This document shows, one piece after another, positions 1-64,000 of a stretch of DNA of 64,000 nucleotides (position 1 is the stretch's first letter; the number at the start of each line of letters is the position of its first letter). The notes beneath the pieces were generated by a model, which was not told the DNA's origin, searched no databases, and was given only the letters and a program-made list of their open reading frames with translations. A program made the translations under genes and the position numbers. The DNA is from an uncultured delta proteobacterium (GTDB taxonomy: Bacteria > Myxococcota_A > Polyangia > Fen-1088). Location: contig CAVYGB010000004.1 in assembly GCA_963767925.1 (NCBI GenBank), forward strand, positions 84,371 to 148,370, written 5' to 3'.

Positions 1-13
1 CGCCCACGGCGGA

Positions 14-177
14 CCCCTCACCCCTCCCTCTCTCCGCTGCCGCGGGGCGAGGGCGAACGGGCAGCGGGTGAGCGAAAGTCTCGGGCGAGTCCGGGCTGGA
101 ATCGTGAAAATGATCGGCGCAGCCTGGCCAGTCGTTCGCCCTCGCCCCGCGCAGCGGGGAGAGGGAGGGGTGAGGGG
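14..177. repeat. Inverted pair of REP-like palindromes (REPIN-like doublet)
   Basis: 14-58 and 134-177 are near-perfect reverse complements (gttcgccctcgccccgc..gcggggagaggg.ggggtgagggg); another copy at 34439-34483. Confidence 0.75.
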
Positions 178-209
178 GCTCCGATCAACCGCTGGGGGTT
201 CTCTAGCCG

Positions 210-1590
<1,381 letters not shown>

Positions 1591-1747
1591 CCACTGAAAT
1601 CGTAACCTTGCCGGATCGCTCCAGCAACGCCCACCCACTTCGTTAACCGGAGACTCTCCGGACTCCGGAGACCGGCTTACGCGAAGGCCCGCGCCGGCGC
1701 CGCCGCGCAGGACCTGTGCTTTCGGCGGGTTAGCCGGGAACGAGGGC

Positions 1748-1763
1748 GGGCATGGGACTTGAA
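1748..1763 (+). promoter_or_regulatory. Candidate sigma54 -24/-12 promoter
   Basis: GGGCATGGGACTTGAA has GG-N10-GA spacing (GA instead of GC), 15 nt before ATG 1779, divergent from a sigma54 activator. Confidence 0.3.
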
Positions 1764-1778
1764 GTATCCGCTGGCGAG

Positions 1779-2582
1779 ATGTTGACGAGAAATCGCGCGA
1801 ACCTTCAGCTCCTGCTCGGTGCGGTGTGTGTCGTGGCCTTACCTGCTCCCATCCTGCTCGCCACCACGACCAAAGGTGCGGTCCTCCTCCGCAACCTCGT
1901 CCCGGCCGCGCCGCTGTTCATCGCGCCCAGCACGCCGCCCACCGTGCCCGTGCTGGGGACCTCACCCTCCGACGCCGGCTCGCGGCTGGCGCCGGCCCCC
2001 GAGGCGGGCGTCCAGATCCAGCCGCTGCCCACCCGCGAGGTCGCGGTGAAGGTGGCCAACGTGAACACGGGCGAGACCGCCACCTTCGCCATCAACGCCG
2101 GCGGGCGCACCCGGGCCGAGGTGGCCGACGCCATCGAGCAGTTCTTCCGCTGCCGCCGCACCGGCCGCCACCGGCCCCTGGCCGACGGCGTGCTCGCCCT
2201 GCTGGCCGACGTGGCCAAGAACTGGCCGAACAAGGTGATCGAGGTCGTGTCGGGCTACCGCGCGCCCCCCTTCGGCGCCCGCCACTCGCGCCACTTCGCC
2301 GGCCACGCCATCGACCTGCGCGTGCGCGGCGTGCGCACCGCCCGCGTGCGCGACTTCGTCTGGCGCGAGCACCGCGAGGTCGGCGTCGGCCACTACGCCG
2401 TCCAGGACTTCGTGCACATCGACTCGCGCCCGGGCCAGGCCGACGCCGCCTGGTCGGCCCCCCGCGAGGACAGCCCGCCTCAGTACGATCCCCGCTGGTC
2501 CAGGCGCGCCCGCCGCGTCTACCGCACCCCCGCTCTCGCCGGCGCCCTGGCCGCCCTCTCCCCCTCGGATCGCGCGCGCTGA
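1779..2582 (+). CDS. DUF882/YcbK-like peptidase M15 family protein
   Basis: VVSGYR, SRHFAGHAIDL, GVGHY..DFVHIDSR zinc-peptidase motifs; N-terminal hydrophobic segment. Confidence 0.8.
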   Translation: MLTRNRANLQLLLGAVCVVALPAPILLATTTKGAVLLRNLVPAAPLFIAPSTPPTVPVLGTSPSDAGSRLAPAPEAGVQIQPLPTREVAVKVANVNTGETATFAINAGGRTRAEVADAIEQFFRCRRTGRHRPLADGVLALLADVAKNWPNKVIEVVSGYRAPPFGARHSRHFAGHAIDLRVRGVRTARVRDFVWREHREVGVGHYAVQDFVHIDSRPGQADAAWSAPREDSPPQYDPRWSRRARRVYRTPALAGALAALSPSDRAR

Positions 2583-2586
2583 TACC

Positions 2587-2979
2587 TCAGTCGCTGCCGG
2601 CGTCGGGGGGCTGGTCGGAAAGCAGCAGGCAGCGCTGCTGGCGGCAGGCCACGGGCGGGGCGGCGATGCACTCGTAGGCGCAGGAGCGGCCGCCGCGCTG
2701 ATACGCCTCGACCAGCGCGCGCGCCTTGGCCTCCACGTCGGCCTTGCGGTCGGCCCGGGCGGCCACGAAGCAGCCGAGCGGGCAGGCGGCGCTGACCAGG
2801 GCACACTCGTCGTCGCGCGTGCAGCTACTGGCGCTGTCGACGTACTCCTGGAACTCGCGCTTGATCTCCGCCTCCGACGGGATGATGCAGCCGGCGAGCA
2901 GCAGCCCCAGGAGCAAGGGCGCCGCCCGGCGCGCGAGCCCCGGCGGCACGACCGTGACAATCGGATCCGGAATCGGCAT
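2587..2979 (-). CDS. Cys-rich lipoprotein
   Basis: Lipobox LLAGC; CTRDDEC, CPLGC, CAYEC, CRQQRC. Confidence 0.7.
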   Translation of the reverse strand: MPIPDPIVTVVPPGLARRAAPLLLGLLLAGCIIPSEAEIKREFQEYVDSASSCTRDDECALVSAACPLGCFVAARADRKADVEAKARALVEAYQRGGRSCAYECIAAPPVACRQQRCLLLSDQPPDAGSD

Positions 2980-3056
2980 CAACAACCGTCCTTTCTCTGC
3001 GACGAAGACCGGGACGGACACCTGGCCGTGCAAGACCGGTTCCAGGCGCGCGCCGG

Positions 3057-3974
3057 TCAAGCCGACTCCGAGGTGGGCGCGGCGGTGCGCTGCACCCGCA
3101 ACATGAGCATCCCGGCCCCGGCGATGAGGACGGCCCCGATGCAGGAGCCCAGGTCGGGGGCGTGCCCCAGGCGCACCCAATCGAACAGCATGGCGAAGGG
3201 GACGCTGCTGTAGACGAAGGCCCCCACCTGGGCCGCCGGGGCCTGGGCGTAGGCCCGGGTCATCGCGAACTGGGCCAGGGTGGCGCAGGCCCCCAGGAGC
3301 GCGAAGACCCCCAGCTCGGGCTTGCCCGGCGTGACCCACACGACGGCGGCGGGCACCGCCGAGACGAGGGTGGAGAAGAAGGAGAAGTAGAAGATGATCC
3401 GCGTGGTCGGCTCGGTGCTGGTGAGGCGGCGGATCCCGGTCTGGGCGATCGCCGCCATCAGGCCGGCGAGGAGGCCCACCAGCGCGGCCATCTGGAACAG
3501 CCCCCGCCCCGGCTCGATCACGAAGATCACGCCGGCGAAGCCGAGCAGCAGCGGCCCCCACACCTTCCGGTCGACCTTCATCTTCAGCCACACCGCCTCG
3601 ACCAGCGGCAGGAACAGCGGGACGGTGTATTGCAGCAGCACGGCGTCGGCCAGCCGCAGCCGGTGGATGGCGTAGAAGAAGCAGTACATCGAGGACAGAC
3701 CCGCCGCCGTCCGCCCCAGGTGCTCGCCGATCCGCTCGCTGCGCAAGCCGCGCAGCCCGTGGCGCAGGGCCAGCGGGGCGATGAGGATCAGCGCCGTCGC
3801 GTTGCGGGCGAAGACCACGATGGCCCCTGGCAGCCGCTCCTCCGCCATCTGCACGAAGGTCGCCATCAACCCGAAGAAGAAGGACGCCGCCACCATCAGC
3901 AGCGCACCCAGCGGCAAGTTGTCAGGCGGTCTCCCGGCCACGGCAGCCCGGCACAGTAGCAGATCCGCCGTCAC
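3057..3974 (-). CDS. DMT/EamA family transporter
   Basis: About 10 hydrophobic segments, duplicated EamA pattern; start uncertain. Confidence 0.85.
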   Translation of the reverse strand: MTADLLLCRAAVAGRPPDNLPLGALLMVAASFFFGLMATFVQMAEERLPGAIVVFARNATALILIAPLALRHGLRGLRSERIGEHLGRTAAGLSSMYCFFYAIHRLRLADAVLLQYTVPLFLPLVEAVWLKMKVDRKVWGPLLLGFAGVIFVIEPGRGLFQMAALVGLLAGLMAAIAQTGIRRLTSTEPTTRIIFYFSFFSTLVSAVPAAVVWVTPGKPELGVFALLGACATLAQFAMTRAYAQAPAAQVGAFVYSSVPFAMLFDWVRLGHAPDLGSCIGAVLIAGAGMLMLRVQRTAAPTSESA

Positions 3975-4016
3975 CCTTCTCTCGCTGGCCCGCTGGGGCG
4001 GCTAAAATGGCCGGCG

Positions 4017-4355
4017 ATGCAGTTCACGAAACGCCTGCGGGAGGGCGTCCGCCGGGGCGAGATCACCTGCAGCGTGCGCATCTGGACCCGCCCCCACGTC
4101 AAGCTGGGCGGCCGCTATGCCGTGGAGGGCGGCCAGATCGAGGTGGACGCCATCTTGCCCATCACCCTCGCCGACATCACCCCCGAGCTGGCGCGCGCCT
4201 CCGGCTTCCAGGGCGTCGTCGACCTGCTGAAGATCGCCAAACACGGCAGCGGCCAGAACATCTACCTGGTCCGCTTTCACTTCCTGCCGGCCGCCTCCGC
4301 CGCCCGCCCGCCCCGCGCCTCCGGCCCAGCCCGCCCCCGCCGACGCCCGGCCTGA
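4017..4355 (+). CDS. ASCH-domain protein
   Basis: MQFTKRLREGVRRGEITCSVRIW and LARASGF motifs. Confidence 0.7.
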   Translation: MQFTKRLREGVRRGEITCSVRIWTRPHVKLGGRYAVEGGQIEVDAILPITLADITPELARASGFQGVVDLLKIAKHGSGQNIYLVRFHFLPAASAARPPRASGPARPRRRPA

Positions 4356-4381
4356 CCGATCCTGGGCTATAAACGGGCCGC

Positions 4382-4816
4382 ATGAAGGGGCGCCCAGGGA
4401 AGAGCTCGACGTCGAGATCGGGAGGGGTGGAGGAGCATCGGCGGCGCGATGGCTCGCTCGAGAGCGTGGGACGCACCGTGGCCGGGGTGAAGGCGGGACC
4501 CTGGAAGTTCTTCCACCACGACGGCAAGACGCTGAAGGCCGCCGGGAAGTTCGCCGGCGGCCTGTTCTCCGGGATGTGGCGCTGGTACGGCGCCAACGGC
4601 GACGTGCGCCAGGCCGGCGCCTTCGCGGACGGCAAGCAGCACGGCCAGTGGAAGCGCTACTACGCCGGCACCCGCCAGCTCTGCGACGTGGGCCGCTACC
4701 ACGCCGGCAAGCGCGCCGGCGTCTGGAAGTTCTACGACCGGGCCGGCAAGCTCAAGCGGCAGGAGACCTTCGCAGCGGCAAAGAAGCGGAGCCCGCCCAC
4801 CCGCTCGAAGCGCTGA
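4382..4816 (+). CDS. MORN-variant repeat (YwqK-like) protein
   Basis: Repeated G-x-W-x-x-Y/F...G units. Confidence 0.75.
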   Translation: MKGRPGKSSTSRSGGVEEHRRRDGSLESVGRTVAGVKAGPWKFFHHDGKTLKAAGKFAGGLFSGMWRWYGANGDVRQAGAFADGKQHGQWKRYYAGTRQLCDVGRYHAGKRAGVWKFYDRAGKLKRQETFAAAKKRSPPTRSKR

Positions 4817-4856
4817 CCGCCCAGCGAGCTCGATCCCCACACTTATCCGCGGTCCG

Positions 4857-4905
4857 GACCTCCCCCACCTCTCCCCACGGACGCAGACGGCCGCGGGGAG
4901 AGGGC
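4857..4905. repeat. Degenerate REP-like palindrome between convergent genes
   Basis: cctctcccc...ggggagagg stem resembling the REP core at 14-177. Confidence 0.45.
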
Positions 4906-4921
4906 AAACGGGCAGGGCGGA

Positions 4922-5428
4922 TCAGACGCGGACCTTGGCGTTCCGCTCGTCGCCTTCCACGTCGGGGCGGGTGCCGGTGACGAAGGCCCTGGCGGCCTCG
5001 AACAGGTAGCCGAGACCCTTGCTGCCCTTGTTGTCCCAGTATTCGGCGGCGGTGGGGGTCACGGCGATGAGGGCGAGGTCGGGGTCCTGCTTGCCCTGGG
5101 GGAACCAGACCTTCCAGGAGTCCGACCAGAGCGCCTCGATGGTCGCCGCGTCCCGCACCACCCGGGCCATCCCACTTATCGAGACGAAGCGCCGCTTGTC
5201 CTGCATGGTCAGACCGACGTGCGGCTCGGCCTGCAGCTCGGCGATCTTCGGCGACGAGGCGCTGGTCGGGAAATACAGCACCCCGTCGTCCTTGCCGTGG
5301 GCCAGCGCCAGGGGGCGGCCCCGCAGCTCCCCCTCGGGCGTGCGGGTCACCAGCACGGCCGTGTCGAAGTCGGCGATCACCTCGCGCAGGTGGGCCCGCT
5401 TCTCTTGCTCGTTCAGCACTTCCTCCAT
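4922..5428 (-). CDS. Pyridoxamine 5'-phosphate oxidase-like / general stress protein
   Basis: LRGRPL, LYFPT..SPK, LWS..WKVWFP.GK.DP, AEYWD; GGAGG RBS before MEEV. Confidence 0.85.
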   Translation of the reverse strand: MEEVLNEQEKRAHLREVIADFDTAVLVTRTPEGELRGRPLALAHGKDDGVLYFPTSASSPKIAELQAEPHVGLTMQDKRRFVSISGMARVVRDAATIEALWSDSWKVWFPQGKQDPDLALIAVTPTAAEYWDNKGSKGLGYLFEAARAFVTGTRPDVEGDERNAKVRV

Positions 5429-5499
5429 GTCGCACCTCCCTGTTTCGGCTGGATCAGCTCGACCGGAAGGTGGGTCCGCCGGCGGCGGGCGGCCCGGGT

Positions 5500-6761
5500 T
5501 CAGGGGACCAGGGGACCCAGGCGGCGCAGGGCGGGGGAGCGCCAGGTCACGAGGCCCACCACCGTCAGGGTGGCGGTCCCCCCGAACAGCACCGACGGGA
5601 CCGTCCCCAGCAAGCGCGCCGCCACCCCCGACTCGAACGCGCCGATCTCGTTCGACGAGCCGATGAAGATCTGGTTGATCGCCGAGACCCGCCCCAGCAT
5701 CTCGTCCGGCACCCGGAGCTGCAGCAAGGTGGACCGCACCAGCACGCTGCCCATGTCGAGCGCGCCGCTCGCGGCCAGCAACACCAGCGACACGGCGAAC
5801 GAGCGCGACAGCCCGAACCCGATGATCGACAGCCCGAACCCCGCCACGCAGATCAACATGAAGCGCCCCGCCCGGCGGGTGGGCGGCAGCAGCCCCAGCG
5901 CCGCCGAGGCCAGCACCGCCCCCGCGGCCGGCGCCGCCCGCAGCAGCCCGTAGCCCTTGGGCCCCACCTGCAGGATGTCCTCGGCGAAGATCGGCAGCAG
6001 CGCCACCGCGCCCCCGAACAGCACCGCGAACAGGTCGAGGGTGATGGCCGGCAGCAGCACCGGATCGGCGAACAGGAAGCGCAGCCCCGCCCGCACGCTC
6101 GACAGGATCGGCCCCGGCGGGGGGCGGTCGCCGCGCGGCTGCGAGCGCACCAGCAACATGCACCCGCCCGCCGCCAGCAGCAGGGCCAGCGAGGTCAGGT
6201 AGGCCCCCCGCCCCCCGACCCAGCCGTAGAGCAGGCCGCCGACCGCCGGACCGGTCACCGCCGCGAGCTGGAAGGTGCCGGTGCGCCAGGCGATCGCCTT
6301 CGGGAACAGGACCCGCGGCACCAGCTGCGCCGACAGCGCCGTGCGGGCCGGCCCCAGGAAGGCCCGGCACACCCCGCTCGAGATGATGACCCCGAAGATG
6401 GCGTACTTGAGCACCCCCGCCGCCAGGGTCTCCCGCCAGGCGTTGAACATCAGCAGGGCCCCCGCGCCCAGGGCCAGCACGGCGAAGGCGGCGATCATCA
6501 CCCGCCGCCGGTCGAGCAGATCGGCGATGTGCCCCCCCACGAGGGCAAAGGAGATGAAGGGCAGGGCCTCGGCCAGCCCCAGCGCCCCCAGCGACAGGGG
6601 GTCCCGGGTGAGCTCGTACATCTGGTAGCCCACCACCGCCGCCTGCACCTGGATCCCCATCGTGGCCAGGGCCAGGCTCACGATGAACAGCGTGAAGTCC
6701 CGGTTCCACAGGGGGGGCAGCGCCGCGGGAGGAGCCGCTGGCGGCTCCGGGGGAGGGGACA

Positions 6762-6762
<1 letters not shown>
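5500..6762 (-). CDS. MFS transporter
   Basis: GHIADLLDRRR motif A, LDLFAVLFGGAVALLP, about 12 TM segments. Confidence 0.9.
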
Positions 6763-7853
<1,091 letters not shown>

Positions 7854-7932
7854 GATCGGGCTACGACAGTGCAGCACCGCTGCACAGGACGCAATAGGCG
7901 CGCGCCCCCGGCCGCGCGCTTCGTCCAGATAG

Positions 7933-9405
7933 TTACTTGTCCTGGCTGGCCGGGTCGCGCGAGCGCAGGTTGTGTTTCCAGAGCAGGCGGTAAAAGTGGA
8001 TGCGGTCGACGCCGGCGGCGCGGGCCGCCACCGTGATGTTGTCGTCGTGCAGGCGCAGGATCTCCGCCAGGTAGCGGCGCTCGAACTCGCCCACCCAGGC
8101 CTCCCGGGCGGTCTTGAGGGGCTGGGTCACGTCGATGGGGGCCGTCTCGGGCGCCGACGACGACGAGGGCAGCTCGGACTCCTGGGGCGAGGGCTGGGCC
8201 CGCGTGGCCAGGCAACGCTCGATGTAGTTGCGCAGCTCGCGGATGTTGCCCGGCCAGGCGTGGCGCTGCAGCTCGGCCATGAAGTCGGGCGAGCGCAGGG
8301 CCCGCGACTCGGACTTGTGCTGGGGCCCCAGCGTCTGCAGAAAGTGATCGAGCAGCAGGGGCATGTCGTCCTTGCGCTCGCGCAGCGGGGGGATGCGGAT
8401 GCGCAGGACCGCCAGCCGGTAATACAGGTCGGAGCGGAAGCGGCGGGCCGTCACCTCCTCCCGCAGGTTGCGGTTGGTGGCGGCGAGCACCCGCACGTCG
8501 ACCGGGTTGTAGTGGTTGCTGCCCACCGGCTTGACCTCGCGTCGCTCGAGCACCCGCAGCAGCTTGGGCTGCAGCTCGATCCCCAGCTCGCCGATCTCGT
8601 CGAGCAGGATGGTCCCGCCCGAGGCGGCGTGGAAGGCCCCCTTGCGCGTCGCCACCGCGCCGGTGAAGGCCCCCCGCTCGTGCCCGAACAGCTCGCTCTC
8701 CAGGAGCTGGGGGGGGATGGCGCCGCAGTCCACGATGATGAACGGCCCCTCGCCGCGCACGCTCTCCTTGTGGATGGCCTCGGCGGTGGCCTCCTTGCCG
8801 GTGCCGGTCTCCCCCTCGATGAGGACGGTGGCGTCGCTGGCCGAGGCTTGCTCGCACAGGGCGAACACGGTGCTCATGGCCGCCGAGCGCCCCACCACCT
8901 GGCCGAAGCGATCCCGCGCCGAGAGGGGGACCTTGGCCGCCCGGCTGGCCCGCTGAAAGCGCAGCTTCGTGTTGCCCAGGGTGAGGATGGCCCCCTCCTC
9001 GAGGGGGGCCTGGACGACCCGCACGCCGTTGACAACCGTGCCGTTTTTGCTGCCGAGATCGCGCACCGAGGCGGGGGGCCCCAGCGTGATCTCGCAGTGG
9101 AAGCGAGAGACGGCGGGATCCTTCAGCACCACGTCGGCCGAGGGGTGCTCGCCCACCACGATGCTGTCGGTGGTGGCCACGAAGGTGCGGCCCGCGTCGC
9201 GGCCATCGAGCACCATGAGGTGGCAGTCGACGAGCTGCTCGGTCGTCCGCTCGACCGGCGCCGCGCTCGCGCTCCGGGGCATGGGCGGCCGGAGCACGGG
9301 CATCGACATGGTGACCTTCATCGGGTCGGGTTCCTCGGTCTCCATCTCGAGGCCGGTAGGGCGCGAGCGGTCGGGATCGCGTTTGTGCATGAGCGGTACA
9401 TTCAT
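7933..9405 (-). CDS. FHA-domain sigma54-dependent activator
   Basis: VSRFHC and DLGSKNGT FHA; GETGTGKE; GAFTGA; WPGNIRELRN; C-terminal HTH; start uncertain. Confidence 0.92.
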   Translation of the reverse strand: MNVPLMHKRDPDRSRPTGLEMETEEPDPMKVTMSMPVLRPPMPRSASAAPVERTTEQLVDCHLMVLDGRDAGRTFVATTDSIVVGEHPSADVVLKDPAVSRFHCEITLGPPASVRDLGSKNGTVVNGVRVVQAPLEEGAILTLGNTKLRFQRASRAAKVPLSARDRFGQVVGRSAAMSTVFALCEQASASDATVLIEGETGTGKEATAEAIHKESVRGEGPFIIVDCGAIPPQLLESELFGHERGAFTGAVATRKGAFHAASGGTILLDEIGELGIELQPKLLRVLERREVKPVGSNHYNPVDVRVLAATNRNLREEVTARRFRSDLYYRLAVLRIRIPPLRERKDDMPLLLDHFLQTLGPQHKSESRALRSPDFMAELQRHAWPGNIRELRNYIERCLATRAQPSPQESELPSSSSAPETAPIDVTQPLKTAREAWVGEFERRYLAEILRLHDDNITVAARAAGVDRIHFYRLLWKHNLRSRDPASQDK

Positions 9406-9598
9406 TCTCTTCGTCTGCTTGGGGACAACCCTCGAGACACACACCCACGCCGGCGCTGCGCGTTTGCCCTGCCGACAGGTGATCACATGTCTCCTGCTCG
9501 TCGCCCGCGGGGTTTCCCGCCCGATCCGCGGCCCACACCTCGCGCGCCGCCCCCACACGGTCCGGTCTCTCCCGCGGACGTGTTACGATGAAAGGGCG

Positions 9599-10942
<1,344 letters not shown>

Positions 10943-11022
10943 CCGCGGCCGCGGGCCGGATCGTCCGCCTGCAACGACGGGTTAGCCGCCGACGTCTACG
11001 ATCTGCCCCGGGCTCAGTGACC

Positions 11023-11076
11023 TCAGAGCGCTGAGCACTTGTGGAACCAATGGCACTCGTCAAGCAGATCGCGCAT
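11023..11076 (-). pseudogene. N-terminal remnant of a DUF5615/PIN-like toxin
   Basis: Reads MRDLLDEC then stops after 17 codons; overlaps the end of the DUF433 gene as in DUF433-DUF5615 pairs. Confidence 0.55.
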
Positions 11077-11284
11077 ACCGATCGACCGCTTCGTTCGCGA
11101 CGTCCAGTATCGCTTCGACTTGCGACCGCGTAACGGTCGGGAAGTCTTCGATGAAATCGTCCACCCGGTCGCCCGCTCTGAGGTAGTCCATCAGCGTGCG
11201 GACTGGAACGCGAGTTCCTGCGAAGACGGGCGTACCCGACAGGATTTCTGGATCGACAATCATCTGTGACTTTGCGCCGCCCAT
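11060..11284 (-). CDS. DUF433 family antitoxin
   Basis: DPEILSGTPVFAGTRVPV...DFPTV signature. Confidence 0.9.
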   Translation of the reverse strand: MGGAKSQMIVDPEILSGTPVFAGTRVPVRTLMDYLRAGDRVDDFIEDFPTVTRSQVEAILDVANEAVDRYARSA

Positions 11285-11469
11285 GTTCAGGCCTCAGCCG
11301 AGAATGATAGCGCAGCCCTCGCGCTGATGCTGCCGGACGCGTCAAGGGCTGGGATCGCGGCCCATGGCGCATCAGAGTCCGGAGCCGTGGAGCCCTCGTG
11401 TGGCTAAAGCCATGGCGTCGGCGGCGAGCGGGGGGGCGACCGGGCCCCAAAGGTACAGGCGGACAAGTC

Positions 11470-12714
11470 TCATGAGGTCGCGATTTCTAGGTCGCGGTGT
11501 TCGAACGCGCTCTGCATTCGATCAACGTCTTTTCGTTTGAGCCCGAGACGCTCGGCCGGTGAGCGCCAGCCTTTCACAACCTGTCCCACCTCTCTGGCGA
11601 TCTCGCGCGACTCTGAAAGCGAAAGACCGAAGCTTGGCGCTACCTTGAAGGCTGTGTCCGCCGACGATGTCGTATCGGCTTCGTCGATGGCCAGGGCGTG
11701 AATGCGGCGCTTCACGTCGACCGGGGTCGGGTTGAGGTCATAAGCGGGCGCGAGATGCCACCCGACTTCGTCGCGGAGGAACGCGTGGTTTCTGAGATGA
11801 TCGTCCGTGTTTGAAACGAGTATGTTGAACACGAGCCGTCGCCAGAGCTCACGCAGGTCTTCCGCTACCCGTGAGCCTTCGCGACGAAGTACCTCGACGA
11901 TTTCGAGATAACTATGCGCCCCGTTGTCGTCCGCGGAGAGCGCCGTCATGGCCGACATGAAAGGTACCCTACTGGCGCCCTGGCGATCGAACCGCTCGAG
12001 AATGAGCACCGGCCGGTTCAGGACCGTCTCTACGTGAAAGGAAGGCACCTGGATACCGGCCGAGCGAGCCAGGGAGAGCGAAACGGCCTCCCACTGTGTG
12101 ACTGGCCACTCATCGTCCTTTCGCGGGAACTTTGCGATCATCAGCTGTCCATCTGTTCCGCGTATCGACGCTTTCGGCCGGGCACCTCCAAGTGAGGTGC
12201 CCGGCGCAAGCACAAGCAACAAATCATCTTCCGTTTCGTCGTTATCGATGATCCGATTCGTCGCCGACAGGAGACGCGGCAGTTCAATCACCGGGGGAAC
12301 AGGTCTACCTACCGACCACAAGAACGGCTCTCGTTCTGATCCAGGTGCATCCTTGAACCGCAAGGCTCCCAGCCGGGTCTCGTCGTCCACACGGGTCAGG
12401 AAGTCCACAGCCATGAGCGTCCTTGGCGGCCGCCCTTCTCGCGTTGCGCGGGCACGTTCCGCGCGCCGAAGGAGGGTCTGTCCCCAACGGTCGGGAGCCG
12501 GATCCGTGAACGCGCGGAAGAGAGGTCTCTGGGAGTGAAAGGTGCCACGCCGGAGCGGAAGCTCCGGATCGAGCGCGAACGAATCTCTTCGCACAAGCCA
12601 GCTGGGCTCGTATTCAAAGGAGGAGGTCTCACGTGGCTGTGAACGTGTCCACAACCGACCACAAGCAACTGGTTCGCTCTCTCGATTCGCGAATACCCGC
12701 AGCTCACGGTTCAT
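11470..12714 (-). CDS. hipA: HipA family kinase toxin
   Basis: DPAPDRWG couple domain, SLGGARPKA, IAKFP, NTDDHLRNH, LAPAYD. Confidence 0.92.
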   Translation of the reverse strand: MNRELRVFANRESEPVACGRLWTRSQPRETSSFEYEPSWLVRRDSFALDPELPLRRGTFHSQRPLFRAFTDPAPDRWGQTLLRRAERARATREGRPPRTLMAVDFLTRVDDETRLGALRFKDAPGSEREPFLWSVGRPVPPVIELPRLLSATNRIIDNDETEDDLLLVLAPGTSLGGARPKASIRGTDGQLMIAKFPRKDDEWPVTQWEAVSLSLARSAGIQVPSFHVETVLNRPVLILERFDRQGASRVPFMSAMTALSADDNGAHSYLEIVEVLRREGSRVAEDLRELWRRLVFNILVSNTDDHLRNHAFLRDEVGWHLAPAYDLNPTPVDVKRRIHALAIDEADTTSSADTAFKVAPSFGLSLSESREIAREVGQVVKGWRSPAERLGLKRKDVDRMQSAFEHRDLEIATS

Positions 12715-13054
12715 GAGCCTGCTCCTTTACCCGCTTGCGCACGGAACGAACCCGCCGGGGCAACTGTTCGTCTTCGAGGCCCAGCCCTACTGCATCCCTG
12801 CCTGGGTCGGCGAGCTCTCCCAGGCGGTCAGACATCCCCAGGACGAACAGAACGGTGGCGTAGATTCCGATGGAAACTCGTGCGTCGCCACGTTCGACAC
12901 GCCTCAGCGTCGGTCGACTAATAAACGCACGCTCCGAAACCAGCTCCATCGTGAGCCGTCGGCGACGGCGCGCGGCAGATAAGTCTAGTCCCAGTTTACG
13001 CAGCGCGCGCACGACTCCGATAGGAAGCGCAGGAAGGGCTCTAGAAGGCTTCAT
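12704..13054 (-). CDS. XRE-HTH antitoxin (HipB-like)
   Basis: ARRRRRLT..LVSERAFISRPTLRRVERG HTH; overlaps the hipA start. Confidence 0.85.
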   Translation of the reverse strand: MKPSRALPALPIGVVRALRKLGLDLSAARRRRRLTMELVSERAFISRPTLRRVERGDARVSIGIYATVLFVLGMSDRLGELADPGRDAVGLGLEDEQLPRRVRSVRKRVKEQAHEP

Positions 13055-13184
13055 AATGGGACATAGAGGTTACGTTAAGTCGAGATAGTGGCAACTATAT
13101 GTTCCAATCGATCGGGGCAGGCACCTCCACACTGTGGGACGGCGCCCTCGGCCCTTGATTCCCGGTTACCGGCCAAGTCCCGCC

Positions 13185-13371
13185 TCAGGTTTCGGACACC
13201 CCCGGGATCTCGCCGCACGCGATGAGGCTGTAGACAGTCTTCGGGTTGAGCCCCGAGGAGCGCGGTCAGCTCGCGCACATCCATCGTCTCGCCGCCTCGC
13301 GACGAATCGCCCACAACGCGTCGGACCTCTTCCCTGATCAGCGCGATGAGCGTGCTCTCATCCCACTGCAC
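13185..13371 (-). pseudogene. Excisionase-like (HTH_17) DNA-binding remnant
   Basis: With one frameshift reads MDVRELTALLGLNPKTVYSLIACGEIPG. Confidence 0.55.
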
Positions 13372-13630
13372 CGCCTTTCCCTTCGGGGTGATCCGCCGGA
13401 AAGTTTCCGCGGAAGAGCAGCTGCCATCACACCGACCCTTCCGCGGAAACGCGGCCGATGTCACATCCGCGAACCCAGCGCCGCTGCGGCGGAGACGATC
13501 AACCCGTGAATGGAATCCGCCGCTGCGTCCAGGTCCAAACGGAGAACCAGGTTGACGCGGATCATGGTCGGAAATAGCCTTCCGAAGGACCCCGCGTCGC
13601 GGTTGCCACCGTCCTTTGCACAGGAGACCC

Positions 13631-16072
13631 ATGGGGACCATCTGGGGAGACCTGCATCGGAGCTTCCGTGCTCTGGCCCGGAAGCCGCAATTCGCCGTCG
13701 TGGCGATCTTGACCCTGGCGCTGGGCCTGGGCGCGAACACGGCGATCTTCAGCGTGGTGCACGGGGTGCTGCTGCGGCCGCTCCCCGTCAGCGACGAGGA
13801 CCGCATCGTGGTGGCCTGGAAGCGCGATCCGGCGGCCAACAATCCCATGGTCGAGCTGTCGGTCGCGGAGTTCCTCGACTGGCAAGCGCAGAGTCGGAGC
13901 TTCGAATCCGTGGCCGCGATGCCCACGACCGTCTTCGGTTACGGGGTCGTGCTGGCCGGACGGGGCGAAGCGGTCCAGCTCGAGAGCCCCGACGTGAGCG
14001 GTCGGTTCTTCAGCTTGCTCGGCGCGCGCGCGGCCCTGGGGCGGGTCTTCCAGGACAGCGACGACCGCCCCGGCGCTGCCAGAGTCGTCGTGCTCAGCGA
14101 TCGAACCTGGCGCGAGCGGTTCGGCGCCGATCCCGACATCGTCGGGAAGTCGATCACCCTGACCGACAGGGTCCATACCGTCGTGGGGGTCATGCCCCCC
14201 GCGTTCCAGTTTCCGTCCGGGGCCGACATCTGGCGCCCGCTCACCGCCGGGATGCCACCGACCTTGCTGAAGAATCGAACGGCGGGGTGGCTGCAGATGG
14301 TGGGCAAGCTGCGGCCCGGCGTGACCGTGCAGGAGGCCGAGAGTGAGCTGGACGTGATCATCGGCCGGCTGCAGGCTGGCCAGCCCACCTCCAGCAGCCA
14401 GGTGCAGCGGGCGGTGGTCACGCCCCTGCGCCAGTACATCTTCGGCGACGTCACCCTGGCGCTGAAGCTGCTCTTCGCGGCGACCAGCTTGCTCCTCCTC
14501 ATTGCCTGCGCCAACGTCGCCAACCTGGTGCTGGCGCGGGCCGCCGATCGGCGCAAGCAGTTCGCGATCCAGGCCGCGCTCGGCGCTGGGCGCTGGCCCA
14601 TCGTGCGCCAGCTGCTCACGGAGAGCCTGGTGCTCGCGCTGCTCGGAGGGGCGCTGGGGGTGGGGCTAGCGGTGGTGACGGTGGACCTCATCGTCTCCCT
14701 CGCCACGCGAGACGTTCCGCGCATGAACGAGGTGCGGGTCAACGTCGAGGCGCTCGGCTTCAGCCTCGCCGCCGCTCTCCTCACCGCGGTCCTCTGCGGC
14801 CTGGCGCCAGCCATGACAGCTTCGCGGATCGACCTCAATGATTCGCTCCGTCGCGACAGCAACAAGATCGCGGGAGCACCGACGGGGAAACGCCTGCGGA
14901 GCGTCCTGGTGGTCGCCCAGGTCGCGCTGACCGTCGTCTTGCTGGCGGGCGCGGGCCTGATCCTCAGGAGCTTCGTCAACCTGACCCAGGTCGACCTTGG
15001 TTTCGACTCGGGGAACGTCCTGACCGCCCAGCTCCGGCTGAGGGGCGCCAGGTACCGCACCCCCGAGGCCAGGCGCGCGTTCCACCAGCAGCTCGTGGAG
15101 AGGATGCAGGCCCAGCCTGGCGTGGTGGCCGCCTCGGCGGTGTCCATCCGCCCGCTCGAGGGCTCGGTGGGCTTCGACTGGCCCTTCGTCCGCGAGGGGC
15201 AACGGCCCGACGAGGCCGAGCGCAATCCGGTCCCGAATCTGGAGGTCGTGACGCCCAGCCACTTCCAGACGTTCGGGGTGCCCATCAAGGCCGGCCGGGC
15301 CTTCAACGCCCAGGACACCGAGGCGAATCCGCCGGTGGTCATCGTCAGCGAGAGGATGGCGCGCGGGCTCTTTGGACCGGACGTCAATCCGATAGGCAAG
15401 CGCCTCCGACCGCGATCGGCCCGATCCGATGACCCCTGGCGCACGATCGTGGGCGTGGCGGGCGATGTCCGGCACCGCGAGCTGGTTGTCCTGGGCTGGG
15501 GGGTCTACGTTCCCCTGTTTCAGAGCACGATCCCGACCAACCACTTCGCCGTCCGCACCGCCGGCGACCCCGCCGCGTTCGTGGGGACACTGCGCCGCGA
15601 GGTGGCGATGCTGGATCCCAACCAGGCGGTGACCGACGTCAGCACGATGCAGGACCAGGTGGACAGGCAGCTCGCCCGGCCCCGCTTCATCGCGGTCCTG
15701 CTCAACTGGCTGTCGATCCTGGCCGTGCTCCTGGCCTCGATCGGAACCTACGGGGTCACGGTGCAGTCGGTGGTCCAGCGCCGGACCGAGATCGGCACCC
15801 GCATCGCGCTGGGGGCGCAGGCGCGGGACATTCTCCGCCTGGTGACCCGACACGCCTTGCGGCTGGTGGTGGTCGGCGTGGCCGCCGGCCTGGTGGGGGC
15901 CTTCCTGCTCACGCGGTTCATCCGCAGCCTGCTCTACGGGGTCAACGAGAACGATCCGCTCACCTTCCTGGGCATCGTGATCGTCCTGGGGGCAGTCACC
16001 CTGCTGGCCTGCTGGATCCCCGGCCGGCAGGCCACCCGGGTCGATCCGATGGTCGCCATGCGCGGCGACTGA
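13631..16072 (+). CDS. Duplicated MacB/FtsX-type ABC permease (ADOP-like)
   Basis: LALGLGANTAIFS, LLIACANVANL, RVDPMVAMR; no ATPase gene adjacent. Confidence 0.92.
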   Translation: MGTIWGDLHRSFRALARKPQFAVVAILTLALGLGANTAIFSVVHGVLLRPLPVSDEDRIVVAWKRDPAANNPMVELSVAEFLDWQAQSRSFESVAAMPTTVFGYGVVLAGRGEAVQLESPDVSGRFFSLLGARAALGRVFQDSDDRPGAARVVVLSDRTWRERFGADPDIVGKSITLTDRVHTVVGVMPPAFQFPSGADIWRPLTAGMPPTLLKNRTAGWLQMVGKLRPGVTVQEAESELDVIIGRLQAGQPTSSSQVQRAVVTPLRQYIFGDVTLALKLLFAATSLLLLIACANVANLVLARAADRRKQFAIQAALGAGRWPIVRQLLTESLVLALLGGALGVGLAVVTVDLIVSLATRDVPRMNEVRVNVEALGFSLAAALLTAVLCGLAPAMTASRIDLNDSLRRDSNKIAGAPTGKRLRSVLVVAQVALTVVLLAGAGLILRSFVNLTQVDLGFDSGNVLTAQLRLRGARYRTPEARRAFHQQLVERMQAQPGVVAASAVSIRPLEGSVGFDWPFVREGQRPDEAERNPVPNLEVVTPSHFQTFGVPIKAGRAFNAQDTEANPPVVIVSERMARGLFGPDVNPIGKRLRPRSARSDDPWRTIVGVAGDVRHRELVVLGWGVYVPLFQSTIPTNHFAVRTAGDPAAFVGTLRREVAMLDPNQAVTDVSTMQDQVDRQLARPRFIAVLLNWLSILAVLLASIGTYGVTVQSVVQRRTEIGTRIALGAQARDILRLVTRHALRLVVVGVAAGLVGAFLLTRFIRSLLYGVNENDPLTFLGIVIVLGAVTLLACWIPGRQATRVDPMVAMRGD

Positions 16073-16103
16073 TCTCACGGTCCAGGCTGGCGGTCCGGGG
16101 AAG

Positions 16104-18375
16104 GTGAGGTCCGCGGTCGGCCCGGGCGCCGCTCACCTCTCCATTTCCTCGCCCCGTGCCCAGTTGCTGGTGACGCGCGAGGGCTGGACCCGTGTCGGCG
16201 CCCAGGCGCTGCGCGCGGCGGGGCTCGCGCAGGTGGACCCCCGCCGGATGCAGCTTTACCGGGGCGGCCAGAAGATCCCGATGCGCGTGATCGGCGACGA
16301 GGATGGCCGTCTCGACGACGGCGATGTGGTCGAGTTCTACGCCACCGCGAGCGACACGCCCTGGAGCGCCGCCCGCACCCACTGGCTGGCCCCCGCGCCC
16401 GCCGGCGCGCCGCCGCTGCGGTTGCCAGCCCCCGCGGCGGCTCCTGTCCCCGCCGCGCGTGCGGTGGACAGCGGCTGGACGGTGCTGGAGCGCGCCGACC
16501 GCACCGTCTACGCGGCCGCGGTCAGGAACGGCGAGGCCGACAACTTCTTCACCGGGGTCGTCACCGGCCGGCCGAGCGATCAGCTCTTCACGCTGTCGGC
16601 GCTCGACCGCGTCGCCCACGACCCGGGCAGCCTGACGGTGAGCCTGCGCGGTGCCACCCTGGCCGCGCACCGGGTGCGCGTGGCGATCAACGACCACGAG
16701 CTGGGCGTGATGACCTTCGCTGACCAGAAGGCGGTCAGCACGACTTTCCCGGTGCCCACCGATCGGCTGATCGAGGGGGAAAACCGGGTGACCCTCACCT
16801 CGGAGCTGGGCGCCATCGACGTCGGCCTGATCGAATCGATCCGGCTGCGCCACCGGCGGCGGCTGGTGGCCGAGCGCGATGCCCTGGCGTTCACCGCGCA
16901 GGGGGAGGACGGCGCGACCAGCAGCGGCTTCTCCGCCGGCGACATCCGGATCGTCGACGTCACGGACCCCGACGCGCCCTTCGAGCTGCCGGTGGCGGTG
17001 GCGCCGGGCGCGAACGGCTACGCGGCGACCGTGACGGTGAGGGCGCCCGCTGGCGGTGGGTCGACGCGCAGCCTGCTGGCCTTCCGGGACGGGGCGGTGC
17101 CAGCGCCGTCCGCGGTGGTCGAGAACGCGCCGTCGCGGCTGCCGACCAGCACCGCCGCGGCCGAGCTGCTGATTTCTCGCCCCCGCCGCGCTGTTGCCGC
17201 TGGCCGAGCCCCTGCGCGCGCGCCGGGCCGCCGACGGCTGGCGGGTCGCGCTTGTCGACGTGCAGGACGTCTACGACGAGCTGAGCTGCGGCGATCGCAG
17301 CCCGCTGGCCATCCGCGAGTACCTGCGCGCGATCCGGGCCGCCGGACAGGGGGGAGGGCGATACGCCCTGCTGATCGGCGGGGCCAGCTTCGATCCGCGC
17401 GATCACCTCACCCTCGGTGGGCACGACTTCATCCCCACGCCGCTGCGCGAGACCACCACCATCGAGACCGCATCGGACGATTGGTACGGCGACCTGGACG
17501 GCGACGACGTCCCCGAGATCGCCATCGGCTGCCTGCCCGCCGCCAGCGCCGAGGACGCGCGCGTCCAGATCGCCAAGCTGGTCGGATACCGTGGCCGGCC
17601 AGGGGACCCGGGATGGCAGCGTCAGGCGCTGCTGATCGCCGGCCACCCCGACGGCTGGAACTTTGCCGCCGCCTCGGATGCCATCCGCGGCGTCCTGCCG
17701 CCAGGAATGGAGCCCTCGGCCTTCTACGCAGTCGGCGACAGTCGACCGAGCGCGCCCACCGCCCCAGCTCCCGAGCTCCTGGCGCGCCTCCGGGCGGGCG
17801 CGGGCCTGGTCAACTTTGCGGGCCACGGCTCGGTGACCGAGTGGGCCGGCACGCTCACCGCCGCGCAGGCGCACGACCTGGACAACGGCGATCGCCTGCC
17901 GGTGGTGGCTGCCATGACCTGCCTGAGCGGACTGTTCCAGGATCCGAGGCAGCCGAGCCTGGGCCAGGCCTTGCTGTCTGCCCCGGGCGGCGGAGCGATC
18001 GCCGTGTGGGCCTCCAGCGCCTCCCCGGACGCGCGTCAGCAGGCCACCGCCAACGAGGCCTTCGTCCGCGCGCTGGCCACCTCCTCTCTGGGCGCCGCCG
18101 TTCAGGCCGCCAAGCGTGCCGTCACCGACCGCGACCTGCGACGCAGCTTCGTCCTGCTCGGCGATCCCACCCTGTTCGGCGCGCCCTCCCCAGCTCCACC
18201 TTCCGGCGCCGGGCCCCCGAGCGCCCCCGGCGGACCCGCCCCAGTCGGCAGCAACGGCTGCGCCGTGGCTGGCCCGGGCTCCCCAGGTGCATCTCTGGCC
18301 CTCCTCGTCACCGCCCTGGGTGCCCTCCGGCGCAGCTTCAGGCGCTGGGCTGGGCGTGCGACGGTAAATCCGTGA
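16104..18375 (+). CDS. C25 (gingipain-like) cysteine peptidase with MYXO-CTERM-like tail; frameshift near 17180, no clear N-terminus
   Basis: DVQDVYDE, ASDDWYGDLDGDDVPEIAIG, NFAGHGS (His), AMTCLSG (Cys), LLGDP; tail GCAVA-hydrophobic-RR. Confidence 0.8.
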
Positions 18376-21300
18376 GGCGGCGGGCGATGCGTTCGCCCAT
18401 GACGTTGGGGATGCGTTCGCCGGCGCTGAGGGCCTCGCGCCACCAGCGGCGGGCGCCCTCCAGGTCGCCGCGCTCGCGGGCGGCCAGGCCGGCCATCTCC
18501 AGCACCTCGATCAGCTCCTGGCCCTGGGCCACCGAGCGGGCCCGGGCCATCAGCGACTCCCAGCGGGGGGCGCTGGCGTGGCCGATCACGAGGTCGATCA
18601 TGTCGAGCAACATCTCGTCGTTGGGCTGCAAGAGCAGCTCGTTGTTGGCCTCCGTCCGCACGGCCGCCTGCTGCGCCCGCACCTCGGCCACCAGCTTGGC
18701 CGCCCCCGGCGCGTCGCCCTGGCCCCAGAGGATGCGGGCCAGCAGCACCGCTCCGTCGGGGCGGAAGCCGCCCTGGCGGAAGTACTGGGCGTCGATCTCG
18801 ATCATGCGCCGGGCGAAGGGCTCGGCCGCCGCGTGTTCGGCGCGCCAGTACAGATAATAGGCGCTGTTGAGGTTGGCGTTGCGCTCGAGGTTGACGTTGC
18901 CCATCCGGCGGGCGTACGAGGACACCCGCCGGTTGTCCTCCATGAAGCGCTCGCGGTCGTTGCGGGCGATGGCCAGACAGGAGCGGTTGTTCCACATGGC
19001 GGCCAGGTGCAGCTCGTCTCCCTTGGCGCTGGCCAGCCCCTCGACCTTGTCGAGCTGCTCCTGCGCCTCGTCGAGCCGGCCCAGAAAAGGGAGCAGGAAC
19101 CCCAGCAACAGGCCGGCCGTCACCTGCACCTCGTAGCCGTCGTCGCCGCTCTCCTCGCCCAGCTTCTCCGCCTGGCGCAGCAGATCGATGGCCTCCTGGT
19201 CCTGGTTGAAGCGGTGAAACGACCGCCCCACCGCCAGCAGCACCCGGGCCTGCAGCGGTGGGGCCTCGAGCCCACGAACCAGCTCCTGGGCCAGGCAGGC
19301 CAGATCGCGCGAGCGGTGCCACTCGAAGGCCCAGTCGAGGGCCATCGACTCGTCGAGCATGACGTCGGCCTGGGTGGCGGCGTCGCCGATGCGCACCGCC
19401 AGCTCCTCGGCCGCCGAGAGGTCCTCGATCGAGCCGCCGTAGCGGTTGAGCCGGTAGCGCATGATGCCCCGGCCCTTGTGGGCCTGCAGGCGGCGGTCCT
19501 CCTCGTTCTCCTCCAGGTGGCTCAGCGCGTGGGTGTAGAGAAGGTCGGCCTCGAGGTAGTTGTGCAGCTCGCGGGTGGCCTCGGCGAGGTACATGTACAT
19601 GGTCGAGGCCAGCAGGCGCTCGCCGGCCTGGGCGGCGTGCCAGGCCACCCGGGGCAGGCGGATGGGCTGGGGCAACGAGGCGGTCCGGTAATACTCCAGG
19701 GCGGCCCGGTGGATCAGGATGGCCTGGGCGCTGGCCACCGTCTTGGCCACCGCCTCGCGCAAGATGGCGTTGCGGAAGCTGTAGCGGCCGCTGCGGTGCT
19801 GGACCAGCAGCCGCATCTGGCGCAGGCGCTCGAGCCCCACCCGGGCGTCCATGGGGAAGGCCTCGGCCAGCTCGCGGTCCATGTTGTCGAGGACGCCCTG
19901 CACCTCCTCGACGGTGATCTCCGCCGAGAGCAGGGCCAACAGGCGGGCGTGGGCCGCCAGGTCGGCCGAGAGCTGGTCGAGCTCCCGCCCGGCGATCCAC
20001 TCGACCAGCGGCGACTCGGGCAGCCGATCGATGACCTCGGTGGCAACGTAGGAGACGCCGCCCACCTGGGTGCGCACCAGCCCCTCGCTGCGCAGCCCGC
20101 GCACGAGATCGATGAGGAACAGGGGGATGGCCTGGGCCCGCTCCACCAGCCGGCGGATGACCGGCTCGGGCACGTTGCTCGCGGGGTGCAGGAGCTGGCG
20201 GGTCAGCTCGGCCGCCCCGTCGGGGTCGAGGGGGCCCAGCCGCTCGACGTGGGCGTGGCTGGCCCGCTGGCCCCAGGTGGGGCGGCTGTCGGCGAAGCTC
20301 GGGCGCCCGAAGGCGCACACCCAGAACGGCAGCTCCGACACGGTGGCCTGCTCGATGGCGTCCAGCAGGGCGTCGTCGGCCCAGTGCACGTCGTCGAGCA
20401 CCACCAGCACCGGGCGCCGGGTGGCCAGCCGGCGCAGGGCCTCCAGCCCGGCGCGGGCCATGTTGGCCCGGAGGACGCCGGGGGCCGCCCGCAGGGCGGT
20501 GATGGCGGGGTGGTCGCGCTCGATCCATCCCAGCAACAAGGCGGCGCCGGCGTAGGTCTCCTTGGCCAGCTCGCCCAGCCGCTCGCTCAGCAGCTCGCGC
20601 CCGCCGTCGATCGGGCGCCCGGGGGGCAGCTCGAGCGCCCGCCGCAGCAGCTCGGCGAAGGTCTCGTCGCGGTCGCTGCCGAGCGGCTCGCGCGCGCGCA
20701 GCTCGATCACCTCGGCCCCCGGGAGGCGGGCCCGCAGCACCCGGGCCAGCTCGAAGGCGATGCGTGTCTTGCCGAGGCCGGCGTCGGCCAGCACGCTGGC
20801 CACCCGCGGGCGCCAGTCGGCCAGCGCCGTGCTGGCCTCGGTCACCAGGGCGCGCAGGGTGCTGGCCCGGCCCACCAGGGGCGCGGCCGCGTCCTGCATG
20901 ACCGTGCGCGACTGGACGTCGTCGCTGGTCGAGCCGCCCAGCACGAAGCGATCGGGCCGTCCCGGCAGGGCCTCGCTCGGGACCGAGGGGAGCAGGGCGC
21001 AGGCCGCCGCCGACAGCAAGATGCCCGGCGGGTCATCGACCCGCGGGTAGCGCCCCGGCTCGGTGAACATCGGCGAGAACAGCCGGGGCAGGCCGCCCGG
21101 GCGGGGCTTGCTGGCCACCGTGCCGACGTCGATGATCACCCGCTCGACAAGGCTCTTGGCCACCAGCGCCTCGGCGGCGGCCAGGGCCCGGTGTCCGGGG
21201 TTGTCGCCCGCCCGGTGGGTGAAGGCGCAGGCCACCAGCTCGGGCTGGGCGTGGGCGAGCTGGCCCCCGAAGGGCTCGAGCGCCGCCTGCATCTCGACGC

Positions 21301-22357
21301 CCGAGACGTGCAGCCCCTGCCCGAACAGCAGGACCACCTTCTGCCGCTCGCTCCCCCGCAGCACCACCACCTTCGTGGAGTGGGGGGTGGGGGTGGGCGG
21401 CCCGGGCGCCCAGCGGGTGGGGGCGGGCGGTCCCTCGGGCAGATCGGACAGCGCCTGCTCGAAGGCGGCGCTCAGCGCCCCCGCGTCGGGGTAGCGGCTG
21501 GCGGGGGCCTTGTTCAGGCAGCGCAGGATGAGGTCCTCGAGCGCCCCGGGCACGCGGGCGAAGCGCGACGGGCGGGGCGGGCGAAAGGAGAGGTGGGCGT
21601 ACTCCAGCTCGCGCCGCTCGCCGGTGAAGGGCAGGCGCAAGGTGGCCAGCTCGAACAGCATCACCCCCAGCGAATAGACGTCCGAGCGGGGATCGGCGGC
21701 CGCCCCCGAGATCTGCTCGGGGGCCATGTACTCCGGCGTCCCCGCCCCCGGGCCGGTCGAGGTGTGGTCCTGGGCGGGCGCCCGGCTGGGCCGCGACAGC
21801 CCGAAGTCCATGATCTTGCAGCCCACCTTGCTGCCTTCTCCGACCAGGAAGACGTTCTCCGGCTTGAAGTCGCGGTGGATCACCTCGAGATCGTGCAGGG
21901 CGGTCGCGCTCTGCAACAGGGACCGCCCGATGGCCCGCACCTCGGGCAGCGAGGGCACCCCCGGCCAGCGCTCCATCTCCTCGGCCAGGGTGCGGCCGAA
22001 CAGGCGCTCCATGGCCAGGAAGGGGCGCCCGTCGGGCAACACGCCGCTGCCCTTGACCTGGGGGACGTGGGGCGGGCCCACCCGCATCATCACCGCCGCC
22101 TCGCGCTCGAGCTTCGATCGGGCCGAGGGATCGCGGGCGTGCCCCACCTTGACCGCGACGCGCTCTCCCCCGATGTCCGCGCCGTCCCACACCGCTCCGA
22201 ACCCGCCCGTGCCCAGCAGGGCGTCGGTGGAGAAGCCCGGGACCTGCGGGCGGCCCGGGGGCGCGCTCGACGGCGGCCCCGCGGGCGCGATGCCCCCATC
22301 CTCGGGACAGCGAGCGGCCGGCGGCAACCTACGGTGGCAGGTCGAACATCGTGCCAT
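18338..22357 (-). CDS. Large Ser/Thr kinase - AAA ATPase - TPR protein
   Basis: GTGGFG, VAVK, HRDFKPEN, DFG; LVGR and ADAGLGKT P-loop; LDDVHWAD Walker B; helical C-terminus. Confidence 0.92.
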   Translation of the reverse strand: MARCSTCHRRLPPAARCPEDGGIAPAGPPSSAPPGRPQVPGFSTDALLGTGGFGAVWDGADIGGERVAVKVGHARDPSARSKLEREAAVMMRVGPPHVPQVKGSGVLPDGRPFLAMERLFGRTLAEEMERWPGVPSLPEVRAIGRSLLQSATALHDLEVIHRDFKPENVFLVGEGSKVGCKIMDFGLSRPSRAPAQDHTSTGPGAGTPEYMAPEQISGAAADPRSDVYSLGVMLFELATLRLPFTGERRELEYAHLSFRPPRPSRFARVPGALEDLILRCLNKAPASRYPDAGALSAAFEQALSDLPEGPPAPTRWAPGPPTPTPHSTKVVVLRGSERQKVVLLFGQGLHVSGVEMQAALEPFGGQLAHAQPELVACAFTHRAGDNPGHRALAAAEALVAKSLVERVIIDVGTVASKPRPGGLPRLFSPMFTEPGRYPRVDDPPGILLSAAACALLPSVPSEALPGRPDRFVLGGSTSDDVQSRTVMQDAAAPLVGRASTLRALVTEASTALADWRPRVASVLADAGLGKTRIAFELARVLRARLPGAEVIELRAREPLGSDRDETFAELLRRALELPPGRPIDGGRELLSERLGELAKETYAGAALLLGWIERDHPAITALRAAPGVLRANMARAGLEALRRLATRRPVLVVLDDVHWADDALLDAIEQATVSELPFWVCAFGRPSFADSRPTWGQRASHAHVERLGPLDPDGAAELTRQLLHPASNVPEPVIRRLVERAQAIPLFLIDLVRGLRSEGLVRTQVGGVSYVATEVIDRLPESPLVEWIAGRELDQLSADLAAHARLLALLSAEITVEEVQGVLDNMDRELAEAFPMDARVGLERLRQMRLLVQHRSGRYSFRNAILREAVAKTVASAQAILIHRAALEYYRTASLPQPIRLPRVAWHAAQAGERLLASTMYMYLAEATRELHNYLEADLLYTHALSHLEENEEDRRLQAHKGRGIMRYRLNRYGGSIEDLSAAEELAVRIGDAATQADVMLDESMALDWAFEWHRSRDLACLAQELVRGLEAPPLQARVLLAVGRSFHRFNQDQEAIDLLRQAEKLGEESGDDGYEVQVTAGLLLGFLLPFLGRLDEAQEQLDKVEGLASAKGDELHLAAMWNNRSCLAIARNDRERFMEDNRRVSSYARRMGNVNLERNANLNSAYYLYWRAEHAAAEPFARRMIEIDAQYFRQGGFRPDGAVLLARILWGQGDAPGAAKLVAEVRAQQAAVRTEANNELLLQPNDEMLLDMIDLVIGHASAPRWESLMARARSVAQGQELIEVLEMAGLAARERGDLEGARRWWREALSAGERIPNVMGERIARRLTDLPSHAQPSA

Positions 22358-22548
22358 CGGGGGCTACCGCCGCCTCCCGCTTCCCGTGCCGCTCCACACC
22401 TGCGCCATACCCGTGCGCCGTACCGAGACGGCGTCCCGTTCATGCTACCACGCCGATCGGACGAGGTGGGCAGGGGAGGCGCGCGCCGATCGGAAACGGT
22501 GAGCGACAGGGCGCTTGCCACCCGCTGCGATTGGGCGACTCTCCCCAT

Positions 22549-24336
22549 ATGGACCCACACCCGCCGGACGTCGTCCCCAACGTCGTACCACCCGGCTCGC
22601 CGCCCGCGGTGCCACCGACCGGGCCCGCCCCCGCCGCGGACGATCCGGGCGCGCCCGACTTCACCGCCCGGGCGGTGCTGGTCGGCCTGCTCATCGGCGC
22701 GATGCTGGCGATGGGCAACGTCTACATGGGCCTCAAGAGCAACTGGTGGGACAGCGGCAACGTCACCGCCGCCATCCTCGGCTTCGCCCTGTGCGCCCGC
22801 GCCGGGCGGACCCGGGGCCGCCGCTACTCGCTGCTCGAGAACAACATCACCCAGACCACCGCCAGCGCCGCCGCGGTCATCCCCGCCACCATGGGCCTGC
22901 TGGGGGCCTTGCCCGCCCTCGAGATGGCCGGCTACCGCTACTCGGGCCTGGCGCTGGTCGCCTGGGGCATGGCCCTGGCCCTGTTCGGGATCCTGCTGGC
23001 CCGCCCGCTGCGCGAGCGCTACGTGATCAGACAGCCGCTGCCCTTCCCGAGCGGCATCGCCACCGCCGAGGTGATGCAGGCGATCCACGCCTCCTCCGCC
23101 GACGCCCGCCAGCGCACCCGGGTGGTCCTGCTGGTGGGCCTGCTGGCCCTGGCCCTCACCTGGTTCCGCGACGGCCGTCCGGCGGTGATCCCGGGCGTGA
23201 TCTGGCTGCCGCTCGAGCTGGCGGGGGCCAGCGCCATGGCCCTCACCCTCGGCGTCGGCGTGAGCCCGGCCCTGCTGAGCGCCGGCGTGCTGGCGGGCGG
23301 GCGGGCCGGCATCAGCCTGCTGGCCGGGGCGGTGATCGCCTGGGTCCTGCTGGGGCCCGCGCTGGTCCGGGCGGGCTTCGCCCAGGCCGACTACACCTCG
23401 CTCGTCGCCTGGTTGCTCTGGCCGGGCATGGCCCTCATGGTCGCCGCCGGCCTCGTCGCGCTGGCCCTGCGCTGGCGGGACTTCGCCGGCGCGCTGTCGG
23501 GCGTGCGCCGGCTGCGCGCCTCGCCCGGCGCGCCCCGCGGAGGCGGGTGGGCGGTTGTCGCCGCCGGGGCGGCGGTGGTGCTGCTCGGCTGGCTGGTGTT
23601 CGGCGTGCACCCCGCCCTCGGTGCCGCCTCGGTTGTCGTGTCGATCGCCCTGATCGACGTCTGCGTCCGCACCACCGGCGAGACCGACATCGTCCCGGCC
23701 GGGCAGCTCGGTCAGCTCGCCCAGCTCGTGCTGGCCCTGCTGGCCCCCGGCCGCGCCCCGGTCAACATGGCCTGCGCCCAGGTGGCCGCCGGCGCCGGCG
23801 TCCAGGCGGCCCTCACGGTCAGCGTCCTGAAGACCGGGCACCTGATCGGCGCCGACCCCCGCCGGCAGCTCCGGGCCCAGGTGCTGGGCGCCCTGGCCGG
23901 CCTCATCGTGGCCTTGCCGGCCTACGTCCTCATCAAGCGGGCCTACGGCCTCGGCAGCGCGGTCCTGCCTGCCCCCGGCGCCCTCGGCTGGAAGGCCCTC
24001 GCGGAGCTGTCGGAGAACGGCACCGCCGCCCTGCCTGGCGGGGCCGGCCTGGCCTGCGCGGTGGCCGCCGCCCTCGGGATCGTCCTCTCCCTGCTCGAGC
24101 GCACCCGTGCCGGCCGCTTCGTCCCGTCCCCCTTCGCCCTGGCCGCGGCCTTCCTGCTGCCCGCCACCACCTCGGTCACCATCGCCCTGGGGGGCCTGCT
24201 CTGGCTGGCCCTGTCGCGCCGCAACCCCGCCGGCGCCGAGCGCTACGCCGCCTCCGCCGCCGCCGGGGGCATCGCCGGCGAGTCGCTGATGGCCTTCGCC
24301 ATCGGCGCCCTCACCGTCGCGGGCGTCTTCGGCTGA
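22549..24336 (+). CDS. OPT/YSL family oligopeptide transporter
   Basis: FTARAV, NVYMGLK, LENNITQT, LPFPSGIATA, KTGHLIGADPRRQ. Confidence 0.9.
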   Translation: MDPHPPDVVPNVVPPGSPPAVPPTGPAPAADDPGAPDFTARAVLVGLLIGAMLAMGNVYMGLKSNWWDSGNVTAAILGFALCARAGRTRGRRYSLLENNITQTTASAAAVIPATMGLLGALPALEMAGYRYSGLALVAWGMALALFGILLARPLRERYVIRQPLPFPSGIATAEVMQAIHASSADARQRTRVVLLVGLLALALTWFRDGRPAVIPGVIWLPLELAGASAMALTLGVGVSPALLSAGVLAGGRAGISLLAGAVIAWVLLGPALVRAGFAQADYTSLVAWLLWPGMALMVAAGLVALALRWRDFAGALSGVRRLRASPGAPRGGGWAVVAAGAAVVLLGWLVFGVHPALGAASVVVSIALIDVCVRTTGETDIVPAGQLGQLAQLVLALLAPGRAPVNMACAQVAAGAGVQAALTVSVLKTGHLIGADPRRQLRAQVLGALAGLIVALPAYVLIKRAYGLGSAVLPAPGALGWKALAELSENGTAALPGGAGLACAVAAALGIVLSLLERTRAGRFVPSPFALAAAFLLPATTSVTIALGGLLWLALSRRNPAGAERYAASAAAGGIAGESLMAFAIGALTVAGVFG

Positions 24337-24391
24337 TACCCGCGCCCTGACACCGGCTCGCCGCTTCGGGTAAAATCAGCCCCCGCTCACC

Positions 24392-26434
24392 ATGTCCGCG
24401 CCAACGCTGCTCGCCGCCGATCTGGCCGCCCACGGGTTGCCGCCCGAACGGGCCGAGGCGCTGGTCCGCGCCCTGGCCGGGTGGCCCAGCGACCTGCCGG
24501 CCGAGCAGCGCTGGCAGCGCGCGATCGCCGAGGGCTGGTTGCACCCGGGCGTCCCCTTCGCCGTGCACCAGCAGGTCCACGACCACCTCTTCGCCGGCTG
24601 GGATCCGCGCCGCGGCCCCCCGCCCGCCTGGCTGCCCCGGCCCGAGGAGGCCGCCCGCACCAACATCGGCGCCCTGCTGGCCGAGCGGGGCTTCAGCGAC
24701 TACCAGCAGGCCCACGCCTGGTCGGTGGGCGAGCGGGCCGCCTTCTGGAAGTGGGCGCTCGATCGCCTGGGGCTGCACCTGCAGACCCCTCCCTCGCGCG
24801 TGCTCGACGACAGCCGGGGACCCGAACACCCGCGCTGGCTGGTGGGCGCCCGCTTCAACCTCGTCGCGAGCTGCCTGCAGGGCGACCCGGCCCGCCCCGC
24901 CATCGTGAGCGGTGGGCCCGACGGCACCCTGCACACCCTCACCGTCGGCGAGCTGGCCCGCGAGGTCGGGCGGGTGGCCGGCGCCCTGCGCGCGGCCGGC
25001 TTTCAGACCGGCGACGCCCTCGCCATCGACATGCCGATGAACGCCCAGGCGGTGGCGATCTACCTCGGCGTCGTCGCCGCCGGCATGGTGGTGGTCTCCA
25101 TCCCCGACGCCCTCGCCCCCGAGGAGGTGGCCACCCGCCTGCGCATCGCCCGCGCCGCCGGCCTGTTCACCGCCCGCGAGATCGAGCGGGCCGGCAAGCG
25201 CCTGCCCCTGTACACCAAGCTGCTGGCCATCGACCCGCCCCGCTGCATCGTCGTCGACGCCAGCGCCGCCGAGCTGCGCCCCGGGGACCTGCCCTGGCCC
25301 AGCTTCCTGGCCGCCGCCGCCTCAACCACCTTCGATCCGGTGCTGGGGGACGCCGACACGGTCACGAACATCCTGTTCTCCTCGGGCACCACCGGCGAGC
25401 CCAAGGCCATCCCCTGGACCCAGCTCCAGCCGCTCAAGTCGGCCATCGACGGGGCCCTGCACCTCGACGTGCAGGCGGGCGACGTGGTGGCCTGGCCGAC
25501 CAACCTCGGCTGGATGATGGGCCCCTGGCTCATCTACGCCAGCCTGCTCAACCGGGCCACCATGGCCCTTTACGCCGACGCCCCCACCGGCCGCGGCTTC
25601 GGCGACTTCGTGGCCCGGGCCCGGGTCAACGTGCTGGGGCTGGTCCCCTCGATCGTGAAGGCCTGGCGCAGCGACGACCGCATGGTCGGCGTCGACCTCT
25701 CGGCCATCAAGTGTTTCGGCTCGACCGGCGAGGCCTCGAGCCCGGTCGACTACCTCTACCTGATGATGCTGGCCGGCTACCGTCCGGTCATCGAATATTG
25801 CGGCGGCACCGAGATCGGCGGCGGCTACCTCACCGGCACCCTGGTGCAGCCCGCCTCGCCCGCCACCTTCTCCACCCCCGCCCTCGGCTCGGAGCTGGTT
25901 TTGCTCGACGAGGCCGGCCAGGTCAGCGACAACGGCGAGGTGTTCCTGGTGCCGCCCACCCTGGGCTACTCGCTCAGCCTGCTCAACCGGGACCACCACG
26001 AGGTCTACTTCGCCGGCGCGCCCGCCGGCCCCCGGGGCGAGCCGCTGCGCCGCCACGGCGATCAGATCGAACGGCTGGGAGGCGGCTACTACCGCGCCCT
26101 CGGCCGGGTCGACGACACCATGAACCTCGGCGGCATCAAGGTCAGCTCCGCCGAGATCGAGCGGGTGCTCGACACCGTCCCCGGCATCCAGCGCACCGCC
26201 GCCATCGCCATCGACCCGGCGGGCGGCGGCCCCAGCGAGCTCGTGATCTACGCCGTCACCGACGGCACCCGGGCCGACCGGGCCCCCCTGCTGGCCGACC
26301 TGCAGCAGGCGATCAAGACCCGCCTCAACCCGCTGTTCCGCATCGCCGATCTGGTCGTCGTCCCCAGCCTCCCCGTCACCCCCTCGAACAAGATCCTGCG
26401 CCGCGAGCTGCGCGCCAGCTACCGGCGCGGCTAG
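24392..26434 (+). CDS. AMP-forming acetyl/acyl-CoA synthetase
   Basis: LFSSGTTGEPK, YCGGTEIG, GRVDDTMNLGG, NKILRR. Confidence 0.9.
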   Translation: MSAPTLLAADLAAHGLPPERAEALVRALAGWPSDLPAEQRWQRAIAEGWLHPGVPFAVHQQVHDHLFAGWDPRRGPPPAWLPRPEEAARTNIGALLAERGFSDYQQAHAWSVGERAAFWKWALDRLGLHLQTPPSRVLDDSRGPEHPRWLVGARFNLVASCLQGDPARPAIVSGGPDGTLHTLTVGELAREVGRVAGALRAAGFQTGDALAIDMPMNAQAVAIYLGVVAAGMVVVSIPDALAPEEVATRLRIARAAGLFTAREIERAGKRLPLYTKLLAIDPPRCIVVDASAAELRPGDLPWPSFLAAAASTTFDPVLGDADTVTNILFSSGTTGEPKAIPWTQLQPLKSAIDGALHLDVQAGDVVAWPTNLGWMMGPWLIYASLLNRATMALYADAPTGRGFGDFVARARVNVLGLVPSIVKAWRSDDRMVGVDLSAIKCFGSTGEASSPVDYLYLMMLAGYRPVIEYCGGTEIGGGYLTGTLVQPASPATFSTPALGSELVLLDEAGQVSDNGEVFLVPPTLGYSLSLLNRDHHEVYFAGAPAGPRGEPLRRHGDQIERLGGGYYRALGRVDDTMNLGGIKVSSAEIERVLDTVPGIQRTAAIAIDPAGGGPSELVIYAVTDGTRADRAPLLADLQQAIKTRLNPLFRIADLVVVPSLPVTPSNKILRRELRASYRRG

Positions 26435-26459
26435 CAGCCCGCTGCTCGGTTCGGGCTGG

Positions 26460-28004
26460 CTACTGGCCGCCGGGCCAGGTCGCGCGCACGCCGACGGTGT
26501 CGGAGGTCTCGAGGCGGTCGGCGTACATGAAGGTGAGGAAGGCGGCGCCGACCGCGCCGGCGATGACCCAGGACCACCAGGGGGCACCCGGGCGCTTGCG
26601 GCGGGGGATGAACTCGGCCTGCTGCTTGGCCGCGCGCGCCTCGGGCAGGCCGCTGTCGCCGGTCTCCGGGGGCGGCGCGGTGGCCGAGGAGGGGGCCGCC
26701 GGGAGAACCCCGGGGGTCTCGGCGGATGGTTCCGGCGCGGCCGCCGGTCCGGGGGCCGGCGCCTGGGCCACCTTGGGGGAGGCCGGCCCCGCCGCCGTCG
26801 CTTCCAGGCCGGGCCCCGCCGCCCCGGGCGTGGTCCGCCGGGCCAGCGCCTCGACCCGGCCGCTCGTGCTGTCGAAGTCGGACTCGATGGGCGTGCCCGT
26901 GACCGCGCCCTTCTCGGCGTCGAAGAAGGAGATCTTCACCCGGTTGCCGGTCACCTGCAGCAGGACCAGCGTCTCGACCCGCGCGAGCTGCGACAGCCGC
27001 GACAGGGCCCCGGTGCGATCGGCCAGCTCGGCCTCGCTCATGCGCAGGCCCTTCATCTGCAGCTCGGCCTGCTCGATGCGGTCGTGGGCCCGCTGCACCA
27101 GGCGCAGCACCGTGCGCACCGGGCGGTCGGTGATCTCCACCGCCCGGAAGGCCTTCTTGTAGCCCTCCTTCTGCACCTCCACGAAGGCGATACCGCGCGG
27201 GACCTTCAGCGTCCGGGGCGTCACCCCGTCGCCGTGCAGGTTCACCGCCACCTGGGCGTTGGCCGGATCGCTGTCCACCTGCAGCTCGGTCACCGCCTCG
27301 CCCAGGGTGGCGTTGGCCACGTGTTTGTCCCAGATGTCCTGGGTCAGATCCGACGGCGGCAGCGACACGAGGCTGCGCAGCCGCCCGGCCGCCGAGGCCA
27401 GCCCGGCGGTGTTGCCGAGCTTGAGCTCGCACAGGATGAGGGTCGCGTACAGCCCCTTGAGGGGATCCCGCTCCTCGTCGAGCGACAGCGCCGCCAGCAA
27501 CATGGTCTCCGCCTCGCGCCCCAGCTTCACCGCCGCGGCGCAGTCGTCCGAGGCCCGCGCCCGGTGCGCCTCGCGCAGCACGCGGTAGGCGGCGTCGGCG
27601 GGACCTTCCCCCTGGGCCAGCAGCCGCCGGGCCACCGGATCTTCGATGGGCTGGCTGCCGGGCCGCAGCCGGGCGTACTCCTTCTCCACCTCGGTGACCA
27701 GCTTCTCGTGCTCCGGGCTGGGGTCGAGGTCGACGACCGCGAAGCGGGTCTGGGCCCCGGCGGGCGCGGGCCAGGCCGCGGCGGCGGCCGCCACCAGCAG
27801 CGCGGCCGCCGTCTTGACCGCCGACGTGGTCGCCGACGTGGTCGCCGACGTGGTCGCCGACCTGGTCGCCGTCCTGGTCGCCGTCCTGGTCGCCGTCCTG
27901 GTCGCCGTCCTGGTCGCCGTCCTGGTCGCCGTCCTGGTCGCCGTCCTGGTCGCCGTCCTGGCCGTCGCGATCGCCCGGCTCGTTCTCATGGTGGTCATGG
28001 TCAT
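26460..28004 (-). CDS. Exported PEGA-domain protein
   Basis: Signal-like LLVAAAAAAWPAPAGA; PEGA VDSDPANAQV..GVTP..KEGY; C-terminal WWSW-TM. Confidence 0.8.
   Translation of the reverse strand: MTMTTMRTSRAIATARTATRTATRTATRTATRTATRTATRTATRTATRSATTSATTSATTSAVKTAAALLVAAAAAAWPAPAGAQTRFAVVDLDPSPEHEKLVTEVEKEYARLRPGSQPIEDPVARRLLAQGEGPADAAYRVLREAHRARASDDCAAAVKLGREAETMLLAALSLDEERDPLKGLYATLILCELKLGNTAGLASAAGRLRSLVSLPPSDLTQDIWDKHVANATLGEAVTELQVDSDPANAQVAVNLHGDGVTPRTLKVPRGIAFVEVQKEGYKKAFRAVEITDRPVRTVLRLVQRAHDRIEQAELQMKGLRMSEAELADRTGALSRLSQLARVETLVLLQVTGNRVKISFFDAEKGAVTGTPIESDFDSTSGRVEALARRTTPGAAGPGLEATAAGPASPKVAQAPAPGPAAAPEPSAETPGVLPAAPSSATAPPPETGDSGLPEARAAKQQAEFIPRRKRPGAPWWSWVIAGAVGAAFLTFMYADRLETSDTVGVRATWPGGQ
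27818..27960. repeat. 12-bp coding tandem repeat, about 12 units
   Basis: gtcgccgtcctg about x8 plus gtcgccgacgtg variants; encodes (TATR)8(SATT)3 on the minus strand. Confidence 0.95.
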
Positions 28005-28333
28005 GATTGAAAAAATCTATTGAGCGCCCACACGTCCCGCGCGCGCAAGCCGTGAAAGCGGATGCCCATTCCGGGCGGGCGCCCGCCCGGGGCCCCGTCG
28101 CCCTGGTCGATCCAGCGGATCTCACCCGTCACCTCCACCGGCTCGGGCTGGGTCGGCACCTTGAACCGGACCTGCACCGGCGTCTGCTCGCGCAGCACCT
28201 CGGTCGTCTCCACGAACATGCCTCCCAGGGACACGTTGAGGCTCACCGCCCTGATCTGCTGGCCCTCCGCGCTGATTTCCACGTCGACCCGCCGGTCATA
28301 GCGTGGGTCCGTTCGGCGAAAGTGCTCAACCAA
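28001..28333 (-). CDS. PilZ domain protein
   Basis: RTDPR (RxxxR), NVSLGG, GMGIRF. Confidence 0.85.
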   Translation of the reverse strand: MVEHFRRTDPRYDRRVDVEISAEGQQIRAVSLNVSLGGMFVETTEVLREQTPVQVRFKVPTQPEPVEVTGEIRWIDQGDGAPGGRPPGMGIRFHGLRARDVWALNRFFQS

Positions 28334-28643
28334 CGCGGGCGTCTCCGGTGGCCATCGTGGAGAAACGAAGGCCCCGAGTCTAGGGGAACGCCCTCGGCGA
28401 AGCAATTGACGGGGCCGCGGGCCCCCTGCAGGGCGGCCGCCCCGGTAACGCCCTCGGGCGTCGCCCTGGTTCGCCGTGCCCCGGGGCCCACGACCCCGCC
28501 GCGCGCCGCCCTCTCGAGGTCCGCGAGCGTCCAGCACGTCGCGCGAAATAAAAACGACCGTCACTCCGCGCGAGTTCGGCGCACGAGGTGCTTGTTTGTC
28601 TTACCCATCGGCGTAAAGTTTGACGCGGTTCGGGGGGACCAGG

Positions 28644-30143
28644 ATGCACCAGCTGATAATCGAAGACTCCGCGGGGGCTGTGATCGTGGTTCCTCTCATG
28701 CACGCCCGCATCTCGGTCGGGCGGGGCAGGGGCAACGTCGTCCGACTGACCGACCAGAACGTCTCGCGCCGGCACGCGCGGCTGGTGCGCCAGAACGGAC
28801 GTTACCTGGTCGAGGACCTCGATAGCTTGACCGGCACCCGGATCAACGGCGCCCCGCTCACCGGGCCCACCCTCCTCGCCGAGGGGGATCAGGTCGGCAT
28901 CGGCGAATATCGCATCGCCGTGAAGGCCACCCGCGCGGTCCCCTCGCTCACCTTTCAGCCCAGCCTGCTGCCGGAGAGCCACTCGGCGTCTCGGGCCTGG
29001 GTGCGCGCGGCCCGACAGATGGTGCTCGGCCTGCTCGCCGCCTCCGTCCGGGCCCTGTCGCCCGAACACGTGGCGGCGCTCGCCCGTTCCTTCCGCGGCA
29101 GTCTGGCCCGGCCCGCCGGCGGCGCCACCCTGGCGCTCGGCTTGCCGATGCTGACCGACGATCCCTCGCCACCCCCGCCGGGCCCTCGCGGGCCTGATCG
29201 CCCCTCGCCCTTCCTGGTGCCGTCGCCCATGTTCTCGGGGACGCCAACTCCGGAGCCGCCGCCACCACCGCCGCGCGATCCGCCCCCCCGCCGGGCCCGG
29301 CTGCACGGCACCTTGCTGCTGGCAGGGGTGGCGGTGGTCATGGCGACCGCGGGGGCGCTGTTCGCCCCGCTCATGCGGGAAGGCGCGCCCGACGCCGCGC
29401 CGGAGGTCAGCCACCCGGCCGGGCCCGTCCCCTCGGCGTCGCCCGCCCTCCCGGCGCCGGCCGCGCCCGCGCCGCTCGTCCCGGCCGGGGATCCGCTGGC
29501 CGACGCGAAGAAGGCCTTCGCCCAGCGGCGCTGGTCGGATGCTCTGAACATCGTCCAGCGCGACGCCGCCCGCATGCCGGGGTCGAGCGAGCTGCAGCGG
29601 CTCCGCCGGGCCATCGTGGCCGAACACGAGAACGAGTCCACCTTGCAGGGGCTCAAGCGGGCCCTCGACTTCGAGGACTACCCGTCGGTGCTGCGAGCCT
29701 CCGCCAGCATCCCGGAGGGCAGCGTCTACCGGGACCGGGCCCAGGCGCTGGCCGAGGCCGCCCGCACCCACCTCGTGGTCCAGCACGTGACCGCCGGTGA
29801 GCGGTCGCGCGGCGAGGGCGACTGCCGGACCGCCGAGCAGGAAGCCCGCGCCGCCCTGGTGCTCGACCCGTCCAACCCCACCGCCGCCTCCCTGCTGGCC
29901 GTCTGTGCCCAGGCGCCGGCCCCCCGTCGCACCCGCCTGGCGGCGGCCCTCGCCCCCGCCGGCGAGCCGCCCCGCCGCCCCGCCGAGGCGCTCTTGCAGC
30001 GGGCCAGCGAGCGGTCGGGCGACCGGGCCGTCGTGCGCGCGCCCTTCGTGCGCCCCGCCGCGTCCATGTTGACCCAGCCGCCGCCCCGGCCGCCCCGGCG
30101 CCCCATCGATCCCCGGAATCCTTACGCCGCCGACCTTCCATGA
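28644..30143 (+). CDS. FHA-domain membrane protein
   Basis: VGR, VSRRHA, DLDSLTGT; Pro-rich linker; TM; helical C-terminus. Confidence 0.85.
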   Translation: MHQLIIEDSAGAVIVVPLMHARISVGRGRGNVVRLTDQNVSRRHARLVRQNGRYLVEDLDSLTGTRINGAPLTGPTLLAEGDQVGIGEYRIAVKATRAVPSLTFQPSLLPESHSASRAWVRAARQMVLGLLAASVRALSPEHVAALARSFRGSLARPAGGATLALGLPMLTDDPSPPPPGPRGPDRPSPFLVPSPMFSGTPTPEPPPPPPRDPPPRRARLHGTLLLAGVAVVMATAGALFAPLMREGAPDAAPEVSHPAGPVPSASPALPAPAAPAPLVPAGDPLADAKKAFAQRRWSDALNIVQRDAARMPGSSELQRLRRAIVAEHENESTLQGLKRALDFEDYPSVLRASASIPEGSVYRDRAQALAEAARTHLVVQHVTAGERSRGEGDCRTAEQEARAALVLDPSNPTAASLLAVCAQAPAPRRTRLAAALAPAGEPPRRPAEALLQRASERSGDRAVVRAPFVRPAASMLTQPPPRPPRRPIDPRNPYAADLP

Positions 30144-31069
30144 TCAGACTCGTCGCAAGCATCTTCCTGCTGCTGGCCACGCTGGCAGCGGCCAGCCCCC
30201 CCGCCCAGGCCCAGAGCGAACCCCCCGCCCGGGAGGCCTCCCGGCACTTCCAGCGGGGGGTCGATCTGTACAACGAGGGCGACATCCGGGGCGCGCTCGT
30301 CGAGTTCAAGCGGGCCTACCTGCTCCTGCCTCGCGCCACCGTCCTGTACAACATCGGCCAGGCCGAGTTCCAGCTCCAGGAGTACGCCTCGGCCCTGCGC
30401 ACCCTCGAGCGCTTCCTGACCGACACGGGCCCCAACGCCGCCCACCGGCCCGAGGTCCAGCAGACCGTCGAGGTGCTGCGCGGCCGGGTCGGGCAGATCG
30501 CCCTCACCAGCGACCCGGGCGGCTGTGAGGTCTCCATCGACGACCAGCCGGCCGGCACCACGCCGCTGCCCGAGCCGCTGCTGGTCTCGATCGGCCGGCG
30601 CAAGGTCTCCCTGCTGTGCGCGGGCTTGCCCCGGGCCACCCGCGACGTGGAGGTGGCGGCCGGTCAGACCGTGCGCCTCGATCTGAAGGTGGCCCCCTCC
30701 CCCCCGCCCGCCGCGCCCGCCCTGGCGACCGCGCCCACTCCCGCGCCGGCCCGCCGCCCGGTGGTCCGCCGGGGGACGGCGGCCTGGATCGTGGCCGCGG
30801 GCCTGACCGCGGCGACCATCGGCTCTTACACCGCCGCCATGATGGAGTCGCGGCAGCTCGACCACCTCCGTCGCATCTATCCCATCTCGGCCCGCCAGCT
30901 CGACGACCAGGCCCGCTTGACCTCCCGCCTCGCGCTGGTGGGCGACAGCTTCGCCGCCGGGGCGGTGGCCGCGGCCATCGTCGGCGGCTACCTGCGCTGG
31001 ACCAGCCCCGGGCGGGGCGCCGAGCTGAGCCTTTCCCCATCCGGGTTTCACTTGCAGGGGAGATTCTGA
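30140..31069 (+). CDS. Exported TPR/PEGA protein
   Basis: Signal peptide; ASRHFQRG..VLYNIGQ TPR; SDPGGCEVSIDD..GTTP PEGA. Confidence 0.85.
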   Translation: MIRLVASIFLLLATLAAASPPAQAQSEPPAREASRHFQRGVDLYNEGDIRGALVEFKRAYLLLPRATVLYNIGQAEFQLQEYASALRTLERFLTDTGPNAAHRPEVQQTVEVLRGRVGQIALTSDPGGCEVSIDDQPAGTTPLPEPLLVSIGRRKVSLLCAGLPRATRDVEVAAGQTVRLDLKVAPSPPPAAPALATAPTPAPARRPVVRRGTAAWIVAAGLTAATIGSYTAAMMESRQLDHLRRIYPISARQLDDQARLTSRLALVGDSFAAGAVAAAIVGGYLRWTSPGRGAELSLSPSGFHLQGRF

Positions 31070-32572
31070 ATGACAGGCGCGCCGCACGAGCTCCGACCGA
31101 TCCTCGCCATCGCCACCCTCGGCCTTTCCCTCGTCACGTCCTGCTCGTTCCTTGTCGACGCCGACAGCCGCCAGTGCCGGTCCGACGCCGACTGCGCCAT
31201 CTTCGCCAGCTACCCGGTGTGCCGCCAGGGCCTGTGCGTCGACTCGGGGCTGGGTCCGCCCGGCTGCTTCCGCAGCGTGCCGGAGACCCCGCTCGAGTTC
31301 GCCAACGCCTGCACCGCCGCCCGCTGCGTCCCCTTCGACAACTGCGCCCGCCTCAACCGCTGCGGCGGCGAGGGGCAGATCGGCAACGCGCTGACCCCGC
31401 CGGCCAGCCTCGGCGCCGTCCCCGCCCTGGTCAACCCCCAGCCCATCCCCACCATCAACTGCTCGGACGAGACGCGCCCCAACGTCATCTACGTGACCGG
31501 ATCGACGAACTTCCCGCCCCTGGTCAAGGCGGTGCAGCCCCTGCTCTCGGCCCGCGATCCCGCCTTCACCCTGGTGTTCCAGCCCCAGACCTCCTGCCGG
31601 GGCGCCGGCACCATGTTCGACCCCGACCGCAGCCGCCGCCTGATCCGCGACATCCCCAACAACTGGGCCTTCTTCTACGACGCCCGGGGGGTCAAGCAAT
31701 ATTGCCGCCTGAACCCCGACGGCAACGCCGTCGACGTCGGCCAGTCGGACGTGTACGCCCGCACCTGCGGCTTCGAGCCGGTGGCCGGGGTGGCCGACTA
31801 TCCCGGGCCCATCCAGGCCATCACCTTCGTGGTGCCCGCCGGATCGAGCCAGCGCTCGATCAGCGCCCAGGCCGCCCACCTGGTGTTCGGGGCGGGCGGG
31901 AGCAACGGCGCGGTCCCCCCCTGGAACGATCCCCGCCTGTTCTTCGTGCGCAGCCCGGGCACCGGCACCATCCAGCTCACCTCGCGCGCCATCGACGTGC
32001 CGCCCACCTCCTGGTGGGGCATCGATCGCCTCTCCTCGGACAACCTGCGCGACTCGATGGAGGGCATCGACCCCGCCTCGGCCGAGCAGGCCATCGGCGT
32101 CCTCTCCTCGGACTTCGCCGATCAGGCCCGGGCCAACCTGCGCATCCTGTATTTCCAGGGCGCCGGCCAGTCCTGCGGCTACCTGCCCGACTCGACGCCC
32201 ACCTCCTTCGACAAGGCCAACGTGCGCGACGGGCACTATCCCATCTGGGGGCCCATCCACCTCTACGCCACCACCACCAACGGCGTGCCGTCGCCCGCCG
32301 CCGACGCGCTGGTGACCCGCTTCTCGGTGCCCCGGCTCGAGCAGCGGCTGATCGAGGCGATCATCGAGGCGGGCTACATCCCGGCCTGCGCGATGCGGGT
32401 GCGGCGCGAGCAGGAGATGGGCCCCATGGTCTCGTTTCAGCCCCAGTTCGGCTGCGGCTGCTTTTACGACAGCCGGGTCAATGGGCGCTCGAGCTGCGAC
32501 ACCTGCGCCGGCCCCGGCGACTGTCCGAGCGCGCGGCCCGCCTGCAATTACGGCTTTTGCGAGGTGCAGTAA
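31070..32572 (+). CDS. Cys-rich lipoprotein with PstS/PBP2-like core
   Basis: Lipobox LVTSC; Cys clusters at both ends; VTGST, RSPGTGT and DGHYPIWGPIHLY resemble PstS-family motifs. Confidence 0.65.
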   Translation: MTGAPHELRPILAIATLGLSLVTSCSFLVDADSRQCRSDADCAIFASYPVCRQGLCVDSGLGPPGCFRSVPETPLEFANACTAARCVPFDNCARLNRCGGEGQIGNALTPPASLGAVPALVNPQPIPTINCSDETRPNVIYVTGSTNFPPLVKAVQPLLSARDPAFTLVFQPQTSCRGAGTMFDPDRSRRLIRDIPNNWAFFYDARGVKQYCRLNPDGNAVDVGQSDVYARTCGFEPVAGVADYPGPIQAITFVVPAGSSQRSISAQAAHLVFGAGGSNGAVPPWNDPRLFFVRSPGTGTIQLTSRAIDVPPTSWWGIDRLSSDNLRDSMEGIDPASAEQAIGVLSSDFADQARANLRILYFQGAGQSCGYLPDSTPTSFDKANVRDGHYPIWGPIHLYATTTNGVPSPAADALVTRFSVPRLEQRLIEAIIEAGYIPACAMRVRREQEMGPMVSFQPQFGCGCFYDSRVNGRSSCDTCAGPGDCPSARPACNYGFCEVQ

Positions 32573-32704
32573 GCACCTGGATACATCCTGCATACGTGTC
32601 GTCGATCGCGCCGGTTTCCCGCCATGCCGGCGCGTCGTTGCAATCTGAGACCAAACCGGGCTTGAGCTGACGGGCGTTGCAGAGGACTCTGACCGCGCAG
32701 CCCG

Positions 32705-34054
32705 ATGCCACCGACCTCTCGACGGACGAAGATCGTCACCACCCTGGGCCCCGCGCTCGATCGCCCCGGCGCGCTCGAGCGCCTGCTCGACGCCGGCGCC
32801 GACGTCCTGCGGGTCAACCTGTCGCACGCCGGCCCTGCCGAGCAGGCCGAACGGGTGCGCCGGGCCCGGGCCCACAAGCCCGGCATCGCCGTGCTCGCCG
32901 ACCTGGGTGGACCGAAGCTGCGGCTCGGCGACCTCGGCAGCGAGCAGCTCCACATCGAATCGGGCCAGAGCGTCGTGCTGGGCGAGGGGGGCATCCCGGT
33001 CGCCGATCCCACCTTGTACCAGCGGGTCCGCCCCGGCGATCCGATCTACATCTCCGACGGCACCATCCACCTCGAGGCCGTCTCGGTCGAGGACAAGCGC
33101 CTGGTGGGGAGGGTGGTGGTTGGGGGCGCCCTGCGCTCGCGCAACGGGATCAACCTGCCCTGCGACGGCTCCTCGCTGCCCTGCCTGACCGCCCGGGATC
33201 GGGTCCACCTGCGCGAGCTGGCCGCCGTCTCCCCCGACTACGTGGCCCTCTCTTACGTGCGCAGCGAGAGCGACGTCCAGGCCGCCCGGGAGCTGTGCGA
33301 CGTCCCCCTCATCGCCAAGATCGAGAAGCAGCAGGCGCTCGAGCGCATCGACGCCATCCTGGAGCTGGCCGACGCCATCATGGTGGCCCGCGGTGACCTC
33401 GGGGTGGAGATGCCGATCGAGAAGGTCCCCGCCGCCCAGAAGCGGATCATCAAGGCCGCCAACCTGGCCGGCCGCCCCGTCATCACCGCCACCCAGATGC
33501 TCGTGTCGATGGTGACCAACCCGATCCCCACCCGCGCCGAGGTCACCGACGTGGCCAACGCCGTGCTCGACGGCACCGACGCCGTCATGCTGTCCGAGGA
33601 GACGGCCATCGGCCGCGACTCAGCCGGCGTCGTGCACATGATGCAGCGGATCTGCCTCGAGACCGAGCCGCTGCTGCCCCTCCACCAGGGGCCCGGCCAC
33701 AACGGCGGGGCCAACGCCCTGGCCTACGCCGCCGCCAAGCTGGCCGAAGATCTCAACGCGACGGCCATCGTCGCCCCCACCCGCACCGGCATCAGCGCCC
33801 AGCGCCTGGCCGCCTACCGCCCCCACCGCCCCATCCTGGCCTACAGCCGCGTCCCCGAGACCACCCGCCGCCTGGCCCTGGTCTGGGGCGTGACGCCGAT
33901 CGACCTGGCCGTGCAGCCCGGCCAGGATCCGGTGGCGGCCACCCTCGAGGCCGCCCGCCGCGACCTCGGCGCCGGCGCCCGCATCGTCCTCCTCGACATC
34001 AACGGCACCGACACCCCCGGCGTCGCCTCCCTGGTCAACGCCATCACCCTGTAG
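32705..34054 (+). CDS. pyk: Pyruvate kinase
   Basis: RRTKIVTTLGP, AKIE, ARGDLG, ATQML, DAVMLSEETA. Confidence 0.96.
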   Translation: MPPTSRRTKIVTTLGPALDRPGALERLLDAGADVLRVNLSHAGPAEQAERVRRARAHKPGIAVLADLGGPKLRLGDLGSEQLHIESGQSVVLGEGGIPVADPTLYQRVRPGDPIYISDGTIHLEAVSVEDKRLVGRVVVGGALRSRNGINLPCDGSSLPCLTARDRVHLRELAAVSPDYVALSYVRSESDVQAARELCDVPLIAKIEKQQALERIDAILELADAIMVARGDLGVEMPIEKVPAAQKRIIKAANLAGRPVITATQMLVSMVTNPIPTRAEVTDVANAVLDGTDAVMLSEETAIGRDSAGVVHMMQRICLETEPLLPLHQGPGHNGGANALAYAAAKLAEDLNATAIVAPTRTGISAQRLAAYRPHRPILAYSRVPETTRRLALVWGVTPIDLAVQPGQDPVAATLEAARRDLGAGARIVLLDINGTDTPGVASLVNAITL

Positions 34055-34063
34055 CGGCCGCCC

Positions 34064-34445
34064 GCTCGGACGATGATCGGTGCACCTGGCAGATTGTTCG
34101 CCGGGACACCCGGCTCGGACGATGATCGGTGCACCTGGCAGATTGTTCGCCGGGACACCCGGCTCGGACGATGATCGGTGCACCTGGCAGATTGTTCGCC
34201 GGGACACCCGGCTCGGACGATGATCGGTGCACCTGGCAGATTGTTCGCCGGGACACCCGGCTCGGACGATGATCGGTGCACCTGGCAGATTGTTCGCCGG
34301 GACACCCTGTTCGGACGATGATCGGTGCACCTGGCAGATTGTTCGCCGGGACACCCGGCTCGGACGATGATCGGTGCACCTGGCAGATTGTTCGCCGGGA
34401 CACCCGGCTCGGACGATGATCGGTGCACCTGGCAGATTGTTCGCC
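34064..34445. repeat. 49-bp tandem repeat, about 7.8 copies, intergenic
   Basis: Unit gctcggacgatgatcggtgcacctggcagattgttcgccgggacacccg starts at 34064, 34113, 34162, 34211, 34260, 34309, 34358, 34407; two substitutions near 34308-34310. Confidence 0.97.
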
Positions 34446-34483
34446 CTCGCCCCGCGGCAGCGGGGAGAGGGTGGGGTGAGGGG
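34439..34483. repeat. REP-like palindrome
   Basis: 43/45 identical to the reverse complement of 14-58. Confidence 0.8.
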
Positions 34484-34498
34484 CTCTCCGGCGCCGGC

Positions 34499-35086
34499 TC
34501 AGCCCGGCGGCTTGAGGACGACCAGGGTGGCGCCCCAGCCTCCCGCGTCTTCGGTCGCGCTCCGGAAGCTCTCGACCCGCGGGTCGCGCGCGAGCAGCGC
34601 CTGCACCGTGCGCCGCATCGCCCCCGTCCCCTTGCCGTGCACCACCCGCACCTGGAGCTGCCCCCGCTCCTGACAGCCGCCCAGGTACTCGGGCAAGAGC
34701 TCCCGCACCTCCGCCGGCTTGAACGTGTGCAGATCCAGCGTGCCGTCGAACGGCAACTCGGTGGCCTCGGGCTCGGCCGGGCGGCGGGCGCCCTCGGCCC
34801 CGACGACCACGGCCGCCTCTTCCGCTTCTTCCTGCGTCTCTTGCTGCGCCGCCGCGGCCGCGGCCGGCCGGGTCGGGGCGGGGCGCATGGTCCCCGCCAG
34901 GCAGGTGGGGCAAAAGGTGGGCTCGGGTCCCAGGTAGTGGCAGACCCGGCACTCGAACAGCTTCGAGGGCCCCGTCTCCTCCCGGATCGGCTTTTCCCGC
35001 GCCGTCTGCCGTTCCGCCTCCTCCTGACGCTGGGTGGCCGGATCGAACAGCTTCTTCAGGGACTCGACGATCGACACCTTACCCAT
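34499..35086 (-). CDS. Smr-domain protein with N-terminal zinc ribbon
   Basis: LDLH, VVHGKGTG, GGWGAT; CRVC..CPTC. Confidence 0.85.
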   Translation of the reverse strand: MGKVSIVESLKKLFDPATQRQEEAERQTAREKPIREETGPSKLFECRVCHYLGPEPTFCPTCLAGTMRPAPTRPAAAAAAQQETQEEAEEAAVVVGAEGARRPAEPEATELPFDGTLDLHTFKPAEVRELLPEYLGGCQERGQLQVRVVHGKGTGAMRRTVQALLARDPRVESFRSATEDAGGWGATLVVLKPPG

Positions 35087-35256
35087 CCAACCTCGCCCAC
35101 CTCCCGCCCATTCCAGCGGAGATCGCCGGGGGCAGAAACCCGGAAGCAACTTTTGCGGAGGAGAACCGACAAGGGGAGACGAGGGATCGCGGTCGATCCC
35201 TCCGGCTGGCGCGGCGGCGGGCAGGTGGGTGGGGCGTCGGCCCGGGCCTCGGTTCC

Positions 35257-35919
35257 ATGGACGTCCTCGCCCTCATCCTGACTTGTAGCGTCTACCCGGA
35301 CGATCATCTCGTCCGGGCGATGGTCGATCTCGCCAGTCAGGAGAACCCGCACTTCGTGGGGGATCTGGTGACCCTGGTGACCTTCAATCGCGCGCGCTCG
35401 GTCCCGGGGGCGCAGCGGATCGTGGCGGAGCTGGAGAAGCGCGGCGGCAAGCCGGTTGTGGGGCTGCTGGGCGTGCCGGTCTCGTGGGCCGCCCGGTTTC
35501 AGCGCACGCCCGCCGATCTCCTCGATGGCTGCGCCAATCTGAAGGTCGGGACCACGGTCCTGCAACGTCACTACGAAGCCTGCTCCGCCAGCCACTCCGC
35601 CCGGCCGGTGATCGGCCCCGCCCTCCCGCGCACCCGGGAGGCACCTCCGGAAGCCATCCGCGAATGTGCCCTACGCCGCTACGGCCAGGACCTCGGCATC
35701 GACGGCTACGCCGAGACCGTCCTCCGCTACTTCGCCCGCCAGCGCGTCCTGTTCAGCTCCGGCCAGGCCGCGGCGCCCCCCGATCCGGCCTGTCGCTGCA
35801 CCGAGGCTCCTCGTCCCGGCGCCGCCGCTTCCACCGTCCCTGCGCGCCCGGCCCGCCCCCCCGCCCCCCGCCGCCGCTCCGTCTCCCTCGGCCTGGGCGG
35901 CGCCCCCATCCTGGAATAG
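35257..35919 (+). CDS. VirB1-like lytic transglycosylase homologue, probably degenerate
   Basis: LILTCS, S.ENP, VGLLGV, LLDGCANLKVG..VL layout of VirB1/SLT. Confidence 0.55.
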   Translation: MDVLALILTCSVYPDDHLVRAMVDLASQENPHFVGDLVTLVTFNRARSVPGAQRIVAELEKRGGKPVVGLLGVPVSWAARFQRTPADLLDGCANLKVGTTVLQRHYEACSASHSARPVIGPALPRTREAPPEAIRECALRRYGQDLGIDGYAETVLRYFARQRVLFSSGQAAAPPDPACRCTEAPRPGAAASTVPARPARPPAPRRRSVSLGLGGAPILE

Positions 35920-36018
35920 CCGGGCCAGGATCAGCGGGCCAGGATCAGGCAGCCCGCTGCCTGTCTCGCCGCTGCCTCTCGCCTCGGCCCACGCCCGGCT
36001 GCGGCCGCAGGCCCGCGG

Positions 36019-36480
36019 CTACGGGATGTCGCGCAGGTTGCCGGGGGTGAAGACGCCGCTGGCGTCGAAGCAGCCGAACTCGGCCATCGCGCCCGCCACC
36101 AGGCTCAGCCCGCCCCGGGCCAGGGTGTAGACCATGCTCGTGGAAACCAGGGTGAGCTTGTTGCGCTCCACCTGGAACGACAGCACCAGCGGGTTGCGGT
36201 TGTCGGCGGCGCAGGTCGACCGCGTCTTGGTGAGCGTGATCTTGTCGTCGCTGATGAAAAACGTCCCCCGCGTGATCTCCAGCCCGACCCCCCCGGTGGT
36301 GAGCGCGCAGTAGCGCGAGAGATCGAAGGCGTCCGCCTGGAAGGACCAGGTCAGCGCGCAGGGATCGGTCTGCGGGTCACCCGACTTCCACTGCCCGTCC
36401 ATCGGGCTGCGCTCCTCGGCGCTGCCGCACGCGGCGGCCAGAAAAACCAGGGGCAACGACACCCGGATGGCCGACCTCAT
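36019..36480 (-). CDS. Lipoprotein, beta-rich
   Basis: Lipobox LAAAC; DGQW motif. Confidence 0.7.
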   Translation of the reverse strand: MRSAIRVSLPLVFLAAACGSAEERSPMDGQWKSGDPQTDPCALTWSFQADAFDLSRYCALTTGGVGLEITRGTFFISDDKITLTKTRSTCAADNRNPLVLSFQVERNKLTLVSTSMVYTLARGGLSLVAGAMAEFGCFDASGVFTPGNLRDIP

Positions 36481-36512
36481 GGCCGGTAGCTAATTCCCGG
36501 GTGCGCGAAAAG

Positions 36513-38348
36513 TCAATGTGCCATGGCACGCCCGGCCCGCGTCACCCGCGGCCGGTTGACCACCTTGGGCTTGCGGGCGGGCACCCGGCGGAGCTCGCGC
36601 GTGCGGACCCGGGGCGCCTCGTCTGCCTCGGCCATCTCGGGCCCGGGCGCCAGCGCGCGAGGAGGGAGCGGCGCGGACGGGTCGGCGACGGCCAGCGTCT
36701 CGATCGTCACGCCGGACGTGCGTCCGCTCGCCGAGCCCCCGAGCGAGGGCGGCAACGCCGGCGACACCTGGAGCTGCTGCCAGACCGCCCCGGCCACGAA
36801 CGCCATCATGCCGATCACCGCGCCCTGGGCGACAACCCGCACGCTCCGCCCGCGCAGCAGCGCGAGCAGCGAGGCGGCCGCCGTCCGGGGAGAGGCGACC
36901 CGACCGGGACGGGCCGGCGCTGCCGGAGACATCGGCCGGGCCAGCGGGCGGGGCTGGGGGCGGGCCGGCGCGCCGGGCAGGGCACCGGGAAAAACCCCGG
37001 GGATCGGCTGGTCGATCGCGGTCTGGTCCGCCGGCTCGTCGGCCACCGCGATCGCCACCTCCGGCGGGCGGCCGCCCGCGCGCGCCGGCGCCTCGGCGAT
37101 CGCGCGCGCCATCGCGCTGGCCAGGGCGGCCGGCTGCGCCTGCCCCGGCTTGTTGCCCCGCTGGCGCAGCAGCGCCGTCAGCGCGGGCACCACCCGGGTG
37201 ATCGGCCGCTTGGCCGGCAAGTGGGTCGGCAGCACGGTACGGGAAGTCGAGGCCGGCCGGGGCAGCGAATCGCGCGCGTTCATCCCCCCGCGGGCCATCG
37301 CCGCCAGCGCGCGCATCGAATCGTCCGGCGCCGGCAGCAGGGTCGACAGCATCCGCTGCACGTCCTCGGCGCTCTTGCGGCGACGCGAGGGCGCACGTTC
37401 GAGGAGCTGCATGATCAGCCCGTCGAGCGCCGGCGGCACGTCGGCCCGGATCTGGGAGGGCCGGGCCACCGTGTTGGCCGTGCTGGCGACGGTGGGGAAG
37501 AGCGGCTGCGAGCAGACCAGCTCCCAGAGCATCACGCCGAGCGCGTACAGGTCGCTGCGGGCGTCGCCCGGCACCCCGGCGAGCTGCTCGGGCGCATGGT
37601 AGACGGGGCGGGCCCGGGTGAGGCTGTTCGAGCCCGCGCTGCCGCGGGTGACGAAGCTGACGATGCGGGCCGCGCCGAAGCCGACCAGCTTGATCTCACC
37701 GGTGCGCAGGACCGCGACGTTGCTCGGGCGCAGATCCCCGTGGCTGAGCAGGAGCGGGCGGCCGTTGCCGTCGTCGACCCCGTGGCCGTAGGCCAGGCCG
37801 GCCGCCACCTCGCGCCCCACGTAGACCGCGACCTCGAGCGGCAGGCGCTGGCGCTGCGCCCGCCGGGCCGACGCGACGTGGGCCAGGGTCAACCCGTCGA
37901 GGTATTCGAGCGCCAGGTAGGGCACCCCTTCGATCGCTCCGGCGGCGTGGGCCCGCACGACGTTGGGGTGGCGGAGCAGCCCCATGGTGCGGACCTCGCT
38001 GGCGAACATGCGGGCGAAGGCCGGCGATCCGGTCAGCTCGCGGGGCAGCAGGCGCAGCAGGCACAGCCGCTCGCCGCTGGTGCGCGCGTCGGACCAGAGC
38101 GCGTGATACTGCTCGACCGAATCGGTGGCCGGCACCCGCTGTATCAGACGAAACGGCCCGAAGCGGGTGGGCGCCCCGGCGTTGCTGACGCCGCTGACGC
38201 TGCCGTTGCCGGCGGTGGTGCTGACGCCACTGACGCTGCCACCCGTGTTGCCGACGCCGCCTGGTCCCCGGACCACGGCCACCGACGTGGATCGCCGGGA
38301 AGGCCGCTCGGGCAAAACTGACGGCAAGCTCGAAGGCTGAGTAGCCAC
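36513..38348 (-). CDS. Membrane Ser/Thr kinase-like protein (likely pseudokinase)
   Basis: LRHPNVV, HGDLRPSN, APEQ, DARSDLYALG; TM near C-terminus. Confidence 0.8.
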   Translation of the reverse strand: MATQPSSLPSVLPERPSRRSTSVAVVRGPGGVGNTGGSVSGVSTTAGNGSVSGVSNAGAPTRFGPFRLIQRVPATDSVEQYHALWSDARTSGERLCLLRLLPRELTGSPAFARMFASEVRTMGLLRHPNVVRAHAAGAIEGVPYLALEYLDGLTLAHVASARRAQRQRLPLEVAVYVGREVAAGLAYGHGVDDGNGRPLLLSHGDLRPSNVAVLRTGEIKLVGFGAARIVSFVTRGSAGSNSLTRARPVYHAPEQLAGVPGDARSDLYALGVMLWELVCSQPLFPTVASTANTVARPSQIRADVPPALDGLIMQLLERAPSRRRKSAEDVQRMLSTLLPAPDDSMRALAAMARGGMNARDSLPRPASTSRTVLPTHLPAKRPITRVVPALTALLRQRGNKPGQAQPAALASAMARAIAEAPARAGGRPPEVAIAVADEPADQTAIDQPIPGVFPGALPGAPARPQPRPLARPMSPAAPARPGRVASPRTAAASLLALLRGRSVRVVAQGAVIGMMAFVAGAVWQQLQVSPALPPSLGGSASGRTSGVTIETLAVADPSAPLPPRALAPGPEMAEADEAPRVRTRELRRVPARKPKVVNRPRVTRAGRAMAH

Positions 38349-38535
38349 CTGAACCGTCAGTGTACGCGTTCACCCCCTACAGCTCAATCCCGCTTTGTGT
38401 TTTGTACCACTATCGTATCGGCCCAAGTAATGCCCCCTTACGGGCGCTTCCTCGAGCGGGTTCCTACCGGAAGGTAAGTTGCGTCGACGTGGAGGTGTAT
38501 TGCAGCAGGTGAGGGATTGGTGACATTCTCCGACC

Positions 38536-39480
38536 ATGCAACGGGGTGCCCGCTTCCTCGTCGCCCTGCCGGCCTCCAGCGTAACGGCCGCCGCCCTCCG
38601 GGGCACCGTCCTGCTTGCCGCGCTGGCAGCGGGGTGCGTCGACCTGGCGCGCCCACCCGAGCTGGTGCTCCTCGCTCCCGACTCCGGCGCGGGCGGTGCC
38701 GGAGGATCCGGTCCGCCGGTCCGCCTCGACGGCCCGTCGCCCTCGCCCTCGGGCAACGACCCGGACGGCGGCCCCGACGTTCCCGCCGTCGAGGGACCCG
38801 GGCCCGACGCCGCCCTCCCGATCGGCGACGCCCCGCGCGCAGACGACGCGCCCGCTCCGGCAGGCTCCGACGGGGGCGTGACCGACGCGCCTGCCTCCGA
38901 GGTCCCAGCCTCCTCCGACGCGGCCGGTCCCGAGGCTGCGCGCCCCTCCGATGCCGCCTTGCCACCGGACGCGCCCCCACCGGCGCCCGACACCGCGCCG
39001 CCGCCGCCCGATGCCGCTCCGCCCGACACCGGCCCGCCCGCGCTGGTGATCGACAACTTCCAGGATGGCGATCCCGCTCGCAACACGCTGGCCGGGTCGG
39101 TGATCACCGCCAACCAGATCGTCGCGATGACCGCTGGCGAGGGCCGCTTCGTCTGGAATGGCGCCGGCCGCTCGCAGGACTTCGCCGAATACCTCCGGGC
39201 GGACGGCTGCGGGCAGGACACGCGCATCTACCGGACCCTGCGCTTTCGCATGCGGGCCTCGGTCCCCAACAAGATGGTCTTTCTCGTCATGGGTCGGGCC
39301 AACGCGACCTGCGCCCTCGCCGGCAACACGGACATCGGCAACGTCACGCTCGGCACGACCATGGCGACTTACGACATCGATCTGACCAGTTTTGCTCGTG
39401 AGGGCGTCGGCTTTTTCCAATGGGTCGCGGTTCCGGACGCCACGGTCTATTTCATAGACGATATCGAGCTGATTCCGTGA
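38536..39480 (+). CDS. Lipoprotein with Pro/Asp linker and CBM-like C-terminal domain
   Basis: Lipobox AAGC; LVIDNF...YFIDDIEL jelly-roll-type termini. Confidence 0.65.
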   Translation: MQRGARFLVALPASSVTAAALRGTVLLAALAAGCVDLARPPELVLLAPDSGAGGAGGSGPPVRLDGPSPSPSGNDPDGGPDVPAVEGPGPDAALPIGDAPRADDAPAPAGSDGGVTDAPASEVPASSDAAGPEAARPSDAALPPDAPPPAPDTAPPPPDAAPPDTGPPALVIDNFQDGDPARNTLAGSVITANQIVAMTAGEGRFVWNGAGRSQDFAEYLRADGCGQDTRIYRTLRFRMRASVPNKMVFLVMGRANATCALAGNTDIGNVTLGTTMATYDIDLTSFAREGVGFFQWVAVPDATVYFIDDIELIP

Positions 39481-39590
39481 TCGCCTAACACGTCGTGTTC
39501 TCGAGACCGGTCGGGTAACGAGACGGAAGCCTGCTTCTGCGCGGCGCCTTCTTGTAGAGTGCGTCCCGTTTTTCCCGCAGAGGAGTCGCC

Positions 39591-42260
39591 ATGACGAGAG
39601 CTTCCCGACTCGCCCCTTTCCTCGCCATTTTTGTCGCGATCTGGTGCTGGTCAGGCACCGTCGCCGCCCGAAGCCTGGGAGCCGCCTCGGGTCCCAGCCG
39701 CGTGCTGCTCGATTCCGCCTGGGATCTGCAGACCTCCGCCAACGTGCGGTCGACCGGCGCGGAGCTGTCGACCGCGGCGTTCACGCCCAACGCCTGGCAC
39801 ACCGTCGCCGTGCCCACCACGGTGGTGGCCGCGCTGGTCAAGAACGGCATCTTTCCCGATCCGTACTTCGGGATGAACATCCGCGCGATCCCGGGCACGA
39901 CCTACAAGGTTGGCTCCAACTTCTCCAACGCGGATATGGCCAAGGACAGCCCCTTCTCGGTGCCCTGGTGGTACCGCAAGGAGTTCAAGCTGCCGGCCAG
40001 CCACAAGGGCAAGACCACCTGGTTGACCTTCGAGGCCCTGAACTTCCGGGCCAACATCTGGGTCAACGGCAAGCAGGTCGGCAGCGCCAGCGACGTCGCC
40101 GGCTCCTGGCGACGCTTCGAGATCGACGTGACCGCCGCGGTGAAGCCAGGCGCGCTCAACGCCCTGGCGGTCGAGGTGTTCCCCCAGAAGAAGGACGACC
40201 TCGGCATCACCTTCGTCGACTGGAACCCGGTCCCGCCCGACAAGAACATGGGCCTGTGGCGCGAGGTCTACCTGACCGCGAGCGGCCCGGTCTCGGTCCG
40301 CCACCCGGCGGTCTTCACCAAGCTGAACCCGCCCGCCAACGACAACGCCGATCTCACGGTGGCGGCGGTCCTGCGCAACGCCAGCGACAAGCCGATCACC
40401 GGCAAGCTGCGCGGCCGCATCGATCGCCTGCGCTTCGAGCAGGAGGTCACGCTGGCCCCCGGCGAGAGCAAGGACGTGGCCTTCGAGCCGGCGAAGTTCC
40501 CCCAGCTCAAGATGTCGCGCCCGCGCCTCTGGTGGCCGGCCCAGATGGGCACCCCCCACCTCTACGACGTGCGCCTGGACTTCGTGGTCAGCGGCCGGAC
40601 CTCGGACTGGGCGGCGGCCCCCTTCGGCGTGCGCGAGGTGCAGTCGGAGCTGGACGCCGAGAAGCGGCGGTTCTTCACCGTCAACGGCAAGAAGGTCCTC
40701 ATCCGGGGCGGCGGCTGGTCCTCCGACATGATGATGCGGGCCGATGCCAAGCGGCACGAGGACGAGCTCCGCTACGTCCTCGACATGAAGCTCAACACCG
40801 TCCGGCTGGAGGGGAAGATCGAGACCGATCACTTCCTCGACTACGCCGACCGCCACGGCATCCTCGTGATGGCCGGCTGGTGCTGCTGCGACCACTGGGA
40901 GAAGTGGGACCGCTGGAAGCCCGAGGACTACACCATCGCCGCCGAGTCGCAGCGCGATCAGCTCCTGCGGCTGCGCCGGCACCCCAGCGTGTTCGTCTGG
41001 CTCAACGCCAGCGACATCCCCCCTCCCGCCCCGGTCGAGAAGCGCTACCTCGAGGTGGCCTCGGCGGTGCGCTGGCCCAACCCCACCATCTCCTCGGCCG
41101 CGATGAAGAAGGCCGAGCTCACCGGCGACAGCGGGGTCAAGATGCAGGGGCCCTACGAATGGGTCCCTCCCGTGTACTGGCTGGAGGACACCAAGAAGGG
41201 CGGGGCTTACGGCTTCAACACCGAGACGAGCCCGGGCCCGGCGGTGCCGCCCATCGAGAGCCTGCGCCGCATGTTGCCGCCCGACAAGCTGTGGCCCATC
41301 AACGAATACTGGGACTTTCACGCCGGCGGCGGGCAGTTCAGCAACATCAAGGTGCACACCGACGCCCTCACCGCCCGCTACGGCGAGGCCAAGTCGGCCG
41401 AGGAGTACACCTTCAAGTCGCAGCTCATGGCCTATGAGGGCATCCGGGCGATGTTCGAGGCCTTCAGCCGCAACAAGTACACCTCCACCGGCGTGATCCA
41501 GTGGATGCTCAACAACGCCTGGCCCAGCGTCATCTGGCACCTCTACGATCACTACCTGCGCCCCGGCGGCGGGTACTTCGGGGCCAAGAAGGCCAACCAG
41601 GATCTCCTGCCGCTCTATTCACCCACCGACGGCTCGATCTGGGCGGTCAACAGCACCTACCGGGACGTCAAGGGGCTCAAGCTGCGGGCCCGTCTGCTCA
41701 ACCTCGACATGGCCGAGAAGTTCTCCAAGGAGGAGAGCTTCGAGCTGGCCGCCGACGGCACCAAGAACCTGCTCACCATCCCGAAGAATCTGCCCGGGGT
41801 GACCTCCACCCACTTCGTGCACCTCGCGATCTTCGACAGCAAGGGGGCCGAGGTGGGCAGCAACTTCTACTGGCTGTCGACCAAGCCGGAGACCCTGGTC
41901 CACGACAAGGCCAAGTGGTACGTCACGCCCACCAGCAGCCTGGCCGACTTCACCGCGCTGTCGCAGCTCCCCCAGGTGACGCTGAAGGTGCAGAGCCGGT
42001 CGCAGCGCCAGGGCCAGCGCGGCCTGACCCGGGTGGTGCTGGAGAACCCCAGCCGCAGCCTGGCCTTCTTCGTGCGGCTCAAGGTGAACAAGGGCAAGGG
42101 GGGCGACGAGGTCCTGCCCGTCCTCTGGGAGGACAACTACGTCTCGTTGCTGCCCGGCGAAAAGCGCGAGCTCGAGGCCAGCTACCGCACCGCCGACCTG
42201 GAGGGCACCCGCCCCGAGGTCGAGGTGACCGGCTGGAACATCACCACGGTGCTGATGTAG
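39591..42260 (+). CDS. GH2 glycoside hydrolase, exo-beta-D-glucosaminidase (CsxA-like)
   Basis: Signal peptide; DWNPVPPDKNMGLWR, NTVRLEGK, GWCCCDHWE, WLNASD, NTETSPG, WMLNNAWPS. Confidence 0.88.
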   Translation: MTRASRLAPFLAIFVAIWCWSGTVAARSLGAASGPSRVLLDSAWDLQTSANVRSTGAELSTAAFTPNAWHTVAVPTTVVAALVKNGIFPDPYFGMNIRAIPGTTYKVGSNFSNADMAKDSPFSVPWWYRKEFKLPASHKGKTTWLTFEALNFRANIWVNGKQVGSASDVAGSWRRFEIDVTAAVKPGALNALAVEVFPQKKDDLGITFVDWNPVPPDKNMGLWREVYLTASGPVSVRHPAVFTKLNPPANDNADLTVAAVLRNASDKPITGKLRGRIDRLRFEQEVTLAPGESKDVAFEPAKFPQLKMSRPRLWWPAQMGTPHLYDVRLDFVVSGRTSDWAAAPFGVREVQSELDAEKRRFFTVNGKKVLIRGGGWSSDMMMRADAKRHEDELRYVLDMKLNTVRLEGKIETDHFLDYADRHGILVMAGWCCCDHWEKWDRWKPEDYTIAAESQRDQLLRLRRHPSVFVWLNASDIPPPAPVEKRYLEVASAVRWPNPTISSAAMKKAELTGDSGVKMQGPYEWVPPVYWLEDTKKGGAYGFNTETSPGPAVPPIESLRRMLPPDKLWPINEYWDFHAGGGQFSNIKVHTDALTARYGEAKSAEEYTFKSQLMAYEGIRAMFEAFSRNKYTSTGVIQWMLNNAWPSVIWHLYDHYLRPGGGYFGAKKANQDLLPLYSPTDGSIWAVNSTYRDVKGLKLRARLLNLDMAEKFSKEESFELAADGTKNLLTIPKNLPGVTSTHFVHLAIFDSKGAEVGSNFYWLSTKPETLVHDKAKWYVTPTSSLADFTALSQLPQVTLKVQSRSQRQGQRGLTRVVLENPSRSLAFFVRLKVNKGKGGDEVLPVLWEDNYVSLLPGEKRELEASYRTADLEGTRPEVEVTGWNITTVLM

Positions 42261-42339
42261 GCGCAGGCGCGCTCCGCGGGAGCCCCGAGGCGGGCGCCAG
42301 GCAAGGGCCGGCGCCCGCCAGATGCGCTACCCTTGGGGC

Positions 42340-42939
42340 GTGGTGGCGCGGGCGGGTCGAGCGGGCAGGGCGCTGGTCCAGGGGCTGGCGCTGGCGGCGG
42401 CGCTGGCGCTGGTTGCCGGCGGCTGTGACAGCAACGGCGGCGAGCAGAAGGTCGACGCCATCGTCGACCGGCCGGTAGAGTTCGACGCCCGGGTCGAAGG
42501 CCCCGACGGCGGCGAGCCCGACGGGCCGCCCGACCGCGCGGACGCCGGCCCCGACGCCCCGGACGACGCCGAGCCCGACGGCCCCATCGACACCCGCATC
42601 TTCCCCGACGTGATGCCCGCCGAGCTGGTGCTGACCCCGGCCTCCTTCGACTTCGAGGCCGTCACCGTCGGCGCCACCGCCAGCCACACCTTCCAGCTCG
42701 AGAACGTCGGCCAGGTCGGCTCCGGCACCCCCGACATCCGGGTCTCCGGCGCGACCGACGACAACTTCCACGTCATCGCCAACGGCTGCCAGACCTCGCT
42801 CGACCCCCACACCTCCTGCACCATCGAGGTGGAGTTCGCCCCCTCGGCCACCGGTGACCAGGGCGCCCTGCTGGAGGCAGAGGCGTCCCCCGGGGGCCGG
42901 GTATCCTCGCAGCTCGAGGGCACGGGCGCGCCGCCCTAG
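42340..42939 (+). CDS. Lipoprotein with Ig-like (choice-of-anchor D/ASH-like) domain
   Basis: Lipobox AGGC; DF..VTVG, LENVG, NGC..L..SCTIEVEFAP. Confidence 0.7.
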   Translation: MVARAGRAGRALVQGLALAAALALVAGGCDSNGGEQKVDAIVDRPVEFDARVEGPDGGEPDGPPDRADAGPDAPDDAEPDGPIDTRIFPDVMPAELVLTPASFDFEAVTVGATASHTFQLENVGQVGSGTPDIRVSGATDDNFHVIANGCQTSLDPHTSCTIEVEFAPSATGDQGALLEAEASPGGRVSSQLEGTGAPP

Positions 42940-43027
42940 AACGCCGAACGGTTTGAAAGTGCAGTAAACAAGCGGCCTTCCGGAGCGGGACGCAGGCGTC
43001 GAGGCTGCGATCGATCACCTCGAGGTT

Positions 43028-43459
43028 GTGGACGGCGGCTGCGCGCCTGAGGTCGAAGAGGTTCTTGCGGGTTCCGCAGTATCGGGCGCGATTGCCCTGC
43101 CTACGCCCGAGGTGGGCGAGGCGAAGCTCGACGGCGCCCTGAACTACTTCCGGCACCATCGAGGGCGTATGCGCTACACCAGCTTCGCCCGCAGGAGGAT
43201 GCCCATCGGCTCCGGCATCGTTGAGGCCGCGTGCAAAACCCTGGTCACCCAGCGCCTCAAGCGTTCGGGCATGCGCTGGCGGCACCCGGGCGGCCAAGCG
43301 ATTCTCACATTGCTTGCCCTCGAGCAGAGCGGCCGTTTCGATCGCGCCTGGAAGATCCTCGCGGCTACCTACCGGCACGATGATCGACTGCCCGAGAACA
43401 TCGTCGACATCCGCTCAGGCAAGAGACCCAATTGACCCGTCAGGATGGGACCTGCACCC
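43028..43459 (+). mobile_element. ISKra4-family transposase 3' remnant with right end
   Basis: YF..HRGRMRY, PIGSGIVEAACK, RLKRSGMRW; ends ...gcaccc at 43459; 5' part missing. Confidence 0.75.
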
Positions 43460-43610
43460 TCGCGGGGGATGCGCCCGGTGGTGTCGTGCTTGCGGGCGTG
43501 ATATTCGCCGCTCAGCCATGCCCAGTGCAGACTCCAACCTTTACTTGCGGCGCAGCCACGATGGCAGCTGTAGCCGGCCATAGATTTCCGAGGAATTTTG
43601 ACCCCCGGGA

Positions 43611-45785
43611 TCAAGACTTGGCCCGCTTGGCCTTCTGGCGCCAGGAGTCGGCGTCGATGTCGATGACGTGGCAGTGCTGGACGAAGCGGTCGACGAGGGC
43701 GGCTACGCAGGCAGCGCCCGGAAACACGGTGCCCCAGAGCTTGAAGGAGAGATTCGTGGTGATGGCGACGGATCGGGCCTCATGCCTGCGACTGACGATG
43801 TTGTAGAGGAGATCGGCCGACCTGCTATCGCAGGGCAAGTAGCCGAGCTCGTCGATGATCAAGAGACTGGGCGACAGGTAGCGGTGCCGTAAGGCCCGCT
43901 CCAGGGCGGGAAGCGATTCCCTGCGCAACAGATCGGTGAGGAGCGCGGCGAAGGTGGAGAAGCGGACGGAGTAGCCGCGCACGAGAGCGGCGAATCCAAG
44001 GTTCTGGGCGAGCGTGGTCTTGCCGACGCCGCTGGGCCCGCGAAGCAGGACGTTCTCGCCGCGGTCGATGAAGTCGAGGGTGGCGTACAAATGTTCGTAG
44101 AGTTTGCGATCGAGCTTATGAGGGTGATTCCAGTCGAACTGGTCGATTGGGGTGAATTTTCCGGCTCTCCTGACATCTTCGTGGGTGTGCAGCTGAGGCC
44201 GGGGCGGGCGTCCTCCGTCGGAGGGCAGGCCCAGGGGGGGCACGGACGGGGGTGGCAGGAAATGCGCACGGAAGGCGGGGGGTATCCTGGTGGTTCCTAC
44301 GCCGTCAGGAGCCACCGCCCCCATGCGCGCCGCTACGATATTCCCGGAACCTCCTTCAGACGCCACACGTTCGCGTCTGGTCCGTCGAGACCGGGCCCCT
44401 GGGTGTGGTCGCCCAAGTCAGCCCATCGGTCCGAATTCCGCGCTGTTCGGGGTGCGGATGTCGGATCCGAAAGCGGTACGACGAGCGGACTCGGACGTGG
44501 CGCCACCTCGACGCATGCGGCATGCAGATGCTGCTGCGCTACCAACTTCGCCGGGTGAACTGCCCCCGCTGTGGCGTGGTGGTCGAGGCGGTTCCGTGGG
44601 CCGAGGCCCAACTCGGGCTTCACCCGCGACTTCGAGGACCACGTGGCCTACCTGGCCCAGGTCACCGACCGGACCACAGTGTCGCGCAACATGCGCATTG
44701 CATGGCGGACTGTCGATGCCATCGTGCAACGGGGTGGTCGCTCGCCGGCGTGACCCCGGGCTGCTCGACGGTCTCGAGCACATCGGCGTCGACGAGCTGT
44801 CGTACCGCCGGCACCACGAGTACGTCACGACGGTGGTAGATCACGTGCGCCAACGGGTGGTGTGGTCCGAGCCCGGCAAGAACGCCGACACGCTCGGCAA
44901 GTTCTTCGACGCTCTGGGGGCCGAGCGCACGGCAAAGCTGCAAACCGTCACCATCGACATGTCCGCCGCATACATCGATGCGGTGACCACCCGGGCCCCG
45001 CAGGCCAAGATCGTGTTCGACAGGTTCCACGTCCAACGCCTCGCCCAGAACGCCCTGGACGACCTGCGCCGCGCGGAGGTGCGGCGCCTTGAAGATGTGG
45101 GGGAGCGAGGGGCGCTCAAGAAGACTCGCTGGCTCCTTCTCAAGAGCCCCTGGAACCTGACCGCCCTGGAGCGGGAGCGGCTCGCGCACCTTCAGCGCAC
45201 CAACCGCCGTCTGTACCGCGGGTACCTTCTCAAAGAGGCGCTGGCAGACATCCTCGGGCGCCGCCAGGTGCAGCTGGTTCGCGACAAGCTCCTGGGAGTG
45301 GATCAGCTGGGGCGTCGCGTTCTCGGCTGCCTCAGTTCAAGAAGGTGGCGGCGACGATCAAGAAGTACTTCGAAGGCGTCCTGGCCATCGTCGCCACCGG
45401 CCTCAGCAACGGCCGCACTGAGGGCCTCAACGGCAAGATCAGGGGTCATCACCCGCAGGGCGTACGGCTTTCACAGCGCCTCCGCCCCTCATCGGCCTCA
45501 TTTTCCTCTGCTGCTCAGGCCTCGTGTTGCACCCCAGTCTTCAAGTCGCCGGATCTGCTTCCATGAAGATGTCAGGAGAGCCAATTTTCCGAGAGTGGCC
45601 CGGCGGGTACGGCTGGCCAGGTTGCGTGTGTCTCGCTCTCGCCGTTCCAGCTCGACGAGCTTCTCGCAGGTTTCCACCGGGCTCCATCGACTCTGGGAGG
45701 CATGCTCGAAGAAGGCGCGCAGCGCCGACGAGCTCGCCCGAAAGCCGATGGTGCGCAACTGCACCGCGATGTCATCGGTCGGCAT
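43611..45785 (-). pseudogene. istB: IstB ATPase split by ISL3
   Basis: N-part 45583-45785 (..RRATLGK) rejoins C-part 43611-44162 (FTPIDQFDW, GPSGVGKT, LIIDELGY). Confidence 0.92.
44163..45582 (+). mobile_element. ISL3-family IS (transposase from 44323, frameshifted)
   Basis: 22-bp IR ggctctcctgacatcttc(g/a)tgg; 8-bp duplication AATTTTCC; IGVDE, IDMS, DRFHV, EGLNGKI. Confidence 0.95.
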
Positions 45786-47257
45786 CGTAGTCTCCGAGGT
45801 CGTGGGGGATGACGTCTCGGTCCGGGACGCCGTCTGCGAGCGGGACCTCGATCGGGACGGGCCGCTCGGCGGTCCGGCGATGCTTCTCGCAAAGGACACC
45901 GATCTCGCCTGGGTCGTGGGTGCCTCGCTCGACGGTTTCGGCGATGGCTTTCTGGAACACGTCCTGGCCGTAGAGATCCAGGAGCCTTGCGGTCTGTCCG
46001 ACCATGCTTCCTACGTTGCGGCCGAAGTCGACCCAGCGGGCGACGAGGACGTCGATCGCGGGGGCGGCGGCGCGCAGGCGATGCCGGGCGACGGTGGCGG
46101 TTGCACCGGGCTTGCTCTTCAGGACGCGGTCCCGGTGTTCTGCGGACTCGACTTTCTGGCGATGGCCCCACGAGCGCTCATGCTCGGCGATGACCTTGGC
46201 ACCGTCGAGGACCCGCAGGCACTTGTCGTCAGCGACCAGGGTGACTGTCTTCTCGACGTGATTGGTCGGTACAGAGTACAGGTTGGTGTCGAAGCGGATG
46301 AATGCGGTTTTGTCGACGAGGACCGGCTCGATGACGTCAGTGGCGGGCAGCGGGTCCGGCAACGGGAGCAGACGCCGTTGCTCCTCGGCAAGGCAGTCAG
46401 CGATGGTGCGGCTGGGCCAGGCCGGGTGGCGCTGTCGGTGCGCGATCTTGGCAATGAAGTCGCCTAACTCGCGGTTGCCCTGCTCGATGCTGTGGATATC
46501 GCGCCCGGCGAGGAAGCGGTCGCGCAAGAAGCGGATCTTGCGCTCCACCGGCCCCTTTTCGTTTCCCCGATACGGGGCGCATAGACGTAGCTGGACCCTG
46601 AAGACTCCGGCCAGATCGAGCAGCAGCGGATGAAAGCGCACGGCGGCGCCATCGCGTTCGAGGACCACGATCTTGGGATTGTCGAAGAGCCACCGTCTTG
46701 GCGATCCGCCCAGAGCGCTCCAGCCACGCACCAGAGAGCGCAGCAGCGAGTGGGAGGTGGTGTCGAAGCAGAACTCTCCCCACATCGCCCGCGACCACGA
46801 CAGGACCATGATGAAGAGCCACAGCGATCGGCTTCCGCCGCCCGGTACGGCAACGTGGCCCACGTGGGCCCAGTCGATCTGGCCCTCCTCGGCGCAGAGG
46901 GGATCCAATCGCAGGAAGGCCTCACGAACAACGCCGGGACGCACGAGCCTTACGTAGCGACGTACCGAGCGGGCGCTGCCGGTGAAGCCGCGTTCGACCA
47001 GCATGTCGTGGACTCGCGTCGAGCGCAGGCGAGGATACCGATCGAGGGTCTCCTTGATGAAGCCGGCGTAGGGCCCGAGCAGCAGGGGCGGGCGATCCTT
47101 GGGGCGCTCATCGGCCTGACCCTTCCCTGACGATGCCCAGGACGCGACGAACCACGTCCTCGTGGACGCCCAGCTGTGTCGCGATGGTGCCAAGGCGCCA
47201 GTGCTCGACGCCGAACAGGCGAGCGATCTCGGCTTCTGTGGCCGGCGAGACCGTCAT
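45772..47257 (-). CDS. istA: IstA DDE transposase (frameshift near 47130)
   Basis: GQIDW, LFDNPK, EKGPVER; start overlaps the upstream stop (ATGA). Confidence 0.9.
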
Positions 47258-47631
47258 CGCTGGGCTCCATCGACCAAGAAGGCCAGCTGGCGCAGATCCC
47301 GGAAGTCACCGATGCCCGGAATCTTTTTGCCCCGGCGACGCGCGCGCGGCTCGATCAGCGCCACATCGAAGAACACGCTCCGGCTGGCGCACCCGAGGTC
47401 GTCGACGAGGCCCAGGTAATAGGACGCGTCCTGAGCGTCCGCAGACAAGGCAACGTGCAGCCGGGCATCGAGCCATAGCGAAAGCCCCTCGAGCAGCGTC
47501 GCTGCGGCCCGCCCGTGTCTTATCAGGCGCCCCGGGGGCAGCTGCGCTCGCATCAACTCGTCCGTCCCGTCGGTCAGCAAGATCCGCGTCCGCGTCTCCG
47601 CGGGGGCTACCGTCAGCGTGTATCGGCTCAT
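47254..47631 (-). CDS. Small hypothetical protein inside IS21
   Basis: 125 aa; GGA RBS-like sequence; stop coupled to the istA start. Confidence 0.65.
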   Translation of the reverse strand: MSRYTLTVAPAETRTRILLTDGTDELMRAQLPPGRLIRHGRAAATLLEGLSLWLDARLHVALSADAQDASYYLGLVDDLGCASRSVFFDVALIEPRARRRGKKIPGIGDFRDLRQLAFLVDGAQR

Positions 47632-47989
47632 GGTCCTGTCCTTCGCCGCTGGTCGCGAAGACCTGCACCGTGAAGGCGATCGGACCGCGCGGCGGAGCAC
47701 ATGGAGCCAGCAGCGCAAGTTTCTCGGAACCCGTATCCGTCACGCGCTTCGGCGCAGCCGGGGCGCTCGCGCGGGCGACGTAGGCGCGCTGACGGTCACG
47801 GTGATCCAGTCGGCCCTCGGCGCTTTGCTGGTGGCGAGCGTTGGCGGCCCGTCGTGCGCGCAGGTGCCCTTGTCGTCGACAGGAAGGGCGGCAGTAGGAC
47901 TGACCTCGGAAATCCTCGGCACAAACGAAGAACCTGCCTCCGCAGATCCCGCAGATGAGCTGGTGCAAATCGACTGTCGACCCGTCCAT
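47306..47989 (-). CDS. Cys-rich hypothetical protein inside IS21
   Basis: CGICG..C..D.RGQSYC..SC, basic helix, VTDTGS, C-terminal CLVCGR. Confidence 0.65.
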   Translation of the reverse strand: MDGSTVDLHQLICGICGGRFFVCAEDFRGQSYCRPSCRRQGHLRARRAANARHQQSAEGRLDHRDRQRAYVARASAPAAPKRVTDTGSEKLALLAPCAPPRGPIAFTVQVFATSGEGQDHEPIHADGSPRGDADADLADRRDGRVDASAAAPGAPDKTRAGRSDAARGAFAMARCPAARCLVCGRSGRVLLPGPRRRPRVRQPERVLRCGADRAARASPGQKDSGHR

Positions 47990-48235
47990 CCGACCGAGCG
48001 ATCAGTCGGAACTGGACGGTGAACCGCGCTCGGGGCATCGTGCCCCTTGCGCGTCCATCCGCGCCAGGGGTCCGGGTGGCAAGACCCGGGCCCCCACCTT
48101 TCCTCTCGCTCAGCGGCTCGTCTATCTCCGCCGCGTCCCGGGGGCCAATTTTTGGACCCTACCCCGGGATAGCTGGCTCTTCACGTCTGCCGGGGGTCAG
48201 ATTTCCGCGGATTCTGGTGGCCGCCTACAGGCAGC

Positions 48236-48560
48236 CTCGTCCTCTCCGTCGAGCAGCGAGCGGCGCCCTCCATCTCCGCCCTCGGCCTCGACCTGCACGC
48301 CGACGGCGACACACTCGCGCTCCGCATCGCCGAAGGTAAGGCGGCTGACTCGTCCCTCGAACCTGAGCTTGCCCTCGCTCCCCCGGATTCTGATCGTCCA
48401 CGCTCTCGCCGCTGCACACGGCCCGGTCCCCATTGCCGAGATCCGCGACGCCTGCAAGATCCGCAACGCGCGACTTTACGAGGCGCTCGCCGAGCTCATC
48501 CGCACCGGCCGGGTCTTCAAGGCCGACGGCGGCTACGTCCTCACCCAGCCGGCGCCGTAG
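48236..48560 (+). pseudogene. 3' remnant of an AAA/RepA-like ATPase gene with C-terminal wHTH, target of the IS21
   Basis: Removing IS21 joins DSNLYLRRSHDGS (43530-43568) in frame to LVLSVEQRAAP; wHTH-like end after a further frameshift. Confidence 0.55.
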
Positions 48561-48858
48561 CTCCTGATTCTGACCAGGCCCTTCCCACTTCCGCGCCCGC
48601 TCGCCCCTAACACCCGCCCCGGAAGAGGAATCGGGAAGCGCGCGCGCCATCAGGCCTCGGCCGGAATCACGACCAGAGTTTGGACAACACCACGCCCATA
48701 GTTCGAGTCGGAACATAATGCCGCGTTGTCAGGCCCGCCAGTCCCGTGCGACCTGCCCGTGCGTCCTGAGCCCCCCTCTACGAGCGGTCGGCAAGCACCG
48801 ACTTGACGGTCAGCCCGCGACGACGAGGTCGGGGACCACAATACGGGGCTCATGAATC

Positions 48859-50392
48859 GGGGTCCCCAACAGAATCAGTGGGTGATCTGAGCCCCGTGGA
48901 GGGACGGTCCCGCCCGCCGCGCACTGGATGATGCGAGCGTGCTCGGGCGGGTAAAGGGTTCGCGCGGCGGACCACGCCGGCGCAACGCCGCCCTTGACCC
49001 GCCCTGCGCGCGCTCAGCGATAAGCTGAGATGCGGCGGGCGGGACAGACTGGGGCGGTGACGGCCGAGGGAAAGCGGGTCCAACGGTTCCCCGAGGCGGG
49101 TATCGTCCCGGGTTGCAATGAACCCGAAGGACCCGAGGTGCAAGTTAAGACGATCCTGAATCGATGTCACCGTTTCAAGTGCTTCGTGTACGGCATCTGC
49201 TACTTCGGCGATGACGGCTCGATCCACGTGGCGGTCAGACCTCGAAGGGGCTCAGCGGCAGTGTGCTCGGGGCGCCTGCGGCCTGGCCCGATCTACGACA
49301 CGGCCAGATCGGCGCGCGGCTTCGCCTTCGTGCCGCTGTGGGGCTTCGCGGTCTGGCTGTGGTACTGCATGCGGCGGGTGGACTGCGCCGGCTGCGGCGT
49401 CACCGTCGAGAAGGTGCCGTGGGCGGACGGCAAGAACGCCACCTGCAATGCCTACCGGTTGTTCCTGGCGCGCTGGGCACGACGGGTGTCCTGGAGCGAG
49501 GTTGCTCGGATCTTCCGGAGCAACTGGGGCGTGGTCTACCGAGCCATCCGGTGGGTGGTGGACTACGGCCTCGCGCACCGTGATCTCGACGGTATCGAGG
49601 CCATCGGCGTCGACGAGATCGCCGTGTGGAGGGGCCACAAGTACCTCACGGTCGTCTACCAGATCGACCAGGGCGTTCGCCGACTGCTTTGGGTCGGCAA
49701 GGAGCGAACCGTCGAGAGCTTCCGCGGCTTCTTCGCGATGTTCGGCAAGGCACGCGACAGGGCACTTCGTTTCATCGCCAGCGACATGTGGAAGCCCTAC
49801 CTGGACGTCATCGCCGAGTTGGCCAGCCAGGCGGTGCATGTCCTCGACAGGTTTCACATCGTCGCCAACATGAACAAGGCCGTCGACGAAGTCCGCGCCG
49901 GGGAGGCTCGCGATGTTGTCCGCCAAGGCTATGAACCGATCCTCAAGCATACCCGTTGGTGCTTTCTCAAGCGCCCGGAGAACCTCAACGACGCTCAGCG
50001 CGCCAAGCTCGCCGACGTCCTCAAGTACGACCTGCGGTCCGTGCGCGCCTACCTGCTCAGGGAAAGCCTCGAGGCGTTCTGGAAATACACCACCGCCGGC
50101 GCGGCTGGCTGGTTTCTCGACAAGTGGTGCACCCGTGCGCTGCGGTCCCGCCTCAAGCCCATCAAGAAGTTCGCACGCTCGCTGCGCCGCCATCGCGACC
50201 TGATCCTCAAATGGTTCGTCGCCAAGAAGGAGATCTCGGCCGCCGCCGTCGAGGGGCTGAACACCAATGCGAAACTCGCACTCAGAAAAGCGCGGGCTTT
50301 CGCACCTTCGAAGTCCTCGAAACGGCGCTCTATCACGAACTCGGACGGCTACCCGAGCCCCCGGAGATCACCCACAGATTCTGTTGAGGGGG
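48859..50392 (+). mobile_element. ISL3-family IS (transposase about 49138-50387)
   Basis: IR core caacagaatc.gtggg at both ends; 8-bp duplication CATGAATC; IGVDE, SDMWKPY, DRFHI, VEGLN. Confidence 0.92.
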
Positions 50393-50466
50393 CATGAATC
50401 GAACGCTAACGAAACCACAACCGCCTCCACGGAAGTAGCCAACTCCGGGCGCGGTCGGAGCTTTCC

Positions 50467-51153
50467 TCAATCCCAGATTAGTGTTGCGACGTCGAACGCA
50501 AGACCGAGGGACACGCTGACTTGCCCCCCCGCGTTGAATCTGGGGGTCCCAGCCGCCTGAAGCCATTTCTTTGGGCCACTATATCCCAGGAGCAGAAATG
50601 CCGGACCGTATCCCACTCCAGCCGAACCCGACCACGCGCGGTGTCGCTCCGAGTACAGTAGGCCTCGATCGTTGAGAACGTATTCGGCAGGGCCCAATCC
50701 TCCGCCCAATATGATTGAAACGCGAGAGTCGACAAGCTTTTGTTGCACCCAAAGCGATGCTTCGTAGGCGCGTACCTGGGTCCACCGTGTTCCCTCGAAC
50801 AATATGTGGTTGTTTTGGAAGCGGTAATACCGGCCTAACGCGACTACCCGAATGCGGCCCGATGACACCCCTGCTCCGGCGCCGGCCGAAATCAGGCGTC
50901 CAAGGGAAATGAAACCGGCATTCGCCACAATTGGGAAAGCCGGTCTTACGCCGTTAGGGGACAAAGCTGAACTGCCTCCGCTGTTGGCATTCGGGTTTGC
51001 CTCGGGTGGCACCACATTCCCATCGGCGAGGCAGATTCGGAAGAACCCCATAGTGGCTGCGGTCGAAACCTCTGCCAGCAGGAAGAAGACTAGTATTACG
51101 GCCTTCTGCCGTATACCAATCATGCACCGCCGGCGCGCTGGAGCAGTATTCAT
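50467..51153 (-). CDS. Exported protein, possible outer-membrane beta-barrel
   Basis: Signal-like segment; alternating Gly/aromatic strands; ends VSVSLGLAF; start 51153 or 51123. Confidence 0.45.
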   Translation of the reverse strand: MNTAPARRRCMIGIRQKAVILVFFLLAEVSTAATMGFFRICLADGNVVPPEANPNANSGGSSALSPNGVRPAFPIVANAGFISLGRLISAGAGAGVSSGRIRVVALGRYYRFQNNHILFEGTRWTQVRAYEASLWVQQKLVDSRVSIILGGGLGPAEYVLNDRGLLYSERHRAWSGSAGVGYGPAFLLLGYSGPKKWLQAAGTPRFNAGGQVSVSLGLAFDVATLIWD

Positions 51154-52719
51154 TGCTGCGCTGGGCGGTTCTCGCGAGGTTTCTCTCTACGTTCCTGCAG
51201 CCTACGACGGGCCGCCTCTCGCTCGGCCTCGCCGATGCCTTCCTCCTCGGCCCACGTTTCCAAAGGTTGCAACTGAAAATCTAGCTCAGCTGCCTCTACG
51301 AGCACCCTTTCATCCCGTGGATTCCCGATCGCATCCCTCCGTTCACGCAGGCCTACGAGGCGCTCAATTTGAACGGCACGGATTTCCTCATCGGAGAGCC
51401 CTATGGGCAGTGAGGTACCCGTCCCCGGCGCTCCGACGAGGGAGCGAGGAGGCTCGCTCGGCGGATCCACCGCACTCGGGCTGAAACCCGATGGCGGCTG
51501 GTCGAGCCGAGCGAATTTGAGTGGCTCGGGAGGCTCCATAGCGATTCTTTCGTGCGGCGGCATCCAAGCTTTCTTCGGTTGGTAGGTTATCGCCCAGCTC
51601 GATGTCAACCCTCTTGCCATCCTTCCATCGAAACGGCCGTTTCGGGCGCAACTCTGATGTCCGTCCACTGTTCAACAGTGCTCGTTGAAGTTGCGAAAGG
51701 TCCTTGTCTGAACCCAATCGATCCACGATGCGTTCGCCATCGAGGCGAGAAGACATCTCCACGAGGTGGTCGATGACGCGCTCAGGAGAATCGCCGCGCC
51801 TGAGTCGGAGTTCCAGGCCACGGTAAAGCGGCTCGCCAAACCAAACGTCCTTCTCCGAGGCTTTGAGGTATGATTCTATAGCGTCGTCCCGACGTCCTTT
51901 ACGTTCAAAGAGGTCGGCAAGCAGGTAGTCGTCGGTCCCTGACCGCCATGGACCAGCGTCACTCAATGCGCGCATGGCTTCGTCGTGCTTTTGAAGATAG
52001 TAGGCGGCGCGGCCGAGAGAAGCTGAGTACTCGCGATAGAGAGTATTGTTCCGAAGAACGGACCGACTCAATCTCTGGAAGACCTCGTAGGCTTGCGCGT
52101 AGTCTTCGTTGGTAAACATCTGATTGGCGACCGAAGCTAGGCCGCTACGCAGTTCCTCGCGTGCGCCGTTGTCTATCGCCGGCTTGCTCAGCGCCTCGCC
52201 GATCTGCGCTGCCTGTTGCAGATACTCTCTTGAGCGCCTCGTTTGTTCAGTACCCGGAGTCGACTGGAAGTTCGCGCTATGCGAACCCTGTCGCTCAGGG
52301 GGCGTTGGCAACCGAATGGCCACTGGTGTCTCGGCCTCGGAGCTTCCAGTGCGATCGCTAACCTTGACGCGAACTCGCGCCGCGCCTACAAAGCTTGGCG
52401 CCAGCCATTTTGCGGACAGGGTAGGACGACCCGCTATGCTGCCGGCGCTGTGAGACCATAAGACCTTGAGCACGCCTTTGCGTTCTGCCCCCCGGCGTAC
52501 ACGGGCAGTGATCGAGGCGACCTTACCTGCCTCTACCACTGGCGCAGTTGTTATGGAAAGCACTTCCAAGGTGTTTCCCGGAACTACTTCGACCTCGTGC
52601 GGGGGGACGATTGACTCGCGCGGATCTGCTGAGCGCTGGTCGGCGCGGTGTACGAAAACCAGAGCTGCCAGGCCACCAAGCGCCGACACAGTGGCACCCA
52701 AGGCAATAAGCTTCTTCAT
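51150..52719 (-). CDS. Membrane-anchored Ig-like + TPR protein (probable frameshift near 51.55-51.65 kb)
   Basis: N-terminal TM; WSHSAG..WLAP..VKVSD Ig/PKD-like; TPR helices; ATGA overlaps at both 52716-52719 and 51150-51153. Confidence 0.6.
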
Positions 52720-53237
52720 GGCATCACGATCCAATCTCGCAACTGGTTGGCCGCGCCTGACGGTAGAAAGCTATGAACGCCGTTTACCGTATTCCTCCAG
52801 ACTCCCGCCCAATACGGGTTCTGGATGGGAATCTGATAGTTTTCGTAACAACCCATGTCTACGGCGAATTCGTTCGCCGTAGACAGGGCGGTTATGCCAA
52901 GGGCGGAGTCCACCGAAATAAACGCCGGCTCCCATAGGAGCTCGAAAGAGAAGAATCCAAAGCAATCGGGTGCCCAAGTAGGAGGGCGCGTATTGAACTG
53001 GCTCTTGAGCAAATAGCGAGAGCCCGCATTACAGTCGCGTGGTGTTGGCATATAATGCTGATCGGGAGAGCAGACAACGCCGTCATAGTGAAACTGCGCG
53101 AGCCTGCTTGCTGGCCAAGGCGGACCGAGCTTGGTGTGACCGCCGGCCGGGTCACTGTCGCCGAACGCAAAGGTGTAACCCGGGACGGTGGGCCAGCCAA
53201 GTTGGCTGAAATACTGAGTGTGCAAGAGGCTTAGAGG
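52716..53237 (-). pseudogene. 3' fragment of a gene truncated by IS4
   Basis: Open frame runs from the IS4 boundary to a stop coupled with the next ATG; no own start. Confidence 0.6.
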
Positions 53238-54697
53238 CAATGCCGGTCGGTTAAGGGTTGGCATGATCGGGGCGTTTTCGCGGGAATTTGCTCATCTTGA
53301 TCTTCACGGCTCGAGGGTATCGACGTGATCGGCGCCGCTCTGGAAGTATCAAGCGCGTGAAGATGTCCCGCATGTTCTTCAGTCTGGCCGGCAAAGCGCC
53401 GGGCGAAGCTACCGCACACCAGGACCAGGTATCGCAGATGATCCGAAGGGCGGTGACGAAGCTGATGCGCGTGGGCTCGACGCCGAGCTCGGCCGCGGTA
53501 CGCGCCATCTCGAGACGAACCAGGTTGTACGCGAGAAGGATGCCCCAGGTTTCCTGTTCCACGCCAGCTACAGTTCGGCTTCGGATGCTCTCCAGGCGGT
53601 CGAGCATCTCGGTCTTGATCTCGTCAAACCCGAGTTCCAGCTCCCAACGCTCATGATAGAGGCCAACGACCTCTTGGGTTGGGTACCTGTCGGAGTCGAG
53701 CATGGACGTCAGCAACGTCTGCGGCTGAAAGCCCTTCATTTGATAGCGGATCGCACGGGCCAGGTACGTCTTTGGCAAAGACGGATCGTAGCCCTTGGCC
53801 TGGGGAGACACGGTGAGTTCCACCAAATCCTCCTTCTTGGACAGGGAGCGCACGACCTTCCATTTCGTCGTGGACTTCGCGCGGGTCAGCCAGTGTCGGT
53901 TCTGGCCATCACGCGCCAGCGGAATCAGGATACCGGCTGCAAGGAACCCGCGGTCGACGACCACCAAAGAGTCGTTCGGGACGGATCGCCACAATCCGGC
54001 GCTCAGCACGATCTCGCTGTCTCTGTACGGGCCAAATGCAGCCGCGGCGAGGATGTGCGAGCGGAGGGTCATTAGAGCTGCGACCCGAAGGAGCGGGTAG
54101 CCGCTGTCGCCTCTATCGCCGCTGGTTCCGCCGAAGTGCGCGCGATTCTCGGGCGAGTCCGCCACGCGAAGGGTAGAGCCATCCACTCCGTAGACAGCAA
54201 GGCCGCGCCACGCCTGCTCGCGCGCGCTGGCATGCGCCCATTTCTCGGCGCTCATCTCGAAGATGCGCTCGAGGGGAGCTGCTCCGAGCTCCTGTCGTGC
54301 CTCGACCACGGAGCTGGGCGCGACCGAAGCCGTCGGCCCCGGCAAAACGAGGTCCAGCTTCCCTACCAGGTCGTGGATCGGGAACTTTCGGAACAGCGCC
54401 ATTCCAATCACCAACCACACGACCTGCTCCGCCGGCAGCCGCCTCTTCCTCACAGTGGCCGTTCCCGTGGCCTCCAACGCAAGTGCGACCCAAGCGGGGT
54501 CGATGTGTTTGCGAACGTCCGCGAATTGCTCGGGAGACGTAAACGCGCTAACCGCTTTGAGAGAGTTTTCGAGGTGCATGGGCTGGTTCCAAGTGCACCG
54601 CCATAATGGAAAAACTCTGGAGTAACTTCTATTACTATTTTCTCCACAGGAAAACCGGATCAATTTCGATCACTTGGCCGCTAACCGATCGGCATTG
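53238..54697 (-). mobile_element. IS4-family IS, transposase apparently intact (53251-about 54579)
   Basis: IR caatgccg.tcggtta; GVDGS, VDRGF, YHERWELELGFDEIK (YREK motif). Confidence 0.93.
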
Positions 54698-55544
54698 GTG
54701 CTAAGTGGACGAGTCGTCCGACGCCACCCCAATTCGTCGCACTGGTTGCTTGATCTAATACAAGGACGATGGGATACGCCGGCGGCGGCACGTTTATCGT
54801 GCAGTTTAGTGGGAGATTGAACACCTGGCCACCACGCGGCTGACCCATGAAGTCATTGGCGGCTACAAAAGCAACGTGGCTGCCCGACGCCGGTCGACTA
54901 AACGCCATGGACGAGCTGTCGGCGACGGCAATGGGCCAATTGAACGAGACTGGGTGCGCGACGGTGCTCTTTGTCCACTGATATCCAATTGTGGCGCTAT
55001 TTCCGCGGTCATTAGGCGCATAGCCAGCCTGAACACGGGCGTAGTGAAACTCAAATCGGCCTGACGGAAACAACTTCACTTCGAAACTGTACCAGTACCC
55101 TGGTTGACCGTATGGGTTCACATTCCACCACTCGACGATATAATGGTCGCCGACTGGTCCTGCCCAGATTTGTCCTCCGAACTGATTTGTCCAATCGTCC
55201 CAGAGGGGAGCAATTATCCGCTCGGCCGTGCCAAAGCTACTCCGGCTAGCTTGCCAATTGAAGGCGGCGTTGGTCCAGCTGAGTGAGCCGCCGGCACCCA
55301 GGCGGATGTAGCCATTCACGCCCACTGTAATCTGAGTGAAATATTGCCCGTAAAACGGGAACGAAAATGGCAGATTGAGGGTGGTTTCTGCGTCCTCGGC
55401 GCCTGCGAGAGCGGAAATAAGCGTGGGCGCATATTCGTACTGATATGTGTGATTGTAATTGGCATCGTAGTAGGCGTTAGCCGTAGGCGGAAACGCAAGC
55501 ATAAACACGATGAAGAGGAACGCGCTTCTTCCGAAGTGAGTCAT
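54698..55544 (-). pseudogene. Secreted NIDO-like domain protein, 3' truncated by IS4
   Basis: Signal peptide ending TANA; LPFSFPFYG, VNGYI, IAPLWDD, FEVKL, ATIG. Confidence 0.7.
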
Positions 55545-55990
55545 GATGGTCTTCTCGGTTCCGAGGTTGGGGCTGTGTGTTGTTTCCATGCCCTTGCGGA
55601 AAGGCCTGTCGAAGGGTGAGGGACAGTCTTCTTCGACGTTTCTGACTCCTCGAAGTGAGGACTTGAGCATCCTCAACGAGGTTACGCGAGGAGCATCGAA
55701 GCGTCATAGCAAGAATGCGTCCTGAGACCCCTGAATTTTGAGGAGACCGAGAGGTCTGTCTGAGTCGGCGCGTTTCGTTGGTGAGATCTCACAGGCGCGG
55801 TGGTGCTTCGATGAAGGGCGGGTTTGGAAGAGCGTGGTCTTTGCGTTTGGCGCTTCGGAGACTTGGAATGCAAACGTCGGGGTTGCTCTGACATTGTTTG
55901 CACTTCTCGTGCGGTAGACGCGCATATCCGCCATTGCCCACTCCGGCCTACCAGTGGCGAGAGTGAGCTCGATTTGGCGACATTGTTTAA

Positions 55991-56025
55991 GCGTTCCGGC
56001 GGAGGGAGGCCCTCCGCCGGAACGC
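55991..56025. other. Perfect 16-bp hairpin
   Basis: gcgttccggcggaggg-agg-ccctccgccggaacgc. Confidence 0.6.
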
Positions 56026-56346
56026 CCGCTCGGAAGCGTACTGCGGGGGTACCCGCCCCAAGACCCCCAGATGACGCTGGCGCTGCCTACTGCGTGGGGG
56101 GCGTCGTCACGAAAGACCGAGCGCAATACTGTTCCCGCGCGGGCTGGCAGATGGCGATCCGCCCCGGCTCGGTGATGGGCATCGTGCGCGGTGAGCGTGA
56201 GGTGTCGCTCGCGTGATGGACATCGGAGAGCCGGGACGGCCTTTTTCAGATTGGTGATGGGTCAGGCGCCGGTGTCGCCGTTGGTGTGTAACCGTCCGAC
56301 CGGGGACGTCTTTCGGCGCCCATTGCGGTGATGCAGTCTCACGTGC

Positions 56347-56688
56347 ATGAGACATCGCGAAGAGAGACGGCGGTTCTGGTCGGCCTTGATGGCGCGTTTC
56401 GAGGGCAGCGGGAAGTCGCGGAAGGCATTCGCCGCCGAGGCAGGCGTCGGCCTCGCCATCTTCCAGTACTGGCTGTACAAGCTCCGACGCGAGCGGCAGC
56501 CGACGGCCGTTCGCAAGTTTCCCGTTTCGGAGGTGCGCCTCGTGCCGGTGACCGTGCGAGCGCAGCCCGCGGCCCCGGCGCTGATCGAGCTCCGTGTCGC
56601 TGGCGTGCGGCTGCGCGTGCCTGTGGGCGTCGACCCTGGATACGTCGCGCGACTCTCGGCCGCGCTCCGCGAGGCGCGTGCGTGCTGA
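56347..56688 (+). CDS. tnpA: IS66 accessory protein TnpA
   Basis: FW......F..SGKS...F, FQYW; position in element. Confidence 0.85.
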   Translation: MRHREERRRFWSALMARFEGSGKSRKAFAAEAGVGLAIFQYWLYKLRRERQPTAVRKFPVSEVRLVPVTVRAQPAAPALIELRVAGVRLRVPVGVDPGYVARLSAALREARAC

Positions 56689-57056
56689 CACTTCCGCCGA
56701 GCGTCCGGATCTATCTCGCGGTCGGCCAGGTGGACATGCGACGCGGCCACGACGGATTGGCGGCGATCGTACGGGGTCAGTGGAAGCTGGACCTGTACGG
56801 CGGACATCTCTTCGTCTTCCTCGGGCGCCGGGCCGATCGTTGCAAAATCTTGTTCTGGGACCGCGGCGGATCCGTCCTGTACTACAAGCGTCTCGAGCGC
56901 GGGCGATTCCGCTTGCCGCGCGTTCCTTCCGAGGCGACATCTGTGATCATCGACGCCACCGAGCTCGCCATGCTGCTCGACGGAATCGACGTCGTCGCCG
57001 TCAAGCGGCCGCGCAAGTGGGAGCCGCCAAAGATCGCAGCCGCGTCGCCGACGTAG
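56682..57056 (+). CDS. tnpB: IS66 accessory protein TnpB
   Basis: VDMRRGHDGL, LFVFLGRR, KILFWD, KRLERGRF. Confidence 0.92.
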   Translation: MLTLPPSVRIYLAVGQVDMRRGHDGLAAIVRGQWKLDLYGGHLFVFLGRRADRCKILFWDRGGSVLYYKRLERGRFRLPRVPSEATSVIIDATELAMLLDGIDVVAVKRPRKWEPPKIAAASPT

Positions 57057-57145
57057 CCGAAAGAAATTGCTCGATCATTTCGATCACTTACGCGGCCGTC
57101 GCCGAAAGGGGATCGACAGGATCGTCGAGGCATGATCAAACATGA

Positions 57146-58805
57146 TTGATGGGGCCGCCGCCGGACGACCATGACTGCGGGTGGAAGACTCGCGCCACTG
57201 ACCTCGAAGCGAAGCTCGAAGAGACCGCCGCGAAGTTCGAGGAATTGGCCGCCAAGATGGCCGCCATGGAGCGTCGGATTCTCGGGCCGAAGAGCGAGAA
57301 GCTGCCTCCAATCGATCGGGAAGTCCGCAAAGAGCGGCCTGCGGATCCCGCGGCGACGCAGTCCACCAGGCGCAAGAACGCCGAGCTACGCGCCACACGC
57401 GTCGTGAGCGAGGACGTACCCCACAAGGTGCCGGACGCGGAGCGGGCTTGCCCCAAGTGCGACGGCCGCGATCTCCGTCCTGTCGGCGCCGGCAAGATCT
57501 CCGCGGTGCTCGACTACGTGCCGGGATACTTCCGCCGCCGCCAGCACATTCGCGAGACCCTGGCCTGCGCGTGCGGCGAGCACATCGTGACGGCGCCCGG
57601 GCCCGACCATTCCGTGGAGGGCGCGCGCTACGGGGACAGCTTCCGCGCATTCGTCGTCACTTCCAAGTGCGCCGACGCCATCCCGCTTTACCGGCAGGCC
57701 AAACAGATGAGCCGCCTCGGGATCCCGATCTCGCGCAGCACCCTGACGGATCTCTTTCACCAAGCTGCTGGCCAGCTCGCGCCACTGGCGAGGCGGCTTC
57801 TCGCGCTGGTGGCCGCCGCCGAGGTCGTGCAGGCGGACGAGACCTCGCTGAAGATGCAGAAGCCGAACAAACGCGGCTTCGTCTGGACGTTCCTCGCGGA
57901 GAAGCTAATCGCATATGTCTTCTCCAGCAGTCGCAGCGGCGAGACGCCCTCGACGGTGCTCGCAGCAGAGCCCCCAACTCACCGGGCTTGGTGCACCCCG
58001 CGGCCTGACGGAGAACCCCTCGCTTGTACTCGGCGGTGAACTTCCGCCGGGTTGCCTTCGACACGACCTCGGTATCATGTGCTAACACGCTGCTCATCTC
58101 TACCGTTCCTGCCTCGCCCTGGGACATTAAATTCGGCTTCGGCGCCGTCTCAGGTCACGTTGGCGAAGGGGGGCGAGCACCGGGACACTCGTGGTCGACA
58201 TGTACACTGGCTACAACGAGGTCACGAGCACGGGCGGACGCACGCGGGCCGCGTGTCTCGCGCACGCACGCCGTCGCTTCTTCGATGCCCTGTCGTACGC
58301 GCCCGAGGCCAGGAGCGCCCTCGAATTGATCCGCGACGTGTACGTAGTCGAGCACGACGCAAAGGCCGACGGCATCGCGCGCACCGACGAACACACGCGG
58401 CTGCGCAGAGCACGGTCGCGGCCGATCATGGAGCGCCTGCACTGCTGGCTCATCGAGCGAAAGGACCAGTACGCGCCGAAGAGCCCTATGGCGAGCGCCG
58501 TGCGGTACGCCCTCAACAGCTGGGACGAGCTCACCCGCTTCCTCGACGACGCCCGCATCCCGCCCGACAACAACCGGAGCGAATCCGCACTTCGCGTGGT
58601 CGCTCTTGGCCGGAAGAACTTCTTGTTCGTCGGGCACGAGGAAGCCGGGGACAACATCGCCGGCCTCTACTCCCTCACCGCTACCTGCGAAGCGAACGGA
58701 GTCGAGCCCATCGCGTACCTGACCGACGTCCTCGGCCGCGTGGGCTCCCATCCCGCTGCCGCCCTCGACGAGTTGCTGCCCCACAAGTGGCGCCGATCGG
58801 GCTGA
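57146..58805 (+). pseudogene. tnpC: IS66 transposase TnpC interrupted by a ~210-bp insert
   Basis: KSEK, CPKC, PLYRQ, ADET; resumes VVDMY, CLAHARRRF, DNNRSE. Confidence 0.9.
57963..58172 (-). mobile_element. Truncated left end of an IS3-type element
   Basis: RRKFTAEYKRGVLRQAAGCTKPGELGALLR OrfA-like start; boundaries approximate. Confidence 0.7.
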
Positions 58806-58880
58806 CGGCAGCCTCCGCCTCACGCTACCCGAGTACTCCGCAGCCGCGCTGCCGTCACGACGTCGTGGGTCGGACGGTTA

Positions 58881-60808
58881 GTGCGCCGGGATAAACCGGC
58901 TGGAAGGAGAGAATGAAGGAGTCTCACATCGAAGGAGTAGCGACCCACGATGACCCTGAGTCATGCGCCACCGCCCGCGAGGGCGAGGGTGAAGCGTTGA
59001 CAGGGGTACGCACGGGCGCGGTATTGAGCCGCGAAATCAGACACTCCGGGACGCCGACGCCGTTAACCGAGGCGGAAGGCAACACGTCCCCCGGGCGCTA
59101 CCGCGAGCCCGAGGGCGGTCCCGCGCGGTCGGAGACCCGCAGCACGTGCAGAACCTTCCAGCACGAGAACCGGGAGGTCCCTGCGTCGCTCGCCACGGAT
59201 GGCGTGGCGGGACGCGTCGGCAAGGCCGATGGCCGAACACCGGCGATGTACGGCGCAGGGAAGTCGGACAGGTCCGTAGTACCAATGAAGGCGTCGAACA
59301 AGGCCGGGAAACCGGTCGCGGAGACGTCGGAGGGAAGGGGCCTGGCCAAGGGAAACATGGACGAGCAAAACGCGTCCCGGACACAGAGCCGGACCAGCGC
59401 GCTCAGTGCGCTCGACCGTGTACGACAAGCAGCAAAACGAGAGAAGGGAATGCAGTTCACTGCGCTCCTCCACCACATCGACATCGACCGTCTGCGAACG
59501 GCATTTCACGCCCTCAAAAAGGACGCGGCGCCTGGAGTGGACGGTCTGACGTGGGAGAAGTACGCGGGCGGAGTCGAGGAGAATATCCGAGACCTGCACG
59601 TGCGACTTCACCAGGGGGCGTACCGGGCGAAGCCATCAAGGAGAGCGTACATCCCGAAAACCGACGGTCGGAAACGGCCGCTGGGCATCGCCGCGCTGGA
59701 GGACAAAATCGTTCAGCGTGCGATGGTCGAGGTGCTCAACGCCATCTATGAAACGGACTTTCTCGGGTTCTCCTACGGATTCCGGCCTGGGCGCAGTCAG
59801 CACAATGCGCTGGACGCGCTCGCAGTCGGAATCCTGCGGAAGAAGGTGAACTGGGTGCTCGATGCGGACATTCGTGGATTCTTCGACGCCATCGACCACG
59901 AGTGGCTGACGAAATTCGTCGAGCATCGGGTGGGGGACGGACGGGTCCTGCGGCTCATCCAGAAATGGTTGAGGGCAGGTGTGATGGAAGACGGAAAGTG
60001 GACGCAGAGCGAGGTTGGTTCGCCCCAAGGAGCGACAGTGTCGCCCCTGCTGGCGAATATCTACTTGCACTACGTTCTCGATCTCTGGGTCCAGCAGTGG
60101 AGAACTCGGCACGCGTGCGGCGACGTGATCGTCGTTCGTTATGCCGATGACTTCATTGTAGGGTTCCAGCATCGTCGAGACGCTGAGCGGTTCCTGGTCG
60201 AACTGCGCGAGAGATTCGCGAAGTTCAAACTGGAGCTTCACCCTGACAAGACGCGCCTCATCGCGTTCGGGAGGTTCGCCCTCCTAGACCGGCAGAGGAA
60301 CGGACTGCCAGGCCAACCGGAGACCTTCAACTTCCTGGGCTTTACCCACATCAGTGGGCGGACCAAGAAAGGGGCCTTCGTGCTCAAGCGCCAAACGATG
60401 CGCCAGAGATTGGCGGCCAAGCTGCATCACGTATCCACCGAGCTGCAGCGACGCCGACATCAACCGCCACGGGAACAAGGCCGCTGGCTCCATTCCGTCG
60501 TGCGCGGGCATCTCGCGTACTACGGAGTCTCAACCAACGGCCCGACCCTGGAGTCCTTCCGAACGCAGGTCATCAAGAGCTGGCACCGGTCGCTTCGTCG
60601 TCGAGGTGACCGTCGCCGGCTCACCTGGCAACGGATGGGACGCCTCATCACAAGGTGGATACCGTCTGTTCGCCTCGTACATCCCTGGCCTCAGCGCCGC
60701 TTTGACGTCAGAACCCAAGGCAAGAGCCCAGTGCGGTAGTGCCGCACGCTGGGATCTGCGCGGGGGGCGGCCCGAGCCTTCACAGGCAAGGGCCGTCCCT
60801 ACCGCGAC
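58881..60808 (+). mobile_element. Group II intron
   Basis: 5' GTGCG; domain V gagcccagtgcg..cgcacgctgggatc at 60724-60756; domain VI ending ccctaccgcgAC; RT ORF inside. Confidence 0.95.
59246..60739 (+). CDS. ltrA: Group II intron reverse transcriptase/maturase lacking an endonuclease domain
   Basis: APGVDG, RPLGI, SYGFRPGR, PQG, RYADD, FNFLGF; no HNH; start 59246 or 59357. Confidence 0.93.
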   Translation: MYGAGKSDRSVVPMKASNKAGKPVAETSEGRGLAKGNMDEQNASRTQSRTSALSALDRVRQAAKREKGMQFTALLHHIDIDRLRTAFHALKKDAAPGVDGLTWEKYAGGVEENIRDLHVRLHQGAYRAKPSRRAYIPKTDGRKRPLGIAALEDKIVQRAMVEVLNAIYETDFLGFSYGFRPGRSQHNALDALAVGILRKKVNWVLDADIRGFFDAIDHEWLTKFVEHRVGDGRVLRLIQKWLRAGVMEDGKWTQSEVGSPQGATVSPLLANIYLHYVLDLWVQQWRTRHACGDVIVVRYADDFIVGFQHRRDAERFLVELRERFAKFKLELHPDKTRLIAFGRFALLDRQRNGLPGQPETFNFLGFTHISGRTKKGAFVLKRQTMRQRLAAKLHHVSTELQRRRHQPPREQGRWLHSVVRGHLAYYGVSTNGPTLESFRTQVIKSWHRSLRRRGDRRRLTWQRMGRLITRWIPSVRLVHPWPQRRFDVRTQGKSPVR

Positions 60809-60950
60809 CGGCTCAACGCCATCGGCTGGCCCTTTCGGGCACTCGGCGGGACCCGGGTGTTGGCCGCCTCGAACAGCTGTGGGCGACGCCGCCGGCGCAA
60901 CCCTCTTGCAACATCGCACCCATCCGTACCGCCGGGCCCTCGGAGTCTTA

Positions 60951-61883
60951 GAGCCTATCCCAGTAGACCGCACGCGCGCCACGTGATGATTCCGCACGCG
61001 AGGTGAAGCATTGCGAAAAAGGTGTCCTCGCGCTCTTCTCCCAGCGGACCAGGATCCGGCGGAAGCGATTCATCCAACTGTGAGTCCGTTCGACGACCCA
61101 ACGACGAGCGCGAAACCCGGCGCCCTTCTTGATGGCCTTCGCCTCCTCTCCGCGACACCGAATGTGCAGGGTGAATCCGAATGCGGTACCAACTCCCGGA
61201 CCTCGTCGTAGTCGTAGCCCTTGTCGAGGCACAGGCCCTGCCGTCTCGTCGCGCGTTGGTCGGGGCCGCGGCACGGGGACGCTGTCGACCGTCTCAGCGA
61301 ACAGCTTGAAGTCGTTCCGATTTGCGCCGTCGACCGCGAGGCCGAGGGGATTCCCGCCGCGTCCGTCAACAGGCTTCGCTTGGTCCCGCCCTTGGCGCGG
61401 TCGGTTGGGTTTGGCCCGATTTTTTTCCCCGCCCAGCGGCGCCTTCGTCATCGCCCCGTCCATCGAAAGCCAACTCCAGTCGATTCCCTTCACGCGGTCG
61501 TAGGCGAGTAACGCGCGACGCCAGAACTCGTGGAACACCCCTCCCTCCGTCCACTCCAGAAAGCGGCGATGGGCTGACGAGCTTGAACAGAGCCCCGTCG
61601 CGTTCAGAGCGTTCCACGGGCATCCGGTGCGGAGCACGAAGAGGATCGCGTTCATCGCGTCGCGATCAGGCACGCGCGGGTTGTGGCAGCCGAGCGGGTG
61701 CTGCGGCCGCGACGGGAGCAGCGGCTCCATCTTTGCCCACAGCTCGTCCGGCAGGCGCCAGCGGTCGTCCTTGGTGATCAGGCCCATGCGCCCGCGATCG
61801 CCCCATTCTGCAACGAGCGCCAATTTTCTGCTGTTTTCCCTCCGCTCAGGAAAATTGACCGACCGCCCTACTGGGATAGGCTC
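60951..61883 (-). mobile_element. IS5-family IS (split transposase)
   Basis: Perfect 16-bp IR gagcctatcccagtag; TTA duplication; LRTGCPW, DKGYD, RWVVER; GGGGAAAAAAA slippery site near 61420-61430. Confidence 0.93.
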
Positions 61884-62031
61884 TTAGGGTCGTCAGTTTT
61901 GAGCGTCCGCTAAATCGACCGAGCGATGGTGGGCCGGAGGGACTGCTTCCGCTAATAGCTCTGAGCGCACCAGCGGTCCTCGGACGAGTACAAACAGGCA
62001 GCGGAGCGCAGCCCTGACAACCCACCGGTGG

Positions 62032-63943
62032 TCATGACTCGACGACTGATGTCGTCGCAGTCTGTTCCTCAGGACGCTGGAAGAGTTGTAGCATTCGGGC
62101 GAACAGCTCGTCGTGGTCTCTCTTGAAGAGAGGCAATCTTTCCGGTAACCCATCTTCGTGGAGCAGTTGAGCTAGCGGGCGATTCCGCCCCGAGCCTTGG
62201 CGGGCGTGCAGAACGCCCGTGGCAGATCGACCCTCGGCGAGGCGCCCCAAGAGCTGCTCGAATTGCCCAAGTCCGGCGATCGTGAGATTGGCCACAGCAG
62301 CCTGCCGAAGGACCCCATGGGCACGACATCGATGCTCCAGCCAACGGTAAAGAAGATCATGCTCGCCCAGGCTGTCGAAGGTGACCACGACGGGGTAGAT
62401 GGTCAGGTCGCGTCCCACACCGTGTCTTTCGAATTCACCCGATCGGATGCGGGCAATCTTGGAATCCAGAAGACGAATGGCACCCCCTCGCCAGTCCGGA
62501 CCCTTCTTCGCGAAAAAGAACAGCTCGAACCAATCAAGAGTCTTTCGCGCAGACAGCGCCTGTCGGGCTGCGCTCGCCTGTACAAGGGTGCTCTTCACTG
62601 AGAAGAGGATCGCGCTGTCCCCCTCGATGCAGATGACATCCTCCACCTCATCGTTAGCTCCGGGCGCGTTCGGGATGAGGATCTGACAATTCGAGCTGTG
62701 GGCGGCTGCGTCCGCCGCGACCCTACGACACCAATCCTCGACGATGTACCCAAAGGTCGAAAACCATTTCGTATGGCCGTTCTTGGGGTCGAGTCGCTTC
62801 GCTGCCGACATGTATCGCCACCAAACTCCCGTCCGAAGCTGAGCAGCTAGCGCTCCGGGCGACGCTACTACGTATACGTCAGGCTCGAGCTCCACCAATG
62901 GAGTCTCGATCAGGGCCGTCGGTGCGTGCGGCAAGCCATCCGGCCTGAGGCGAGCCCTGATCCGTCCCTGGAGTTCCTCCCTAGAAGCTGCGAGATGCTT
63001 AACAAAGGAGCGAAACTTCGTCGGATCCATGCGTGGCGCCTCTTCGAGAAGCGGTCGTACTCTCAGAATCGGCTGGCTCTGCCTACTGCTGTCGCTCCCC
63101 CAGCCCTTGCTCAAAATGCAGAGCGGTCCCAGCACCGCGTCGAAATATTCAGAAAAGCCCGAGCCGAAGGCCTCCTGCTGAAGTCGCTCCCAGTTCTCTT
63201 CGCCAGAAAGCGGCCCGTTGGAGGGCCGCACGCTGAACATGTGATGCGTGCGGACCCACTCACGAACCAAGTCCGGATGGTTGTTGAACCGGGTCAAGCG
63301 AATCATCTCCGCGCCAGCCGCTCGAACTCTGACCCTGGCGCATCCTCGGGCTCGCTCCACTGCCCCAGGTAGCTGTTCGCACCTGCCAGCCACAAGCTGA
63401 TCTGGACATCCGGCGGGCGATTTTCCGTTTCCGCGCCTTCGAGCAGAACGAGATGCTCCAGGTAGAGAATCACTTCTTCATGCGCCAGCACTATCCGATC
63501 CCGGTTCGCCTGCGCGAAGCGTCTACCCGAAGAAGATGCTCTTGGGGACTCGTGATGGTCAGAAGAGGGTCCACGGTCAGCCGTCGAACGCGCTCGGACA
63601 GAGGGCCTTCTCCGGCGTTCGCGACAATCGCGGCCAGATGGGCGAGCATGAAGAGGGCTTCCTTCCAGGAGAACTGCTGTACGAGCTCCCGAAGAACCTC
63701 GGCAGACATAGGTGTCCCGAAGATCCTTTCTGCAGTCTCGTACGGAAGGTTGTAGCGCATGCTCGGGTGCGCAGAACCGAGCCCAGGACTCAAGGCTGAC
63801 TGAGGCGGTTCCGCCGCTTCGGTACCGGGGCGGGGCGTCTTATAGGACGACCTTTTGGGGTTCCTCTTCAGGCGCAACGAGCGGTTCGCCCGTTTCTCCT
63901 CCCTTCGATGCCTCGAACGCTTGCCACTCGACTTGTTACCCAT
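62032..63943 (-). CDS. Large hypothetical protein with PD-(D/E)XK-like C-terminal domain, split over three frames
   Basis: ORFs 63491-63943, 63303-63491 and 62032-63393 abut; FG..VE..C, EVEDVI, LFSVKS, IYPVVV. Confidence 0.55.
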
Positions 63944-64000
63944 CCCTACCGCGTCCGCCCTTTGATGCTGCTCACTCGGCCGGGCCTCTAGTTCTTCCCG

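Follow-up and report, generated by a model that had tools for sequence, protein, structure and literature searches.

The window, a 64,000-nucleotide stretch of DNA, contains an IS66-family insertion sequence (IS) whose right inverted repeat (IR) is split between its final two bases by a group II intron (Table 1). Completed by C60809, the right IR reads GGTCGGACGGTTAC, the exact reverse complement of the left IR, and the 14-bp IRs are perfect when that base is counted. The original prediction had described a split right IR and a left IR carrying the same target, and every element that it listed was located at the position it gave. Members of the IS66 family have terminal IRs that begin with GTAA and an 8-bp target duplication. 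In the case of the window copy, an 8-bp target-site duplication is absent (GTTGGTGT at the left flank vs GGCTCAAC at the right flank), and the right flank may therefore have been rearranged. The tnpA-like ORF gave no match in a Pfam search even at E 0.01. The 204-bp repeat has copies on C6, C13, C8 and C9, and the IS66 copy on C9 does not carry it. Because tnpC is already interrupted by this repeat, the intron is not what killed the window IS66 copy. The region around the element is an IS graveyard.

Table 1. Features of the IS66 element and of the group II intron, in window coordinates.
Feature	Position	Strand	Remarks
Left IR of IS66, GTAACCGTCCGACC	56288..56301	+	minus strand is a perfect, empty intron target
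tnpA-like first ORF of IS66	56347..56688	+	homologous ORF adjoins the intron in L025 (tblastn)
tnpB (IS66 Orf2-like)	56685..57056	+	TnpB_IS66, PF05717, 120.5 bits
tnpC, N-terminal part	57146..57960	+	Pfam zf-IS66 and start of DDE_Tnp_IS66
204-bp dispersed repeat in tnpC	57961..58164	.	splits the transposase gene
tnpC, C-terminal part	58191..58805	+	Pfam DDE_Tnp_IS66 and IS66_C
Right IR minus last base (5' exon)	58867..58880	+	IBS1 CGGTTA at 58875-58880
Group II intron	58881..60808	+	1,928 nt, GUGCG to GAC
Domain I core	58918..59138	+	Rfam RF02005 (group-II-D1D4-6)
EBS2, tentative (UCAGAC)	59037..59042	+	within internal loop 59034-59046
EBS1 hairpin	59058..59074	+	EBS1 UAACCG at 59064-59069
EBS3 (G)	59131..59131	+	pairs with C60809
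Intron-encoded protein, 484 aa	59285..60739	+	RVT_1 at residues 123-354
Domain V	60724..60757	+	AGC triad; apical loop UAGUG odd-sized, no tetraloop
Domain VI	60758..60808	+	bulged UA; fold -39.4 kcal/mol, z -5.8
Right IR terminal C (IBS3, first 3'-exon base)	60809..60809	+	completes GGTCGGACGGTTAC

The element is a group II intron, with ribozyme domains, a reverse transcriptase (RT) and exon pairing all present. Its 5' end, GTGCG at 58881, lies immediately 3' of ggtcggacggtta (58868-58880). The 3' end, ...CCGCGAC at 60808, is the last base of a D5/D6 match to Rfam RF00029 (60722-60808; 35.7 bits, short of the gathering score of 40; E 8.8e-5), and the sequence CCCTACCGCGAC at this end is kept among relatives. 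The RF02005 match covers the full model length (174.1 bits vs a gathering score of 49; E 1e-50). The domain V (DV) apex, GCGG-UAGUG-CCGC, has a loop of 3 nt or 5 nt, as set by the U.G closing pair, and domain VI (DVI) offers a candidate branch-point A at 60801, 7 nt 5' of the 3' splice site. The ORF of the intron-encoded protein is intact, with an RVT_1 domain of 133 bits and YADD at 60140-60151, and the protein aligns with its relatives from about residue 2. As predicted, no endonuclease domain (D/En, HNH) was found; RVT_1 is the sole Pfam match in the protein, with about 130 residues behind it.

Exon recognition was assessed by comparing EBS and IBS sequences across the family. In the RF02005 alignment the EBS1 hairpin consists of a 4-bp stem (59058-59061/59071-59074) and a 9-nt loop, GUUAACCGA, which contains TAACCG. 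This motif forms 6/6 pairs with the IR hexamer that precedes the terminal base. Across the family, pairing at positions -1 to -6 is seen in 229 of 294 cells (49 distinct exon/EBS1 combinations), as compared to a mean of 126 and a maximum of 155 paired cells in 2,000 shuffles. The loop position and the covariation support the assignment of TAACCG as EBS1. G59131, proposed as EBS3 for the 3' C, also stands, since the corresponding positions are paired in 31 of 32 rows by five types of pair (21 G-C, 4 A-U, 4 C-G, 1 U-A and 1 G.U). The tentative EBS2 forms 5/6 pairs with a tentative IBS2, GUCGGA (58869-58874), with one internal A/G mismatch. A contiguous EBS2/IBS2 helix of at least 5 bp was not found in the window intron and the signal across the family is modest (best-helix score 4.15 on average vs a shuffle mean of 3.60), and EBS2 is therefore regarded as tentative only.

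Introns at the tips of IS66-type IRs were found as ten copies in seven genomes from three phyla (Myxococcota, Planctomycetota and Gammaproteobacteria). Six of these are in left IRs (L033, L068, L069, L025, L035 and L030) and the others in right IRs (the window, L027, L029 and L022). The 5' exon ends in CGCTTA, CGGTTA or CGGATA, after which come the intron and a C, and EBS1 reads TAAGCG, TAACCG or TATCCG, respectively. The identity of the host is indicated by Pfam matches to IS66 genes beside the exon on the left-IR side (L033, L068, L069) and on the right-IR side (L027, L029, L022), by a tblastn TnpA match adjoining the exon in L025, by an ORF with a TnpA-like HTH beside the exon in L035, and by a 222-nt IS66 end remnant at the intron in L030. 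In the case of L033, an 8-bp duplication, GACGTATC, surrounds a 2,941-bp unit of IS66 plus intron, and in L069 the 8-bp duplication GTTTGAAC surrounds a unit of 2,868 bp. These duplications identify the base 3' of the intron as the IS terminus. L022 has 20-bp IRs that are perfect with the base after the intron counted, and a target duplication was not found there, nor in the examined flanks of L068 and L027. A duplication candidate for L025 was rejected; the match lies 1,582 nt upstream with no IR behind it and is probably due to chance.

In a protein tree, every IS66-tip intron falls inside one 15-row group (support 90/87) and none among the other 34 rows; the tree resolves this group as a whole and not its inner branching, so that one or several origins both fit. 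Six of the 15 rows occupy unrelated targets, and unbiased sampling of the wider intron class in metagenomes gave IS66-like exons in only 4/80. Occupation of IS66 tips is thus a trait of a sub-lineage and not of the class. The refuting checks attached to the original prediction, on sister introns and on the EBS1 loop, left the idea standing. The closest relatives are indeed at IS66 IRs, at the same IR position and with EBS1 altered to match the IR variant, which supports the claim that homing is programmed to the IS66 IR. Some sisters (L003, L036 and L040 among them) are in unrelated targets, each with a matching, retargeted EBS1 loop. Soil metagenomes add weak evidence, from contigs only: one contig has an empty end, ...GGTTA followed by CGGCGCACC, and a second has the 5' end of this same intron preceded by another IR-like exon. 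In two metagenome-assembled genomes (MAGs) searched with a 10-mer target pattern, most matches were due to chance and were fewer than with a reversed-pattern control. Target sites accompanied by IS66 genes numbered four in one MAG (three occupied) and one in the other (occupied); these numbers are too small for an estimate of occupancy.

Within the 9.3-Mb genome that includes the window, the 12-mer GTCGGACGGTTA occurs four times, always at an IS66-type IR end, and its reversed control does not occur. One of these ends, a right IR, is occupied. The three perfect targets that are unoccupied are the left IR of the same IS66, the left IR of the C9 copy and a solo IR on C2. A related, intron-free IS66 end in this genome reads ...GGACGGCTAC. 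The genome holds one full-length intron copy and one 5'-truncated copy, and the 100% identity of the latter over 1,159 nt argues for recent activity. Of the other copies in this genome the closest, L003 (75% identical), lies outside any IS, and its own EBS1 matches its own exon. GC skew was examined around six sites in the genome (introns and targets); its values were noisy and of inconsistent sign, and do not assign leading or lagging orientation.

Taken together, these results make it very probable that the window holds an apparently intact, endonuclease-less, IIB-like mobile intron of the RF02005 type, whose ribonucleoprotein would recognize the outer tip of IS66-family IRs. On the sequence evidence, the lineage appears to home to IS66 ends. 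Insertion by chance, with the true homing site elsewhere and the IS66 end merely similar to it, would fit the position of L003 outside any IS, the three empty perfect targets and the missing duplication of the window copy. However, ten copies share one IS66-end position in seven genomes and three phyla with compensatory changes in EBS1, two of the copies are flanked by duplications, and L003 carries a different EBS1 that fits its own exon, which makes a chance origin extremely unlikely. It is nearly as improbable that the intron is a passenger within a composite element, its recurrence reflecting IS transposition and not repeated homing. The 8-bp duplications that enclose IS66 and intron in L033 and L069 are what composite transposition would also leave, but the same intron is present in left IRs and right IRs of different IS66 elements, and relatedness of the intron proteins does not track the host IS. 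The hosts of L033 and L068, which are in one MAG, have TnpC pieces that are 75% identical (224 aa) and TnpA pieces that are 72% identical. A composite of this kind would also have the transposase-binding part of the IR 1.9 kb away from its single terminal base.

A reading that concerns the window copy alone accepts homing of the lineage to IS66 tips and holds that this copy has lost its mobility in the present genome. This is unlikely, although it deserves more weight than the two preceding explanations. The presence of only one full and one 5'-truncated copy beside three empty perfect targets, in surroundings crowded with IS remains, agrees with such a loss of mobility, whereas the intact ORF with its YADD motif, the conserved DV and DVI and the identity of the truncated copy speak for a functional intron. 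Endonuclease-less introns are, moreover, expected to use targets in only one orientation relative to the replication fork (PMC4615759).

The possibility, raised in the original prediction, that this targeting strategy had not been described does not hold, because RmInt2, from Sinorhizobium meliloti GR4, has already been described as homing into the ISRm17 IRs (Martinez-Rodriguez et al. 2014, PMC4615759; PMC5894124). The principle of IR homing is thus known from one rhizobial intron, and the intron class, IS family and IR position are different here. According to PMC4615759, IR homing gives twice as many targets and ensures that one of them is on the lagging-strand template, the RmInt2 EBS2 pairing tolerates a mismatch, and the minimal target extends to +7. 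RmInt2 and the IS66-tip lineage alike occupy left IRs as well as right IRs of their host IS and have an EBS complementary to the IR. However, RmInt2 is of class D with an RNA that matches RF01999, its protein is 33% identical to that of the window intron, and it has a Pfam GIIM domain that the latter lacks. By its RF02005 match, the 33% protein identity and the absence of GIIM, the window intron does not fall in class D. The hosts also differ, with a DDE_Tnp_1/DUF772 transposase in ISRm17 and an IS66 transposase in the window. RmInt2 inserts inside the IR and is flanked by IS sequence on either side, with A as IBS3. Its minimal target reaches +7, whereas for the window intron +1 alone lies within the IS. 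RmInt1 (in ISRm2011-2, IS630 family) and Sr.md.I1, whose host ORF carries an IS66 transposase annotation (PMC4615759), are likewise endonuclease-less introns that reside in IS elements; both are class D, and their targets are inside transposase coding sequence and not at the IR tip.

Also comparable are the IIE/IIF-type (class E/F) introns, described by Nagy et al. 2013 (PMC3753933) and Toro and Martinez-Abarca 2013 (PMC3552965) as small IIB-like ribozymes with endonuclease-less proteins. Their DV apical loop is of 5 nt, not a 4-nt tetraloop, alpha' is at a stem-loop terminus in DId3, and EBS2 covaries yet is dispensable for splicing; myxobacterial and Solibacter introns are among the members of class F and of related groups. 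A possible likeness of the window intron to this type was judged by its odd-sized DV loop and the absence of an endonuclease domain. No mention of a preference for IS66 ends was found in the portions of the two papers that were examined. Like the IS66-tip lineage, the IIC-attC introns are specialized on the recombination site of a mobile element. IIC introns recognize a DNA stem-loop together with a short IBS1/3; they form a separate structural class, in which EBS2 is lacking. The IIC-attC introns at integron attC sites are mentioned in the abstract of PMC7923331. IS66-tip targeting is not described in the available text of PMC4615759 or of preprint 10.1101/2024.01.22.576618, and no prior description was found in the group II intron and IS66 literature as covered here, mostly by titles and the beginnings of abstracts, with subscription journals and the Zimmerly intron database outside its scope.

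For homing to IS66 tips, the pairings suggest that EBS1 UAACCG would bind CGGUUA, the six IR bases next to the terminal one, and that G59131 would bind the terminal C. IR bases further inward are probably read by protein contacts and by a weaker contact through EBS2. Only one 3'-exon base belongs to the IS, so the target would be independent of the location of the IS, and both IRs of each matching IS66 copy would be potential sites. By analogy with RmInt1 and RmInt2, intron RNA may reverse-splice into single-stranded DNA at replication forks, where the nascent lagging strand would prime cDNA synthesis; such priming is proposed because the intron protein lacks an endonuclease. Insertion would turn the IS end ...TTAC into ...TTAG and displace the true terminal base by 1.9 kb, which should impair transposase processing of that IS66 end. 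Immobilization of IS66, purely an inference in the original prediction, may follow, and intron insertion has been argued to block or curb IS spread (PMC5894124).

Another conceivable source of the primer is the host itself: a nick made by the IS66 transposase could replace the missing intron endonuclease and couple homing to IS66 transposition, an idea we consider very unlikely. On this reading, the extreme-tip position would reflect more than sequence conservation. If IS66 moves by a copy-out route, attack on the strand beside the IR would leave a flank 3'-OH. Situated one base downstream of where the intron inserts, on the strand that pairs with the target, this 3'-OH would face into the IS, a geometry that would suit the priming of RT on intron RNA reverse-spliced between TTA and C. 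The lineage would then be a dedicated parasite of active IS66, capping and so disabling the end being used. The +1 insertion site, the use of both IRs and the lack of a flanking-sequence requirement are compatible with this idea.

With homing to IS66 tips, specialization of group II introns on transposon inverted repeats is seen in a second and independent case, here with the insertion site exactly at the transposase cleavage point. The habit spans Myxococcota, Planctomycetota and Gammaproteobacteria, and EBS1 follows the IR variants, a natural record of retargeting by few base changes. In genome annotation, such introns may be concealed at IS66 ends that seem to miss their last base, or in copies reported with 1.9 kb of excess length. 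Little is known of the transposition chemistry of the widespread IS66 family, and intron-capped ends could be used to probe what its transposase requires at the termini. If insertion disables the IS end, such introns would be natural suppressors of IS66.

Judged by its sequence, 58881-60808 (+) is a complete group II intron. Its 5' end, GUGCG at 58881, directly follows ggtcggacggtta (58868-58880), and its domain I matched the entire Rfam model RF02005 (group-II-D1D4-6) with 174.1 bits (gathering score 49). The general D5/D6 model, RF00029, matched 60722-60808 with 35.7 bits, which is under its gathering score of 40 (E 8.8e-5 in a 2.3-kb search). RVT_1 (133 bits) is the sole Pfam domain of the intron protein; no endonuclease domain was found by Pfam, and about 130 residues lie C-terminal of the RT domain. 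The start codon of the intron ORF is supported by relatives, which align from about residue 2.

Features of the intron, its IS66 host element and the neighboring IS5-family element
Feature	Position	Strand	Remarks
Left IR	56288-56301	+	GTAACCGTCCGACC
First ORF of IS66	56347-56688	+	no Pfam match
tnpB	56685-57056	+	PF05717, 120 bits
tnpC, two pieces	57146-57960 and 58191-58805	+	zf-IS66, DDE_Tnp_IS66, IS66_C
Intron ORF	59285-60739	+	484 residues; YADD intact at 60140-60151
Domain V	60724-60757	+	AGC triad present
Domain VI	60758-60808	+	fold -39.4 kcal/mol, z -5.8; bulged UA 7 nt from 3' end
IS5-family element, 941 bp	60947-61887	- (transposase ORF)	20-bp IRs CTTAGAGCCTATCCCAGTAG

The observation of an intron at the tip of an IS66 inverted repeat (IR) was confirmed. 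An IS66-family element is located upstream, and its right IR consists of GGTCGGACGGTTA, the intron and C60809; joined, the two exon parts match the left IR exactly, as its reverse complement. On contig C8 of the same genome, the right end of a related IS66 without an intron reads ...GGACGGCTAC. No 8-bp duplication surrounds the window's IS66 copy (flanks GTTGGTGT vs GGCTCAAC), and the 138 bp downstream of C60809 are single-copy. A 204-bp repeat (57961-58164) splits tnpC, so the transposase gene was already broken. Further copies of this repeat occur on four contigs, C6 (99%), C13 (100%), C8 (94% and 79%) and C9 (82%), and an IS66 copy on C9 (85% identical) lacks it. The repeat resembles a MITE or a solo IS end, and on C13 it is followed, 1.5 kb downstream, by a truncated intron copy. 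The transposase ORF of the IS5-family element contains DUF4096 and DDE_Tnp_1, with copies of the element on C6 (97%) and C8 (74%).

The original prediction had placed EBS1 at TAACCG (59064-59069) and a candidate EBS3 at G59131, and both assignments held. Alignment to RF02005 puts TAACCG in a 9-nt loop, GUUAACCGA, closed by a 4-bp stem (59058-59061/59071-59074). By itself this hairpin is thermodynamically unremarkable (z -0.8); the evidence for it is comparative, drawn from 77 loci encoding protein relatives with 53-68% identity in the best segment. Intron ends were mapped by nhmmer (85 matches to the 5' end, 77 to the 3' end) and the 5' regions were then aligned. When exon positions -1 to -6 were compared to the six loop positions in 49 distinct exon/EBS1-loop combinations, 229 of 294 cells were paired, as compared to a mean of 126 and a maximum of 155 with exons dealt randomly (2,000 shuffles). 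Most unpaired cells trace to head-to-tail intron arrays or to rows in which the alignment shifts the 5' boundary by one or two bases. The G59131 column pairs with the first 3'-exon base in 31 of the 32 rows with letters on both sides (21 G-C, 4 A-U, 4 C-G, 1 U-A and 1 G.U; the mismatch is locus L089), a count that leaves out two rows gapped at that column and 15 rows without a mapped 3' end, and one whose events are not independent because the rows are related (the four C-G rows are one intron family). The assignment of EBS2 is less clear. UCAGAC in the internal loop 59034-59046 could pair with GUCGGA (-12 to -7) apart from a single A/G mismatch, and the family-wide best-helix score of 4.15 is just modestly above shuffles (mean 3.60, maximum 3.92; 300 shuffles).

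The 5' exons and EBS1 sequences of IEP homologues were compared, a check that the original prediction had proposed, and the closest group occupies IS66 ends with covarying EBS1. Exons in this group end in CGCTTA, CGGTTA or CGGATA, matched by EBS1 loops TAAGCG, TAACCG and TATCCG, respectively, and the intron is followed by C. Upstream ORFs of at least 90 codons were scanned with Pfam at 14 loci (150 of 152 ORFs). Introns L033, L068 and L069 lie in a left IR, where tnpA, tnpB and tnpC run antisense to the intron and end beside it; L027, L029 and L022 lie in a right IR with tnpC on the intron's strand. Three further left-IR cases retain less of the element: L025 (tblastn match to the first ORF of the IS66 in the window, with 45% over 40 aa and E 4.5e-7), L035 (a TnpA-like HTH ORF only) and L030 (a remnant of 222 nt that shares 98% identity with the IS66 end of L033). 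The genome of L025 holds a second intron copy behind a near-identical IR exon. L028, L044 and L034 have IR-like exons of unassigned side, with no IS66 genes within 2.1 kb. In the IS66 relatives at L027 and L029, tnpC and the right IR are separated by an additional ORF, about 155-180 codons long and with no Pfam match.

Target-site duplications define the IS terminus. At L033, GACGTATC directly precedes the far IR (GTAACCGACCGG...) of a 2,941-bp IS66, and these 8 bases recur just past the C that follows the intron. At L069, GTTTGAAC is likewise duplicated on both sides of a 2,868-bp IS66 plus intron. In the case of L022 (Planctomycetota), no 8-bp duplication was found at the two IS ends; the far IR, GTATCCGCTGCACGAGCCCC, is a perfect reverse complement of the 19 pre-intron bases plus the C after the intron. 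Together, the duplications and the L022 repeats place the intron just before the last base of IS66-family IRs in three phyla. The far IR of L033 ends in CGGTTA, a mismatch to the EBS1 (TAAGCG) of its intron, which may explain why a single IR is occupied there. The first flank base past the IS (+2) is G in most IS66-tip copies whose 3' exons were compared (window, L002, L033, L068, L069, L027, L029, L035, L034 and L044); this could be a preference of the intron protein or of IS66 insertion.

An IQ-TREE phylogeny was built from 49 distinct protein rows, after removal of duplicate proteins and of ORFs shorter than 440 aa, which left out L033, L068, L028 and L029, among other loci. All IS66-tip introns in the tree belong to a single group of 15 rows (support 90/87), and none of the other 34 rows is located at an IS66 end. 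The expectation that sister introns share the target stood for nine rows of this group, seven with IS66 evidence (window, L025, L022, L035, L069, L030 and L027) and two with IR-like exons only (L044 and L034). It did not stand for six (L003, L036, L038, L045, L023 and L040), which have unrelated exons, but their EBS1 matches those exons. Branching within the group is too poorly resolved to tell an ancestral habit with losses from several origins. L003 (G000:C1:203839-205764), in the window's genome, is 75% identical to the window intron and occupies a non-IS site, and its protein is sister to that of L022, an IS66-tip intron (support 100/99). Its exon ends in a duplicated GTGGTA, with EBS1 retargeted to UACCAU.

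An exon-blind scan of metagenome contigs for a 17-nt conserved intron motif returned at least 120 stretches, 80 of which were taken as loci. Among the matches listed, IS66-like exons were present in 4 of the 80 (L117, L120, L136 and L155), and the sequence upstream of two of these matches IS66 proteins. By its exons, the wider intron class clearly has many targets. Thirteen copies of one related intron (L045-L057, one Acidobacteriota MAG) occupy a repeated target conserved on both sides (...CGGACCGCTTG / CGCCGCAAG...); their 5' end is non-canonical and apparently one base longer (GAUACG). On an Acidobacteriota chromosome, L062 and L066 form head-to-tail arrays, intron 3' end then next 5' end, with three units at 881-nt spacing, which would be ORF-less derivatives, followed by full-length introns of about 2,006 nt; one such junction was also seen at L060 and L061. 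A sub-lineage (L070, L076, L078, L084, L075 and metagenome L100, L121, L122, L133, L145) has EBS1 GGAGG and 5' exons in which CAT is followed, a few bases on, by a terminal CCTCC or CTCCT; these introns lie in antisense orientation at Shine-Dalgarno and start-codon regions.

Four copies of the target 12-mer are present in the window's genome. One, the right IR in the window, holds the intron, and three are empty: the left IR of that element, one left IR on C9 and one solo IR on C2. A second intron copy, L002 (G000:C13:125421-126579), is 100% identical but lacks the first 769 nt. It adjoins a transposase gene of rve type (integrase core, 400 aa) at that gene's end, and the 3' exon of L002 begins CGGC, as in the window copy. 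Contigs of other soil samples contain a related end without the intron (...GGTTA followed by CGGCGCACC) and the same intron 5' end behind another IR-like exon, which offers weak support for IS66-end targeting.

These results demonstrate the anatomy of the intron, its pairings, its insertion point and the recurrence of that point. By analogy with RmInt1 and RmInt2, described in PMC4615759 as endonuclease-less introns, the intron RNA would reverse-splice into single-stranded DNA at replication forks, and nascent lagging strands would prime cDNA synthesis. Such a route leaves each locus usable in one orientation only, and the empty left IR would agree with this. With the intron in place the IS end has become ...TTAG, its true terminal C lies 1.9 kb off, and processing by a DDE transposase should suffer; any such impairment is moot in the window copy because tnpC is broken. 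The parsimonious account of the tip position is that, among the elements compared, IS66 ends are best conserved at their outermost IR bases. A bolder reason, that a transposase-made nick serves as primer, is quite improbable.

The core interpretation, that the intron targets IS66 tips, is supported; the proposed immobilization of the IS is conjectural, and the principle of introns homing to IS IRs is already known. PMC4615759 states that every RmInt2 copy in S. meliloti GR4 is located in ISRm17 IRs, and that IR use doubles the number of targets and assures one on the lagging-strand template; according to a later review (PMC5894124), introns of this kind control IS spread. The window intron's odd-sized DV loop and its protein, which lacks an endonuclease domain, agree with the description of IIE/IIF introns in PMC3753933, a candidate class for it. 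Compared to one RmInt2 locus, the window intron differs in RNA model (RF02005 vs RF01999), in protein (33% identical), in the transposase of its target (IS66 vs DDE_Tnp_1/DUF772 in ISRm17) and in position, since RmInt2 is inserted within the IR and has IBS3 = A. These differences mark it as an independent lineage that uses another IS family at the extreme tip of its IR.
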